In this document: piece by piece, positions 1-64,000 of the stretch
Position numbering within the stretch: the first letter of the stretch is position 1
Layout of the letters: each line of letters opens with the position of its first letter
Source: Syntrophales bacterium
GTDB taxonomy: Bacteria > Desulfobacterota > Syntrophia > Syntrophales > UBA2210
Reading direction: 5' to 3'
DNA length: 64,000 nucleotides
Assembly (NCBI GenBank): GCA_963666365.2
Contig: CAXXNF010000002.1
Location: forward strand, 2,368,001-2,432,000
Program-made: the position numbers and the translations under genes
The notes under the pieces: generated by a model
The model's input: the letters and a program-made list of their open reading frames with translations, nothing else
Told to the model about the DNA's origin: nothing
Database searches by the model: none

Positions 1-3000
1 CTCATACAACTGAACTGTGATGGAATCCCAGGCCGTATCATTGTTGGTTCTGTCAGGATCGAGGACCGCCCCGTTCACATCGGTGCGTACAAACACCTCA
101 TAGACACCGGAAATATACTTGGGCAGGCGGAAATTTTCCGTGCGGGTGTAGGACAGTCCCGCCCCGAGTCCCTGGGTCATGGTAAAGCTGCCGATCCGTA
201 CGGCCTTTGACCGATCGCCGTTCGGCGCAACGAATATGGCGTCCACCCAGGTGCCGGTCAGGGCACTCGGCCCCTCATTGCGCACGGTCCAGGTGATATC
301 CACCGCATCGCCGTCCTTTGCACTCTCCGGCGCGGTGACCGTCTCCACCACCAGGTCTGAGCGGGGCGCCACCGTATAGGTGACCTGTACCGGATCGGAC
401 ACCTTCACATTGTTGGTAGACTGCGCGGACGCGCCGTATATGAATTCATAGGGCCCGCCTGAAACAGCAGTCTTGACGAAGAGGTAGCGGGTCGCCGTCA
501 TCGGCTCGGCAATTACAAGATCGAGGGGAAGCGTGATCTCCACCGTCCGTGAATAGGTGCCATCGGGAGTGATGTTCCCTACGTGGGTAAAGCGTCCCAG
601 TTCCTTCGCCCCTGCCATGTCGGCGGTCGTGCCCAGATACACCGCATCGGCCCACTCAGGTACGGAGGTGGGTCCGATACCGCTGTTGGTGACGGTCCAG
701 CTCAGGGTAAAGGGAACACCCGTCGTAACGGCGTCGGCCACATCCACGCTGACCACTGTCAGATCGGCATAGGGCCGGAGCATAATGTCCACGAAATAAC
801 CCGGACCGGCCTGGTTGGCACCGTCGCCCGTATGCTCATAGACCGCATCATCGATATCGGTCACCACGAAGAGCGTGAATCGCCCCTGGGTCGAGGCTGG
901 AAGCAGGATGGTTTCCGAACGCTGATAGGACGTCCCCACGGGCATAAGTCCCGAATGGGTGAACCGCCCCACGATCCAGTCGTCCCCGTCGCCCAGCACC
1001 TCGTTCCGCGAGAGGATGACCGCATCCGTCCAGGTATCCACGGGACCGGCGCCCGTACCCTGATTGGCGACCGTCCAGGAGACGGTGAGATCGGCCGGAT
1101 CGCCAATGATCTGCTGCGGTGCCGCAACCGCGCTTACCGCGAGGTCGGCATAGGGCGCCAGTTCGACCTCCATCACGCTTGATACGCCGACGTCGTCTTC
1201 CAGTCCGTCGCCTTCGACAATCTCCCCGGCCGCATCGGTCTTCACCAGCAGATAGTAGGCACCTTCGATGCCGTTGGGAAGGGTCACGGAAAGGGTTTCA
1301 CTATAGGTCCCCGTTGCCGCGAGGATACCGGTATGAACCTTTTCACCAAGCAGCACGTCCCCCGCCGACAGGGATGCGTCGGTGGAAAGATAGATCCGGT
1401 CGATCCAGTCCGGACCGGCGGGACCGGAGCCGTTGTTGGCCACCGTCCAGGTGACATTCACCGCAGTGCCCGAAAGGGCATCGGAGGGCGCCTGCACGGA
1501 ACTCACCTGAAGGTCCCCGTGGACCAGGGTGACCGGTGCCGAATCCTTTCTGTTATTGTCCTCTGCGGTCCCCCGTTCGTAGACGGCGTTCGCTGCATCG
1601 GTTCTGACCATCCAGGTATACTGCCCGTCCGGCAGCACCGGCACGGTCACTGTTTCGGTCCGCGTGTAGGTCGATCCCACCGCAAGGGTTTCGGTGCGGG
1701 TGAAGGCACCCAGAAGCGTCTCCCCTCCCTGTCCGTCAGCCAGGTACAGTCTGTCGATCCAGGAAGCACCCGCTGCGGCCTGTCCCTTATTCTCCACGGT
1801 CCAGGATACTGCAGCGCTCTGCCCCACCACAGCAACGGGTCCCGCCACGGCGGTCACAACCAGATCGGGCAGCGGCGCCTGGGTGATGGTCACCGCACCG
1901 ATACTGGCGGCTGCGTTGTTGCCTTCCTCACCCGGTTCATTCACCTGATTGTAGACATCGGTGAGAACCAGGATTCGATAGGTCCCCTGGTCTGTATCGA
2001 GTGGCAGCAGATCCTGGGGAATCGCGATATCGACCGCCATCCCGTAACTCTCGTTCGATCCCAGGGATCCGGAATGTACAAAAGTTCCCAGATTCCTATC
2101 GCTGTTGACATCGAGCACGGCATCAGTGGACAGATAGACCCTGTCCCACCAGGCCGTTGCCAATGTGGCGGCCGTGCCGTGATTGGTCACCCGCCAGGCC
2201 ACCGCTATCTGGCCGCCCGTCAGGGCCGTCGCCGGCACGGTCACCGCATCCACCTGCAGGTCGGCAGGGGGCGTTGCGTACTCGATGGTCACGGTGCTCT
2301 CATAGCGGTTGTTCGCCTCGTCGCTTTCCGGCACCTGGTTCCAGACATCCACCTGGACGAGAAGTGTGTAGTCGCCTTCAACGGCCCAGGGGATCGTCAC
2401 CGAGGTGTTGCGGGTCACGCTCCCGCTCGCCGCCAGGGCCTGACTCTGGGTAAACGTGCCCACGGTGATATCGTCGTAGTTGCCAAAATAATCGTCCTGG
2501 GACAGCACAGCCCGCTCGTACCAGCCGGTATCGGCCGGGGCCGAGCCCTGGTTGGTGACGGTGTACGAAATCGCGAAGACCTGTCCGTTTTTTACGGTGG
2601 CTTCATGGGTCACTCCCGAAAGCACCAGATCCGGTGCGCTCAGTGCAACCATATGAACCGATGTGTTGTTGTCCTCATCCGCTTCGGGCTGCGACTTGTA
2701 GTGGTCGGTCGCCACAATGACGTACCAGTTCCCGGTGAGACCCCCCGGAATGTTCACCGATTTGGAAACACTGTAGCTCCCTCCCGATGCAAGCGCCGCG
2801 CTTCTCACCACAGTGGCAAGCAGCCGGTCGGCGCCATCCAGTGTGGTGTCGCTGCTGAGAAAGACCGCGTCGGTCCAGCCGGTCGTCGCGGCGCCGGCGC
2901 CGGAATTCGTCACCGTCCAGTCAACCGCAAGGGACTTGCCCGCCGCTGCGGTTGCCGGTACCGTCGCCGCCACCGTGAGATCAGCGGAACGCACTTCCAA

Positions 3001-6000
3001 AGCCACCGCCGTCGTGTTGTTGGCGACGTCTGTCTCGCTCTGCTGGCCGTAGGCGTCGGTCACAAAAAGCAGATAGCGGGCGCCGGTGCCGATGGAGGCG
3101 GGAATGGGCACCACGTTTCCGGCGCTTCTGGTGACCGTGTAGACGCCCCCTGCTGCCAGCGCCTCCGTGTTGGATATATTAAAGGATGCAAGAAGCGTAT
3201 CGGCTGAATCGTAGACGGTGTCATCGGACAGAAACACCATATCCCACCAGGACTTGGTGGCGGGGCCGTTACCGTCGTTTTTCACGGTCCAGCTCAGGGC
3301 GATGCGTTCGCCCCAGGAGGCCGATGCCGGCGCTGTCGTCGCCGTGACAATCAGATCCGCCGCGTTGAAGGTGATCGCCTGGGTCTTGACGTTGTTCCCT
3401 TCGTTGGCTTCTACCTGGCCGTTTCCTGCATCGGTCACGAAGATAAGATAGCCGGCGCCGCTGAGCCCGGCGGGGAGGTTCGCCTCGGTGGTCACCGTGT
3501 AGGTTCCCCCGGCCGCTGCGAGGGGGATATGATTCGCCGCCGAGAGGGAAAGCACCAAAATGTCCGTATCGGGATTCCACTGATCGTCCGTCGAGAGATA
3601 GACCCGGTCGTACCAGGTCGCCATGGCTGCCCCGGTTCCCTGGTTCACCACGGTCCAGGAAAGGCTTATGCGCTCGCCCCAGCTCGCCGTGGCCGGTGCG
3701 GTGACGGCCGTAATCTGAAGATCAGGATCACTGATCACCACCTGCCGCACCACGGTGTTGTTGGCGATGCTGGTCTCCCCCTGCACACCGTCACCGTTTA
3801 CCACAAAAATAAAATAGCGTGTACCCACTTCTCCCGCGGGGAGCACCACCTGGCGGCTTCCGGAATAGCTCGCCCCGGCGTTCAGCGGTGTCTGCGCCGA
3901 GATGTATTCGCTTACGAGAAGCCGCGCGCTCTGATCCAGTGTCTGCGATGAAGAGAGGTAGATCCGGTCGTACCAGTCCGCATAGGCGGTGCTGGCACCG
4001 GAATTGGTCACCGTCCAGCCGAGCAGTACCGCCTGACCCACGGCCGCGGTGGCCGGAGCACTTACGGCGACGAGATTCAGATCCGGTGGCTGCTGAATGG
4101 TGATTGCCTGCGCGGTCCCGGCATTGTTCGTCTCATCCGATTCGCTTTGCACCTTTCCGCCGTCGGTCACCACAATCAGGTACTTATAGTCGGTCGCCGA
4201 ATTGGGAAGCGTCACCACGCCCGATCGGGTATAGGTAGCGCCCGCAGCCAGGGGTGAGAACGCCGATGCGCTGAATGAACCCACCAGTTCATCGTCGTTG
4301 GTCAGCGTCTGGTCATAGGACAGATAGACATAGTCGTACCAGTTTCCATAGGCCCCGCCCTGACCAGCATTCGATACGGTCCAGAATACCGTGATCGACT
4401 GCTGCACCGCCGCCTGGGACGGCGCAGTCACGCTGGTGACGGTCAGATCGGGAATTTCTATCGTCAGTGCGGCCGACATGCCCGTGTTGTTCGTCTCATC
4501 GCTTTCCCCCTGTTCGTCATAACCGTCGGCCTTGACAAAGAGATACCAGGTACCCACCGACACCTGGGGCAGTGTGACCATCCGTGTTACCGTATAGGAC
4601 GCGCCCGGGGCCAGGGGGGTCAATGCCGCTACATCCTCGGCATGGACAAAGCGGTCCGTGCCCGTATTGAGCACCGTGTCGGAGGACAGATAGACCAGAT
4701 CGCGCCAGTCGCCGGGGGCTTGTACCGTCGTGCTGGCATTCGTGATGGTCCAGCTGATTTCCACCGCGGCGCCCGGGGCCGCCTTCGAGGGACCGGTCAC
4801 CTGATCCACCCGCAGATCGGGCACCGAAACGGTCAGCATGGCCGGCGCCGTGACATTGTTCCCCTCGTTCGATTCCCCCTGGTTGTTATAGACATCAGCC
4901 GCCACGAACAGATAATAGGTGCCGGCCGCGAGTGCGGGGAGCCTTACCGATTTTATAGTGGTATAGAAGGCGCCGGAGGCCAGCGGGACACGATCCGACG
5001 CGGAAAAGACGCCGATTCTGGTGTCCACCTCGGGATCGAACAGGGTATCCTCGGAGAGATAGACCCCGTCGGACCAGGCCCGGAGCGCCGGGGAAGAACC
5101 GCTGTTAGCCACCTTCCAGGAAAGCTGCAGCGCTTCCGAAGAGGCGGCGGCGGTAGGTACGGCAACCCAGCTGACCACCAGGTCCGGTGCGGTGAGCGTC
5201 AGGGCTACGGCCGTCACGTTATCGTTTTCGCTCGTCTCACCCTGAGTTCTCGAACCGTCAGCCAGAACAAGCAGATAGGACGTCGATGCCGTCCAGGTGG
5301 AAGGAAGGGCGACCTGGGTCGAAAGCGCCGTGCCGTATGCGGACTGGGCGGCAAGCGGGGTCTGACCCGCCGCCGAGGCGGCGCCCAGGTAAGTGTCGCC
5401 CGGATCAAGGGTCTGATCGACCGACAGATAGAGATAGTCGTTCCAGTCGGCCGCCGCCGGTTCGCTGCCCGAGTTGGTGACCTTCCAGGATATGGTCACG
5501 GTCTCGCCGAGTACGGCGGAGGCGGGCGCGGTGACATCACCGGCAGCGACAATAAGATTGGGTGCCGTCAGCGTGATGGCCGAATAGGCCAGGTTGTTCG
5601 TCTCGTCAGTCTCCCCCTGATAGCCGGAGGCGTCGGCCGCAAAGAGCAGATAGCGGCTCCCGATGCCCGTCTCGGGAAGGAAGAGATCCCTTGTTTCGGT
5701 GTACCCGGCATTCGGCGCCAGCGGCCTCTGCGTGTACGGCGGCACGGTAAAGCTTCCCAGCAGGGTGTCCCCTTCGTCCAGCGCCGTGTCATCGGAGAGA
5801 TAGACACTGTCGTACCACCCCGTGGTGGTGTCATACTGTCCGATATTCTCTACGGTCCAGCTCACCGTGATCGTCTCGCCCAGCACTGCCGACGCGGGGG
5901 CGGTTACCGCGGTCACGTCCAGATCGGGGGCGTTCACCACTATCTGTACGGCATAGGAGTTGTTGGCGTCGTCCACTTCGGCCTGGTAGTTGCTCCCGTC

Positions 6001-9000
6001 GGCCTCGAAGATCAGCCACAGCACGCCGACGGAGTCGCCCGGCAGGGACATTGTATAATCGGACACCGTGTAGGAGGCGCCGCCGGCCAGACCGCCGGCA
6101 TTGTTCCGATAGACGCTCCTGAGCCTGGTGTCGAAGGCATCGAGGGTGTTGTCGCTGCTCAGATAGATGTAATCATACCAGCCGGAGGCATTTGCCGATC
6201 CCGTATGGTCGTTGGTGACGGTCCAGGAGACCTGGATGGACTGCCCCGCCGAGGCGGCGGCAGGGACCGTGGGTGCCGTCAGTATTTTCAGATCGGAGTT
6301 TTCAATGGTAATCGACCGCGCGCCGGCATAGGAATTGGCCTCCACGGGATAATTGTTCGTGTTGTCCGACTCACCCTGATTTCCGGTCCCCTGGTTGTAG
6401 GCGTAATCGGTGCAGAACTGGAGCCAGTAGACACTCGTCTGATCGGCAGGGTTGGGGAGTGTGATATTCGGCAGACGCATCTTGCGGGTCACCGTATAGG
6501 AACCCGCGGAGGAGGAGGTCACCCAGGCGGGGGCATACTCGGGGGAGGTGCTGTAGTAGCCGCCGATCATGGACCCGTCGTGACCGCCGGCGGAAGAATC
6601 CGCCGCGATCAGGCCGGCGCCGTCGTCGAATTTCCAGTAGCCTGCCAGACCCGTTTCGGAACCGGAGAGCGTCTGCGACCGGTCGGCCTCGATTTCGGGA
6701 CCGCTTCGGGCACGGTTCCACACCCGCACCTCGTCAATATAGCCATAGAAGTAGTCGGAGCGATCCGCGGGATTGCTGCCGATGACGACGTCCCTGTCGG
6801 CGGTGGCGTACTCGATGGCGCCGGTGGAGAAGGATTCTCCATCCTTATAGAAGGTAATGCCGAAGCCCACCTGGAAGACGGCGGCCAGGTGCTGCCATTT
6901 TCCCACCTCGACGGCAAGCCCCGTGTCTATGCTTTCGATCCCGTTGCAGACATGCCAGGTGTTCCCCTCCTGGAGGATGCTCCATTCCCTCCCATTGTAA
7001 TAATTGGATGTGCTGATCACATACCGCTGTCCCGAACTGCTCAACACCGGGAGGACCCAGGCCTCAAAGGTCGCCCCTGATCCCGCCGAGCTCTGATCGA
7101 TATTGAGTGTGGTTTCCACCCGTCCGTAGCTGCCGGAAAAGAGGAGCGCCGTCTGACCCTCGGACAGGAAAAAGCCCAGGTAGTCCTGCTGGGTGTACCC
7201 TTCATAGTCGGCGCCCCAGGCCTGCTCCTGGGAAAGGAAGATCATATCATACCACTGCCCTGCCGCGGGACCGTCGCCCTGATTTGTCACCGTCCAGGAG
7301 ACATCAATGACACCCTGGGAAGACCCTGAAGAGGGCGCTAAGGTTTCGGTTACCACCAGGTCGGGGGCAGGATTTATAGTGATCGGTATCGCCCGCGTGT
7401 TGTTGCCGCTGTCGGTCTCGCCCTGATAGTCGTAACGATTGGCGACCAGAATCAGGTAGAACTCACCGGGACTGGCCGGGTTGATCCGGAAGGAACCGCT
7501 GTTCGTGTAACTCGCGCCCGGCGCTAATGGAAGCAGATGGGCCGATGAAAAACTCTGCAGGTGGGTGTCGCCGTACTGATCGAAGACGGCGTCCGCAGAG
7601 AGGTACACATAATCATACAGATCGGAAGAGCCGGCCGCATAGGCCCCCTGGTTTTTCACCGTCCAGGAAAGCGTGATCAACTCGCCCCAGGACACCGTTT
7701 CGGGGGCCGTTACCGACGTGATGATCAGATCAGGTCCCTGCACATCGGCGGTCAGGGCCGCCACGTTATCCGTCTCGTTGGTCTCAAGGTAGTACCTGGA
7801 GTAATCGGTTACCACCAGGATATAGTATGACCCGGAGGGCATCGAGGGAATCTTCGCGTTCACGCTCTTCTCATAACTGTCGCCCGGCGCGAAGGGGGCA
7901 CCTTCAGAATAGTAATTGTACGTGGTGGTTAGACGCGTGTCATTATTGTCCCAGACGGCGTCGGTGGAAAGATAGACGGCGTCATAGATATAATACGTAT
8001 AAGAGGTGGAACCGGTGTTGGTCACCGTCCAGTCCACCATCACCTCCATCCCCATGAGCGCCGTGTCCGTTCTGGCCGGTGTGTAGATGATCCGGGCGAG
8101 ACCCTTTCCGGTGTCGTTCGACCGGTACCATGTCGACGGGTCCGAGACACCTACCCTATAGGTCCCGGCAGAAAGGGTGACATTGACCTCGGCGGTCCAG
8201 TCATAGGAACCTTCGCTCACGGCCGTCCAGGCGCCCACGGTCGATCCGTCCTGTCTATAGACGGACAGCGTCACCTGAGGTGCATTGTAGGAATGCCTCG
8301 TGGTGATCGAAGCAATCGTGGCCTCTTCCGCCAGCGTAAATGTCATAGGAACTGTGGGGGCGGTATAAGAATGAGAATCACCCAAGTTTCCCGTCGTGAC
8401 CGGTGCCGGGGTCCAGGAGGCGCCGCTTATGGTCAGGTTCCCCTCCCCCAGGGTCAGGGCGACGGCACGCACGTTGTTCGCTCTGTTCAGTTCGCTGCCG
8501 CTTGGATTTCCATAATAATCAACTCCCGTCACCACCAGGAGATACTTGTTCCCCGGCAGCGCCGTCGAGGGGATGGTGACGCTTTTTTCGACCTGGTACG
8601 AGGCGCCGGGGCCGAAGGGCGCACTGAATCCCTCGGCATAACTTGCATACTGATATCCCATGCTCGTATCTTCCTGGTCCCAGACCTGATCATCGGAAAG
8701 GTAAAATCTGTCGTACCAATTGGTAGTGAATGTGTTTGCATCACCACTGTTCCTGACCGTGTACGTCACAGTAAGTGAAAGATTATTGCCGCCGACGACA
8801 CTGCGATCCGTGCTAGCAGCGGTCACTTCCAGGTCGGGTGAGGGCATGTCAACAGCCACGGCAGCGACATTGTTGGTTTCCGATCCTTCCACAAGACTGT
8901 TGTTGACATCCGCGACGAACAACAGATAGGCGCCGGTCCGATTCGTGGGCAGCGTGATGCTCATAGTACGGTCGAAGGTGCCGCCCGAATCCAGGGTGCC

Positions 9001-10911
9001 GGATTCGTACTTCTCCCAGTAATAGCTGCTGTAATCATCGCTGGAGAGGACGCTGTCATAGGATAGATAGACCTTATCATACCAGTACTGGTAGGTAGCC
9101 CCGTCACCCTGATTGGCCGTCGTCCAGGATACCTGTATGGTTTCGCCGGCCGTCGTCGTGCCGCTGTCGACGGAGGCACCGGTAATCGTAAGATCGGGGG
9201 GAATGAAGTGCACCGATATCGCTTCGGCCCGGACATTGTTCGTTTCACTGCTCTCGGGCTGCAGGCCGGTATAATCGGCCCTGAAGAGCAGGTGCGTCCA
9301 GGCACCGTAGGGAATGGTTACGTTCTGATTGACCGTATAGGATTCACCCGCGGCCAGACCGCCCCGGCGCTCTACTGAGATCAAAAAGGGATCGGCCTCG
9401 TCCCACAGGTTATCGGTAGAGACATAGACCCGGTCCCACCAGCTTGTGATGCCCGCCGCCGCATCGCCCCCATTGGTCACGGTCCATGAAACGTCCACCG
9501 CGGCGCCGGCATCCACCGTTTCCGTGGGGACCGTCGCGGCGCTCACCGTCAAATCGGCCCCAGGAGGCGACACCGTCGCGGGCGCGGCAGCGCTGATATT
9601 GTTCGTGCGGTCCGCCTCCATGGCGCCCGTCGCGGTCGGCGGATTGACAACGGCAAAGAAATTGGTCGATCCGACGGGAACGGCGCTTCCCGGCGCAAAG
9701 GTCACCGTGCCGGACGCATTTCCTCCGGCGGACACAGTGCCGAGACCGTCAATGGGAAACTCACCTACGTAGGTATCGCCGTACTGGTCCCAGGTCTGAT
9801 CGGGCGATGCATAGACGCCGGCATACCATTGGCCGTTCAATCCCGTGGCGTCATCCGGCCCGGCATTCGCCACGGAGAGCGTGGCTGTCACCGGCGAACC
9901 GGAAATCACCTCGGCGGGGACGGTGAAAGAATTCACCGACAGATCGAAATTCGGTTGCAGGGTAATCGTCAGTGTGTAGGCGCCGGTAACACCAGTACCA
10001 AGGCTCGTTGCTCTGGCAACATAATTTACACCTTGTTCTGCGGTGAATATTATCCGTGAATTGAGTCCCTCTCCACTATCGTCGTCTGACTTAATTGAAG
10101 CACCGGTGTCTCCATTCACAAGATAGAGATAGGCGTCGAAATTCGCTACCAGATCGATGGTGATGGGCTGACCCGCCTGAAAGGACACATAGTCGCTCAG
10201 CAGATAGTCATCGTAATACTTCCCTGTGCTCAGGGGGTTATCGGGATCATCGGCCGTGAGTTCCCCTTCGATGACCTCGGTCCCCGCGGCCATCGGCGCC
10301 GCGGCCAGAGGGATCAGTTCCAGCGGCTCACAGACCAACGCGCTTCCGGCATACACCTCTCCGTCACTGCCGTCGGTTTCGGAATTACTGGTAATTTCAA
10401 GGATACCTTGCCCCGAGGGGGGGCTGTGGGGCGCCGTCAGTGTGGCGACCATCATCTCCGTCACGGACACATACCCGGCCGCGGGACGCCCCTGATCGGT
10501 AACAAGCAGATTTTCCTCATGGTTTTCAGTCCCTGGCAGCCCCTCGGCAGTGCTCAAGAACAGGGAAATTTCTTCCGCCGGCAGGCCTTCATCGACCGCT
10601 TCATCCTGTGACGGATCGTCACCACTCGATTCGACTGCGGTCAGAGAAAGGGCGTCCGCGAGGGGAAGTCCTTCAAAAAGGTCTGATGCATAGAGTAAGG
10701 CCGAGGGGGCGGCATCGCCCGTATCGGCAGGGGATTCCACCGTTGTGACGGGCACTTCGATCGGCGATTCCGGTTCCCGCAGGTCAGCATCAAAGGTATC
10801 GGCCACCGCGGCATAGAGGTACGACGCCGCAGGCGCCATATCCGCGGACAAGAGCACCCTGGGTTCAAGCCCCTCGAGCTCAAATCGGTTATGTGGGTCA
10901 CCCTTTGCCAT
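1..10911 (-). CDS. Giant LEPR-XLL / CARDB-repeat surface or secreted protein (3'-partial, >=3,637 aa)
   Basis: Translated by hand from ATG at 10911: MAKGDPHNRFELEGLEPRVLLSAD (LEPR-XLL motif). The same frame reads ...DPDRTNNDTAWDSITVQLYE at positions 60-1. The track lists no ORF from this ATG, consistent with no in-window stop. About 24 units of ~120 aa with PDLxVxxVxAP / WTVxNxG / WxDxxYLSxD / ExxExNN. PPC-like domain at ~10260-9960; LamG-like domain at ~7150-6610 (TFEAWV, WQHLAAV, FYGYIDEVRVWN, LAGYWKFDDG). Confidence 0.93.
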   Translation of the reverse strand, partial: MAKGDPHNRFELEGLEPRVLLSADMAPAASYLYAAVADTFDADLREPESPIEVPVTTVESPADTGDAAPSALLYASDLFEGLPLADALSLTAVESSGDDPSQDEAVDEGLPAEEISLFLSTAEGLPGTENHEENLLVTDQGRPAAGYVSVTEMMVATLTAPHSPPSGQGILEITSNSETDGSDGEVYAGSALVCEPLELIPLAAAPMAAGTEVIEGELTADDPDNPLSTGKYYDDYLLSDYVSFQAGQPITIDLVANFDAYLYLVNGDTGASIKSDDDSGEGLNSRIIFTAEQGVNYVARATSLGTGVTGAYTLTITLQPNFDLSVNSFTVPAEVISGSPVTATLSVANAGPDDATGLNGQWYAGVYASPDQTWDQYGDTYVGEFPIDGLGTVSAGGNASGTVTFAPGSAVPVGSTNFFAVVNPPTATGAMEADRTNNISAAAPATVSPPGADLTVSAATVPTETVDAGAAVDVSWTVTNGGDAAAGITSWWDRVYVSTDNLWDEADPFLISVERRGGLAAGESYTVNQNVTIPYGAWTHLLFRADYTGLQPESSETNNVRAEAISVHFIPPDLTITGASVDSGTTTAGETIQVSWTTANQGDGATYQYWYDKVYLSYDSVLSSDDYSSYYWEKYESGTLDSGGTFDRTMSITLPTNRTGAYLLFVADVNNSLVEGSETNNVAAVAVDMPSPDLEVTAASTDRSVVGGNNLSLTVTYTVRNSGDANTFTTNWYDRFYLSDDQVWDQEDTSMGYQYASYAEGFSAPFGPGASYQVEKSVTIPSTALPGNKYLLVVTGVDYYGNPSGSELNRANNVRAVALTLGEGNLTISGASWTPAPVTTGNLGDSHSYTAPTVPMTFTLAEEATIASITTRHSYNAPQVTLSVYRQDGSTVGAWTAVSEGSYDWTAEVNVTLSAGTYRVGVSDPSTWYRSNDTGKGLARIIYTPARTDTALMGMEVMVDWTVTNTGSTSYTYYIYDAVYLSTDAVWDNNDTRLTTTYNYYSEGAPFAPGDSYEKSVNAKIPSMPSGSYYILVVTDYSRYYLETNETDNVAALTADVQGPDLIITSVTAPETVSWGELITLSWTVKNQGAYAAGSSDLYDYVYLSADAVFDQYGDTHLQSFSSAHLLPLAPGASYTNSGSFRINPASPGEFYLILVANRYDYQGETDSGNNTRAIPITINPAPDLVVTETLAPSSGSSQGVIDVSWTVTNQGDGPAAGQWYDMIFLSQEQAWGADYEGYTQQDYLGFFLSEGQTALLFSGSYGRVETTLNIDQSSAGSGATFEAWVLPVLSSSGQRYVISTSNYYNGREWSILQEGNTWHVCNGIESIDTGLAVEVGKWQHLAAVFQVGFGITFYKDGESFSTGAIEYATADRDVVIGSNPADRSDYFYGYIDEVRVWNRARSGPEIEADRSQTLSGSETGLAGYWKFDDGAGLIAADSSAGGHDGSMIGGYYSTSPEYAPAWVTSSSAGSYTVTRKMRLPNITLPNPADQTSVYWLQFCTDYAYNQGTGNQGESDNTNNYPVEANSYAGARSITIENSDLKILTAPTVPAAASAGQSIQVSWTVTNDHTGSANASGWYDYIYLSSDNTLDAFDTRLRSVYRNNAGGLAGGASYTVSDYTMSLPGDSVGVLWLIFEADGSNYQAEVDDANNSYAVQIVVNAPDLDVTAVTAPASAVLGETITVSWTVENIGQYDTTTGWYDSVYLSDDTALDEGDTLLGSFTVPPYTQRPLAPNAGYTETRDLFLPETGIGSRYLLFAADASGYQGETDETNNLAYSAITLTAPNLIVAAGDVTAPASAVLGETVTISWKVTNSGSEPAAADWNDYLYLSVDQTLDPGDTYLGAASAAGQTPLAAQSAYGTALSTQVALPSTWTASTSYLLVLADGSRTQGETSENDNVTAVALTLTAPDLVVSWVAVPTAAASSEALQLSWKVANSGSSPALRAWSDGVYLSEDTLFDPEVDTRIGVFSASDRVPLASGAFYTTIKSVRLPALAAGTYYLFVAADVYNNQGESNEGNNVTAPAMLTVSVPDLRVDQVTGPSKAAPGAAVEISWTITNASTTVQAPGDWRDLVYLSSDTVLNTGTDRFVHAEDVAALTPLAPGASYTVTRMVTLPQVSVGTWYLFVKADGYDEQGESDETNNTGMSAALTIEIPDLTVTSVTAPSQAAVQQSITVFWTVSNAGQGGAYGNWYDYVYLSYDQTLTNDDELVGSFSASAFSPLAAGATYTRSGVVTLPNSATDYKYLIVVTDGGKVQSESDETNNAGTAQAITIQQPPDLNLVAVSAPATAAVGQAVLLGWTVTNSGASTAYADWYDRIYLSSSQTLDQSARLLVSEYISAQTPLNAGASYSGSRQVVLPAGEVGTRYFIFVVNGDGVQGETSIANNTVVRQVVISDPDLQITAVTAPATASWGERISLSWTVVNQGTGAAMATWYDRVYLSTDDQWNPDTDILVLSLSAANHIPLAAAGGTYTVTTEANLPAGLSGAGYLIFVTDAGNGQVEANEGNNVKTQAITFNAADLIVTATTAPASASWGERIALSWTVKNDGNGPATKSWWDMVFLSDDTVYDSADTLLASFNISNTEALAAGGVYTVTRSAGNVVPIPASIGTGARYLLFVTDAYGQQSETDVANNTTAVALEVRSADLTVAATVPATAAAGKSLAVDWTVTNSGAGAATTGWTDAVFLSSDTTLDGADRLLATVVRSAALASGGSYSVSKSVNIPGGLTGNWYVIVATDHYKSQPEADEDNNTSVHMVALSAPDLVLSGVTHEATVKNGQVFAISYTVTNQGSAPADTGWYERAVLSQDDYFGNYDDITVGTFTQSQALAASGSVTRNTSVTIPWAVEGDYTLLVQVDVWNQVPESDEANNRYESTVTIEYATPPADLQVDAVTVPATALTGGQIAVAWRVTNHGTAATLATAWWDRVYLSTDAVLDVNSDRNLGTFVHSGSLGSNESYGMAVDIAIPQDLLPLDTDQGTYRILVLTDVYNQVNEPGEEGNNAAASIGAVTITQAPLPDLVVTAVAGPVAVVGQSAAVSWTVENKGQAAAGASWIDRLYLADGQGGETLLGAFTRTETLAVGSTYTRTETVTVPVLPDGQYTWMVRTDAANAVYERGTAEDNNRKDSAPVTLVHGDLQVSSVQAPSDALSGTAVNVTWTVANNGSGPAGPDWIDRIYLSTDASLSAGDVLLGEKVHTGILAATGTYSETLSVTLPNGIEGAYYLLVKTDAAGEIVEGDGLEDDVGVSSVMEVELAPYADLAVSAVAAPQQIIGDPADLTVSWTVANQGTGAGPVDTWTDAVILSRNEVLGDGDDWIVGRFTHSGLMPVGTSYQRSETILLPASTQGRFTLFVVTDIDDAVYEHTGDGANQAGPGYFVDIMLRPYADLTVVSVDVADAVTTGVPFTLSWTVTNSGIGPTSVPEWADAVYLGTTADMAGAKELGRFTHVGNITPDGTYSRTVEITLPLDLVIAEPMTATRYLFVKTAVSGGPYEFIYGASAQSTNNVKVSDPVQVTYTVAPRSDLVVETVTAPESAKDGDAVDITWTVRNEGPSALTGTWVDAIFVAPNGDRSKAVRIGSFTMTQGLGAGLSYTRTENFRLPKYISGVYEVFVRTDVNGAVLDPDRTNNDTAWDSITVQLYE

Positions 10912-11081
10912 GCCGCTTCCCGGAAAAACGGAGGTCTTCTAATAACGTATTCATTGCGGAGCTTTTAACGAGCAGTTGCACGCAACGTCTCGGAATCTCT
11001 TACCCTGGAAAAACCTACCCTGGGAACATATATATCAATTATAAGGGTACGTTCTCTCCAGACCAAGATACTCTGACTTGT

Positions 11082-11110
11082 ATTTTAAGTGCTCCCCTCA
11101 TGCTTGTCAA
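11082..11110 (-). promoter_or_regulatory. Sigma70-type promoter upstream of the giant gene
   Basis: Minus strand TTGACA (11110-11105), 17-bp spacer, TAAAAT (11087-11082). A second candidate, TTGGTC-17-TATAAT, lies about 45 bp downstream. Confidence 0.6.
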
Positions 11111-11155
11111 TACGCTTTTTTGTGATATTGCTCACACACCATTTTCCGATAGAGG

Positions 11156-12697
11156 TTACTTTTTCAGCGCTTCTTCGCGAAGCACCGTTTTCAGAACCTT
11201 CTGCATGGCGTTTTTTGGCAGTGCATCGCGAAATTCCACTACCGCCGGTTTTTTGTAGCTTGCCATGCGATCGCGGCAGTATTCAATAATTTCTTCTTCC
11301 GTCGCCTCTTCCCCCCTTTTGAGCACAAGGACCGCCTTCACGATTTCACCCCAGTACTCATCATGGACCCCGATTACGGCGGCCTCTTCGATTTTCGGGT
11401 GTTTGTGCAGCACCGCCTCGATTTCCACGGGATAGATGTTTTCGCCGCCGCGGATGATCATATCCTTCTTTCTGCCGCTGAGATACATGTATCCGTCCTC
11501 ATCCATGCAGGCAAGATCACCCGTATGCATCCATCCCCCTTTCAGAGCCTCCGCCGTGGCCTCCTCGTTTCTCCAGTAGCCCTTCATCACCTTGGGACTG
11601 CGGGAAACAATTTCTCCGACCTCGCCGTGGGGAAGTTCCCGATCGTTGTCGTCGAAGATACGCGCCTCCCCTTCCGGTATGGAACGACCGATGCCTGAAA
11701 GCCGGTGGATTTTTTTGTCCACTGTTTCTTTGTCCCCTTCGAGATAATGATCTTCAGGTCCCAGCACGGCGACAATGCCCGTCGTCTCGGTCATGCCGAA
11801 GAAATTGGTAAAGTCGGCTTTGAGGACTTCCTTGGCCCGCAAGAGCAGAGTGACCGGCATCGGTGAGGCGCCATAGCCGATATGGGTAAGGGAATCGGTA
11901 TTCCGTGTTGCGAAATCGGGATGGTCAAGCACGGCCTGGAGCATGGTGGGAACAAGATAGGTGGTGTTCACCCGCTCCTTTTCAACGATCTCCAGGAAGA
12001 CACCGGCATCGAAGGCCGGGAGAATAATCATGGTATCGCCGCGATATAGAGGGAGCGAGATACAGACGATGCCGGCGATATGGTACATGGGCACATTGAT
12101 CAGGAGCGTGCCGGGACCGAATGTGTGGGTGTCGGTCAGCGGGGTCAGCATGTTTGCATGGGTAATCATCGCCCCCTTGGGCAGTCCCGTGGTACCGCTC
12201 GTATAAATGATGCAGGCCGTATCGTCGTCCGCCATGGGAAGGGGTGAAAACACTTCCGGTGATTGCGAGGACAATGCCTTTTCGTAGGGTTCCGTGCCGG
12301 CCTTCTGCTCTCCCATGCAGAGAATATGTTCCACCGAGGGAATCTCCGGACGGATGGACTCTATCATGTCCACATACCGATCTCCCACGATAAGCACCTT
12401 GGCCGCGGAATTGTTGAGAATGTACTTCGTTTCTTCCCCTCGCAACCTGAAGTTCAATGTCACTATAATTGCGCCAACCTTCTCAATGGCATAAACCATT
12501 TCGGCAAACTGAAAGCAGTTCACCTGAAAAATGGCAATGCGGTCGCCCGGTGTGACGCCGACGCTGACAAAATACCGGGCAAGCCGGCTCGCCCGCTCCT
12601 CAACCTGCCGAAAGGTCAGGCGGTGATCTCCCTCTATTATGCAGATGTTGTCGGCACACTCTCTGCATACCTTTTCGATATTCACTGCTACGTTCAT
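11156..12697 (-). CDS. Long-chain fatty acid--CoA ligase (AMP-binding family)
   Basis: IYTSGTTGLPKG P-loop, FGMTE, WMHTGDL, GRKKDMIIRGGENIYP, LPKN..QKV. Confidence 0.92.
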   Translation of the reverse strand: MNVAVNIEKVCRECADNICIIEGDHRLTFRQVEERASRLARYFVSVGVTPGDRIAIFQVNCFQFAEMVYAIEKVGAIIVTLNFRLRGEETKYILNNSAAKVLIVGDRYVDMIESIRPEIPSVEHILCMGEQKAGTEPYEKALSSQSPEVFSPLPMADDDTACIIYTSGTTGLPKGAMITHANMLTPLTDTHTFGPGTLLINVPMYHIAGIVCISLPLYRGDTMIILPAFDAGVFLEIVEKERVNTTYLVPTMLQAVLDHPDFATRNTDSLTHIGYGASPMPVTLLLRAKEVLKADFTNFFGMTETTGIVAVLGPEDHYLEGDKETVDKKIHRLSGIGRSIPEGEARIFDDNDRELPHGEVGEIVSRSPKVMKGYWRNEEATAEALKGGWMHTGDLACMDEDGYMYLSGRKKDMIIRGGENIYPVEIEAVLHKHPKIEEAAVIGVHDEYWGEIVKAVLVLKRGEEATEEEIIEYCRDRMASYKKPAVVEFRDALPKNAMQKVLKTVLREEALKK

Positions 12698-12847
12698 AGT
12701 ACACTCCCCCTATACAATTCAGTTCACTGTTTTCACAAGGCGCCTTTCTGAGATATTTACCACAAAACCTGCACAGGCGAAATTTATTTATCAGCTTTCG
12801 GTCTCATGAAATGCCTCTGTCATCTTCCGATCGGAACGGAAAGATTC

Positions 12848-12877
12848 TTGACAGGTATTGAAAATTGCTGGTATGGT
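12848..12877 (+). promoter_or_regulatory. Candidate sigma70 promoter for fbp-aldolase
   Basis: TTGACA at 12848, 18-bp spacer, then TG-N-TATGGT. Confidence 0.4.
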
Positions 12878-12958
12878 TCCACGTTGTCCGGTATCCGGAG
12901 CTTGGAAGCAGTTCTCCTCTCCATACAACTCAGTTGCAGTGAAAATGAAAGGATTATC

Positions 12959-13894
12959 ATGGAAAACATATCCGATGCCACAAAGCATTTTGTCGATCTG
13001 AGACGGCACATGTGGATCGCCGGGATCGAGGTCGATCTGCGACGGCTTATCTGGCAGATTGCCGTCACGGGCAAGTACATATCGGCAAAAATTCATGAAT
13101 CGAACCGGAAGCTTGCCGGATTCAGAAATATCTACGACGAAGACCAGCTCGCTCTCGACAAGAGTTCCGATGAAATTCTACAGAGCCAGCTCCGTTTCTC
13201 GGGATTCGTGCGGGAATACGCCTCGGAAGAACTTGAATCCATTATTCAGATCGGCAGGGGGGACGAGAAGTATTGTGTGACCGCAGACCCGCTGGACGGT
13301 TCGTCACTGGTGGACACCAATCTTTCCATCGGCACCATTATCGGCATTCACAGCGGGGCCGTAATGCGCAGGGGTCGAGACAGCATGGTGGCGGCCATGT
13401 ACATTACCTACGGACCGCTGATCACCATGGTCTATTCGGCGGGCAAGGGCACCCATGAATTCGTCCTGAACAGAGAAGGGGAGTATGTCCTTTCGAACGA
13501 AAATATCACCATGAACGAGAGGGGATCCATATACAGCCTGGGCGGCCTGCGAAAAGACTGGACGGCGCCCCACAGGCGGTATGTGGAATTTCTCGAAGCC
13601 GAAGGCTACAAGCTCAGATACAGCGGCGGGTTCGTTCCCGACATCAACCAGATTATGATCAAAAAGGGGGGACTGTTCACCTACCCGGCACTTACCACAA
13701 GCAAAAAGGGCAAACTGAGGCTCATCTTTGAATTGCAGCCCATGGCCTTTTTAGTGGAACAGGCCGGGGGCAAGGCCACCGACGGCGAAGGGGACATTCT
13801 TTCGATTACGCCGGAAAGTCTTGACCAGCGGTGCCCCGTGTATATCGGCAGCCGCTTTGAGATAGAAAGGGCTCGAGAATTTCTGACAGATTAA
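12959..13894 (+). CDS. fbp: Fructose-1,6-bisphosphatase class I
   Basis: DPLDGSS, YKLRYSGGFVPDINQI, GKLRLIFE motifs. Start moved to MENISDATKH, which follows an AAAGGA SD. Confidence 0.92.
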   Translation: MENISDATKHFVDLRRHMWIAGIEVDLRRLIWQIAVTGKYISAKIHESNRKLAGFRNIYDEDQLALDKSSDEILQSQLRFSGFVREYASEELESIIQIGRGDEKYCVTADPLDGSSLVDTNLSIGTIIGIHSGAVMRRGRDSMVAAMYITYGPLITMVYSAGKGTHEFVLNREGEYVLSNENITMNERGSIYSLGGLRKDWTAPHRRYVEFLEAEGYKLRYSGGFVPDINQIMIKKGGLFTYPALTTSKKGKLRLIFELQPMAFLVEQAGGKATDGEGDILSITPESLDQRCPVYIGSRFEIERAREFLTD

Positions 13895-13920
13895 GACGAT
13901 CGACTGGGAAAGGAGACGCC

Positions 13921-15315
13921 ATGATCTACCGCAGTATCGATGAATTAAAACAGCAATGTACCGGGATTCTTACAATAAAAGATGATTCCGTCGCGGTGCT
14001 CGACGAAGAAACGCTCGTATCCGGGCTGATCGACAATCTTGTATATTCGGCCGTATTCAGTAGCGCCCCCGATGTCCGCGAAGGCGCCTGCTGGCTCATT
14101 CGTCGTGCCGGCGCAGCCCTGGGAATTGTCTCATCATCGATTCAATCATTGTATGAGGCAATGGGAGAAGGCGGAGTTTCCGGATACACCGTGCCGGCCA
14201 TTAATCTCAGGGGCATTACCTACGTCTGTGCTCAGGCGGTTTTTCGGAGCGCCATGGCAGAGAGGGCCGGGGCGTTCATCTTCGAAATCGCCCGGTCGGA
14301 AATCGGCTATACCGACCAGCGACCCCTCGAGTATACAACGGTGGTCACAGCGGCGGCACTCAAGACAGGCTATAGAGGACCGATCTTCCTTCAGGGGGAC
14401 CATTTTCAGATCAATGCAAAAAAATACAAAGCCGATCCGATGGCCGAAACTCATGCCGTCGCATCCCTTATCAGGGAGGCGATCGAAGGGGGCTTTTATA
14501 ATATCGACATCGACGCATCGACGGTCGTTGACCTTTCACAGTCCACCCTGACGGCGCAACAGGAAAAAAACTTCGACATCACCGCCGACTTGACGGCGCT
14601 GATCCGGGAGATCGAACCGCCCGGAATCACCGTATCCGTGGGAGGGGAAATCGGCGAAGTAGGAACTAAAAATACCACTGTCGAAGAGTTCATCGCCTTT
14701 ATGGAGGGGTACCGGAAGGCCCTCAACGAAAGGGGTGAAGGACTCACGGGCATCAGCAAGATAAGCATACAAACCGGCACGACCCACGGCGGCGTTCCCC
14801 TTCCTGACGGTTCTATCGCCCAGGTGAAAATCGATTTTGACACGCTCAGGGAAATTTCGAAAATCGCCCGCAGCGACTACGGTCTCTCCGGCGCCGTGCA
14901 ACACGGTGCGTCAACACTCCCGGAGGATGCCTTTGACAAATTTCCCGAGACGGGTACCGCTGAAGTGCACCTGGCGACGGGATTTCAGAACATCCTGTAT
15001 GACAGCGACCACTTCCCCGCAGTTCTTAAAGCCCGCATATACGAGTATATAACAGGCGATCTGGCCGGTGAAAAAAAAGCCTCCGATACGGAAGAACAGT
15101 TTATCTACAAAACCAGGAAGAAGGGATTCGGTAGGTTCAAGAAAGACCTCTGGAACCTCCCCACGGAAATACTTGCCGCCATCGGAGCGGAGCTTGAAGA
15201 GCGTTTTTCCTTTCTTTTCGATAAATTGAACATCCAGGGAACGGAAGAAACGGTCCACCGCATTGTGAAACCCGTGGATGTCCCCGTTCAAGCACCGAAA
15301 GGACTTGCAGATTAA
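13921..15315 (+). CDS. Class II fructose-bisphosphate aldolase family protein
   Basis: VPAIN, QGDH, GEIGEVG, GTTHG and VQHGAS metal-binding motifs; directly downstream of fbp. Confidence 0.85.
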   Translation: MIYRSIDELKQQCTGILTIKDDSVAVLDEETLVSGLIDNLVYSAVFSSAPDVREGACWLIRRAGAALGIVSSSIQSLYEAMGEGGVSGYTVPAINLRGITYVCAQAVFRSAMAERAGAFIFEIARSEIGYTDQRPLEYTTVVTAAALKTGYRGPIFLQGDHFQINAKKYKADPMAETHAVASLIREAIEGGFYNIDIDASTVVDLSQSTLTAQQEKNFDITADLTALIREIEPPGITVSVGGEIGEVGTKNTTVEEFIAFMEGYRKALNERGEGLTGISKISIQTGTTHGGVPLPDGSIAQVKIDFDTLREISKIARSDYGLSGAVQHGASTLPEDAFDKFPETGTAEVHLATGFQNILYDSDHFPAVLKARIYEYITGDLAGEKKASDTEEQFIYKTRKKGFGRFKKDLWNLPTEILAAIGAELEERFSFLFDKLNIQGTEETVHRIVKPVDVPVQAPKGLAD

Positions 15316-15970
15316 GAGAGAACTGCCTCGTGCGGAGACGCGAAGACACTGCGGGAAAATAAATATAAAAGACTGTATCGCGCAGAGACGCAGAGGCGCG
15401 GAGGAACAGAGTTGCTGCAATTGCACAATCTACCATTCCCGCCTCCGTCGGGGGTTTCACTCATTCCCCACACCCGGCGGGAGGCCACACCTCTTCACTT
15501 CCCCTCCCCTGGCGGGAGGCCATTCCTCTTTTTTGCTTCCCCTCCCCTGGCGGGAGGCCACTCCTCTTCGCTTCCCCTCCCCTGGTGGGAGGGGATTGAG
15601 GGGAGGGGGATAATTACAATCCCTACGGATAATTAAATCACCCCCACCCTGACCCTCCCCCATCAAGGGGGAGGGAAAAAAAGGGATAGCTTCCCCATCA
15701 AGGGGGAGGAAAACGAGGTTCGGCTGGTTCTTCATCAAGAAGAAGGAAACAGGAGGAAGGGCTCTCGCCATCAAGGGGAATAAACTGAGCGTCTGTCAGC
15801 CCGGCAAGAGTGAAAAGGAGCTGAGAATGTAAAGGTTCTCTCTGCGGTCTCGGCGACACTGCGGGAAAATAAATATAAAAAAACCTGCCTCGCGCAGGGG
15901 CCCGGCGACGCGGAGGGAGAAAAGAAGCAAAAAGTATCTCCTCGGCGACGCTGCGGGAGAATCAACCTCC
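15316..15970. repeat. Composite REP-like palindromic repeat cluster between convergent aldolase and metG
   Basis: 26-bp direct repeat GACACTGCGGGAAAATAAATATAAAA at 15345 and 15855; four ~36-bp TTCCCCTCCCCTGGCGGGAGG units (15463-15608); four CATCAAG hairpin units (15639-15780); CGCAGAGACGCAGAG-type units on both flanks. Confidence 0.9.
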
Positions 15971-15971
15971 C

Positions 15972-17864
15972 TTAGCGGATCTTTGCTCCCACCTGGGGTT
16001 CGCCGTCAAAGGAAACCAAGGTAAAGCCGCCGCCGGTTTTCTCGGTTGCCAGAAGCATGCCGTTCGATTGGACGCCTCTGATTTTTGTCGGTTTCAGGTT
16101 CACAAGCACGACGATATGCTTCCCCACCAGCTCTTCCGGTGAGTAGTCTTTGCCTATGCCCGCCACGATGGTCCGCTCCTCGCCCACATCTATTTTCATC
16201 TTTACGAGCTTGTCCGCCTGGGGAACCCGTTCGGCCTCGATGACACGGGCGACTCTGAGATCCATCTTGTCGAAATCCTCTATGCCGATCTCCGGTTTTA
16301 CATCGGAAAGCCTGCGGGGCTGCTGCTCTGCCTTCGCCTCATAGACAACGCGCGGGAACAGCGCCTCCCCCTTCGTCAGTGCGCTCCCGGCGGAAAGGCC
16401 GCCCCATTGTTCGATAGCGGTGAAACTCCCTGTCGACGTGATCCCCAGCCTTTTCAGAATTTCCTCCGAAGTGCCCGGCATAAAGGGGTGCAGGATGAAC
16501 GCGACGACCCGCAAGGCCTCCAGCACGTGATACATCACCGTATCCAGCCGTTTCCGGGAGGCCTTGTCCTTCGCCAGCGACCAGGGCTCCGTCCCGACGA
16601 TATACTTGTTGGCGGCATTGATAAATTCCCAGATTGATATCAAGGCCTTGTGGAATTGAAGGGCCTCGAAGTTCCCCGTCACCTCATTCAAGAGCTTCTC
16701 ACCCCGTTCAATGAGTGCGCGATCGATTTCCTCGTCCATGCCCCGTGCGGGAACGGCGCCGTTGCAGTATTTCACCGCCATGGACAGACTGCGGCTCACC
16801 AGATTACCCAAATCGTTTGCAAGGTCGGAGTTCAGACGCGCCACAAGGCCCTCTTCGCTGAAGTTCGCATCAAGCCCGAAGACCATCTCGCGCATCAGGT
16901 AGTAACGGAAGGAATCAAGTCCGTATTTGTCTTTTAAATCGAGCGGTTTCACTACAGTTCCGAGGCTCTTCGACATCTTGCCCGCATCGATGTTCCAGTA
17001 TCCATGCACATTCAGATGCTGATAGGGCTCGATGCCGGCCGCCTTCAGCATAGTGGGCCAGTAAATCCCGTGCGGTTTGAGAATATCCTTCGCAATCAGA
17101 TGCTGCGCCACGGGCCAGAATTCGTGAAATTTTTCACCGTCGGGATAGCCGATTCCGGTAAGGTAGTTGATAAGGGCGTCGAACCACACATAGGTCACAT
17201 AGTGGTCGTCGAATGGAAGGTCGATCCCCCAGGTCAGCCGCGTTTTGGGACGGGAGATACAGAGGTCCTCCAGCGGCTCCTTCAAAAAAGCCAGGGCCTC
17301 GTTTTTATATCGTTCGGGACGGATAAAATCGGTGTTTTCCCTGATGTATCCGATCAACCAGTCCTGATATTTGCTCATTTTAAAGAAGTAATTGCTTTCC
17401 TTTCTGTGTTCGGGCACAGTCTTGTGATCGGGACAGAGCCCGTCCACAAGCTCCGATTCCCGGTAGAAGCGTTCGCAGCCCACGCAATAAAATCCCTCAT
17501 ATTCCCCGAAATAGATGTCGCCGGCATCATACACCTTTTGCAGTATCGACCGCACCACGGCGATATGATCGGTGTCGGTGGTCCGTATGAAATAATCGTT
17601 CTCTATCATGAGCTCCGGCCAGAGCGCCTTGAATTGCGCACTGATTCCGTCGGCATACTCCTTCGGCGACACCCCGGCAGCCATGGCGGCCTCTGCGATT
17701 TTGTCGCCATGCTCATCGGTACCGGTCATAAAAAATGTGCGGCAGCCCGCCATTCGGTAAAATCGGGCCATCACATCGGCAACGATGGTGGTATAGGCAT
17801 GCCCGATGTGGGGTGACGCATTCACATAGTAAATAGGAGTGGTTACATAAAAGGGTGTGTCCAT
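15972..17864 (-). CDS. metG: Methionine--tRNA ligase with C-terminal tRNA-binding domain
   Basis: HIGH (PHIGH), KMSKS, CxxC knuckle, C-terminal Trbp111-like domain. Confidence 0.97.
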   Translation of the reverse strand: MDTPFYVTTPIYYVNASPHIGHAYTTIVADVMARFYRMAGCRTFFMTGTDEHGDKIAEAAMAAGVSPKEYADGISAQFKALWPELMIENDYFIRTTDTDHIAVVRSILQKVYDAGDIYFGEYEGFYCVGCERFYRESELVDGLCPDHKTVPEHRKESNYFFKMSKYQDWLIGYIRENTDFIRPERYKNEALAFLKEPLEDLCISRPKTRLTWGIDLPFDDHYVTYVWFDALINYLTGIGYPDGEKFHEFWPVAQHLIAKDILKPHGIYWPTMLKAAGIEPYQHLNVHGYWNIDAGKMSKSLGTVVKPLDLKDKYGLDSFRYYLMREMVFGLDANFSEEGLVARLNSDLANDLGNLVSRSLSMAVKYCNGAVPARGMDEEIDRALIERGEKLLNEVTGNFEALQFHKALISIWEFINAANKYIVGTEPWSLAKDKASRKRLDTVMYHVLEALRVVAFILHPFMPGTSEEILKRLGITSTGSFTAIEQWGGLSAGSALTKGEALFPRVVYEAKAEQQPRRLSDVKPEIGIEDFDKMDLRVARVIEAERVPQADKLVKMKIDVGEERTIVAGIGKDYSPEELVGKHIVVLVNLKPTKIRGVQSNGMLLATEKTGGGFTLVSFDGEPQVGAKIR

Positions 17865-17883
17865 AGAATTCTCTTTAACCTCG

Positions 17884-18717
17884 TTACGATCCCTGTCTGT
17901 TTTGTTTCATTATATCGTGGATGGAAATTTCCACTTCCTTGCCTTCTCCCAAATCGACAACTATCTTTTCATCCAGCACGTTTTGCCGTACCACTTTCCC
18001 TTTTCCCTGGGGCAGATCGATGATTTTACCTATTTTCGGCATATGTTTCTTCGCAGCACGATAGTTGTCGTATTCAAAGGCAAGGCAGCACATGAGCCTG
18101 CCGCAAAGACCGGAAATCTTTTCCGGATTGAGCAGCATGTTCTGCTCTTTCGCCATTTTTATTGATACAGGGGCAAAATTATTTAAAAAACCGACGCAGC
18201 AGAGCTCTCTGCCGCACATCCCCATTCCTCCGTATATTTTGGCCTCGCTTCTGACCCAGATCTGCCGCAGTTCAATCCGCGTACGGTATTTCGCCACCAG
18301 ATCCTTCACGAGCTCCCGGAAATCGACCCGGCTTTCGGCAGTAAAATAAAAAATAAGCTTGCTCCGATCAAAGAGATAGGAGACGTCGACAAGCCTCATG
18401 GGGAGGCCTCGTTCGCCTATTTTTCTTCGGCAGAACTGAAAGGCATCCTTCTCAATTTCGGCATTTTCCCGCTCGCTGTTCAGATCGGAATTATCCGCCC
18501 GCCGTATCACCCGTTTGAGATTATCGGGAAGATCCGACGGGGAAGTGAGCTTGACCAATGTCGCGACGGTTCCGATGGCCGGACCGTTCTCGGTGTCGAC
18601 AATCACCTTGTCGCCCTTCTCCACCGCCGTCCCGGAACCGTCAAAGGTGTATATCTTCCCCTTGCTGCGAAACCTTACGCCTGCCATCTGTGTGCATGGG
18701 GTATCGTTATCGTCCAT
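17884..18717 (-). CDS. PSP1 / YaaT (RicT) family protein
   Basis: FYFTAESRVDFRELVKDL, RIELRQI, CGRELCC, ISGLCGRLMCCL; conserved holB-PSP1-metG order. Start chosen after AGAAGGA (track start 18759). Confidence 0.9.
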   Translation of the reverse strand: MDDNDTPCTQMAGVRFRSKGKIYTFDGSGTAVEKGDKVIVDTENGPAIGTVATLVKLTSPSDLPDNLKRVIRRADNSDLNSERENAEIEKDAFQFCRRKIGERGLPMRLVDVSYLFDRSKLIFYFTAESRVDFRELVKDLVAKYRTRIELRQIWVRSEAKIYGGMGMCGRELCCVGFLNNFAPVSIKMAKEQNMLLNPEKISGLCGRLMCCLAFEYDNYRAAKKHMPKIGKIIDLPQGKGKVVRQNVLDEKIVVDLGEGKEVEISIHDIMKQNRQGS

Positions 18718-19747
18718 ATGTCCTTCTTGCAGAAAACCGATTTCTGTGCTCATTCTCATTCTCGACGCTCATAAGATGGAAAAGTGTAAATACCATCGAC
18801 TCTAATGTCAACTGCTTGTTGGCATTTCTTTCAACGGCGCGAATCGCCCGTGCAACAGCCTCTACTGCTTCTATTATCGACGCCCTGCCTATTTTTCCCG
18901 ACAGGGTCTCCGAGGTCTTCAAAAGATCCCTGTGCAGCATGAAATCATGCCGGCCCGTTTCTTTCAGTACCAGAACATCCCTGAGCCATTCCCTCAGAAT
19001 CCCGAGTTTTTCCAGAATACCCGCTCTCTCATCGCCAAACTCATGGGCAATCGAAAAAAGTGAGAGCCCCTTTCCTCGATGCATCATCGCGATCTTTTCT
19101 ATTGTCTCCCTCTTGAACCGCTCCCGGCTCTCCTCTTCCCGCTCCGGAATCCTCCCGATGCTTCCCTGTGACGCCGCGGCAATAATCGCTGCATCCTCTT
19201 CTTCCATGCCTCTGGTCTCCATCAGATAGGTCTTCACCGTCGCGGGCCGGACCGGATTGAATCGAATCTTCTGACATCGCGAGAGTATTGTCCGGGGGAA
19301 TCCGTCATAGCGCGATGTCAGCAGGATCAATACGTTATAGGGCATGGGCTCTTCCAGTGTCTTGAGCAGCGCATTGGCCGCCGCGTCATTCATCCTGTGG
19401 GCATCTTCTATGATCACCACCCGCCGCCGTCCCTCAAAAGGTCTGAACTGCATCTGTTTTTGCAGTTCTCTGATATCGCCTATCTTAATGACGATGCCCT
19501 GCGGTTTTACCACCACAAGGTCGGGATGGGCGTCATGAGCGATCTTCCTGCAGGACGGACAGTGCTCACAGCCGTCGCTCCCGCCATTGAGACAGTTCAG
19601 CGCCTTTGCAAATGCCATGGCCGTTGTTTTTTTTCCCACGCCAGGCATTCCGGAAAAGAGATAAGCATGGGCCACCCGATTCCTCTTAATGGAATTTCTG
19701 AGGAGATCGATCTGGCGTGCATGGCCGTAAATATCGCGAAATGACAT
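18707..19747 (-). CDS. holB: DNA polymerase III delta' subunit
   Basis: HAYLFSG..GVGK, Zn-Cys cluster, HPD, AANALLKTLEEP, TILSRC. Confidence 0.93.
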   Translation of the reverse strand: MSFRDIYGHARQIDLLRNSIKRNRVAHAYLFSGMPGVGKKTTAMAFAKALNCLNGGSDGCEHCPSCRKIAHDAHPDLVVVKPQGIVIKIGDIRELQKQMQFRPFEGRRRVVIIEDAHRMNDAAANALLKTLEEPMPYNVLILLTSRYDGFPRTILSRCQKIRFNPVRPATVKTYLMETRGMEEEDAAIIAAASQGSIGRIPEREEESRERFKRETIEKIAMMHRGKGLSLFSIAHEFGDERAGILEKLGILREWLRDVLVLKETGRHDFMLHRDLLKTSETLSGKIGRASIIEAVEAVARAIRAVERNANKQLTLESMVFTLFHLMSVENENEHRNRFSARRTYGR

Positions 19748-19751
19748 GGGA

Positions 19752-20396
19752 TCAGATACCGAGTATCTCTGAAATACTGCGGGATACCTCAAGAAATACA
19801 GCGTCGGCATCTTGAGAGGCATCGATTATTCTAAAGCGACGCGGTTCTTTTTCCGCGATCCGCCGGTAGGCCTCTCTCACCTTTTGATGAAAGTCCTCCT
19901 GTTCCCGTTCAAAACGATCCACCCCCGCCGTCGCACCGTCAGGACCGAGAGTCCTGCCGGCCACTCTTTTCAGCCCGACGTGGACAGGCAGATCGAAGAG
20001 GAGGGTCACATCCGGTTTTATGGAAAAGGATGCGAAGGCATTAATCGCTTCTATCATATTCAGGTCGAGCCCCCTTCCGGAACCCTGGTAAGCAATGGTC
20101 GCATCGGAAAAGCGGTCGCATATCACTACTTTTTCCTCATTCAACGCCGGAACAATCACTTCATCCACATGTTGCGCCCGATCGGCGGCAAAGAGAAGAA
20201 GCTCGGCCCTCTCTCCTATCTTCAAAGAGGTCCTGTCAAGAAGGAGTGATCGAAGCTCTTTCCCCAGACGGCTTCCGCCCGGTTCGCTGGTGACGAGGCA
20301 TGGGATCTTTGCCCTTCGAAGCCACTCGCCCGTTCTCAGAACCTGTGTGGTCTTGCCGGAACCCTCCACCCCCTCAAATGTAATAAATTTCGCCAT
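19752..20396 (-). CDS. tmk: Thymidylate kinase
   Basis: FITFEGVEGSGKTTQ, ICDRF, AYQG. Confidence 0.96.
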   Translation of the reverse strand: MAKFITFEGVEGSGKTTQVLRTGEWLRRAKIPCLVTSEPGGSRLGKELRSLLLDRTSLKIGERAELLLFAADRAQHVDEVIVPALNEEKVVICDRFSDATIAYQGSGRGLDLNMIEAINAFASFSIKPDVTLLFDLPVHVGLKRVAGRTLGPDGATAGVDRFEREQEDFHQKVREAYRRIAEKEPRRFRIIDASQDADAVFLEVSRSISEILGI

Positions 20397-20402
20397 ATAC
20401 AC

Positions 20403-20478
20403 TACCGTGCCCCTGCTTCACTGCGCCCGAAAACGGGTTTTCGGAACAGACGGGGCAGGGGCATGCCGACGGCACGGA
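20403..20478. repeat. Palindromic element (GGGGCA...TGCCCC type), terminator/REP-like
   Basis: CCGTGCCCCTGC at ~20405 is complementary to GCAGGGGCA and to GGCACGG at ~20455-20477. Related short hairpins at ~40421-40446 and 45971-45994. Confidence 0.5.
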
Positions 20479-20492
20479 CCGCAGGGATATTT

Positions 20493-20699
<207 letters not shown>

Positions 20700-20739
20700 T
20701 TATTCCTGAAAAACGTATTGATAGTGCACCCTCTATTCT

Positions 20740-21333
20740 TCAATGGGGCATATCGTCAATCATTTTTTTCGCTACATCCTTTGCAACCCCGGCAAGATCG
20801 GGCTTTATTATAATATAATCCTTTGCCTCGTGATGTTCACAGGTCCACAGAATTTTCCCCGTCGATGGGTCGACGAGATTCATTCCGAACCCTACCTTGG
20901 CAACCTCTTTCTTCTTTTCGTTGACGGTAAAATGCCAGAAGTCCACCCGCACGATCAAGAAGGCATCGGCCCCTATATCATCAGCGATGCGACGGCTCAG
21001 ATCGGGATCGGAAAAGTTGACCTTTTCCAGTTTCAGAAGATATTCCTCCACCGCCTGTGCAAAGGAACCGTCAGCCTTTCTCCTTTCACCTATCGATTCG
21101 GGCGAAAGAACCGTCTCAAACCATCCTCTCTCTCTCACCACTTCTGTAATGATCTTTTCCGCCCGGCCCACCGCCTCCTCATAGGGACCCGTGTTTACGG
21201 AGAGAACGGCTATATTCCGGGGGTGGAAGGTTCCGGCATCAGTAGCGCATTTCGAGTAACGCAGCCCACCGCAGGCCGAAAGAAAAAGGCATACAAGAAC
21301 CGTTAAAAGTGTTGTGAGACAACTGTATTTCAT
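20740..21333 (-). CDS. Putative lipoprotein (LpoB/DUF799-like alpha/beta fold)
   Basis: Signal peptide with lipobox LSAC; IAVL...GADAFL...LVD..TGKILW pattern. Confidence 0.65.
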   Translation of the reverse strand: MKYSCLTTLLTVLVCLFLSACGGLRYSKCATDAGTFHPRNIAVLSVNTGPYEEAVGRAEKIITEVVRERGWFETVLSPESIGERRKADGSFAQAVEEYLLKLEKVNFSDPDLSRRIADDIGADAFLIVRVDFWHFTVNEKKKEVAKVGFGMNLVDPSTGKILWTCEHHEAKDYIIIKPDLAGVAKDVAKKMIDDMPH

Positions 21334-21361
21334 TATCGGAATGCCTTTCGCATCAGCGTTT

Positions 21362-23098
21362 TCATGTAAAAAACCGCCCGATGTGAAACCAGAGAACAAC
21401 ACTCACACCGGCAATAATATAATTCGTACCGAAGAGCCCTTCAAGAGCGGCATTCGAAAATTGCGCTCTTTTATCACAAAGTTCCAAACAAATCCATATA
21501 TAAAATACCGAGATAAGCAGCGCCGTCCCGACCATCGGGACGTAACCGGCGCCTACCGCGGCAATGATCATTACTGCAAGAAAAAGGGCAATCCCTTTTA
21601 TCAATCCTCGGGCCTTTGCCTCTCCCATGACCACGGGAATCGTCTCCCGCCCTACAAGCCGGTCGCTCTGTACCTCCACCATGTCGGACAATGCGGATTT
21701 CACAAAGACGATCGAAGAAATAAACAAAAAGGCGCATACCATCGTGGGCGTGAGATGGAACCCCCCTTCCATTGCGGGGATGAACGTCGTGACGATGCCC
21801 CAGGCGGCCGCCGTAAAAATGTTTTTCGACCCGGAGATGTCCCTCAAACGCTTTACTTTCAGGCTTCGCGGAAATACAACCACATTATAAAGCACGCCGA
21901 GGAGCGAAATGACAAAAAGACAGATGAGCGCACTGATGCTGAGCGCCGCGGAGATCATCAGCGCCAGAAAGAGGGCGCAGACGGCCGCGGTCATATAGCC
22001 TTTTCTGTGCCGTATGTATATTTCATCTCTGAACCCCCCGGTGATTCTCCCCAGATGGCGATCCTGCAGGCGATTGATCGTATGCATGGCATAGACATAC
22101 AATGCGGCCACACTCATGCTGAGCACATTCAGCCTCAGTCCCTGAAGAAACATGCTCACCATAGTGAGTGATGCAGCGCCGAGCACTGAATAGAGGTCTG
22201 TCTGGACGGCAAGGAACCCGGCGGAATAGACCCACTCCATTTTTCTCTGCTTCTTTCCCCGCAGATGAAATGTCAGATATTCGATTACGCTGTCGGTGAT
22301 CCAATTCGGCGTGGAAGCGCCGGCGGATACGCCGATCCGGTCAGCCCCCGCAAGGTCGATATGACGCAATTCGTCCGCCGTCTCTACATGAAATGCGGGC
22401 GTGCCCCTGCTCCGGGCAATATCGGCCAGACGTTGCGTATTGGCGCTGTTTTTCCCCCCCACGATGACCATGGCGTCTGTTTCAGAGGTCATTTTTTTTA
22501 TTTCAGCCTGCCGCCGCTCCGTGGAATCACAAATTGTATTGAATATCACCGCATGGGGAAAACGCTCGACGATAGACCCTGCAACCTCGTCAAAGCGCTT
22601 TGCATTCTGTGTGGTCTGCGCAACCACACAGACCTTGTCCAGGGGAGGAAGGCCGCTCACGTCGTCACCTTCGCCCAGCACGATCCCCTTCGACCCCGCA
22701 TAGCCGAGCAGGCCCGACACTTCCGGGTGCTCGCCGTCTCCCACAATAATGACATGATATGCTTCCCGGGCATGCTTTTTTATAATCGCCTGCACGCGGG
22801 CAACCTTTGGACAGGTCGCATCGACGATGGTTGCCCCTTTTGCCTTCAACAGCGCCCTTTCCTGAGGAGAGATGCCGTGAGCCCGTATGACGACCACGCC
22901 GCCGTCGATCTCATCGATGGTTGAGACCGGGACAATCCCCTGTTTTCTCAGGAGTTCAACCGTCTGAGGATTGTGAATAAGCTGACCGTAGGTATAGACG
23001 GGCCGCGCCCCCTTCTTACGGGCAATGTCGAGAACGATGTCCACGGCACGGCGCACCCCCATGCAAAATCCCGCTGTTTTGGCTCTTTTTATGATCAT
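21362..23098 (-). CDS. ispH: HMBPP reductase IspH fused to a C-terminal UbiA-like membrane domain
   Basis: GFCMGV, DATCPKV, TICDST, GGKNSANT, AGASTP; then ~290 aa of multi-TM sequence with N-R-L-Q-D and SDMVEVQSD. Confidence 0.9.
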   Translation of the reverse strand: MIIKRAKTAGFCMGVRRAVDIVLDIARKKGARPVYTYGQLIHNPQTVELLRKQGIVPVSTIDEIDGGVVVIRAHGISPQERALLKAKGATIVDATCPKVARVQAIIKKHAREAYHVIIVGDGEHPEVSGLLGYAGSKGIVLGEGDDVSGLPPLDKVCVVAQTTQNAKRFDEVAGSIVERFPHAVIFNTICDSTERRQAEIKKMTSETDAMVIVGGKNSANTQRLADIARSRGTPAFHVETADELRHIDLAGADRIGVSAGASTPNWITDSVIEYLTFHLRGKKQRKMEWVYSAGFLAVQTDLYSVLGAASLTMVSMFLQGLRLNVLSMSVAALYVYAMHTINRLQDRHLGRITGGFRDEIYIRHRKGYMTAAVCALFLALMISAALSISALICLFVISLLGVLYNVVVFPRSLKVKRLRDISGSKNIFTAAAWGIVTTFIPAMEGGFHLTPTMVCAFLFISSIVFVKSALSDMVEVQSDRLVGRETIPVVMGEAKARGLIKGIALFLAVMIIAAVGAGYVPMVGTALLISVFYIWICLELCDKRAQFSNAALEGLFGTNYIIAGVSVVLWFHIGRFFT

Positions 23099-23104
23099 AT
23101 CCGC

Positions 23105-23920
23105 TCACATCGAACAGGAAGGCTGCGAGGCAACTGATTCATTTTCTCCTGCAGAGACGCCACGACGCAGAGAAACACATTTGTGTGCGTAAATAAAGAA
23201 CTCCCTGTTTCCGGCAGGCCCCAGCAGTGGCGACTCGCACAGGCCTGCAACCCGGAACCCCCGGTCTTCCGCAACTGCTGCAATTTCATCGACAACCCGG
23301 TCATGCACCTCACGGTCCTTCACCACGCCGCCCTTTCCGATTTCAGAACGGTGTGCTTCAAACTGCGGCTTTATCAGCGCCAGAAGCCGGGCGCCTTCCG
23401 GAAGAAGGGGATAAAGCGCCGGCACTACCAGTTTGAGGGAAATAAAGGACACGTCAACCGTCACGATATCTATGGGCTCGTCAATTCCCCTGCCGTCGAA
23501 ATATCGTATATTGGTCCGTTCGAGAACACGGACACGCTCATCCATCCTGATTTTCCAGGCAAGCTGCCCATATCCCACATCAACGGCATAGACTATTCTC
23601 GCCCCTTCCTGCAGAAGACAGTCGGTAAATCCCCCCGTGGAGGCGCCGACATCCATTGCCACCGATCCCGCGACATCGACGCGGAAGGTCTCGAGGGCAT
23701 GCTTGAGCTTAACCCCCCCCCGGCTCACATAGGGATTCTGGTCTCCCCTGATGCGGATATCGGCATTGACCGATACAAGCTGTCCTGCCTTGTCTACCGT
23801 TGTTTCGTTGACTACCACGCTTCCCGACAGGATCAGTGAGCGCGCACGCTCACGCGACGACACCAATCCCCGTTCCGTCATCAGTTTGTCGAGCCGAATC
23901 TTTTTATCTTTATCACTCAT
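23105..23920 (-). CDS. tlyA: TlyA family rRNA (cytidine-2'-O)-methyltransferase
   Basis: S4 domain, [32 protein letters not shown]. Confidence 0.95.
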
Positions 23921-25812
23921 GAAGCAAGCGCCATGATACGGAGTGTCTCTTCGACAATTCCCTCCGCATCAAGCCTGTAACGCCTTCTCAGCTCCGACTG
24001 CGTTCCCTGTTCCACAAACCGGTCATCTATTCCCAGTCGCCCTATCGCCCGCGGCGCGACACCTTTCTGCGCAAAAAGTTCCAGCACGGCGCTTCCGAAA
24101 CCGCCCATCAGCACGTTCTCTTCCACGGTAATCACCTTACCCGCGGCGGAGGCCGCATCGCAGATAAGATCGCCGTCAAGGGGCTTCACAAAGCGGCTGT
24201 TCACCACCGTCGCTTCAATCCCCTGTGATGACAGCATCTCGGCCGCCTGAAGCGAAGGGTAGACCGTCGATCCTATGGCGATGAGCGCCACGTCGCTCCC
24301 GTGACGGAGGATTTCGCCCCTCCCCAGTTCCATGACCCGCAGCGGATCATCGATGGGCACGCCCATCCCCCTTCCCCGGGGATAGCGGATAGCCACAGGC
24401 ACTCCGCATTCAACAGCGGTTTTGAGCATGTGTCGAAGCTCATTTTCATCCTTCGGCGCCATTACCGTCATGTGGGGAATCGACCTGAGATAGGAAAAGT
24501 CGAAAAGGCCGTGATGGGTAGGCCCGTCATCACCGACAATTCCTCCCCGATCGAGCGCCAGCACTAAGGGCAGCTTCTGAAGGCAGACGTCGTGCAGCAC
24601 CTGGTCGTAAGCCCGCTGCAAAAAAGTGGAATAAATTGCCACAACGGGGATAATGCCCTCCACCGCGAGACCCGCGGCAAAGGTGACCCCGTGTTGTTCG
24701 GCGATGCCCACATCGAAAAAGCGCTCGGGATAGATGCGGGCAAACTCATCGAGACCGGTGCCGTGGCGCATGGCGGCCGTTATTGCCGCCACGCGAGGAT
24801 TTTCCGAGGCAAGCTGCACCATGGTCCCGCCGAAGACATCCGTGTAGGCGGGTGGCGCGTCAGCATAGTGTGGTATCGCACCCGTATCGATATCGAAGGG
24901 ACCCAGACCGTGAAAACGAGAGGGCTCCTCCTCGGCAAATTTGTAGCCCTTCCCCTTTTTCGTAATAACGTGGACAAGGATCGGCCCTTTCAATTCGCGT
25001 ATGTTTTCGAAATTTTTTATCAGCTGATCGAGGTGGTGACCCTGAAGCGGTCCGATATACTTGAAGCCCATCTCTTCGAAGAGCATGCCGGGCACGAGGA
25101 AGGCCTTGAGCGATTCTTCTGCCTGTTTCGTAATTTTCACCATCTGCTCCCCGATCCCGGGAATGGTTTTCAGAAACCCCTGCACGCGACTCTTCAGCTT
25201 CGTCACCTGCTGCCCCGTCATTATCCTGTTCAGATATGAGGACAGGGCGCCCACATTGGGGGAGATGGACATCTCATTGTCATTGAGCACAATGATCAGG
25301 TCTTTCTGACGATCGCCGGACCAGTTGAGCCCCTCGAAGGCAATCCCCGCCGTCATGGATCCGTCGCCGATCACCGCAATAACCTTGTAATTCCGGCCTG
25401 TGAGGCACCGCGCCTCGGCAAGGCCCGAAGCAACCGATATGGAGGTGCTGCTGTGCCCTACCCCGAACACGTCGTAGATGCTTTCCTCGCGCTTCGGAAA
25501 TCCACTCAGCCCGCCAAGTTTTCTCAGTGTGCCGAATTCATCCTTTCGTCCCGTGACAATCTTGTGTGCATAGGCCTGATGCCCCACATCCCAGACAATT
25601 TTATCTTCGGGCGTGCTGAACACATAATGGAGTGCCAGCGTAAGTTCGACGGCGCCCAGCGACGCGGCAAGGTGGCCTCCATTCGAGGCGACCGTTTCGA
25701 TGATCTTCTGCCGTATTTCCTCCGCCAGACTATTCAGCTCCTCCAGGGTAAAATTTCTGATATCGGCGGGACTGTTAACTCGGTACAGCATAGCTCCCTC
25801 TTTTTCCGTCAC
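23917..25812 (-). CDS. dxs: 1-deoxy-D-xylulose-5-phosphate synthase
   Basis: [25 protein letters not shown]...[19 protein letters not shown]. Confidence 0.97.
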
Positions 25813-25860
25813 CTGTCATTCCTTCCATACGCCCTGCTTCCGGAAAAGCGACGGCCTTCT

Positions 25861-26760
25861 TTATGAGGTTCGATCCACAATAAAACGCGCGATCATGCGG
25901 AGGGGATCGGCGCGCTCGTCAAAGGGTGAAAGATCGGTCAGGGCCTGGTCTACCAGTTCTCGGGCCTGCGCCCGCGAGGGTTCCAGTCCCATGAGCGCGG
26001 GATAGGTCGCCTTTTTTCGCTCGCCGTCACAGCCTGTTTCTTTTCCCAATACCTCCACATCGCCCTCCACATCGAGAATATCATCGGCAATCTGAAAGGC
26101 CAGTCCGATCTTCGCACCATATTCAGTAAGTCTTGCAAGCTCCTGCGGCCCTGCGCCGGCAAGGATCGCTCCGGCACGGAGAGACACCTGAAGCAGTGCC
26201 GCCGTTTTGTGGGTATGAATATAGCGGAGGGTCTCGAAATCAATCTCTTTCCCCTCCGATTCCAGATCAACCGCCTGGCCGCCGACCATACCGAAAAACC
26301 CCGCGGCACGGGCGATTTCTTGAATGACGGTCAGCAGCCCCTCTCCGTCAGAACCCCCGACGGCGGCCATGAGGCAAAAGGCCTCCGTCAGAAGGGCGTC
26401 CCCGGCAAGGATCGCTATTCCTTCGCCGAACACCTTGTGATTTGTCAATCTTCCCCGGCGATACTCGTCATCATCCATGGCAGGAAGATCGTCATGAATC
26501 AGAGAATAGGTGTGGATCATTTCGAGGGCGCAGGCGACGGGAAGTACCGCATCACTGTCTCCCCCCACCGCCTCGGCGGCGGCCATGCATAAAATGGGAC
26601 GCAGCCGTTTTCCACCGGCGAATATACTGTACCGGGCGGCGTTACAGAGCGAAGGGGGGTAGGCGTCGACCCCGGGCACATAGCGCTCGAGGGCCTCGTC
26701 AACTATTTTTTTCCGCGCCTCCAGATATTTCTTCAACGCTTCGCTGTCGTTACTGCGCAC
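25861..26760 (-). CDS. ispA: Farnesyl/geranylgeranyl diphosphate synthase
   Basis: GGKRLRP, HDDLPAMDDD..RRG, FQIADDILD; start approximate (GTG 26760). Confidence 0.92.
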   Translation of the reverse strand: MRSNDSEALKKYLEARKKIVDEALERYVPGVDAYPPSLCNAARYSIFAGGKRLRPILCMAAAEAVGGDSDAVLPVACALEMIHTYSLIHDDLPAMDDDEYRRGRLTNHKVFGEGIAILAGDALLTEAFCLMAAVGGSDGEGLLTVIQEIARAAGFFGMVGGQAVDLESEGKEIDFETLRYIHTHKTAALLQVSLRAGAILAGAGPQELARLTEYGAKIGLAFQIADDILDVEGDVEVLGKETGCDGERKKATYPALMGLEPSRAQARELVDQALTDLSPFDERADPLRMIARFIVDRTS

Positions 26761-26986
26761 TTTCTTTCTCCTCTGTAAAGGGGGCAATGCGCACTTCATC
26801 GCCTTCCTGAAGGAGCATGTCCACTGTTCGTTCCGCCTCGTCGAGCTTGTTCATACAGAAACGTGAAAGCTCTATCCCTTCCTGAAAGGCTTTTAACGAT
26901 TCATCAAGCGTCATTTCTCCCGATTCCATCGCTTTTACGATACTTTCCAGCTTTTCCAGGGCCTTTTCAAATTTCTTTTCCGCCAT
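26750..26986 (-). CDS. xseB: Exodeoxyribonuclease VII small subunit
   Basis: [25 protein letters not shown]; xseA-xseB-ispA-dxs-tlyA synteny. Confidence 0.95.
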   Translation of the reverse strand: MAEKKFEKALEKLESIVKAMESGEMTLDESLKAFQEGIELSRFCMNKLDEAERTVDMLLQEGDEVRIAPFTEEKESAQ

Positions 26987-28319
26987 CGCCGTTCTCCTTC
27001 ATGATGGTGGTGACATGTGCGTGGAAGGTTCCCGACGCAACCTGCACCGATACGGGGGTTCCCTCGGTGAGAGACGTCACCTCCCTGATAATCTTCCCTT
27101 CTGGCAATCGCCGTGCAATGCCGTATCCCCGGCTCAATACGGACAGGGGATTGAGACTTTCCAGCAAGGACAGAGATTCATTCAGCCGGCGCCGTGCGCG
27201 ATCCTGACAGTAACGGCACTGAAAAACAGCCTCTTTGGTCAATGTGCGCACCCGGTACCGCCCTTCGGCAATGACTCCCTTCGGGTTGAACCGCCGAAGG
27301 GCACGGGCATGCTCCTGTAAGCGCCGCTCCTTTTCGGCGAGCCCCCGGTGAATCCTCCGGGAAAGCCCGTCGCGCATGTCATCGACAGACAGTCTCAGAT
27401 CAGCGATTGTCCTTCGGGGATCCACAAGACGTTCTGCAAGAAAATGGAGGCGCTCCCGCCTGCTCTGTTGCAGATGCCGGCACACCTGCGCCATGCGATT
27501 GCCCAGGGAGAACAGTGCGCTGCCTAATTCTCTCCGGTCGGGCGCCACGATTTCCGCCGCCGCCGAGGGCGTAGGCGCCCTCAGGTCGGCCGTAAAATCG
27601 GCAATGGTGAAATCTATCTCGTGTCCCACCGCCGATACGACGGGTATGCGGGATCTGTAGATTGCCCGTGCCACCCGTTCGTCGTTGAAGGGATAAAGGT
27701 CCTCCATGGAACCCCCTCCCCGGGTTACAATGATCACATCCACATCGGTCCGGCTGTTGAGCAGATCAACGGCGTGAGCGATCTCGGCGGCCGCTTCCAC
27801 TCCCTGGACCCTGACGGGCACGATCACAATATTGCCTGAGGGGAATCTTCTTTTTGTGATATTCAGAATATCACGTATCGCCGCCCCCGTGGGCGATGTG
27901 ACAATCCCGATTTTTTCGGGAAAACGCGGAAGGGGCCGTTTATGGGCCCTGTCGAAAAGCCCTTCCCCTTCAAGCCTTCGTTTCAGTTGCTCGAAGGCGA
28001 TTTGAAGGGCGCCGATCCCCCGTGGTTCCGCGGCCTCGACAATAAGCTGATATTCGCCACGGGGAACATAGACTGAAAGACGCGCACGACAGATGACGGC
28101 AAGTCCCTCTTCCATGTCGAACCCTATGGCGTTGCCGCTCCGGCGGAACACCACGGCCCGCACCTGGCTTCCCTCGTCTTTGAGGGTAAAATAGAGGTGC
28201 CCCGATCCGGGCCGGCGCAGATTTGAAATTTCACCGGCCACCCAGAGAACGCCGAATCCAGTCTCCAGGTACGCCTTTATATTGGCCGTCAGTTCTGTCA
28301 CAGTAAGAATATGTTCCAT
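26967..28319 (-). CDS. xseA: Exodeoxyribonuclease VII large subunit
   Basis: [41 protein letters not shown]. Confidence 0.97.
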
Positions 28320-28340
28320 AAAACAGGACGGGAAGAGGAC

Positions 28341-30098
28341 CTATTTTGCAGTCCCTTTTATTTCTCTTCTCCGTGAGGTGCCTCTCATTTTTTTCAACAC
28401 GTTCGATTCGATCCGTTTTGCCTGTTCCATCATGCCCGTCACATCATCCCCTTCAGCTTCGGGATCGAATTCCGCCTTTTCACTGATGCCGAATCTCATT
28501 CTCAGCACCTTCTCTTCTCGAGGAGTAAGCGTTGCCAGAATATTCCTCGTCTGTTTTGCCAGATCCATGCTCATGGTGGCATCGGAGGGCGACATAATTT
28601 TCTTATCCTCGATGAAATCTCCCAGAGAACTGTCCTCTTCCTCTCCGATGGGCGTTTCAAGAGATATAGGTTCTTTGGCGATTTTCAAGACTTTTCTGAC
28701 TTTTTCCAGAGGAAATTCCATCTTTTGCGCAATTTCCTCGGGGTTTGGCTCTCTTCCCAATTCCTGCACAAGGTAACGGGAAGTTCTGATCAGTTTATTT
28801 ATGGTTTCTATCATGTGCACGGGAATGCGAATCGTTCGTGCCTGGTCGGCGATCGCCCTGGTAATTGCCTGGCGAATCCACCAGGTGGCATAGGTGGAAA
28901 ACTTGTATCCACGTTGATATTCAAACTTTTCCACCGCTTTCATCAGCCCGATGTTCCCTTCCTGAATCAGGTCGAGAAACTGCAAGCCGCGGTTGGTGTA
29001 TTTTTTGGCGATACTTACCACAAGTCTCAGATTCGCCTGAATAAGTTTCTGTTTTGCCTCGTTTGCCTCAGATTCCCCTTTATTGATGAGTGCCACCAGC
29101 ACTTTCAACGATTCGGTCGATGCACCGATCTTGTCGGCAATCGCCCTTCTTTCGCGGCGGGAGTTCTTTACCACCTTCTCGGATTCCTTGAGCCTGGCAA
29201 GAGGAATATTCGCTTCTTTTGCAATTGCCTGTTCCTGTTCGGGTTTTTTCCTCATACGCGCACAGAGGTCGTCCAGATTTTTCAGCGAGAGGCCCGTTTT
29301 CTCCTTGCATGCCTGTATCTGGTCTTCCATCACCCTGATACGTTCTACATTCTTTTTAAGCTTAGCCACCATCCCGTTCACCCGCCGCTTGCTGAAATTT
29401 ATCTCTTTGCAAAGGGCGATGATGCGCTGGGTATTTTTTTCGATGTCTGAAGCGAGGTGCGCTTTACGGGCTTCGTCAATTCCTTTTTCCCTCAGTTCCC
29501 CTCTCAGGACGGTATTTGCCTCATGAACCGCACGAATCTGCTCGATGAGCGCCTGCACCCGCTCAATATGCACCTCTTCTTCCACAAACCCCGCTTCATC
29601 CTCAAGGCTGTCGATCACGCTTTTTATACGAATGTCGCCGTTTTTGAGCCGTTCTCCGATCCTGACCACCTCTTCCACGAAATAGGGGAGATTGAAAAGG
29701 GTCTGCATTACTTTGCGCTCCCCCTCTTCGATCTGTTTGGCGATTTCTACTTCTTCCTCTCGGCTCAGAAGGGAAACAAGCCCCATTTCCCGCAAATAGA
29801 GCTTTACGGGGTCTCCGGTCTTGCCCAGAGGAGAGGCCATGGCCGAAGGCTCTTTGTCGAGTTCTTTCTGATCGTCGGAGTCATCGGAAAATTTACTTCT
29901 CCCGGTGGGACTCTCCTTTTCCGCATCTATGACATCTATATTTTTTTCACCGAAAAACACAATAATATCGTCAATCTGATCGGAAGATACGACATCGGAC
30001 GGCAGCATGTCATTCATGTCATCATAGGTAAGAAAACCCTTTTCCTCACCCAGAGAAATCAGCTTTTTCACTTCATCCGAGTTAATGACTCTTTTCAT
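28341..30098 (-). CDS. rpoD: RNA polymerase group-1 sigma factor (RpoD) with divergent region 4.2
   Basis: Region 1.1, [54 protein letters not shown]; downstream of dnaG; AAGGAG SD before 30098. Confidence 0.93.
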
Positions 30099-30147
30099 GT
30101 AGTTTTTCTCCTTGTATGCCGGCGGCATTGATCATTCATATCACTCG

Positions 30148-31944
30148 TCACAGAAAGGTTTCCTGCGACTGGAGCCGTTTTTCTTCTCCGAGCAAACGCT
30201 CCTTTTCAAGCAGCAGCCTGCGGCAGAGATCTCCATCACCTTTTTCACGGGCCGTCACCATTTGCCGCATCAGCATTCGATGGCGCTCCTTGTACCATTT
30301 TGCCTTAATTTTCAGTATAGTATCACGAAACACCCTGTCGATGATTTCTTCTTTTTCAGGAGAATCCTCCATTGCCAACTTGAGAAGGGCGTCTCTCACC
30401 GCCCTGTCGTCCATGCTGTCGGCGATATCCGATATGGTCACCGCCTGCCGGTTATCATAGGCCGCACACACCCGCTCGGCAGCCGCCTTCAGGCGGGGAT
30501 CGGTAAAAAATCCCAGGATCCGCTCATTTTGGATCAGCGGTATCTTGTGGGAATATTCGACCATCAAATAGAGGCCATACAGTTCTATCGGCTCGAGTCT
30601 GCCCGCCGCCGGCTCTGCATGGGGCTTCACATTCGGCACTTCAGCGCTCCTCTTCGTCGGCGCCTTTTTTACCCGATCCTTGATGAGCGATTCATCGAGC
30701 CCCAGCTTTTCAGCCACCCTTTTGATGAATAGATTCCGCTGAATTACATCGGAAATGGCACTGATCAATGAAATCGCCCTCCCGGCAAGTACGGTCTGTT
30801 CTTCCATCGATCGATTGTCCCCCATGACGGAGTCGATATAATAATCGACCATGGACGGGGCATGGGCAATCAATTCGTCCATTGCATCCCTGCCATGGGT
30901 CCTCACGTAATCATCGGGATCATGACCCTCCGGCAGAGGGACTATTCGCGCACGGACCTCCGCCTCGAGGAAAAGCGGCAGACTCCGTTCTATGGCAGTG
31001 CGCCCCCCCGCGTCACCGTCGTAGAGGAGCACGACATTCCGGGTAAACCTTCTGAGCAGTTCCACCTGGCGCGGGGTAAGGGCTGTGCCGAGCGTGGCCA
31101 CCACATTTCTGATACCCGCATTCCACAGCGAAAGCAGATCGAAATACCCCTCTACAATGATGCAGCCGTCACTTCGCTGAATATCTCCCTTTGTACGATA
31201 CAGACCGTAAAGATTGTCTCCCTTTATATAGAGGGGAGATTCCGGAGAATTAAGATATTTCGGTTCCTCGCCTCCCAGCGCCCTCCCGCCGAAGGCAACC
31301 ACATCTCCGTTCACATTTTCTATCGGCAGCATCAGCCTGTTGCGGAAACGATCATAACAGGCGGATTCATTTTTAACGACCAGAAGCCCCGCTTTCTCTG
31401 CGAGCCCCTGTGAAATTTTAGAAGCGGCAAAATAACTCCTGAGGTTCCCCCATCCCTCCGGGGCATACCCGATCTGAAATGTTTCGATGAGGGAAGCCCC
31501 CACCCCCCGTGCGTCAAGGTAATCACGGGCGATCCGCCCCTTTTCCGATGAAAAGTTCCTCCGATAATACTCGGCGGTCATGCGGTGCAGCGCCAGCAGA
31601 TTTTCCCGCTCACTGTGCTTCCTTTTTTCACCTGCCGTCATCCGCCGCAGGGGGATCTCAATACCGGCTCTGGCGGCAAGGTGTCGAACCGCCTCGGGAA
31701 ACGTGCAGGTGTTCACCTTCATCAGAAACGAATATACATTCCCCCCTTCGCCGCACCCATAGCACCGGTATATCTGCTTTTCAGGGTTTACCGTAAATGA
31801 TGGCGCTTTCTCTTTATGAAAGGGACAGAGGCCTACGTAATGCCTGCCTGCTTTTTTCAGCGTAACGAATTCAGAAATGAGATCGACGATATCCGTCCTG
31901 TGCTTTACCTCTTCGACTATTTCGTGAGGAATATATCCGTTCAA
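30148..31944 (-). CDS. dnaG: DNA primase
   Basis: CPFH..CYGC zinc finger, FGGR, KYLNSPES, VEGYFD, YDGDAGG TOPRIM, DPDD. Confidence 0.97.
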   Translation of the reverse strand: MNGYIPHEIVEEVKHRTDIVDLISEFVTLKKAGRHYVGLCPFHKEKAPSFTVNPEKQIYRCYGCGEGGNVYSFLMKVNTCTFPEAVRHLAARAGIEIPLRRMTAGEKRKHSERENLLALHRMTAEYYRRNFSSEKGRIARDYLDARGVGASLIETFQIGYAPEGWGNLRSYFAASKISQGLAEKAGLLVVKNESACYDRFRNRLMLPIENVNGDVVAFGGRALGGEEPKYLNSPESPLYIKGDNLYGLYRTKGDIQRSDGCIIVEGYFDLLSLWNAGIRNVVATLGTALTPRQVELLRRFTRNVVLLYDGDAGGRTAIERSLPLFLEAEVRARIVPLPEGHDPDDYVRTHGRDAMDELIAHAPSMVDYYIDSVMGDNRSMEEQTVLAGRAISLISAISDVIQRNLFIKRVAEKLGLDESLIKDRVKKAPTKRSAEVPNVKPHAEPAAGRLEPIELYGLYLMVEYSHKIPLIQNERILGFFTDPRLKAAAERVCAAYDNRQAVTISDIADSMDDRAVRDALLKLAMEDSPEKEEIIDRVFRDTILKIKAKWYKERHRMLMRQMVTAREKGDGDLCRRLLLEKERLLGEEKRLQSQETFL

Positions 31945-31971
31945 TTCCTTCGTCTTTCTTGTGCTTCATGC

Positions 31972-32418
31972 TCAGCTGGACAGGACCGCCTTTACCAGTT
32001 CGCTTACGAGTTTTCCGTCGGCTTTCCCCGTCACCACCGGCATGAGTTCCTTCATCACCTTTCCCATGTCCCGCACAGTGGTTGCACCGACCTTATCCAC
32101 CGCTTTGGCGATCTCGGCCCTAATCTCCTCTTCGGACATCTCCTCCGGCATAAAACTCTTTATTATTTCAAGTTCTTTCTGTTCCTTTTCAACCAAATCA
32201 CTCCTGCCGCCTTTGGCGAATTGTTCAATTGAATCATGCCGCTGTTTTACCATGGAAGAGAAGACCTGCATCACTTCAACCTCTCCCAGCTTTTTTTTAT
32301 GGTCTATCTCCTTGTTGTGAAGCGCAGACTTCATCAATCGGATCGTCGAGAGCTTTAACGCATCCTTCGCCCTTGCCGCCTCTTTCATTTCAGCATCAAG
32401 TTTTTCCTGTATATCCAT
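31972..32418 (-). CDS. GatB/YqeY domain protein
   Basis: MKEAARAKD..LSTIR, QR.DSIEQF.KGGR, DMGKVMK. Confidence 0.92.
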   Translation of the reverse strand: MDIQEKLDAEMKEAARAKDALKLSTIRLMKSALHNKEIDHKKKLGEVEVMQVFSSMVKQRHDSIEQFAKGGRSDLVEKEQKELEIIKSFMPEEMSEEEIRAEIAKAVDKVGATTVRDMGKVMKELMPVVTGKADGKLVSELVKAVLSS

Positions 32419-32472
32419 GATCGCTTCCGCCTCTTCATATAGAATAGGGACCCCTTGTTCGAAAGGCAACCC

Positions 32473-32621
32473 GAGACTTTTGCAGGACCTCGTAAAATCA
32501 TCAATTTCGTCATTCCGGCAGATCCCGGATCAAGTCCGGGAGGTATCCAGTTTTTTCGCGCACGTTCTGGATTCCGGGTCACGCCCGGAATGACAGAAAA
32601 GGGAATTATGCAAAGCGTCTC
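32473..32621. mobile_element. Small non-autonomous (MITE-like) element with internal palindrome
   Basis: Imperfect terminal inverted repeats GAGACTTTTGCA / TGCAAAGCGTCTC enclose GTCATTCCGG...ATCCAG / CTGGATTCCGG...CCGGAATGAC. No clear target-site duplication. Confidence 0.6.
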
Positions 32622-32644
32622 ATTCCTCTCGATGGAATCCCTTT

Positions 32645-32672
32645 AATGTAATACTGTCTTTCCCTTTGTCAA
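32645..32672 (-). promoter_or_regulatory. Candidate sigma70 promoter for yqeY-dnaG-rpoD
   Basis: Minus strand TTGACA (32672-32667), 16 bp, TACATT (32650-32645). Confidence 0.5.
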
Positions 32673-32676
32673 TTTA

Positions 32677-33021
32677 TTATCCCATGCCGTCTTCAAGCTT
32701 CCTTCCCCCCAGCACGTGAATATGGAGGTGAAAGACTATCTGACCGCCGTCTTTGTTGCAGTTGATCACCATGCGGAACCCCGGCTGGTCAACCTGTTTG
32801 ATGCGGGCGACTTCCTGCACAGCCGTCAACAGATCGGCCATCAGCTTCGCATCGCCGGCCTTTACGTCCATCAGTGTGGATATGTGCCGCTTGGGGACGA
32901 CAACGACATGCACAGGCGCCATAGGCGCAATGTCTTCGAAGGCCAGGGCGCTCTCATTTTCATAAACCTTGGTACAGGGAATATCCCCCTTGACGATTTT
33001 ACAGAAAACACACTCTTCCAT
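32677..33021 (-). CDS. Histidine triad (HIT/HinT) nucleotide-binding protein
   Basis: CVFCKI, AFEDIAP.APVH, HLHIHVLGG. Confidence 0.95.
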   Translation of the reverse strand: MEECVFCKIVKGDIPCTKVYENESALAFEDIAPMAPVHVVVVPKRHISTLMDVKAGDAKLMADLLTAVQEVARIKQVDQPGFRMVINCNKDGGQIVFHLHIHVLGGRKLEDGMG

Positions 33022-33034
33022 GACTGACCCTCCT

Positions 33035-33784
33035 TCAGTGAGAAGTTCCCCGACGATCGCCGCGCTTCGTCGTCGCAATCGCTTCTTCAAGCGTCATGGC
33101 CCCGTCATAAAGCGCTTTTCCCACGATGACTCCCATGATTCCGGGTTGTCTGACCTCGAGCAGGGCCTCGATATCGCCAATCCCCGACAGGCCCCCCGAA
33201 GCAATGACGGGAATCGAAAGGGTTCGTGCGAGCGTTTCCGTTGCCGCGACATTAACCCCCGTTTTCATGCCGTCACGACTGATATCGGTATACACCAGGG
33301 CATCAAGCCCGATTCCCTCATAGCTCTTCGCCACCTCCGCCGCCGAAAGATCGGAACGCTCCAGCCATCCCTCAACGGCCACACGTTCATCTCGTGCATC
33401 AAGGCCCAGGATGATATGGCCGGGGAAACGACGGCAGGCCTCGACCAGCAGCGGGCGGTTCTTCAGCGCAACGGTACCCAGAATACAACGGCTCACCCCC
33501 AGTGCAAGATAGGCATCCACCGTTTCAATGTCCCGAATGCCCCCGCCAACCTGCACAGGCACACTGACGGCGTTTACGATTTTCTCGATGCTTTTCCTGT
33601 TGAGGGGCTTCCCCTCCTTTGATCCGTCCAGATCAACGACATGGATACGTTCGGCGCCTTTATCCTGCCATCTGCGGGCAACATCGGCGGGCGTCCGGGA
33701 ATACACGGTCTCTCGGTCAAAATCCCCCTGGAGAAGACGCACACACTTTCCTTCCTTCAAATCTATGGCGGGTATGATAATCAT
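33035..33784 (-). CDS. hisA: ProFAR isomerase
   Basis: IIPAIDL.EGKCVRL.QGD, HVVDLDG, QVGGGIR, YTDISRDG, IASGG. Confidence 0.96.
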   Translation of the reverse strand: MIIIPAIDLKEGKCVRLLQGDFDRETVYSRTPADVARRWQDKGAERIHVVDLDGSKEGKPLNRKSIEKIVNAVSVPVQVGGGIRDIETVDAYLALGVSRCILGTVALKNRPLLVEACRRFPGHIILGLDARDERVAVEGWLERSDLSAAEVAKSYEGIGLDALVYTDISRDGMKTGVNVAATETLARTLSIPVIASGGLSGIGDIEALLEVRQPGIMGVIVGKALYDGAMTLEEAIATTKRGDRRGTSH

Positions 33785-33797
33785 CTCAGTCTCTTCT

Positions 33798-34529
33798 TCA
33801 TTCGACATTGGGAAAAGTTTTCAACAACGACTCCATCCCCTCTCGGGAAAGCTCTCGCACGGTAACCCACTTTCCTCCGCCCCGGAAGAAGGAACCAACC
33901 TCAAAAAGATTTTCCATGAGGGAACTCTGGGTTTTATCGAAGGTACCATTCCACAATGTCACGCCGTCTCGCACCCTCAAAAGATGGACACAGAAAACGG
34001 CCGATGCAGGCTGCTCCACTGCATAGGTATAGCCTTTTCGTTCCGTGTAACAAAATACGTATCCTGCAAGAATCGCATCAACTTCCAGCTCTTCCCCTGT
34101 TTTGCGCAACTTCTCCCGCACCGAATCCTGAAAGGAGATTGCCGATATTCTTCGGTAGATTCCCTCAACCCTGTCAGGCGTAATAAGTACATACTTTCTC
34201 TGCGCCTTGAGTTCAGCCACCAGGATATCCACCACGATTCCCGGCGCATCTCCCTGGATGTCGCCGGTGCGCAAGAAAGCCCCGGAAAGAGGACAGCGCA
34301 TGAATCTCTGAGAAGGATCAGGCGAACTTACCTTCTTAAAGGGCGCCACCGCAATTTTTTTTAACTCTATGCTCCCTTCCCACCGGCCTGCATCGGCTTT
34401 CACCCCCGACATGGACGCACACCCAACAGCAAAAAGGGCAAAGAAACATATTATGAGGCCTGTTACCGCTGGAACCACACTCTTAGAAGGCCTTTTGTCG
34501 ATGGCTGCTACCTCCCTGCACATATTCAC
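33798..34529 (-). CDS. Putative lipoprotein
   Basis: Hydrophobic stretch ending AVGC; IAVAPF...VDAILAG...DGVTLW. Start uncertain. Confidence 0.6.
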   Translation of the reverse strand: MNMCREVAAIDKRPSKSVVPAVTGLIICFFALFAVGCASMSGVKADAGRWEGSIELKKIAVAPFKKVSSPDPSQRFMRCPLSGAFLRTGDIQGDAPGIVVDILVAELKAQRKYVLITPDRVEGIYRRISAISFQDSVREKLRKTGEELEVDAILAGYVFCYTERKGYTYAVEQPASAVFCVHLLRVRDGVTLWNGTFDKTQSSLMENLFEVGSFFRGGGKWVTVRELSREGMESLLKTFPNVE

Positions 34530-34591
34530 CCTTTCACATATTACAAACCAATGGATTTCAGCCCCTGCGATATAAGAACAGCGTGCAACAA

Positions 34592-35179
34592 TCAGAGATT
34601 TCCTTTGGTCGACATAACGCCTGCGATACGCGCATCAATGGACACTGCCTCAGCCAGCGCACGGGCAAAGGCCTTACACAGGGACTCGGCTATGTGGTGG
34701 GGGTTTCTACCATATATGACATTCATATGCAAGGTTATTCCCCCGTGGTCAGAAAGCGCTTTAAAGAATTCACGAAGCTGCAACAGTTCAAAATCACCTA
34801 CTTTTTTATTGTCGAGATCGACATTATACACCAGACAGGGTCGTCCTGAAAGATCGATCGACACATGGCTGAGACTTTCATCCATGGGGACGAAGGCGCA
34901 GCCGTACCTCCCTATCCCCTCTTTCGTCCCCAGCGCCTCCTTGAGCGCCTCCCCCAGACATATGCCCACATCCTCCACCGTATGATGATCATCAACGTCG
35001 GTGTCGCCGCGCGCCTCGATCTTCATGTCCATGAGACTGTGCCGCATGATGCTCGTGAGCATATGATTGAAGAAAGGAATGGTGGTTTCAACGGATCCCC
35101 TTCCTGTCCCGTCAAGAGTGATTTCCGCGAAAATATCCGTTTCGGCTGTGGTTCTCGTAATTGTACCGATCCTCTTCAT
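34592..35179 (-). CDS. hisB: Imidazoleglycerol-phosphate dehydratase
   Basis: RTTAETDI, DDHHTVED, PMDES, NPHHIAE. Confidence 0.97.
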   Translation of the reverse strand: MKRIGTITRTTAETDIFAEITLDGTGRGSVETTIPFFNHMLTSIMRHSLMDMKIEARGDTDVDDHHTVEDVGICLGEALKEALGTKEGIGRYGCAFVPMDESLSHVSIDLSGRPCLVYNVDLDNKKVGDFELLQLREFFKALSDHGGITLHMNVIYGRNPHHIAESLCKAFARALAEAVSIDARIAGVMSTKGNL

Positions 35180-35196
35180 GGCCGGTCATGCTCCCG

Positions 35197-36069
35197 TTAT
35201 AAAACCTTGTTGAGGGGGTATTCGATGATGCCCTCGGCGCCCGCCTCCTGGAGAAGCGGAATCAACTCCCGTACAATACCCCTGTCGACAATCGTATCCA
35301 CATCAAACCACTCATCCTGGTACAGCGCCGAAATGGTCGGCGCCTTCAGGGAAGGGAGAAGCAGCACGACCCTGCCGAGATTTTCCTTCGACACGTTCAT
35401 TTTCAAACCCACCTTACCCATCGCCATGAATGATCCCTTGAGAAGCACGTTGATCTGCTCTATTTTTCTCCTTTTCCACGGATCGTTCCAGGCCTCTTTA
35501 TTGGCGATCAACTGGGTGTTGGTCTTCATCAATTCATGGATAATTTTCAGTTTGTTCGCCTTGAGCGTGCTTCCCGTTTCCGTCACTTCAACGATTGCAT
35601 CGACAAGCCCTTCCACGACCTTCGCCTCCGTGGCCCCCCACGAAAACTCGACATGCACGGTGATGCCCCGCTCCTGAAAATACCGTGTGGTAAAATTAAC
35701 CAGCTCTGTGGAAAGTCTTTTGCCCTCCAGATCCTCGATTGCGGCAATGGGGGAATCCTGCCTGACGGCAAGGACCCATCGGGCCTGCCGCGCTGAGGCC
35801 TTTGAATATATGAGATCCTGCACTACCGTGACATCGGCATCGTTTTCAAGGATCCAGTCCTTTCCGGTGAGCCCCAAATCGAGGGTCCCATCCTCTACGT
35901 AGCGGGCCATTTCCTGCGCCCGGACGAGAAAGCAGTTTATCTCGTCATCATCGATGCCGGGGAAATAGCTGCGCGCATCATAGGATATTTTCCATCCGGC
36001 ACGTTTAAAAAGCTCGACGGTATTTGCTTCAAGGCTCCCCTTGGGGATGCCTAATCGTAACACATTCAT
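35197..36069 (-). CDS. hisG: ATP phosphoribosyltransferase (long form)
   Basis: [34 protein letters not shown]-terminal regulatory domain. Confidence 0.96.
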
Positions 36070-36440
36070 TTTTTATAGACTTCCTCCGGATTAAAAAGGC
36101 GTGGACCTACGATATCGAATCCCTCAGGCGTTATCCTTCTGTAAAAGCATGAACGATATCCCTCGTGGCAGGCCGCCCCTTTTTGGTCCACTCTCAGCAA
36201 AAGAGTATCGCTATCGCAATCTATTAACATTTCCCTTACCGTCTGTACGTTCCCCGAGGTCTCGCCCTTGACCCAGAGTTGATTCCGCGATCTGCTCCAA
36301 TAGGTGGCCTTTCCGGTCTCCACCGTTTTCTCCCATGCTTCGCGGTTCATATAGGCAAGCATCAATACATCATGCCGCTCATAATCCTGGACAATAACCG
36401 GCACCAATCCATTCCCCTTTTTAAAATCGGGTTCCAACAT
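36066..36440 (-). CDS. hisI: Phosphoribosyl-AMP cyclohydrolase
   Basis: [30 protein letters not shown]. Confidence 0.96.
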
Positions 36441-36704
36441 ACTGTTCAATCCTCCCTGCAGACGCCGCAATTGAAAAGGAGTTGCCGAAGCACACACCCC
36501 ACAAATGCAGCATGACATATTATTACTAAAGGATCGTAAAACTAAAGGAATATGCATTTTTTGGCAAGTCTTTTTTTATTTTGATCTTGCCCATAAGTTT
36601 TTTTTGTGCTACCAATATCGACCTATTTCAATAGGGTGTGTGCCGGAAACGGGTGTGGCTCATTACAGTGAAAATCAATATATGGAGAAGGAGGATTTAG
36701 GATA

Positions 36705-37016
36705 ATGCAGGTGATTATTGGTGGCGCCATTGCGGCGGTTATAGGTTTGATCGGACTGGTTGTGTGGTTTAAGGAATTCCTGTTACTGCTTGCGGGTGCA
36801 GTCCCCATCGCCCTTCTTCTCGGCGGCGCGCTTGCCATATACGTCGGCTATGATGAAATACGTGATCAGTTAAGGGAGAAAAAAGAGGCGCGCGAGCAGG
36901 TTGAAGAGCTTCAAAAAGCAAAGGCTGAACTCGAAAAAGCCAAGGCCGAATCTGAAAAGTTAAAGGAAGAACTGGAAAAAACCAAAACAGAAAAAGGCAA
37001 AAAGGCCGATAAATAG
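36705..37016 (+). CDS. Hypothetical small membrane protein (2 TM + charged coiled-coil tail)
   Basis: Two hydrophobic segments followed by a K/E-rich helix; AGGAGG SD. Confidence 0.75.
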   Translation: MQVIIGGAIAAVIGLIGLVVWFKEFLLLLAGAVPIALLLGGALAIYVGYDEIRDQLREKKEAREQVEELQKAKAELEKAKAESEKLKEELEKTKTEKGKKADK

Positions 37017-37113
37017 CGCGCTGCGTGCCAATCTTTCAATCACACTGACACAGTGTATGCGTCCCCGCCGGCGGGGGCGCGTGACCGCGGTAATGGAGGC
37101 GTGAAAATTACAC

Positions 37114-37142
37114 TTGACAGGGTACGGAAAGAACGCTACAAG
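37114..37142 (+). promoter_or_regulatory. Sigma70-type promoter upstream of TRAP operon
   Basis: TTGACA 37114-37119, 17 bp, TACAAG 37137-37142. Confidence 0.5.
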
Positions 37143-37243
37143 GCGAATTATTATCAGTACTTTTTTCGGGAATAGTATAATGGCAGTTATAGAGACTCAT
37201 CGCTTTAAAAACCTTCCAGTAGGATACACCTACAAGTATTAAC

Positions 37244-37300
37244 GCCTGCTTCCCATCCATGAGGTGGGAACGCAGGCTCTTCGAAATAATTCTTTTTTTT
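37244..37300 (+). terminator. GC-rich hairpin with downstream T-tract in TRAP leader
   Basis: GCCTGC-TTCCCA...TGGGAA-C-GCAGGC (37244-37277); the T run starts ~15 nt later, so the spacing is non-canonical. Confidence 0.4.
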
Positions 37301-37405
37301 CAAAGGGATCAATCATCGTCAGGATGGCATTAATTGAGGAGTAGATACTTTTTGTTTCTAAAAGGTATCAGTGCTCAATATTTTTACAGGAGGGAATATA
37401 TCCAC

Positions 37406-38434
37406 ATGAAAAAGCATTTTGTTACCGTTATTGTCATTGCACTTTTTGCGGCGATCCAACTGGCGCCCCAGAGTGCGCCCCCGGTGCATGCAAAAACCAT
37501 CAGCCTTACCTACAGCATCTTTTTCCCCCCCACTCACGGGCAGTGCAAGGCCGGAGTTTCCTGGGCGCAGGAAATTGAAAAGCGCACCCAGGGGCGTGTC
37601 AAGATCAGTGTATTCCCCGGGGGAACGCTTACAAAGGCGAACCAGTGTTACGACGGGGTAGTGAAGGGCATATCCGATATCGGCATGTCCTGCTTTGCCT
37701 ATACAAGGGGCCGTTTCCCCGTCATGGAGGCGCTTGATCTTCCCCATGGCTACACAAGCGGCATGACCGCCACAAAAACGGCAACGGATTTTTACCATAT
37801 CATGAAACCGAAAGAGCTGGATGGTGTAAAGGTGCTGTACATCCACGCTCACGGTCCCGGCCTTCTTCACACAAAGAAGCCCGTGCGGAACCTTGAAGAA
37901 CTCAAAGGCCTGAAAATACGTTCTACCGGATTGAGCGCAAAAGTGACGGAGGCCCTCGGGGGCGTTCCCGTGGCCATGCCCCAGGGTGGAACCTACGAGG
38001 CCCTGCAAAAAGGGGTGGTGGAAGGCACCTTCGCTCCTATTGAAACATTAAAGGGATGGAAACAGGCCGAGGTGATCAAGTATACTACTGAATGCACCCG
38101 TGTAGGCTATACAACCGCCATGTTCGTCGTCATGAACGTCAACAAATGGAATGCCCTACCCCCGGATATTCAGAAAATTTTTGAAGATACCAGCAGAGAA
38201 TGGGTTGCAATCCATGGCGCTGAATGGGATAAAAGCGATGCGGACGGTCGCGCCTTTACCCTGAGCCTGGGCAATGAAATTATCTCGCTCTCAGACGATG
38301 AGGACGCACGATGGGTAAAGGCCGTACGGCCCATAATCGACAACTATATTGAAAATAAAAATAAAGAAGGGCTTCCCGGCACGAAGGCGGTCACGGAAAT
38401 TGAATGCCTCATTAAAAAACATGGGACCCAATAA
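37406..38434 (+). CDS. dctP: TRAP transporter substrate-binding protein (DctP family)
   Basis: Signal peptide, RTQGRVKISVFPGGTL, LKGLKIR, YEALQKGVVEG, WNALPPDIQ. Confidence 0.93.
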   Translation: MKKHFVTVIVIALFAAIQLAPQSAPPVHAKTISLTYSIFFPPTHGQCKAGVSWAQEIEKRTQGRVKISVFPGGTLTKANQCYDGVVKGISDIGMSCFAYTRGRFPVMEALDLPHGYTSGMTATKTATDFYHIMKPKELDGVKVLYIHAHGPGLLHTKKPVRNLEELKGLKIRSTGLSAKVTEALGGVPVAMPQGGTYEALQKGVVEGTFAPIETLKGWKQAEVIKYTTECTRVGYTTAMFVVMNVNKWNALPPDIQKIFEDTSREWVAIHGAEWDKSDADGRAFTLSLGNEIISLSDDEDARWVKAVRPIIDNYIENKNKEGLPGTKAVTEIECLIKKHGTQ

Positions 38435-38440
38435 ATGTAG

Positions 38441-38932
38441 ATGCCTATGAAACGGCTTGACGCATCACTTGCGGAAATGGCAGGGCTTGTCAACTGGATC
38501 GCTGCGGGCGCCCTGGTAATCATGATGGTATTGACGTCCGCCGATGTGGTGTTGCGATTTTTCCGTCACCCCATACCGGGCACCTTTGAAATCGTAGGAC
38601 TTCTCGGCACTGTGGCCGCGTCATTTTCGTTAGCCTACACCACGGTGATGAAAGGACACATCGCCGTTGAATTCATCGTTCAGAAACTGCCACGGAGAGT
38701 ACAGTACGCAGTCGATGCCGTGAACGGCCTTGCCGGCTGTCTGCTGTTCGCCATACTGGCATGGCAGAGCGCCCTCTACGCCATGGATACGAGGGCAAAC
38801 GGCGAGGTCTCCCTTACACTGCAGATGCCGGTTTACCCTTTCATATTAGGCATCGCCATCGGCTGCGGCATGCTCTCGGCAGTACTGGCCGTCAGTGTGT
38901 TCACCTCATTCAAGAGGACCGTCACGCAATGA
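38441..38932 (+). CDS. dctQ: TRAP transporter small permease (DctQ)
   Basis: 4 TM, DVVLR, GHIAVE. Confidence 0.9.
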   Translation: MPMKRLDASLAEMAGLVNWIAAGALVIMMVLTSADVVLRFFRHPIPGTFEIVGLLGTVAASFSLAYTTVMKGHIAVEFIVQKLPRRVQYAVDAVNGLAGCLLFAILAWQSALYAMDTRANGEVSLTLQMPVYPFILGIAIGCGMLSAVLAVSVFTSFKRTVTQ

Positions 38933-40230
38933 GTCCTGCGATCATCGGCATAATCGGCATCGCCGCTCTTTTCATCTTTATATTTTCGAGAATGCCCGTG
39001 GGTTTTGTCATGGCAATAATCGGATTTATAGGGTTCGGCTATCTTGTGTCCTTCGATGCCGCAATGAATCTCATGGCAAAGGATGTCTACGCCGTGTTCG
39101 GCTCTTATAACCTGACGGTAATCCCTCTGTTCGTCCTGATGGGACAACTGGCCTTTCATTCAGGCATAAGCACCCGTCTTTTCGATGCGGCCTACACCTT
39201 TCTGGGACACCAGCCGGGGGGGCTCGCCATGGCCACCATCGGTGCCTGTGCGGGATTTTCCGCCATATGCGGTTCCACCAACGCCACCGCCGCGACCATG
39301 GCGGCGGCAACCCTGCCGGAAATGAAACGGTTCAACTATAAGGCGGAACTTGCCACCGGCGCCGTCGCCGCAGGGGGCAGTCTGGGCATCCTTATACCAC
39401 CCAGTGTCATTTTTATCGTCTACGGCATCATGACGGAACAGTCGATTGGAAAGCTTTTTATGGCGGGGCTGGCGCCGGGAATTTTATTGACCATTCTTTT
39501 TATCATCACCATCGCGATCTGGACGCGCATCCGGCCGGATCTCGGCCCGGCGGGCCCCAAAACGACCGTCAGGCAAAAGATCGCATCGCTGGCAGGTCTC
39601 GGTGAAACACTGATTCTTTTCGTAATGGTGATGGGAGGACTCTTTGCGGGACTCTTCACTCCCACCGAGGCCGGGGCCGTCGGCGCCTTCGGCACGCTGG
39701 TGCTTGCCCTGATCAAACGGCATCTCACTTGGACCGGCTTTGTCGCCTCCCTCAAAGAAACAACGCGAATTTCCTGCATGATTCTTGTCATTGTCGCCGG
39801 CGCCACCATTTTCGGACATTTTCTCGCCGTCACGCGAATACCCTTTGACATTGCCACCTGGATATCACACATCAACCTTCCCCCCTTCGCCATCATGATC
39901 CTCATTATATGCGTCTACCTGGTCGGGGGGTGTTTTATCGATTCACTGGCACTCATCATGCTGACGGTGCCGATCTTTTATCCCGTTGTCATTTCTCTGA
40001 ATTACGACCCCATCTGGTTTGGAGTCATCATCGTTCTGATCACCCAGATCGGGGTTATCACTCCCCCCGTGGGGGTCAACGTCTATGTGGTGAGCGGCGT
40101 CGCCCGTGACGTGCCACTGGAGGTCATTTTCAAAGGAGTGATGCCGCTTCTCCTCGCCCTGATTATCGGGACGCTTCTTCTTATTCCCTTTCCCCAGATC
40201 GCCCTCTTCCTGCCGAATTTGATGAAATAA
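38929..40230 (+). CDS. dctM: TRAP transporter large permease (DctM)
   Basis: IPLFVLMG, GSLGILIPPS, TPTEAG, ITPPVG; ATGA overlap with dctQ. Confidence 0.93.
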   Translation: MSPAIIGIIGIAALFIFIFSRMPVGFVMAIIGFIGFGYLVSFDAAMNLMAKDVYAVFGSYNLTVIPLFVLMGQLAFHSGISTRLFDAAYTFLGHQPGGLAMATIGACAGFSAICGSTNATAATMAAATLPEMKRFNYKAELATGAVAAGGSLGILIPPSVIFIVYGIMTEQSIGKLFMAGLAPGILLTILFIITIAIWTRIRPDLGPAGPKTTVRQKIASLAGLGETLILFVMVMGGLFAGLFTPTEAGAVGAFGTLVLALIKRHLTWTGFVASLKETTRISCMILVIVAGATIFGHFLAVTRIPFDIATWISHINLPPFAIMILIICVYLVGGCFIDSLALIMLTVPIFYPVVISLNYDPIWFGVIIVLITQIGVITPPVGVNVYVVSGVARDVPLEVIFKGVMPLLLALIIGTLLLIPFPQIALFLPNLMK

Positions 40231-40239
40231 ATAGAAAGG

Positions 40240-40390
40240 CTTTTCTCTGCGAACTCTCCGCCTCAGAGGGAAAATAAAATTCAAAAAAAACGGTCTCGCG
40301 CAGAGACGCAGGGGCGCTGAGGGAAAAATAAACAAAGAATGAATGTCTTCTCTGCGAGCTCTGCGCCTCTGCGGGAGTAAGTAATAAATA
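40240..40390. repeat. CGCAGAGACGCAG-type palindromic repeats between convergent genes
   Basis: CTCTGCGAACTCTCCGCCTCAGAG, CGCAGAGACGCAGGGGCGCTGAG, CTCTGCGAGCTCTGCGCCTCTGCG separated by A-rich spacers; same family as 15323-15404 and 15838-15960. Confidence 0.8.
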
Positions 40391-40464
40391 ATAAGAGGAA
40401 CGGTAAGAAAAGTGAACGGGGAGGGGCACTGTAAGGACAGGCCCCTTCACGTTTGGAAGATTTT

Positions 40465-41622
40465 TCAGACTCTGTTCTGGGCGTAGCCGAGGGTGGCGTT
40501 GGCGACGATCATGGTGTGCATGTTCGAGGTGCCCTCCAGGGTTTCAAACTGTTTGCAGTCTCTCAGGAACCGGCCGCAGGGATATTCCAGCGAATAGCCG
40601 TAGGAGCCGTGAAGCTTCATGCACTCGTTGGCCGCATGGACCGCCGCCTTTGCGGAAAAGAGTTTGGCCATGGAGGTCTCCATCACATTGGGAAGGTTGT
40701 GATCCTTCAGCCAGGCCGCCTTGTAGACCAGCGCGGCCAGCGCTTCGTGTTCCATCTTCATTTCGGCGATCTGCTGCTGAATCAGCTGGTACTTTCCAAT
40801 GGGCTTGCCGAACTGATTCCGCTCCGTGGCATATTGAATGGAAGCTTCCAGACAGGCGGCAGACAGCCCCAGTGCACCGGCGGCACAGCCCAATCTGGTG
40901 GCGTTCAACTGGGTCATACAAATCCCGAAGCCCTTGTTGAATCCTCCGAGTACGAGTTCCTTGGGGACCTTCACGTCCTCAAAGGTGATCTCTCCCGTGT
41001 CGGAGGCCCAGAGCCCCACCTTATCCAGCATTTTTTTGCGGGTGATGCCCGGAAGGCTGTAATCCATAATGAAGCAGGTCACTCCCTTGGCGCCGGCATC
41101 CTTATCGGTCTTTACATAAAGCAGACCGTAGTCGCAGACAGATCCGTTGGTGATGAACATTTTTGCCCCGTTGATGACATAGTGATCGCCCTTGTCGTCG
41201 GCACGGCATTTCATCCCGGCCACGTCGGAACCGAAATCGGGCTCCGTCATGGCGAAACTTCCCACATACTCGCCGCTTACAAACTTCGGAATATATTTTT
41301 GCTTCTGTTCTTCCGTACCGAACTTCTGAATGGTGAGCGCCGGGCCCCAGTCCTGCATATTGAAGGCCATTCTCCAGGAAACGTGCACCTTGGAAACCTG
41401 CTCGATGGCAAGGACACCCTCGAGAAAGCCCATGCCGTTTCCACCGTACTGCTCGTCGACGCTGAAGCCGAAAAATCCCAGTTCCGCCATTTTATCGAAT
41501 ATTTCTCTTCTCCAGTGATGGTGCTCTTCGTCCTCGTCCACATGGGGGGCGATTTCGGTCTCTGCGAAGTTTTTCGCCATGTCCTGGAGCATCCGTTGCT
41601 CTTCCGTCAATGCAAAATCCAT
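40465..41622 (-). CDS. Acyl-CoA dehydrogenase, glutaryl-CoA-dehydrogenase-like paralogue
   Basis: FAMTEP..GSD, NGAKMFITN, HGSYGY, LEGTSN; shares R..xNMQ with 60098..61261. Confidence 0.88.
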   Translation of the reverse strand: MDFALTEEQRMLQDMAKNFAETEIAPHVDEDEEHHHWRREIFDKMAELGFFGFSVDEQYGGNGMGFLEGVLAIEQVSKVHVSWRMAFNMQDWGPALTIQKFGTEEQKQKYIPKFVSGEYVGSFAMTEPDFGSDVAGMKCRADDKGDHYVINGAKMFITNGSVCDYGLLYVKTDKDAGAKGVTCFIMDYSLPGITRKKMLDKVGLWASDTGEITFEDVKVPKELVLGGFNKGFGICMTQLNATRLGCAAGALGLSAACLEASIQYATERNQFGKPIGKYQLIQQQIAEMKMEHEALAALVYKAAWLKDHNLPNVMETSMAKLFSAKAAVHAANECMKLHGSYGYSLEYPCGRFLRDCKQFETLEGTSNMHTMIVANATLGYAQNRV

Positions 41623-41667
41623 CTATAGATTCCTCCTCTGTTATGTACTCATTTAATGTGCAGTTAA

Positions 41668-42858
41668 TTACTGAAAGCCTTCCATTACAACCGTAAGCGA
41701 CTGACCGCCTAAGGCGCCTACATTGACTACGCCGAAGCGGGCACCCGTACGTTTCAGTGTTTCGATCATGCCGGTCGCCATGATTCCGCCGATGGCGGCG
41801 CCGGGATGGCCGAAGGCGAGACTACCGCCTTCCACGTTGATTTTGCCTGCCGCGGCCGCACCCAGCATGTCGCCCACCGCCAGTCCGTAGGCCGCCGAAG
41901 GGGTATGAATATTATAAAAATCAATGTCTTTTCTTGAAAGACCGCACATGGCCAGGGCCCTGTCGATCGACTTTACCGATGTTCTCTCCAGCAATGTCGG
42001 ATTTCCCGCTGTGATGCCAAAGCCGCGCATTTTCGCCAGGGGTGTGCATCCCAGCGCCTGCGCCCGTTCCGCAGACACCATGATCAGCGAGACGGCCCCG
42101 TCGGCCCAGGGCGCCACATTGGCAGCCGTCGCCGTGCCGCCCTCGTTGATCGAAGGAAGCGCCATCAATTCTTCAAGCGTCGTTTTTCGTGGAATCTGGT
42201 CGGCGTCGACGGTGGTTTCCTTCTTTCTCGTCTTGATCAGATAGGGCTCTATGCCGGCACTCACTCCCCGGCTGCCGATTGCCTCCAGCGCCTTTTCATG
42301 ATCCCGAACCGTGTAGGCGTCCAGGTCTTTCCGTACAAAACCGTAGTTTCGGGCCACAAGATCGGCCAACGCCGCCGCCGTCAATACACCATATTGTTCC
42401 TGCGGCTGGGCGTTTGTCTCGACCTCGATTTTCTGGTCATGAAAGCACATACTCTGAGGACCCATCTCGTAGCGGGGATGATAGAGGTAATACTGGGTCA
42501 AGCTGTAGCTTTCCACTCCACCGACAAGCATGCCCTGATATTCTTCACCGACAATCTTATTGAATCCGCTGATCATGGTTTGAAGCGCACCGGCACAGAG
42601 CGTATTCAGCGTATAGCCGGCAGGATCTTCGCTCAATCCGGCCAGGGTCCAGGCATGCCGCCCCACATTTGCGGGCAGGCTGCTCTGTATCGACTGACTG
42701 TAAATGCTCATGTCAAGGGCGCCCGAATCGATTCCCGCGCGCTCGACCGCCGCTTTCATCGTGTGTGCCGCCAGATCCTGAATCCTGACGGTCTTTAAGG
42801 ACCCCATATATTTACCGATCGGCGTTCTCACGGCACTGACAAATACTGTTTCTTTCAT
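41668..42858 (-). CDS. Thiolase-fold protein with degenerate catalytic motifs
   Basis: SAVRTPIG, NTLCAG, TATAAN..ADG, GHPG. NEAF is replaced by HTPS and C-terminal CxGGG by ALGG. ATGA overlap with the upstream thiolase. Confidence 0.8.
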   Translation of the reverse strand: MKETVFVSAVRTPIGKYMGSLKTVRIQDLAAHTMKAAVERAGIDSGALDMSIYSQSIQSSLPANVGRHAWTLAGLSEDPAGYTLNTLCAGALQTMISGFNKIVGEEYQGMLVGGVESYSLTQYYLYHPRYEMGPQSMCFHDQKIEVETNAQPQEQYGVLTAAALADLVARNYGFVRKDLDAYTVRDHEKALEAIGSRGVSAGIEPYLIKTRKKETTVDADQIPRKTTLEELMALPSINEGGTATAANVAPWADGAVSLIMVSAERAQALGCTPLAKMRGFGITAGNPTLLERTSVKSIDRALAMCGLSRKDIDFYNIHTPSAAYGLAVGDMLGAAAAGKINVEGGSLAFGHPGAAIGGIMATGMIETLKRTGARFGVVNVGALGGQSLTVVMEGFQ

Positions 42859-44105
42859 CGGGCGCCTCCTTCCTCTTCTCCAAGCCTTTCGATTATAATG
42901 GCGCCTCCGATTCCTCCGCCGCAGCAAAGCGTGGCAAGGCCGAGTCGCGCGCCAGTGCGTTCCAGTCCATGGAGCAGCTTGGTCGTGATGATACACCCGC
43001 TGGCACCCAGCGGATGACCGAGGGCAATCGCCCCGCCCCAGAGGTTTACGTGCTCGTCGAGCCATTGGTCGTCAATGCCGTACATCGCCTTCCATTCCCG
43101 CATCACGGCAAGGCTCTGACCGGCAAAGGCCTCGTTTAATTCAACAATATCCATGTCATTCAGCGTCATACCCGCTTTTTTCATGGCAATTGCGGTTGAA
43201 GGCACAGGCCCCCGCCCCATAATCCGGGGATCAACGCCGGCCACACCGCAGGCAAGAATGCGGGCCCGAGGGGTTACGCCGAGTTCGTCGGCCCTTTCCC
43301 GGGACATGATAAGGGCGATCGCTGCACCATCGTTTCGCCCCGAAGAGCTTCCCGCCGTGACGGTACCATCCTTTTTGAAGACCGGCTTCAGCTTCGCCAG
43401 GCCTTCCAGGGTGGTATCCTTTCGTGGGAATTCATCGACATCAAAGAAGGCCGTACTTCCATCGGCCTTTGTATATATGACGGGTACGATTTCTTTTTTG
43501 AACTCGCCCTTTTCGATCGCATTTACCGCCAGCTGCTGACTGCGCAGAGAAAACCGGTCCTGCTCATCCCGGGGGATACTGTGAAGTTCCACCAGGTTTT
43601 CGGCGGTGATTCCCATGGGAATGTTCCCGTATCGCTCCACCGGCGCCGCACCGGGGCCGCCCGCCGTAATGGAATCCTTCAACGTGATATCGCCATTTCC
43701 AAAAGCGTGATTCGCGCCGTCGGAGAGGAAAAACTCGCCGCCGCTCATCCACTCGACGCCCCCGGCGAGAATCACATCGGCAAAGCCGTTCTTTATGAAT
43801 TCGTATCCCTCGATAATCGAAAGCATTCCCGAGGCGCAGGCGATCGTGTCGGCAAAGCCGGGCACTTCTTCGGGAAGACCGATCATCAGGGCAAGATTGC
43901 GGGCCGTATTGGCGCGAACCGTATTCTGTTTCACATGCCCCATAATGACGTAATCATACATCTGGGGCTTAATTTTTCCGGCGTTTCTATCAACGACGGC
44001 CTTGGCGGTCTGACCGAGGAGCTCCCAGAAGGGGAGGTCCTTTATCGTTCCACCGTGCCGGCCGATGGCGCTTCTCGCCATATCAACAATGACCACTTCT
44101 TTCAT
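42855..44105 (-). CDS. Acetyl-CoA C-acyltransferase (thiolase)
   Basis: IACASG, ELNEAFA, GHPLGASG, LCCGGG all present. Confidence 0.92.
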   Translation of the reverse strand: MKEVVIVDMARSAIGRHGGTIKDLPFWELLGQTAKAVVDRNAGKIKPQMYDYVIMGHVKQNTVRANTARNLALMIGLPEEVPGFADTIACASGMLSIIEGYEFIKNGFADVILAGGVEWMSGGEFFLSDGANHAFGNGDITLKDSITAGGPGAAPVERYGNIPMGITAENLVELHSIPRDEQDRFSLRSQQLAVNAIEKGEFKKEIVPVIYTKADGSTAFFDVDEFPRKDTTLEGLAKLKPVFKKDGTVTAGSSSGRNDGAAIALIMSRERADELGVTPRARILACGVAGVDPRIMGRGPVPSTAIAMKKAGMTLNDMDIVELNEAFAGQSLAVMREWKAMYGIDDQWLDEHVNLWGGAIALGHPLGASGCIITTKLLHGLERTGARLGLATLCCGGGIGGAIIIERLGEEEGGAR

Positions 44106-44188
44106 TCCCTTTACCTCCTCAACTTCCCTGCCAGGACCCTCTCGCCGGCTGCTCGGAAAAGACCTCCTTTTCAGGGAAATAGTCTCTG

Positions 44189-45076
44189 TTAGAATTTCAG
44201 ATCCCTTCTCGGTTTTCTTTCTCCGGAGGTATAATCGTACCATCCCTTGCCGGTTTTTCTTCCGAGATCCCCGCTGATGACAAGCTTTTCAAGAATCAAC
44301 GATGGAGCGAATTTCGGGTCTTTATATCCCTCATAGAGGGTCTTGAATACGTTGTAGCCGATCTCAACGCCGACAAAATCGGCCAGTTCAAAGGGACCCA
44401 TAGGATGATTGAGGCCGAGCTTGATCGCCTTGTCGATGTCTTCGAGGCTGGCGACCCCTTCCAGCAGACACTTGAAGCATTCAGCCCGGAAGGCCGCGTT
44501 GCAGCGGTTGACCAGGAATCCCGGCACATCCTTCACGCGGACCGGTTCTTTCCCCATTTTCGTCGCGAGTTCTTCCGTCAGGGCAACTGTCTGGTCGGCG
44601 GTCTTCAGCGCCGGAATCACTTCCACCAGACGCATGACCGGAACGGGGCTGAAGAAATGCATGCCGATAAACCGGTCAGGTCGTTTGGTCGCCGCAGCCA
44701 GCGTGGTGATCGGTATGGACGACGTGTTCGACGCGAAAATGACCTCTTCGCCGCAGATGTCGTCGAGCTTTTGAAAAATGGATGTTTTCACTTCCAGATT
44801 TTCGAAGGCCGCCTCGATCACGAAATCCGCCTTTTTTGCGGCCTCGAATTCGACCGCCTTTTCGATGCGACTCAGGACTGCATCCTTTTCCGCCGCATCG
44901 AGTTTTCCCTTCGCGACCCTGCCTTCGAGAAGCTTCACGATATTGTTGTAGCCTCTGTCGATGAATTCCATTTTTACATCGTTCATGATGACATTATAGC
45001 CTGCCTGGGCCGCAACCTGCGCAATGCCGCCTCCCATGAGACCCGAACCTATGACCATGATCGTTTTTATTTCCAT
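44189..45076 (-). CDS. 3-hydroxyacyl-CoA dehydrogenase (Hbd-like)
   Basis: GSGLMGGG, ASNTSS, GMHFFSPVP, PGFLVNR, PMGPF, GRKTGKGWY. Confidence 0.93.
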   Translation of the reverse strand: MEIKTIMVIGSGLMGGGIAQVAAQAGYNVIMNDVKMEFIDRGYNNIVKLLEGRVAKGKLDAAEKDAVLSRIEKAVEFEAAKKADFVIEAAFENLEVKTSIFQKLDDICGEEVIFASNTSSIPITTLAAATKRPDRFIGMHFFSPVPVMRLVEVIPALKTADQTVALTEELATKMGKEPVRVKDVPGFLVNRCNAAFRAECFKCLLEGVASLEDIDKAIKLGLNHPMGPFELADFVGVEIGYNVFKTLYEGYKDPKFAPSLILEKLVISGDLGRKTGKGWYDYTSGERKPRRDLKF

Positions 45077-45147
45077 TTCGACTTACCTCTTCATTATTAT
45101 AAATTTTACGCCCCTCGTGGAACATTCCATGTCGATATCGGCCGGCC

Positions 45148-45936
45148 CTATCTTCCGACAAATTTAGGCGGGCGCTTTTCGATGAACGCACAGGCGCCTT
45201 CTTTCTGGTCTTCCGTTCCGCAGAGATAACTCCAGTGGAACGCCTCGATATCGAGTCCTTCATGGAGGGTCATGTTGAGCCCGTGATTGATGGCCTCCTT
45301 CGCCGCCCGCACGGCGAGCACCGGTTTGCTCGCGATCAGCGCGGCCATTTCTTTGGCTTCGTCCATCAGTTTTTCCGGTTCCACCACCGCGTTCACGAGA
45401 CCGATTGCATAGGCGCGCTCGGCGCTGATGAATGTACCCGTGTAAATCAGTTCCTTGGCAATGCCGGCGCCTACGAGACGGGGCAACCGCTGCGTACCGC
45501 CGCCGCCGGGGATGATCCCGAGATTGATCTCGGGCTGCCCGAACTTGGCCTTGGAGGAAGCGATTCTGATGTCGCAGCTCATGGCGAGTTCCAGTCCGCC
45601 GCCAAGGCAAAACCCGTTAATGGCGCAGATGACGGGCCGCGTGAAATCCTCCATCTGTTGATAGAGCGGCCGCGTGGTCTTCAGCCGGGCCTTCGCCTTT
45701 TCCTGATCCAGCTCCGGGAACGATTTGATGTCGGCCCCGGCAACAAAGGCCTTTGAGTCGGGCGCCCCTGTGAGGATTACCACGTTGACCTCATCCAGTT
45801 TTTCATTCAGTTCCCGCATGATCGCCCCAAGCTGATCCCTGACGGCGGTGATAAGGGGATTCATGGGAGGATTGTTAATCGTGATCAGGGCAATCTTATT
45901 TTCTATGACATAGCTTACATACTGCTGCTCGCTCAT
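45148..45936 (-). CDS. Enoyl-CoA hydratase (crotonase)
   Basis: FVAGADI, GGGLELAM, GQPEINLG (both catalytic Glu), GGTQRLPRLVG. Confidence 0.93.
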   Translation of the reverse strand: MSEQQYVSYVIENKIALITINNPPMNPLITAVRDQLGAIMRELNEKLDEVNVVILTGAPDSKAFVAGADIKSFPELDQEKAKARLKTTRPLYQQMEDFTRPVICAINGFCLGGGLELAMSCDIRIASSKAKFGQPEINLGIIPGGGGTQRLPRLVGAGIAKELIYTGTFISAERAYAIGLVNAVVEPEKLMDEAKEMAALIASKPVLAVRAAKEAINHGLNMTLHEGLDIEAFHWSYLCGTEDQKEGACAFIEKRPPKFVGR

Positions 45937-45970
45937 GGACCATTCTCCTCTCCTGTCGAACACCGCTGCG

Positions 45971-45994
45971 GGCAGGGGCACTAGCCCCTGCCCG
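45971..45994. terminator. Perfect GC hairpin between dehydratase-like gene and crotonase
   Basis: GGGCAGGGGC-ACTA-GCCCCTGCCC; no U-tract, so it may instead stabilise mRNA. Confidence 0.4.
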
Positions 45995-46008
45995 CCGTGA
46001 ATTCTTCA

Positions 46009-47475
46009 TCAATCCTTTGTCATGCCGGCGATTTTCCGTACCATTTCTCTGCGCGCTTCAATATCGTACTGCGTGGTAATGGCAATCTCTTCCATCCGCG
46101 GTGATCCGCCGCCATGCAGGGCGCCGAAGTTGGCGATACCGCCCTTTGCGGAGCAGGCCAGGTCGCCGATGTGGCGCCAGAGCTGGGCCTGATTCTCCGG
46201 CGACATCTTGCTGCTTCTCGTTGTATATTTGCGCGCAAGATCAGCCGTCTCCGGATTCGCAAACTCTCCTTCATAGGGAAACGTTGCCGGAACGCCTCCG
46301 GATATATCCGCCAGCATCTCCATCTCATGATATACCGCTTCCCCCGTCAGGCAGCGACCCACATTCGCGTAGATGGAATGGGGAATATAATTGCCGGGAC
46401 CGTAGGGAATAAAGCCGACACCGGGCATATAGACCTCCGGCTTTCCCAGTTCCGAAGCGGTAAAGCCGGCCGCATACCCCAGCTCGGTGATCTTGATGAT
46501 CTCCGCGAATTTCGAAGCCACATGCTTCGCCTTGCTGATGCCGTTCGCGTCCGCCGCCAAGGCGCAGGTCCCCAGCATCAAATCCCCCAGCGCCGGCTTG
46601 CAGCCGGAATAGCTGTGGCGGTGAAACAACGCAAAAAGCAGCGCAAGAATGCCGCCGTGCTGGTGCTCGCCGCAGAGAAACACCCGCTCCCAGGGGACAA
46701 ATACATTGTCGAATATCAGATAGGAGTCGTTGCTGCCGCCGTTGAATCCCTTGGGAAAATGCTTTCTATCACGGAAATTGTGAACCGTCACCAGATGCTT
46801 CAATCCGTCCCAGTCGCCCGGAATCGCAAAGGACACGGCATAGTCCGAATCCTCTTTCAGCAGCGCCCGCGTCGGCACCACAAGAATCTCATCGGCAATC
46901 GCCGCTTCGGAAATGTGCAGCTTCGCGCCGCGCACCACGATGCCGTCCTTGTTCTTCTCCACTACGTGCACATACTGATCCGGATCGGGCTGCTGGTGAG
47001 GCCGAAGCATCCGGTCTCCTTTGACATCCGTTTGGGCACAGCATCCCACCAGATCTTCCGTCTGAAACCGCTCCAGCCATTTCTTGAAATTCTCGTGATA
47101 CTGTGTGGCGCCGTTGTTCTGCTTATCCGCCTCGTAGGACACCGTATAGATCGCATTTGTGGCATCGATCCCCATGCAGCGCTGCACGCAGCCGCCCACC
47201 ACCTGGCAGTAGAGACGGGTCATATCCTGCTTCTTGTGGAGATCTTCCGTGTGCTGATGGATGTGATTGAACCGGTTGATCTTCTCGCCGGTCAGGTGCG
47301 ACGTCGCCGTCAGAAAGCCTTCATATTCCGGCTTTGACGCCAGTTCGAAGGTGGTCCCCATGACATTGTAACTCGGAATAAATTCCTCGTGGTCACGACC
47401 GATCTTCTCGCCATTGTGATAAAGATTCCTCTTCATCTTGCTCAGACCTTCAATGTACTGCTCTTTGGTTCTCAT
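46009..47475 (-). CDS. 4-hydroxybutyryl-CoA dehydratase (AbfD) / HpaB-family FAD, Fe-S protein
   Basis: CVQRC and HRHSYSGCK match the AbfD [4Fe-4S] ligands (CxxRC, H..C); TDVKGDR, LHGGGSP; AGGAGG SD before 47475. Confidence 0.85.
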   Translation of the reverse strand: MRTKEQYIEGLSKMKRNLYHNGEKIGRDHEEFIPSYNVMGTTFELASKPEYEGFLTATSHLTGEKINRFNHIHQHTEDLHKKQDMTRLYCQVVGGCVQRCMGIDATNAIYTVSYEADKQNNGATQYHENFKKWLERFQTEDLVGCCAQTDVKGDRMLRPHQQPDPDQYVHVVEKNKDGIVVRGAKLHISEAAIADEILVVPTRALLKEDSDYAVSFAIPGDWDGLKHLVTVHNFRDRKHFPKGFNGGSNDSYLIFDNVFVPWERVFLCGEHQHGGILALLFALFHRHSYSGCKPALGDLMLGTCALAADANGISKAKHVASKFAEIIKITELGYAAGFTASELGKPEVYMPGVGFIPYGPGNYIPHSIYANVGRCLTGEAVYHEMEMLADISGGVPATFPYEGEFANPETADLARKYTTRSSKMSPENQAQLWRHIGDLACSAKGGIANFGALHGGGSPRMEEIAITTQYDIEARREMVRKIAGMTKD

Positions 47476-47551
47476 ATCGTTTCCTCCTGTAAATAGTGTT
47501 AAAAATCGTCCTGCCGACGGCATAGTGCACACCGCGGGCGCTGTCTCTTAT

Positions 47552-48484
47552 TCAGTATATTGTCCTTCCACATCTCTCTACAATCCGGGCCCCGAACAAT
47601 TCATGAAACCGCTGCACTGTTTCCGCCGGCAGTGATTTCCCCTCCGACGCGCAGTATCTGAGCGAATTTCTGATACGCCGCCTCCTGCTGGCGGCTTCAA
47701 TCAGGGGACCGACCATTGCGGAACAGACAAAGAGCAGCGTCTGCCGACGGTGAGTAATCACCTCGATCACCCGCTCAGGATCGAACCGTCTCAAAAGTTC
47801 AACCGTCAATGCGCGGTACACGGACGCATTGAGCACACTCACGACTCCGAAGACCCTACAGAGCGGGAGCACGCCTATCACCACCGCCTCGCAGTCCATC
47901 TGACCACCGGCATCGGCAACAGCTTTCATCCGCGAGAAAAGCGTGCTCTGTGTCAACTTCAATTCCCGTACCACGTCGGGGGCGTTCCAGGAATAGAACA
48001 CATTCGACACATCGCCGGCATCGTTCTGATAGAGGGGATATTCGGGACGCGCCGAATAGGCCATTGTCAAATCGATGAACTCACTATCCGCCGAAACCCC
48101 CGTGGCCAACCGTATGGCCGGGCCGTCCACCGATTTGAAGACACGGCGAATTTCATCCAGGTGCAGTTCGGCGCCGATAAAGGCCTTCGGCTTCGCCTCA
48201 TTGACGATATAGGCTAATTTCGGAAACCGGTCCAGCGGGTTCGCCACTATCTGAACCACTCCCATCTTTGCAAGGGCAAAATACACCACCACGCTTTCGA
48301 TGCTGTTGGGCATCATGACAAGGCAGTGATTCCCCGGCGCCAACCCCAGATCGCGCAGGGCGTTGGCAAGGCGATTGCACTGGATATCCAACTCTCGATA
48401 GGTGATTTCGGCCCCTTCGAAGCGTATCGCCTTCCTGTCCGGATAGGTCCGCGCAGAATTCACCAGGTTTTGCGCCACATTCAT
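47552..48484 (-). pseudogene. Truncated, motif-degenerate AMP-binding (acyl-CoA ligase) homologue; pseudogene or non-catalytic protein
   Basis: N-terminal ligase similarity (ITYREL..NRLANAL..LG). P-loop reads YSWNAPDVVRE instead of YTSGTTGxPKG; ORF ends where YGxTE is expected; C-terminal ~200 aa absent. Confidence 0.65.
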
Positions 48485-48508
48485 ACTACGTCGTTAATCC
48501 TTTACGTT

Positions 48509-48617
48509 GAAAAGTAGGAAAAGTAAAAATCCTTGATACACTTCAGATCTTTTAACATTTCCACCCCTTCTTACTCTTCTTACTTTTCTTACTCTTCTTA
48601 CTTTTCCTACTTTTCCC
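48509..48617. repeat. 9-bp tandem repeat with 18-bp perfect inverted copy
   Basis: About 5 x TTACT(C/T)TTC at 48568-48615; GAAAAGTAGGAAAAGTAA (48509-48526) is the reverse complement of 48598-48615. Confidence 0.85.
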
Positions 48618-50153
48618 CTACAACGGCATATTCCCGTGCTTCTTCGAAGGCCGCTGCGCTTCCTTTCCTTCCAGCGCCCTCATCGCCTTGATGATGACGG
48701 TCCGTGTTTTTTTCGGTTCAATAACCTGCTCGATCAGCCCACGACTCGCGGCCTGATAGGGATTGGCGAAATTTCGCTCATACTCTTCGGTTTTCTTCTG
48801 TTTCTCCTCTCCCGTCTCTTTTCGGAAAATGATATTCGCCGCGCCGGCGGCCCCCATCACGGCGATCTCCGCCGTGGGCCAGGCAATGACCATGTCCGCG
48901 CCCGTCTGTCCCGAACACATTCCCAGATAGGCGCCGCCGTAAGCCTTGCGCGTTACCACCGTGATCTTCGGCACGGTCGCCTCGGGGTAGGCGAAGAGCA
49001 GCTTCGCGCCGTGGCGGATGATCCCGCCGAACTCCTGCTGCGTTCCCGGAAGATACCCGGGTACGTCCACAAAGGTCAGAATCGGCATATTGAAGCAGTC
49101 GCAGAATCGAATGAATCGAGCTGCCTTGTCGGACGCGTTGATGTCCAGACAGCCCGCCATAAAGCGGGGCTGATTCGCGATGATCCCCACCGGATGTCCG
49201 TCCATGCGGGCAAAGCAGGTAATCATGTTCTTGGCATAGTACTGGTGACTCTCATAGATGTCGCCGTGATCGACGATCAGAGAAAGCACCTTTTTCATGT
49301 CGTAGGGACGATTGCTCCTGTCGGGGATAATACCGTTCAGCACCTCTTCTTCCCTGTCGATCGGGTCGTCACAGTCGATTACGGGAGGCGCTTCCCTGCA
49401 GCTGGAAGGCAGGAAGCCGAGCAGGTGCTTGATCTGGCTTATGCAGTCTTCATCAGTTTCCGCTACGAAATGGGCCACTCCGCTCTTCTCGTTGTGCGTC
49501 ATGGCACCGCCCAGTTCTATGGCGCCTATCTCCTCTCCCGTCGTGGCCTTGATCACCTGGGGACCGGTAATAAACATCTGGGCGTAGTCCTGTTTTACCA
49601 TATAGATGAAATCCATCAGCGCCGGCGAATAGACGGCCCCGCCCGCCGAGGGCCCCATGATCGCCGTAATCTGGGGAATCACGCCTGAGGCCATGGTGTT
49701 GCGGTAGAATATCTCTCCATAGCCGGCAAGGGCGTCCACCCCTTCCTGGATACGCGCACCCCCGGAATCGTTCAGCCCTACCACGGGACACCCGACGGTC
49801 ATTGCCTTGTCCAGGCATTTGACGATTTTCTTTGCATGCATCTCGCCCAGCGAACCGCCGATCACGCTGAAATCCTGGGCAAAGGCAAAAATTTTCCGGC
49901 CGTTGACCGCTCCGTATCCCGTCACCACCCCCTCTCCCGGGGCTTCCACCTTGTCCATTCCCAGCACCGTACAGCGGTGGGCAACAAACCTATCGAGCTC
50001 GACGAAACTTCCCTTATCAAAGAGCAGCTTCAGTCGCTCCCGGGCGGTCAATCGCCCCGTGGCATGCAGTTTGGCTTGCGCCTTCTCACCGCCGCCGTCT
50101 TCGATTTTCTCTCCACGCTCGAATAATTCCGATAGTTTCTCTTCCGTCGTCAC
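48618..50153 (-). CDS. Methylmalonyl-CoA carboxyltransferase / decarboxylase alpha (MmdA/PccB family)
   Basis: TARERL..LFD, DSGGARIQEG, AGGAVYSPA, FVDVPGY, RKAYGGA, KKHGNMPL; GTG start after GGAGG (track start 50183). Confidence 0.92.
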   Translation of the reverse strand: MTTEEKLSELFERGEKIEDGGGEKAQAKLHATGRLTARERLKLLFDKGSFVELDRFVAHRCTVLGMDKVEAPGEGVVTGYGAVNGRKIFAFAQDFSVIGGSLGEMHAKKIVKCLDKAMTVGCPVVGLNDSGGARIQEGVDALAGYGEIFYRNTMASGVIPQITAIMGPSAGGAVYSPALMDFIYMVKQDYAQMFITGPQVIKATTGEEIGAIELGGAMTHNEKSGVAHFVAETDEDCISQIKHLLGFLPSSCREAPPVIDCDDPIDREEEVLNGIIPDRSNRPYDMKKVLSLIVDHGDIYESHQYYAKNMITCFARMDGHPVGIIANQPRFMAGCLDINASDKAARFIRFCDCFNMPILTFVDVPGYLPGTQQEFGGIIRHGAKLLFAYPEATVPKITVVTRKAYGGAYLGMCSGQTGADMVIAWPTAEIAVMGAAGAANIIFRKETGEEKQKKTEEYERNFANPYQAASRGLIEQVIEPKKTRTVIIKAMRALEGKEAQRPSKKHGNMPL

Positions 50154-50212
50154 TTTTCTTATCCTCCCGCCTCTTTCTGCCAAGGCTTTTCTTCCACAAC
50201 CACCAAAAGGGA

Positions 50213-50617
50213 TCAGCCGTCCCGCTCACACAACTCCAGAAGCACGCCCTTCGTCGCCTTGGGGTGCACAAAGGCAATTTTTGCACCTCCCGCCCCATAG
50301 CGGGGCGTTTCGTCTATCAATTTGACACCGCGGGCTTTCAGTTCGGTAAGCGCCTCTTCAATGTTCTCCACCCTCAGGGCGATGTGCTGAATGCCTTCTC
50401 GGTTCGATTCTATGAATCGTGCAATAGGCCCATCGGGAGAGGTCGACTCCAGTAGTTCAATTTCCGTTTCTCCCACCGGAATAAAGGCGGTTTTGACCTT
50501 CTGTTCGGCAACCTCCTCGACGCCCGCAAGGTTAAGCCCCAGGGACTCATATATTTTCACACTCTCCTCGATGCTTTTTACCGCCACGCCGATATGATCG
50601 ACAGAAAGAATCTTCAT
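50213..50617 (-). CDS. mce: Methylmalonyl-CoA epimerase
   Basis: [30 protein letters not shown]. Confidence 0.93.
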
Positions 50618-51675
50618 ACATTATCCTCCCTCTGCAGGGGAATTTTCTCTTCTCCCCTTTTTAGTAGTATCGAAAGCAGGTCCTGCGCCGCCTGAGTCGG
50701 CGTGATAAGCCCCGCTTCTATCTTTCGTTTCATTCCTGGCAGCATTTCGGCGATCCGGGGATTTTTGTAAAACCAGTCATGAAGTCCCTCATCGATTAAA
50801 AACCAGGTCCATTCGAGCGCCTGCTCTCTGCGCCTGGCCTCGATCTCGCCGCTGGCGCCGAGTGTGCGCCTGTGATCCTGGATCGTCCCCCAGATCTCTT
50901 CAATTCCCTCGTCCGCAAGGGCGCTGCAGGTAAGCACGGGAGGGGACCAGTTCGGCGAGGCGGGATTCACCAGGTGCAACGCCGTTTCATATTCCCGCTT
51001 AGCCAGTTGCGCTCTCGACATGTTATCGCCGTCGGCCTTGTTGATGACGATTGCATCGGCCAGCTCAAGTATGCCCCTTTTTATTCCCTGCAACTCATCT
51101 CCGGCCCCGGGGATCATGAGTACAAGGAAGAAATCGACCATGGACGCCACCGTGGTCTCCAGTTGACCGACGCCTACCGTTTCTACAATGACCACATCAA
51201 AACCTGCGGCCTCGCAAATGAGAAGCGCCTCCCTCGTTTTCTGGGCCACCCCGCCCAGGGTGTGCCCGGTAGGAGAAGGGCGAATATATGACCGCGGCTC
51301 GGCTGAAAGCTTTTCCATCCTGGTCTTGTCCGCCATGATGCTGCCGCCGCTCTTTTTGCTGCTCGGATCCACCGCGAGCACGGCGATTTCCAATCCCTTT
51401 TTCAGGAGCATCATGCCGAAACTCTCAATAAATGTGCTCTTGCCCGCGCCGGGAACGCCGGTAATTCCGATCCGCACCGCATTCCCCGTATAGGGCAGCA
51501 GCCGTTCCATAATTTCGCGGGCCCTTTCCTGGTGAGCCGCGAGCGAACTCTCTACGATGGTGATCGTCTTGGACAGGATCAGCCGGTTGCGGGCCAGTAC
51601 CCCGTTCACGTAATAGTCAACATCTTTCAGCGCCATCGCTTTCACATCGCCGGAAAGAGCGATGATCGAACTCAC
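50614..51675 (-). CDS. meaB: Methylmalonyl-CoA mutase-associated GTPase
   Basis: [39 protein letters not shown]; alternative start 51636. Confidence 0.94.
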
Positions 51676-51721
51676 TTGCCGCCCCTTCCGCTCATCCTTT
51701 CCTGCCTGTTCAGAGGCCGGT

Positions 51722-53860
51722 CTACTGCTCCATGTACCTTTTTTCGAGCAGGTTCAATACCTTGTTGGCGGAATTGATTATCGACGTCCCGGGACCGAAG
51801 ATGCCGGACACCCCTGCGTCGTAGAGAAACTCATAATCCTTGGGCGGAATCACGCCGCCGGCAATCACCATAATCTCATCTCCGCCGATATCCCTCAGTT
51901 CTTTCAGGAGCGCCGGCACAAGCGTTTTATGCCCGGCGGCGAGACTCGAGACGCCCACCAGATGCACATCGTTTTCCACCGCCATCTTGGCCGCCTCGCC
52001 CGGCGTCTGAAACATGGGGCTGATATCCACATCGAAGCCCATGTCGGCGAAGGCCGTGGCCACCACCTTTACACCACGGTCATGTCCGTCCTGTCCCATT
52101 TTGGTCAGCAGGATGCGAGGCCTTCGTCCTTCGTGTTCCAGAAACTGTTCCGAACGTTTCCTGAGTGATTCTATCACCTCTTTGTCCTGATATTCCGAGG
52201 CATAGACACCGGAGATGCAGAGCGTCGTCGCCACATACCTGCCGAAGACCTTTTCCAGTGCATCGGAGATCTCCCCCACGGTCGCCCGCGCCCTTACGGC
52301 GGGCAGCGTCGCCTCCAGAAGGTTTCCCCCCGATTCAGCGGTACTGGTAAGCGTTTCCAGTGCCCTGGCTACCGCTTTATTGTCGCGGCTTTTTCTGATA
52401 TTCTGAAGCCCTGCAACCTGCTGGCTTCTCACCTCGTCGGATACTTCGCGGACTTCGAAATCGGTGGCGTCCTCTGTCTGGTACTTGTTGACCCCGACAA
52501 TCACCTCAATGCCCTGGTCGATCCGGGCCTGCTTCCGCGCTGCCGCCTCTTCGATCCGCATTTTGGGCATGCCCGACTCGATGGCCTTTGCCATCCCGCC
52601 GAGTTCTTCGATTTCATCAATAATCTTCTGGGCTTCTTCCACAATTGAGTGGGTAAGCCTTTCCACATAATAGGAACCGCCCAGGGGATCGATGGCACGG
52701 CAGACCTCGGACTCATCCTGCACAATAATCTGCGTGTTGCGGGCGATCCGGGCGGAAAAATCAGTCGGAAGCCCTACCGCTTCGTCAAATGAATTGGTGT
52801 GGAGCGATTGTGTGCCCCCAAGCACCGCCGCCATGCACTCCAGCGTGGTGCGGATGATATTGTTGTAGGGATCCTGCTCGGTAAGACTCCAGCCCGATGT
52901 CTGGCAATGCGTTCTCAGCATGGTCGATTTCGGGTTCTTCGGATTGAACCGGCTGATGAGGCGGTGCCATAAAAAACGTGCTGCCCGCAGCATCGCGACA
53001 TTCATAAAGAAATCCATGCCGATTCCGAAGAAAAAGGACAGGCGGGGCGCGAAGGCATCGATGTCCATACCCGCCTTGAGCGCCGTTCTGACGTACTCCA
53101 GACCGTCGGCAAGGGTGAAGGCCGTCTGAAGCACCGTGTCGGCGCCCGCCTCCATCATATGATAGCCGCTGATGCTTACCGTATTGAACTTGGGCATTTC
53201 CTTCGAACAGAAGGCCATGATGTCCGACACAATCCTCATGGAAGGAAGCGGCGGATAAATGTAGGTGTTCCTCGTGAGATACTCCTTGAGAATGTCATTC
53301 TGAATCGTGCCGATGAGCTCTTTGTGCGCGACCCCCTGTTCCTCGGCAGCAACGATGTACCCCCCGAGGATCGGCAATACCGCCCCATTCATGGTCATCG
53401 AAACGGACATCGTGCCCAGGGGAATCTGATCGAAGAGCACCTTCATGTCCTCCACGGAATCGACGGCAACGCCCGCCTTCCCCACGTCGCCGGCCACACG
53501 GGGGTGATCGGAATCGTACCCGCGATGGGTGGGAAGATCAAAGGCCACCGACAGCCCTTTTTGCCCCGCCGCAAGATTTCTTCTATAAAACTCGTTGGAT
53601 TCTCTCGCCGTGGAAAACCCCGCATATTGCCGAATCGTCCAGGACCTTCCGGCGTACATGGTCGCCATGGGTCCTCTGACAAAGGGCGCAAGCCCCGGCA
53701 GGGTGTTGGCGGTTTCCATGCCTTCAATATCTTCAGCCGTATACAACGGTTTCGCCTCAATGCCGCCGGGTGTTTTCCAGTTCAGCGATTCCAGAGGTTC
53801 TCCGCGGAGTTCCTTCTCCGCCAGTTCCTCCCATCGCTTCTTTTCAGGATGTTCCGCCAT
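51722..53860 (-). CDS. scpA: Methylmalonyl-CoA mutase (single-chain, B12-dependent)
   Basis: WTIRQYAGF (Tyr specificity residue), [20 protein letters not shown]12 motif. Confidence 0.95.
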
Positions 53861-53901
53861 TACATACTCCTTTTCACACAGGCATCACATGCGCCTTCTT
53901 T

Positions 53902-55086
53902 TTATCCTACCCACTCCCATATGGCCGCGGCGCCCTGGCCGTGTCCGATACACATGCTCTCCACGGCGTACTTTGCTCCGTAGAAGGCCATTTCATGCAT
54001 CAGCGTCACCGCAATACGCGTTCCCGTACATCCCAGGGGGTGCCCCAGAGAAATTCCGCTGCCGCGCGGATTGAGCAGCTCATGATCGCGGATGCCGAGT
54101 TTTTCGGTGCAATAGACGGCCTGAGAGGCGAAGGCCTCATTGATTTCCCACAGATCGATCTGATCCATGGTCATACCCGCATGGGCCAGCACTTTGGGAA
54201 CGGCTACGGACGGTCCGATTCCCATATATTTGGGATCGACGCCCACCACGGCATAGTCAACAAGTCTCAACCTGGGTTTGAGCCCCAGTTCCTCGCATTT
54301 TTCCCTGCTCGCTACAAGAACGCAGGCGGCGGCATCGTTCACCTGGCTCGAATTTCCCGCCGTCACCGTGGCCTTCTCGTCATCCATGAATACTGTGGGG
54401 AGTTTTGCCAGTGATTCCATGGTCGACTCGGGCCTGATTCCCTGGTCGCGATCGACCACCATACGCTTCGTCCCACCCTCTTTCACCGGAACATCCGCCT
54501 CGACGGGAAGAATTTCATTCTTAAAGAGTCCGTCCACGGTGGCCTTGTGCGCTTTGGCGTGACTTTCCACTGCCATTTTATCCTGCTTTTCTCTGCTGAT
54601 GTTAAAATCGCGGGCCACCATTTCCGCCGTATAGCCCATGGACACCATACGAGGATCGCAAAATTCAGCAAGCCGGGGATTCGGATCAGAACCGGTTCCC
54701 ATGGGAATATGGGTCATATGCTGCACCCCGCCGGCAATGACCAGATCCATCCATCCCATATTGACGGCCGCCACGGCACTCGCTATCGACTGAAGTCCGG
54801 AAGAGCAGAACCGGTCGATGGTGCACCCCGGCACGCTGTAGGGAAACCCCGCCATGATGGTGGCATATCGCCCTATATTCGACCCCATATCCTTCATCAG
54901 AGCCGTACCGCCGAGAATCACGTCGTCAATCTGATCTTTCTTGTCCTGAAGGCCGGTCCTTCGCACCAGTTCGTTCAAGACCATCGCCGCCAGATCGTCG
55001 GCCCGCACATTCGTGAACCACGAGCTCTTTCCCGCACGGGCAACAGCCGTTCTGACACCATCAACAAGAAATACCTCTCTCATCAT
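53902..55086 (-). CDS. Acetyl-CoA C-acyltransferase (thiolase)
   Basis: RFCSSG, NEAFAS, GHPLGCTG, MCIGHG. Confidence 0.93.
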   Translation of the reverse strand: MMREVFLVDGVRTAVARAGKSSWFTNVRADDLAAMVLNELVRRTGLQDKKDQIDDVILGGTALMKDMGSNIGRYATIMAGFPYSVPGCTIDRFCSSGLQSIASAVAAVNMGWMDLVIAGGVQHMTHIPMGTGSDPNPRLAEFCDPRMVSMGYTAEMVARDFNISREKQDKMAVESHAKAHKATVDGLFKNEILPVEADVPVKEGGTKRMVVDRDQGIRPESTMESLAKLPTVFMDDEKATVTAGNSSQVNDAAACVLVASREKCEELGLKPRLRLVDYAVVGVDPKYMGIGPSVAVPKVLAHAGMTMDQIDLWEINEAFASQAVYCTEKLGIRDHELLNPRGSGISLGHPLGCTGTRIAVTLMHEMAFYGAKYAVESMCIGHGQGAAAIWEWVG

Positions 55087-55143
55087 GCTCTCCTTTACGT
55101 AATATTCATAAAATGTGGTGCAAACGTTCTTATATGCTCCCGG

Positions 55144-56985
55144 TTATTTCACCACAAGGGCCTCTTCGGGACAGTCAAGACATACCCTGTCTTCACTTTT
55201 GATCATCTCCGCCAGCAGAAACGAAGAGGGCAGCACCTGATTCACATAGTACCTGGCGCTCGCCACTTTGCCTTCGTAAAAGGGCCGGTCGTAATGATCC
55301 TCCGGCAGGTCGTTCAACTTATTCCGGGCGATTACGGCCTGCTCGAGCAGACACTCAGCCACCTGCAACTGGCCGCAGACCGCCATGGCGCGCACGGCAT
55401 TCAGGGGAATGAACTGTTTTTTTTCATCCATATCGGCGTACCAGGCATCATAACAGCTCTTTACCTCTTCGGCGCACCCGTAGGCCTTTGCCAGCCGCTC
55501 CATTTCAACGGCGAAGTCCCCGTTGGCCTTATGGGCATCGATAAAGTTCTTTATGGCAGCCATCCAGTTGGCAAAATCGGCGCCTTTGCGCATGCGCATT
55601 TTGCGCCCCACCAGATCGTTGCCGTGTATAAAGGTAGTGCCCTCCCAGATGGTGAGTATCTTCGAATCCCGCAGATACTGCTCAATCGGATATTCCTGGG
55701 TATAGCCCACGCCTCCCAGCACCTGCATTGCCTCGGCGATCACCCCGAGGCTTGCTTCGCTGCCGTAGCCTTTCACCAGCGGCGTGAGTATCGCCGCCAG
55801 ACCGCTGCAGACGGCCGCCTTCTCCTTATCGCCGGAGTTGTTCTGGATATCCAGATAGTAGAATCCCTTGAAGATCATCGCCCTGACCCCTTCCGTCACG
55901 GCCTTCATATCGAGGAGCATGCGCCGAATATCCTCGTGTTTGATAATCGGCACCCGCTCGGCATTCGCGTCACCGAAGGGACGTCCCTGAATGCGTTCCG
56001 TGGCGTATCGTGAGGCGAAGCTGTAGGCCGCCGCCGCCTGGGTGTTGGAATTGTGTCCCGTACCGATACGGGATTCGTTCATCATGTTGAACATCATGGC
56101 AAGGCCCCTGGATCGCCCTTTTTCATCCGGCATGGCGCCCATTCGAATGCCGTAACATGCGTCGTTTTCGCCGAAATTGAGCAGCGCCGTCGCCTGCGCC
56201 CTCAATCCCATTTTGTGCTCTATGCTCAGGGTGATCACATCGTTCGCCTTTCCCAGCGTCTGATCTTCGTTCACCCAGAACTTCGGCACGATATACAGCC
56301 CCAGACCGGCCGAACCGGGAGCGCCCCCTTCGGGCCGCGCCAGTACCATGTGAATCGTATTTTCGCAGGTGCCGGCATCCCCTCCGGTGATAAACATTTT
56401 TGCTCCCTTGATTTTCCACAGGTACGGATCGTCGGTGGGAAAGGCCCTCGTGGTGGAATCACCCACATCGGAACCGGCGTTCGGTTCGGTGATGCACATG
56501 GTTCCCTGCCAGTCGCCGCTCAGGAGTTTGGGAAGGAACAGGGACTTCTGCGCGTCGGTGCCGAATTCTATCAACAGATTCGCCACCCCGCTGGTCAATT
56601 TGATATAGGACATAATAGCGGGACAGGCAGCCGAATTCATCTCAAAAATCGCCTTGTAAAGCGTAAGCGGCATACCGCCTTCCAGCTCGACACACTCGCT
56701 TGTCGATCCCCATCCGTTTTCCTGAAGAAATTTGTACACCCTGGAGTATCCCGGCGGCGGGGTCACTTCCCCATCCTTGAGTTGGGCGCCGATCTTGTCG
56801 CCTTCCGCATTGATCGGACTGACAACCTCGCGCGCCACTTTGTACCCCTCATTCAGGTACATGTCGACGTCGTCGAGACCGAAGTTATCCTTGAACCGGT
56901 CACAGGCCAGCACCTCCTCCATGGGAAGCCATTCTTTCAGTATAAACTGCAAATCCCTCAGGTCATATTTGAAATCCATCGCCAA
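55144..56985 (-). CDS. Long-type (~600 aa) acyl-CoA dehydrogenase
   Basis: GTMCITEPNAGSD, KGAKMFIT, EHKMG, LGGVGY, IWEGT, C-terminal extension. Confidence 0.92.
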   Translation of the reverse strand: MAMDFKYDLRDLQFILKEWLPMEEVLACDRFKDNFGLDDVDMYLNEGYKVAREVVSPINAEGDKIGAQLKDGEVTPPPGYSRVYKFLQENGWGSTSECVELEGGMPLTLYKAIFEMNSAACPAIMSYIKLTSGVANLLIEFGTDAQKSLFLPKLLSGDWQGTMCITEPNAGSDVGDSTTRAFPTDDPYLWKIKGAKMFITGGDAGTCENTIHMVLARPEGGAPGSAGLGLYIVPKFWVNEDQTLGKANDVITLSIEHKMGLRAQATALLNFGENDACYGIRMGAMPDEKGRSRGLAMMFNMMNESRIGTGHNSNTQAAAAYSFASRYATERIQGRPFGDANAERVPIIKHEDIRRMLLDMKAVTEGVRAMIFKGFYYLDIQNNSGDKEKAAVCSGLAAILTPLVKGYGSEASLGVIAEAMQVLGGVGYTQEYPIEQYLRDSKILTIWEGTTFIHGNDLVGRKMRMRKGADFANWMAAIKNFIDAHKANGDFAVEMERLAKAYGCAEEVKSCYDAWYADMDEKKQFIPLNAVRAMAVCGQLQVAECLLEQAVIARNKLNDLPEDHYDRPFYEGKVASARYYVNQVLPSSFLLAEMIKSEDRVCLDCPEEALVVK

Positions 56986-57085
56986 TTCCTCCTTGCTGTC
57001 TCCCTTTGATTTACTTCGATATGTCAGAACGCAGGTAAAGACAATAGGGATTAATTACCAGCACAATATGGGTAAAAATCAGATA

Positions 57086-58321
57086 TTACGAGAGGGAGAG
57101 AAGGTAGGATCGAAGATTTGCCTTTTTGTTGTTGAATCCCATTTTCGCCCTGATATTGTTGCGGTGGAAATCGATGGTGCTGGTGGCCAGATTCAGTAAT
57201 GCGGCGATCTCCTTGGTGGTCTTCCCCTCCTTGATCAGGTTGGCGATCTGGATCTCCTTTGGCGTGAGGTTGAAGTCGTTCAGGGTCATGTTTCTCAGAA
57301 AGGGGGATACGATATTGTTGAGATTCGCTTCGATAATGCTGAGATAGGTTTCCTGCGCCTCAGAAAGATGGGTCATTTTCAATTTTTCAATAAAGGGCAG
57401 CACCAGTTCCTTGACGTTGGACAGGACATTGCGCTCCAGTTCCACCTTGTCTTCCTCCCGATGCTTGAGGAGCACCTTGAGGGCCGTGTTTGCTTCGGCA
57501 AGATAGCGGGAACTCACGTTCAGCTCCTGCTCCCGTTTCTTGAGCACGTCCTCAGTCTCCTTCCGCTTGGAGATATCCCTTACCACAGCGCGAAAGCCGA
57601 CAGGCACGCCGGAGGGGTCGCGAATCAACGATGCAGAGAGTTCGCGGATACTCCTTTTGCCGTCCTTGCCGATCGTTTCGTATTCGAAAAGCTCTGCCGG
57701 GGTTCCTGTCCGATAGATGCCGTTGAAAATATGGAAAAGGGTGCGCGCCGTTTCAGGTGAGGTATACTGCCGAAAATTTGTACCCAGTATATCCTCTCGG
57801 GAATAGCCCGACATAGTGCACATGGAGTTGTTCACGAAGCTATAGGCGCCGGAAAGATCCACTTCAAAATAGCCCTCTTCAATATTTTCAAGTATGGAAC
57901 GGTACTTCTCCTCACTTTCGCGCAAGGCCGCCTCCGCCTTCTTTCGCTTCGTCACATCACGCGCCACGGCCCTGAAGCCGCTGGGGTTTCCCTGAGGATC
58001 ACGGATCAATGAAGCCGACAGCTCTCGGATACTGTAATCGCCGTCTTTTCTGACAATCTCATCATCAAAAAGCTCGGCTGATTCCCCGGTCCGGTAAATC
58101 CCGTTAAAAATCCTGAACAATTTTTCAGCCGTTTCGGGAGCATAATAAACCCTGTAATTACTGTTCAACACTTCTTCCCGCGGCCGTCCCAGCATGCGGC
58201 ACATGGCATTGTTCACAAAGGTATAGGTACCGGCGAGATCCACCTCGAAATACCCTTCCTCGATATTCTCCAGAATCGATCGGTACTTTGCTTCACTTGC
58301 GCTATCTTTGCCCTCAACCAC
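57086..58321 (-). CDS. PAS-PAS-LuxR HTH one-component transcriptional regulator
   Basis: Two near-duplicate PAS domains ([18 protein letters not shown] twice); [18 protein letters not shown]...[10 protein letters not shown]. Confidence 0.9.
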
Positions 58322-58460
58322 GGTATTTACCCCCTATAATGCCGCCAATTATTCCCTATTGCCCTTATCACAACTCTGTCATATTTATCAACCCTCTGAT
58401 CGCCCGGGATGGTCGCACAATCAAGGGCATCAAACTAAGGGAAGGAGGTCTCCGATTCAA

Positions 58461-58598
58461 ATGGTGGATATGGGATTGGCGCTCAAGATAGCCGTCGGCG
58501 GTTTCGGCCTGGTATTTATTCTCCTCATCCTCTTGTCATTTACGGTATGGGTGACAAAGGTCGTCACTGAAAAGATATCAAAATCGAGAAGCGAGTAA
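58461..58598 (+). CDS. Na+-translocating decarboxylase anchor subunit (OadG/GcdD-like), very short
   Basis: MVDMGLALKIAVGGFGLVFILLILL single TM helix; AGGAGG SD; immediately upstream of the beta subunit. Confidence 0.7.
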   Translation: MVDMGLALKIAVGGFGLVFILLILLSFTVWVTKVVTEKISKSRSE

Positions 58599-58621
58599 CG
58601 CGGATTCCGGGAGGTACACAC

Positions 58622-59965
58622 GTGTTCGGTTTATTAGAAAGCGGTTTTCAGTATATTACCTGGGGCAACGTCCTGATGATCATCATCGGCTGCGTCCTCA
58701 TATATCTTGCCATCGGCAAAAAGATGGAGCCCCTTCTGCTGCTGCCCATCGGCTTCGGCATCATGCTGGTCAATCTTCCCATGGGGGGGCTCATGGACTA
58801 CGAATACACGCTCAGGGCCCCGAGTCCGGGAATGGTCAGCCGGCTCTCCGTGGAGCGGGGGGACAGCTTCGAGTGCGGCGCGGCCATTGTCGCGACCGAT
58901 GCCGGGGAGATCACTTCCCCCGTCTACGGGCGGGTCGCGAAGTTCAGGGTGACGGAGAACCAGAGAGTCGATGCGGGCGATGTGGTGGCGGTCATCGTGA
59001 CGACACAGCAGACGGATCAGGAGAAGATTCCCACCCGGCCCGTGGGGCTTCTTTCTCGCTTTTTCGCCTTCGGCATCATGTGGCAGATTCTTCCCCCGCT
59101 GATATTTCTCTGTCTGGGGGCGCTGACCGATTTCGGCCCCATGCTGGCCAATCCCAAGACGCTGCTCCTGGGTGCGGCGGCGCAGTTCGGCGTGTATTTC
59201 GCCTTTTTTCTGGCAATTTTCTGTGGGTTCACCCTTCCTGAGGCAAGTTCCATCGGCATAATCGGCGGGGCCGAGGGCCCCACCACGATCTATGTGACGG
59301 CCCGGCTCGCGCCCCATATTATCGGCGCCACCGCCGTGGCCTGCTATTCCTACATGGCCCTGGTGCCGCTGATCCTTCCCCCGGTTATCAAACTTTTGAC
59401 GACCAAGAAGGAGCGGTCCATTTACATGAAACCCCAGCTTCGCAAGGTGTCGAAGCTGGAAAAGATCCTCTTCCCCATCGTGACCGCCATCGTGGTGATC
59501 CTCTTCGTGCCCGACTCGGCGCCCCTGATCGGCTGTTTCATGGTGGGCAATCTCTTTCGCGAGAGCGGGGTGGTTGAACGGCTCAGCAAGACGGCGCAGA
59601 CGGTGTTCATCGACATGCTGACCATCTTTCTGACCCTTGCCATCGGCGGCACCATGTCGGCGGAAAACTTCCTTCGGGTGGACACGCTCCTCATACTGGT
59701 TCTCGGCGTGGTTTCCTTTGCCAGCGCCGCCGCCGCCGGCGTGATTCTGGCAAAGATCATGAATCTCTTCCTGAAAGAGAAAATCAATCCCATGATCGGC
59801 GGGGCGGGCGTCTCTGCCGTCCCCATGTCGGCACGGGTCGTTCAGGTGATGGGACAGAAGGAAAACAAGCAGAACTTCCTCCTGATGCACGCCATGGGAC
59901 CCAACGTGGCCGGCGCCATCGGCGCCGCCATCGCAGGCGGCGTCTTTATCGGAATCCTGGGATAG
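58622..59965 (+). CDS. gcdB: Ion-translocating decarboxylase beta subunit (GcdB/OadB family) with inserted lipoyl-like domain
   Basis: EPLLLLPIGFG, LGALTDFGP, GAAAQ, IGIIGGAEGPT, YSYMAL, NPMIGGAGVSAVPMSAR, HAMGPNVAG. Confidence 0.92.
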   Translation: MFGLLESGFQYITWGNVLMIIIGCVLIYLAIGKKMEPLLLLPIGFGIMLVNLPMGGLMDYEYTLRAPSPGMVSRLSVERGDSFECGAAIVATDAGEITSPVYGRVAKFRVTENQRVDAGDVVAVIVTTQQTDQEKIPTRPVGLLSRFFAFGIMWQILPPLIFLCLGALTDFGPMLANPKTLLLGAAAQFGVYFAFFLAIFCGFTLPEASSIGIIGGAEGPTTIYVTARLAPHIIGATAVACYSYMALVPLILPPVIKLLTTKKERSIYMKPQLRKVSKLEKILFPIVTAIVVILFVPDSAPLIGCFMVGNLFRESGVVERLSKTAQTVFIDMLTIFLTLAIGGTMSAENFLRVDTLLILVLGVVSFASAAAAGVILAKIMNLFLKEKINPMIGGAGVSAVPMSARVVQVMGQKENKQNFLLMHAMGPNVAGAIGAAIAGGVFIGILG

Positions 59966-60019
59966 AACACCTACAATTTCAAAGATTTCCTTGAAGGGTT
60001 TACAGGCAATCATGACACC

Positions 60020-60049
60020 AGGCAACCCACCGATTCTTTTGGGTTGCCT
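60020..60049. promoter_or_regulatory. 10-bp inverted repeat between gcdB and glutaryl-CoA dehydrogenase
   Basis: AGGCAACCCA-N10-TGGGTTGCCT; operator or RNA hairpin. Confidence 0.35.
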
Positions 60050-60097
60050 CTTGCGCCTAATTGAACTATAAATTTTCATTACACAAGGAGGGAAATC

Positions 60098-61261
60098 ATG
60101 AATTTTGAATTGTCCGAAGAATTAGTGATGTTGAGAGATACGGTCCGCTCTTTCGCAGCGGAAAAAATCGCGCCCTTTGCCGATGAGTGGGACGAAACAC
60201 ACTATTTCCCCTATGAGGAAGTGATAAAACCCATGGGAGAATTAGGGTTTTTCGGCACAGTGATTCCCGAGGAATACGGCGGCAATGAAATGGGATGGCT
60301 GGCGGCCATGATCATTACCGAAGAGATCGCCCGGGCCTCGAGTTCGCTTCGCGTGCAGGTGAACATGCAGGAAATCGGTTCTGCCTTCACAATTCTCAGG
60401 TACGGATCGGAAGCACTCAAGAAAAAATACATTGCCCGACTGGTCAGTGCAGAACTGCTGGGCGCCTTCGCCATTACGGAACCGGAGGCGGGCTCCGACG
60501 TCATGGCAATCAAGTCGACGGCTCAGGATAAGGGGGATCACTGGCTTATCAACGGCCAGAAAACCTGGATATCGAACGCCTCCATCGGCGGCATCAACAT
60601 TTTTTACGCTTACACCGATCGGTCGCTGGGAGGAAGAGGGCTTTCAGCCTTTGTGGTGGAGCTTGAAAACTTCAACGACATTACTGTGACCGATCTGGAT
60701 AAAATGGGTTCCCGGTCATCGCCAACCGGTGAAATCATCCTGGAAAACACACGGGTCCCCAAGGAAAACATTCTCGGCAAGCCGGGAGACGGCGCCAAAA
60801 TTGTGTTCGGATCGCTTGCGCAATCGCGCCTTTCGGCAGCAGCGGGCGGCGTGGGACTGGCACAGGCCTGCCTGGATGAGGTCACCAAATATGCCATGGA
60901 GCGGGTCCAGTTCGGACAGCCCATCGGCGCATTCCAGATGAACCAGGCCCTTGTCGCCGAGATGGTGGCGGAAATAGAGGCGGCGCGACTGATGGTGTAC
61001 AAAGCGGCATGGCAGAAAGATCAAGGCAATCTGAACAACAATCTTGAAGTGGCCCAGGCCAAGTACCTGGCCGGCGAATTGGCCTATAAGTGCTCACAAT
61101 ATGCTATGCGTATACTGGGCGCCTATGGGTACTCCACGGAGTATCCGGTGGCCCGTTACTTCAGGGATGCACCGACCTATGCCATGGTGGAGGGCTCCGC
61201 CAATATCTGTAAATTTATTATTGCCCAGGACCAGCTGGGGATACGAAAAGCGAACCGGTAA
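60098..61261 (+). CDS. Glutaryl-CoA dehydrogenase, non-decarboxylating (glutaconyl-CoA forming)
   Basis: SLRVQVNMQ and MVEGSANI (Val before the catalytic Glu, as in non-decarboxylating enzymes); lies between gcdB and gcdA. Confidence 0.88.
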   Translation: MNFELSEELVMLRDTVRSFAAEKIAPFADEWDETHYFPYEEVIKPMGELGFFGTVIPEEYGGNEMGWLAAMIITEEIARASSSLRVQVNMQEIGSAFTILRYGSEALKKKYIARLVSAELLGAFAITEPEAGSDVMAIKSTAQDKGDHWLINGQKTWISNASIGGINIFYAYTDRSLGGRGLSAFVVELENFNDITVTDLDKMGSRSSPTGEIILENTRVPKENILGKPGDGAKIVFGSLAQSRLSAAAGGVGLAQACLDEVTKYAMERVQFGQPIGAFQMNQALVAEMVAEIEAARLMVYKAAWQKDQGNLNNNLEVAQAKYLAGELAYKCSQYAMRILGAYGYSTEYPVARYFRDAPTYAMVEGSANICKFIIAQDQLGIRKANR

Positions 61262-61377
61262 AAAGCGACGAAATCGCACAACGCGTTGCGAAGAGATGAC
61301 ACACACCCCGGAAAGCGCTTCTGCACGTTTCGCACGCGGGAGGCGCATGAATTCGAAGGCACAAGGAGAAAATTAAA

Positions 61378-63147
61378 ATGAGACGCTACTTTGAAAAGAT
61401 GGATGATCTGGGCAAACCGATACGGCCGGCGCAGATCGAACGGATGAAGGCAAACATCGCCCAGATCGAAGAAGTGATGCGAGAGATCGACGGAGAGGCC
61501 GAACGGATTAAAAACGTAGGAATCTCGGACGAAGTGATGCACAAACGGGGAACAATGACCGTCTGGGAGAGAATCGAATATCTCGTTGACCCGGGAACGT
61601 TTTGTCCTCTTCACACGATTTTCGACCCGGGACGGGAGGAGTCGGGAAGCACGGGGGTGGTGGACGGCCTCGCCAGAATCGGCGGCAAATGGTGCGTGCT
61701 GATCGGATTCAACAATAAGTGGATCGCCGGCGCCTGGATCGCCGGACAGGCCGAAAACAATCTGAGGGTCACCGATATCGCCAAGATCATGCATCTCCCC
61801 CTGGTGTGGCTGGTCAACTGCTCCGGCGTCAAGCTGCCGGAACAGGAAAAGGTCTATGCCAACAGAAGAGGCCAGGGCACCTGTTTCTTCCGGCATGCCG
61901 AATTGGAGCAGATGGGCATCCCGGTCATCGCGGGCATCTATGGAACCAATCCTGCGGGCGGCGGCTACCAGGGCATCAGCCCCACTATTCTTCTGGCCCA
62001 CAAGGATGCAAATATCGCCGTGGGCGGGGGAGGTATCGTCAGCGGCATGAGCCCCAAGGGATTTTTCGATGAAGAGGGCGCCGAGCAGCTCATCGAAGCA
62101 ACCCGGCATTTCAAGGCCGAGCCGCCGGGAAGCACGAAGATTCATTATGACGAAACGGGCTTCTTCACCGCCGTATTCGAAAAGGAAACGGAGGTGCTTG
62201 ACGCCATTAAAGGCTACATGGCCGACATGCCGGCTTATAATTCCCGCTTCTTCAGAGTGGCCGCGCCGGCGGAACCGAAGTATGCACCCTCGGAAATTGC
62301 CTCCCTTATCCCCATGAATCAGAAAGCCGTCTATGATTTCGAAAACGTCCTGGCGCGGCTGGTCGACAATTCGGAGCACCTTGAATTCAGGCCCGATTTC
62401 GGTCCCGAAATGTATACGGGCCTCGTGAAAATCGACGGCTATTTAGTGGGCGTGATCGGCAACCGCCAGGGACTCCTGCCCGACTATCCCGAATACACCA
62501 ACGAATATATCGGCGTCGGAGGAAAGCTGTATCGCCAGGGGCTGATCAAGATGAGCGAATTCGTCACCCACTGCGGACGTGATCGTGTACCCATCGTCTG
62601 GTTCCAAGACACCTCGGGCATCGATGTGGGCGATACCGCTGAAAAGGCCGAACTGCTGGGGCTTGGGCAATCCCTCATTTACTCGATCGAACAGACGGAA
62701 CTGCCCATGATGCTGGTGGTACTGCGGAAGGGAACGGCGGCGGCCCATTACGTGCTGGGAGGTCCCACGGCCAATAACAACAATGCCTTCACTCTGGGAA
62801 CGCCGGCGACGGAAATTTACGTCATGCATGGTGAAACGGCGGCGGCGGCCAGTTACTCGCGGAGACTCGTCAAGGAGAAGGACGCGGGCCGCCCTCTGGG
62901 ACCGATCATCGAAAAGATGAACGAAATGGTCGCCCATTACCGCGATACCTCTGGTCCGCTTTTCTGCGCCAAAGAGGGATTTGTTGACGAGATCATACGC
63001 TTTGAAGCGATGAGAAAGTACATGGTGGCCTTTGCGAACGGCGTATACCAGAACCCGCGATCGATATGCCCCCGCCATCACATGCTGCTGCCGCGACTGA
63101 TACGTTCGCAGATCGTGAAAGGGCTTAATCGCCCTGCAGCGGAATAA
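61378..63147 (+). CDS. gcdA: Glutaconyl-CoA decarboxylase alpha (carboxyltransferase) subunit
   Basis: NCSGVKL, GTNPAGGGY, GKLYRQGL.K, QDTSGIDVG, RKGTAAAHY, VMHGETAA, YQNPRSICP. Confidence 0.93.
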   Translation: MRRYFEKMDDLGKPIRPAQIERMKANIAQIEEVMREIDGEAERIKNVGISDEVMHKRGTMTVWERIEYLVDPGTFCPLHTIFDPGREESGSTGVVDGLARIGGKWCVLIGFNNKWIAGAWIAGQAENNLRVTDIAKIMHLPLVWLVNCSGVKLPEQEKVYANRRGQGTCFFRHAELEQMGIPVIAGIYGTNPAGGGYQGISPTILLAHKDANIAVGGGGIVSGMSPKGFFDEEGAEQLIEATRHFKAEPPGSTKIHYDETGFFTAVFEKETEVLDAIKGYMADMPAYNSRFFRVAAPAEPKYAPSEIASLIPMNQKAVYDFENVLARLVDNSEHLEFRPDFGPEMYTGLVKIDGYLVGVIGNRQGLLPDYPEYTNEYIGVGGKLYRQGLIKMSEFVTHCGRDRVPIVWFQDTSGIDVGDTAEKAELLGLGQSLIYSIEQTELPMMLVVLRKGTAAAHYVLGGPTANNNNAFTLGTPATEIYVMHGETAAAASYSRRLVKEKDAGRPLGPIIEKMNEMVAHYRDTSGPLFCAKEGFVDEIIRFEAMRKYMVAFANGVYQNPRSICPRHHMLLPRLIRSQIVKGLNRPAAE

Positions 63148-63175
63148 CAGAAAAAACAGAGGCAAGAGACGGAAA

Positions 63176-63262
63176 TCACCCTCTCACCTCGAGGGGAGAG
63201 GGTGGGGAAGAGGGGTGAGAAATTCCCCTCCCCTTCATCCCCTCCCACCGGGGGAGGGGAAC
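63176..63262. repeat. CCCTCTC...GAGAGGG REP-like palindromes between convergent gcdA and biotin carrier
   Basis: CCCTCTCACCTCGAGGGGAGAGGG and CCCCTCCCACCGGGGGAGGGG; related to 15572-15675. Confidence 0.7.
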
Positions 63263-63298
63263 AAGACTTTGTAGGGGATCATCACATTTGGAAAGCCA

Positions 63299-63514
63299 TT
63301 ATTCCAGAATCATCAGCACCTGGTCCGCTTCCACGGAGTCTTTTACCTTTACTTTAATTTCCTTCACCGTTCCATCGGCGGGCGCATAAATGGGGTTTTC
63401 CATTTTCATGGCTTCAAGGATCAAAAGCTCATCGTCTTCCTTCACCGCATCGCCCACATTTACCATAATTTCCAATATGTTCCCCGGCATGGGGGCACAG
63501 ACATCTACGCTCAT
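63299..63514 (-). CDS. Biotin carboxyl carrier protein (GcdC-like)
   Basis: APMPG, LEAMKMEN biotinylation motif; AGGAGG SD. Confidence 0.95.
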   Translation of the reverse strand: MSVDVCAPMPGNILEIMVNVGDAVKEDDELLILEAMKMENPIYAPADGTVKEIKVKVKDSVEADQVLMILE

Positions 63515-63633
63515 CTCACAACCTCCTGATTTTTTAAATGCATTATTTCTTCTTATCGGACAGACCGACCTTCAATTCCCCAAAAACTCACAGGCACATT
63601 TGAGCGCTTGCCGCTTCACTTCACGTGTGGCGC

Positions 63634-63662
63634 ATACTACCTCGCCACTGTGCTTCCGTCAA
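63634..63662 (-). promoter_or_regulatory. Sigma70-type promoter for biotin carrier gene
   Basis: Minus strand TTGACG (63662-63657), 17 bp, TAGTAT (63639-63634). Confidence 0.55.
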
Positions 63663-63690
63663 GAAGATAGTGAATGATCTTTTTTCAGGT

Positions 63691-63975
63691 TTATTGCAGC
63701 CTGTCAACACTGCTGTTATGCGTCCAATACCATTGGAAGCCCTCTTCGAGGGCGCCTTTTTTTATCTGCCCCCTTTCGATAAAGCTTCCTATCGTTTTCG
63801 TGACCAGATTCGGATCGCAGCCGGTCCTCTCGGCAATTTTCCTGGACAGGACATCGGCGGGATCATCGGCCGCCTTCCCTGTCTCATCGGAGATAATGCG
63901 CCCGCATTCTTCGATCAGGTCTTCCGATAATATACGAAACACGATCTCGGTTCGAAGCTGACCTTCCGTGCTCAT
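63691..63975 (-). CDS. Hypothetical protein (may extend beyond the window edge)
   Basis: 94-aa ORF; frame stays open to position 64000; no recognised motif. Confidence 0.5.
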   Translation of the reverse strand: MSTEGQLRTEIVFRILSEDLIEECGRIISDETGKAADDPADVLSRKIAERTGCDPNLVTKTIGSFIERGQIKKGALEEGFQWYWTHNSSVDRLQ

Positions 63976-64000
63976 ATTTTCCAGCGGTGTATTGGTTCCC

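Follow-up and report, generated by a model that had tools for sequence, protein, structure and literature searches.

The primary sigma factor of the Syntrophales is probably a split factor, in which recognition of the −35 box would be supplied in trans by a separate 92-aa protein. RpoD in this order has lost the helix-turn-helix (HTH) of region 4.2, one of the most conserved DNA-reading modules of bacterial primary sigmas; a small, conserved protein encoded elsewhere in the genome carries an intact copy of that module and co-occurs with the degenerate RpoD; and the −35 signal persists at the promoters. In the proposed arrangement, the primary sigma would be a two-polypeptide unit. RpoD, retaining regions 1.1 to 4.1, would bind core, recognise the −10 element and presumably touch the beta-flap through region 4.1, while the essential-looking 92-aa protein, in which an N-terminal four-Cys module precedes an intact counterpart of the final ~40 residues of group-1 sigmas, would provide the missing HTH. 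It would dock on RNA polymerase where sigma region 4.2 would otherwise sit, most likely against the conserved region 4.1 of RpoD and/or its basic tail, and from there read TTGACA with the usual 17-bp spacing to the −10 element.

The RpoD tail in the source genome and its relatives

The window, a stretch of 64,000 nucleotides from the source genome (G000), contains rpoD as the last gene of a yqeY-dnaG-rpoD row. The following features are referred to by their positions in the window.

31972..32469, minus: yqeY-like gene, first in the row (Pfam YqeY, 168 bits)
30148..31944, minus: dnaG (primase), immediately upstream of rpoD (Pfam DNAG_N, Zn_ribbon_DnaG, Toprim and DnaB_bind)
28341..30128, minus: rpoD, 595 aa, the sole group-1 sigma of the genome (ORF; Pfam r1.1, r1.2, r2 and r3; NCBIfam RpoD equivalog)
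28488..28538, minus: region 4.1, residues 531–547, fully canonical, the sole stretch aligned by Pfam Sigma70_r4
28443..28490, minus: variable acidic loop, about residues 547–562, replacing the first HTH helix of region 4.2 (AF2 and alignment)
28383..28442, minus: single long helix, about residues 563–582, a recognition-helix remnant with altered DNA-facing positions (AF2 and alignment)
28344..28382, minus: basic C-terminal tail, about residues 583–595, moderately conserved (alignment of orthologues)

The earlier note on this DNA had described an otherwise canonical RpoD whose region-4.2 HTH is rewritten by substitution rather than by frameshift, and this description holds. The 595-aa frame ends exactly as quoted there, and regions 1.1 to 4.1 of the dnaG-linked protein are canonical, with Pfam scores of 72.7 (r1_1), 48.9 (r1_2), 85.1 (r2) and 103.1 bits (r3), all above their cut-offs. 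The protein passes the NCBIfam RpoD equivalog NF004208 (624.4 against 555) and falls slightly under the threshold of RpoD_Cterm, TIGR02393 (349.9 against 354). The Sigma70_r4 profile scores it at 21.6 bits, under the cut-off of 24.1, and aligns residues 531–547 only, corresponding to profile positions 2–18 of 50. A BLASTP alignment of the tail with a canonical deltaproteobacterial RpoD tail is gapless over 106 positions, 67 of them identical, so the change in region 4.2 is a substitution without an indel. Moreover, a contig from an independent study (run X5) that covers window positions 28200–28800 differs by 15 substitutions and zero indels. No frameshifted HTH concealed at the 3' end of rpoD was found: the frame is open, and a Sigma70_r4 search over all six frames of the genome turns up no hidden canonical frame at the locus. 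Rfam gives zero matches at gathering thresholds across the window.

Structurally, AF2 modelling of the C-terminal 110 residues with the orthologue alignment yields the two helices of region 4.1, a disordered loop and one long helix; within this piece, residues 62–77 form no helix, pLDDT drops below 50 at residues 71–76, and the helix spans residues 78–97. The tail thus has no HTH, and RpoD by itself very probably cannot read the −35 box. The basic tail may serve as a docking surface.

The same kind of tail recurs throughout the order. The canonical HTH is absent from all 38 inspected Syntrophales orthologues, which comprise the source genome, 29 relatives and 8 of 10 further RpoD regions; the two regions left out are L139 (G028), where the search pattern finds no tail, and L142 (G032), a 487-aa paralogue with a canonical tail. 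It is likewise missing from RpoD in four more records titled Syntrophales, Smithellaceae or delta proteobacterium. Outside the order, a strictly canonical region-4.2 tail is present at 73 of 80 genome-contig loci from other deltaproteobacteria, Myxococcota, Bdellovibrionota and Acidobacteriota. Across 30 orthologues, region 4.1 shows a mean pairwise identity of 0.98 and is identical to that of canonical relatives, against 0.21, with indels between relatives, for the loop replacing the first HTH helix. The remnant helix has a mean identity of 0.59 within Syntrophales and the basic tail one of 0.64. The former HTH segment has therefore diverged among relatives much as random decay, which the earlier note associated with a dying paralogue, would predict; the gene itself is no such paralogue, since its remaining regions are conserved and it is the sole group-1 sigma of the genome. 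In the closest family, many orthologues retain recognition-helix positions (E-R-A-x-Q-I-E) in the remnant helix, and there RpoD itself may keep some residual DNA contact. In distant families the segment contains prolines, as in the tails of G040, G031 and G039.

A profile search counts one group-1 sigma in the 4.0-Mb source genome. The remaining sigma-70-family complement comprises RpoH (NF005143, 316 > 241), FliA (TIGR02479, 261 > 190) and a pair of frames, 200 and 204 aa long, taken as putative ECF-type sigmas from size and tails rather than from a family scan. The second canonical RpoD that had been postulated elsewhere in the genome was not found by the group-1 profile search or the six-frame Sigma70_r4 search; what does exist elsewhere is a canonical 4.2 module, on a 92-aa protein. 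Among the relatives, 40 of 41 searched have no long frame with a canonical tail, the exception being G032, and an extra sigma of ~396–497 aa with canonical 4.2 is found in some genomes of the clade (G032, G338, G088 and G354).

A 92-aa protein with the complementary module

The gene for this protein lies outside the window, ~1.69 Mb from rpoD.

G000:C2:702399-702677: 92 aa, with a sigma-4.2 HTH that is intact and four invariant Cys

Its Sigma70_r4 match (PF04545) scores 49.4 bits against the cut-off of 24.1 and is partial, covering profile positions 18–50 of 50 with residues 70–102 of the 120-aa frame. The profile is thereby divided over two separate polypeptides holding complementary sigma modules: RpoD matches positions 2–18, and the small protein matches 18–50, the part absent from RpoD. 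Its best NCBIfam and PDB matches are to the extreme C-terminus of group-1 sigmas; among the PDB matches is the chain family whose crystal structures contain −35 DNA (1ku3/1ku7). Over residues 44–85 the alignment with the final ~40 residues of group-1 sigmas is gapless, recognition helix included. The HTH helices are 0.95–0.97 identical across 30 orthologues, against 0.21–0.59 in the matching RpoD segments. N-terminal to this module, the invariant Cys residues occupy positions 7, 18, 23 and 35 (C-x10-C-x4-C-x11-C), a pattern that probably binds metal. The gene has a conserved start codon and a Shine-Dalgarno sequence; a TTGACA promoter of its own is also predicted.

The distribution of the small protein follows that of the degenerate RpoD tail. 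An orthologue (E <= 1e-40) is present in 144 of the 151 Syntrophales genomes that are at least 90% complete. In a sample of the phylum, it occurs in 10/10 genomes of the order versus 2/291 others, and in the two carriers outside the order, members of one family (f20), the RpoD tail is degenerate as well. Eleven phylum genomes gave no match at all; five were re-checked, and four of these have canonical or contig-truncated sigma tails. Within the order, the search did not find the small protein in 7 of the 151 genomes, among them G029, which is 98% complete in 10 contigs, and two genomes of 100% completeness, G393 and G436. Genera g13, g15, g225 and g255 each include a genome in which it was not found, and other members of these genera carry it.

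Complex prediction for the C-terminal 110 residues of RpoD with the small protein gives a score of 0.49 ('weak support'; best of three controls 0.00), which lies in a range where predictions fail more often than they hold, except for pairings that were likely beforehand. Of 157 solved complexes, 116 reach the score mark, as do 2 of 215 mismatched pairs; scores of 0.60 or lower comprise just 18 of the 157 solved complexes together with both mismatches that passed. The runs share at least 80% of contacts, with a partner pLDDT of at least 63. Modelled alone from a 30-row alignment, the small protein is predicted poorly by AF2 (pLDDT 51.9).

The −35 signal at Syntrophales promoters

At least four promoter candidates with TTGAC(A/G) and 16–17 bp spacing had been proposed in the window, four of them by position. 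Three of these are recovered, all on the minus strand as TTGAC[AG]-N16/17-TAnnnT; at the fourth, 37114, TTGACA is present, and the −10 candidate does not end in T.

11082..11110, minus: promoter candidate TTGACA-N17-TAAAAT (pattern listing)
32645..32672, minus: promoter candidate TTGACA-N16-TAnnnT, ~175 nt upstream of yqeY (pattern listing)
63634..63662, minus: promoter candidate TTGACG-N17-TAGTAT (pattern listing)

Given the genome-wide spacing signal, the candidate at 32645..32672 presumably functions as a promoter. In promoter-oriented intergenic DNA of the source genome, TTGACA/TATAAT pairs with at most one mismatch per hexamer peak at spacings of 17 (56 pairs) and 18 (32 pairs), compared with ~13 at other spacings; the peak is found neither in the control orientation nor in coding DNA. 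TTGAC ranks first of 1024 5-mers located 17–18 bp upstream of −10-like hexamers, with 52 occurrences against 7.7 expected. Additionally, of 36 tRNA genes that come first in their cluster, 23 have an exact TTGACA upstream, versus 2/36 in antisense and 1/36 downstream. The 17-bp excess is kept in genomes with fully degenerate RpoD tails, in which the counts at spacings 17/14/20 are 186/89/86 (G030), 127/63/60 (G036), 121/27/19 (G040), 324/137/127 (G038) and 82/36/37 (G042); the excess is strongest in G040. By these counts, TTGACA at 17-bp spacing is strongly selected and the −35 box evidently still in use.

A position-frequency profile over all TATAAT-like hexamers (1795 sites) displays neither a −35 signal nor one of TG at positions −3/−2 of the hexamers, being flat because most such hexamers are not promoters, and k-mer and spacing tests were used instead. 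Usage of an extended −10, with TG at −15/−14, independent of the −35 box is accordingly not what the source genome displays: TTGAC is enriched at 17–18 bp and TG is not.

Alternative readings and precedents

Among the alternatives to a split primary sigma, one draws on the same data: the small protein could be a free-standing global transcription factor that binds TTGACA alone and recruits or stabilises an RNA polymerase whose RpoD cannot touch the −35 box, much as class-II activators or MotA, the adaptor of T4, do. The complex score of 0.49, set against 0.00 for the best control, would fit a transient contact, and RpoD keeps a basic C-terminal tail; the C-terminal tail of canonical sigma-70 is a known target of activators and of MotA. 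The sharp 17-bp spacing and the perfect TTGACA at most tRNA promoters, however, imply a fixed geometry of the −35 reader relative to sigma region 2, which a stably docked module would give. This alternative is somewhat unlikely, and the two readings differ in affinity rather than in kind.

Alternatively, RpoD itself could read the −35 box through its remnant helix and basic tail, a novel non-HTH solution, and the small protein would do something else, for example act as a decoy or competitor or regulate a subset of promoters. The E, R and Q kept at recognition-helix positions in many orthologues of the closest family and the basic character of the tail speak for this possibility. It is nevertheless quite improbable: the first HTH helix is gone in all orthologues, and the proline-containing segments of G040, G031 and G039 have no helix-like pattern, yet G040 is the genome with the strongest 17-bp TTGAC excess. 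Self-reading by RpoD would also leave unexplained both the conservation of the small-protein HTH and its co-occurrence with a degenerate RpoD.

The earlier note itself had suggested a '−35-blind' or altered-specificity sigma using extended −10 promoters, alongside another RpoD of canonical type in the same genome. The sub-threshold Sigma70_r4 match of RpoD agrees with this idea. The single group-1 sigma of the source genome, the scarcity of long-frame canonical tails among relatives, the first rank of TTGAC at 17–18 bp and the lack of a TG signal all weigh against it, and the tRNA promoters contradict it, leaving it highly improbable. That the tail reflects an error of assembly or sequencing, or that the gene is a pseudogene in decay, is a reading for which no favourable point was found, and it has next to no probability given the open frame, the conserved regions 1.1–4.1, the same tail architecture in 38 of 38 orthologues and the indel-free contig from another study.

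Precedents for the split sigma come from the two-subunit factors SigO-RsoA of B. subtilis, gp55/gp33 of phage T4, gp33/gp34 of phage SPO1 and Sig7-Sig8 of Tn916, in which, as outlined in a preprint, two polypeptides jointly give region 2 and region 4 functions (bioRxiv 10.64898/2026.10.01.756105). The Syntrophales arrangement, as proposed from sequence, would resemble these in dividing promoter recognition over two polypeptides. To our knowledge, all known split sigmas are alternative, phage or mobile-element factors divided between regions 2 and 4, whereas here the factor concerned is the housekeeping group-1 sigma of an entire order, and the division would run through region 4 itself: RpoD keeps 4.1, while the 4.2 HTH is carried by the partner. 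RpoD furthermore holds a length-matched degenerate remnant, and the partner bears a Cys4 module. With canonical RpoD/SigA region 4.2 on −35 DNA (PDB 1KU7 family), in which the E. coli contacts are R584, E585, R586, R588 and Q589, the system shares the recognition helix of the small protein and the retained TTGACA-N17-TAnnnT promoters; it differs in that the HTH lies outside RpoD and a Cys-rich module takes the place of region 4.1 on the small protein.

Sigma appropriation by AsiA/MotA of phage T4 rests on a similar idea: a DNA-binding protein that is not part of sigma-70 attaches to its far C-terminus and takes over from region 4.2, reading a box near −30/−35. The small protein has no sequence relationship to it, is host-encoded, constitutive and clade-wide, and would read the ordinary −35 consensus rather than a new box. 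Primary sigmas with divergent region 4 are also found in Campylobacterota (sigma-80 of Helicobacter/Campylobacter) and Bacteroidota (sigma-A), which are alike in that a housekeeping sigma has a region 4 off consensus. Their promoters, however, are not known to carry TTGACA, which is kept here and perfect at most tRNA promoters.

Literature searches on sigma region 4 or 4.2 or the primary sigma of Syntrophus, Smithella and Syntrophales, with subscription-only papers outside their scope, returned nothing on the subject among the matches listed, and the titles and abstracts of work on Syntrophus aciditrophicus RpoD hold nothing on sigma region 4. As far as these searches reach, this would be the first split housekeeping sigma. 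If the proposal is correct, a free-living bacterium can have its sigma-4.2/−35 interaction provided in trans, control of the attachment of the −35 reader becomes a new route to global regulation, and the pair offers a natural template for modular sigma factors in synthetic biology. It bears equally on promoter prediction and heterologous expression for Syntrophales (relatives of Smithella and Syntrophus), which are key in methanogenic degradation.

For the Cys4 module, the WhiB-like (Wbl) Fe-S proteins of Actinobacteria provide a precedent for a small cysteine-cluster protein at sigma region 4; they are small Cys4 proteins with the motif C-Xn-C-X2-C-X5-C that bind sigma-A region 4 and are not known to have a sigma-type HTH. 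The small protein differs in its Cys spacing, in having a sigma-type HTH and in giving no Pfam Whib match at E <= 1. It is conceivable, though unlikely, that the 92-aa protein is an obligatory extra holoenzyme subunit whose Cys4 module acts as a redox- or metal-sensitive switch (Zn or Fe-S), gating global −35-dependent transcription, including that of the tRNA genes and from the small gene's own TTGACA promoter, by reversible attachment. Such a switch would give these energy-limited syntrophs a primary sigma with a detachable, signal-sensing DNA-recognition module.

Among 50,697 phage records, tblastn finds no match to the small protein at E <= 1e-3. For the Cys-rich N-terminus (46 residues), the look-alikes in the ESM Atlas belong to viral clusters, the best at 0.83 and all below 0.9, and serve as a lead only. 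Annotation of ten distant family representatives goes no further than 'hypothetical protein' or a generic sigma label. If the split-sigma proposal holds, thousands of proteins labelled 'hypothetical' or 'sigma factor-like HTH' would be probable core transcription components. The combination of a Cys-rich module with a sigma-4.2-like HTH need not always denote a split sigma, and metagenomes contain small Cys-rich proteins of this architecture that form a wider family without a name.

Region 4.2 of the housekeeping sigma factor

The 4.0-Mb source genome G000 (two contigs, 94% complete) encodes a single group-1 sigma factor, with yqeY and dnaG lying immediately upstream of its gene, and this count contradicts the second canonical RpoD that the earlier note had supposed elsewhere in the genome. 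The assigned sigma factors are:

window 28341–30128, minus strand: rpoD, sigma factor, 595-aa ORF
G000: RpoH (NF005143, 316.5 > 241)
G000: FliA (TIGR02479, 261 > 190)

Two further frames of 200 and 204 aa are taken to be ECF-type, judged by size and tails, and the other Sigma70_r4 matches in G000 appear, from sequence alone, to be LuxR-type response regulators and a transposase-like HTH. Two identical 254-aa frames about 35 kb apart (G000:C2:1888541-1888672, locus L009, and C2:1923421-1923552, locus L010), also taken to be LuxR-type response regulators, suggest a recent duplication.

RpoD regions 1.1, 1.2, 2 and 3 score far over their Pfam cut-offs. Sigma70_r4 matches residues 531–547 only, corresponding to profile positions 2–18 of 50, at 21.6 bits against a Pfam cut-off of 24.1. 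The NCBIfam RpoD equivalog model is satisfied (624.4 versus 555), and the NCBIfam model of the RpoD C-terminal domain is narrowly missed (349.9 versus 354). Against a canonical deltaproteobacterial RpoD the tail gives a gapless alignment (67 of 106 residues identical), indicating substitution rather than a frameshift, and a contig from another study carries 15 substitutions and no indel across the same region. Together, these results confirm the rewritten region-4.2 tail that the earlier note had described. A six-frame Sigma70_r4 search of the whole genome reveals no hidden frame at the rpoD locus.

An RpoD match is present in 39 of 40 relatives from the same family and order, and 38 tails were inspected (G000, 29 relatives and eight of ten further regions). 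All 38 share one layout in the tail alignment: region 4.1 is identical, the acidic stretch after it varies and contains indels, and a helix-like remnant then leads into a basic tail. Mean pairwise identity is 0.98 in region 4.1, 0.21 in the former first HTH helix, 0.59 in the former recognition helix and 0.64 in the basic tail, and the remnant segment of distant families contains prolines. An artefact or a paralogue is rejected as the source of this rpoD, since it is the sole group-1 sigma and its tail layout recurs in all 38 of these tails. AF2 modelling of the tail alignment (pLDDT 67.6) yields two region-4.1 helices, a disordered loop and a single long helix, and hence no helix-turn-helix.

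A scan of public genomes, covering 1 of 64 parts of the collection, gave 80 loci. Strictly canonical tails occur at 73 of these (other deltaproteobacteria, Myxococcota, Bdellovibrionota and Acidobacteriota), the search pattern returned no tail for three, and variant tails occur at four, in records titled Syntrophales bacterium, Smithellaceae bacterium, delta proteobacterium and 'uncultured archaeon'. At locus L103 (genome G337), the RpoD tail after region 4.1 is long and extremely acidic rather than a helix-plus-basic-tail remnant, and the small protein described below is still present (E 7.6e-52).

A small Cys4 protein and its distribution

The genome-wide search reveals a short frame matching Sigma70_r4 positions 18–50, exactly the part missing from RpoD:

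G000:C2:702399-702677: small-protein gene, 92 aa, about 1.69 Mb from rpoD

The start codon lies four codons ahead of a Y-x-C-K-K motif, with a Shine-Dalgarno sequence upstream in nearly all orthologues. Across an alignment of 30 orthologues, cysteines 7, 18, 23 and 35 and two tryptophans are invariant, and the HTH is essentially so (mean identity of its helices 0.95 and 0.97). The protein scores 49.4 bits against Sigma70_r4 in Pfam, and in both NCBIfam and PDB it aligns best with the final ~40 residues of group-1 sigmas rather than with RpoH, RpoS or ECF factors; the N-terminal 43 residues matched nothing. Public labels for the family read 'hypothetical' or 'sigma factor-like helix-turn-helix DNA-binding protein'. 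A Wbl identity is rejected by the lack of a Pfam match and the different Cys spacing.

Some genomes carry second, more divergent copies (62–68% identity), and in G429:C2 two loci hold two near-equal copies. The divergent second copies lie at:

G023:C11:33873-34118
G388:C1:1015285-1015530
G397:C92:930-1172
G403:C103:398-637

Orthologues (E <= 1e-42) occur in 37 of 41 genomes of the relatives sample; in G035 the gene is broken between contig ends. In the order-wide sample, 144 of 151 genomes, each at least 90% complete, encode the protein (E <= 1e-40). It was not found in the other seven: the genera of G029, G377, G436, G407 and G438 have other members that encode it, and G393 and G412 are without such backing. 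Among 301 genomes sampled across the phylum, it occurs in all ten order members and, outside the order, in two of 291 genomes, G042 and G088 of family f20 (E ~1e-32), whose 578-aa RpoD-like protein also has a degenerate tail. All other genomes of that sample with a match give it through the canonical RpoD C-terminus only, mostly in frames of at least 470 aa; of 11 without a match, five were re-checked: the sigma tails of four are canonical or cut off by a contig end, and G113 gave none. The small protein is present in G337 and G338, the genomes of two variant-tail records, absent from a Syntrophobacteraceae control genome having canonical RpoD, and not seen in G340 (a Syntrophales record) or G339 (a 1.2-Mb partial genome). 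Its distribution coincides almost exactly with that of degenerate RpoD tails.

Among the matches listed, an extra sigma of ~396–497 aa with a fully canonical region 4.2 is found in a minority of the clade's genomes, namely G032 (L166), G338 (L181), G088 (L167) and G354 (C26:2260-2388), the G088 protein satisfying RpoD_Cterm (391.6 > 354); the order-wide sample holds ten further second matches.

Use of the -35 box

Promoters of G000 were analysed on a crude gene calling (3221 ORFs), with intergenic DNA split by orientation. TTGACA/TATAAT pairs with at most one mismatch each number 56 at spacing 17, 32 at 18 and ~13 elsewhere in promoter-oriented intergenic DNA, and neither coding DNA nor intergenic DNA of the opposite orientation shows such a peak. 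With no motif presupposed, the top 5-mer 17–18 bp ahead of -10-like hexamers is TTGAC (52 observed versus 7.7 expected), followed by its shifted versions, and controls show nothing comparable. Genome-wide, TTGACN-N17-TAnnnT occurs 188 times, versus 57–114 for other spacings.

Specifically, 36 of the 48 predicted tRNA genes are first in their cluster, and an exact TTGACA is found in the 150 nt ahead of 23 of these 36, mostly 38–75 nt from the mature 5' end, against 2/36 on the antisense strand, 1/36 downstream and an expectation of 0.04 per region. A T-A follows TTGACA at 17-bp spacing. These promoters combine a perfect TTGACA, often with A/G next, with a weak -10 whose good conservation is limited to T-A, and a C-rich stretch lies 1–4 nt past the hexamer (C in 9–10 of 20 per position). 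Spacing 17 is also 2- to 5-fold more frequent than spacings 14 and 20 in G042 of family f20 and in four distant order members whose tails are fully degenerate.

The '-35-blind' sigma proposed earlier is contradicted by the TTGAC enrichment and the tRNA promoters, and its suggested dependence on an extended -10 fails as well, no TG signal being seen at -10-like hexamers of G000.

The small gene itself has a near-consensus promoter candidate, TTGACA-N16-TATATT (G000:C2, L124:1454-1481), and a TTGAC-N15-18-TA candidate precedes the gene by no more than 220 nt in 26 of 30 orthologues; if the small protein reads the -35 box, this candidate promoter suggests a positive feedback loop. In genome G038, dozens of near-identical promoter-like strings (TTGACATAC...TTCC[C/T]TATA[T/C]T) recur at many loci; a promoter cassette present in many copies, or a dispersed repeat, may account for them. 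Across window 1–64000, no Rfam family attains its gathering score.

A primary sigma probably divided between two proteins

The organism is not -35-blind: a -35 reader with canonical specificity and geometry must exist, RpoD itself cannot be that reader in most of the order, and the 92-aa Cys4 protein is the only protein bearing the required helix. A split primary sigma is the model that explains this most economically: regions 1.1 to 4.1 would come from RpoD, and the 4.2 HTH would be brought in trans by the small protein. Given the unchanged 17-bp spacing and the intact region 4.1, this module would sit at the usual region-4.2 site, docked on RpoD region 4.1 and/or the retained basic tail. From this model we infer the association of the two proteins, the docking site, metal binding and necessity. 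Complex prediction for the C-terminal 110 aa of RpoD with the small protein gives 0.49 (best control 0.00), graded as weak support: 116 of 157 solved complexes reach the mark, as do 2 of 215 mismatched pairs, but at 0.60 or below it is reached by only 18 of the 157 and by both passing mismatches. At least 80% of contacts agree between runs, and the partner's pLDDT does not fall below 63.

The probable reading is that, across the whole order and one further lineage, the -35 reader of the housekeeping sigma has been transferred to a conserved mini-protein distinct from RpoD. Its main rival, a looser, activator-like variant of the same in-trans idea, is rather unlikely. The finding is real and of more interest than the first, -35-blind reading.

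Analogies to a primary sigma divided in this way include T4 AsiA/MotA, Wbl proteins and the divergent primary sigmas of Campylobacterota and Bacteroidota. Open-access text yielded no literature linking Syntrophus, Smithella or Syntrophales to region 4.2 or the primary sigma factor. Two-subunit sigmas have been described in SPO1 gp33/gp34, T4 gp55/gp33, B. subtilis SigO-RsoA and Tn916 Sig7-Sig8 (bioRxiv 10.64898/2026.10.01.756105). Every one of these is an alternative or mobile-element factor, and the division falls between regions 2 and 4.

Searching 1.84 billion representatives with a profile gave 11 matches at E <= 1e-30 and 596 at E <= 1e-10. It also brought up more remote small proteins that share the Cys-rich-plus-HTH layout, none of them named. 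This wider family comprises metagenomic proteins of 80–170 aa that join a Cys-rich N-part to a sigma-4.2-like HTH (P0131, P0133, P0139, P0145, P0149, P0151, P0154, P0157 and others), one subfamily of which displays an R-C-P-K...W-P...C...C-x-W-W-V pattern.
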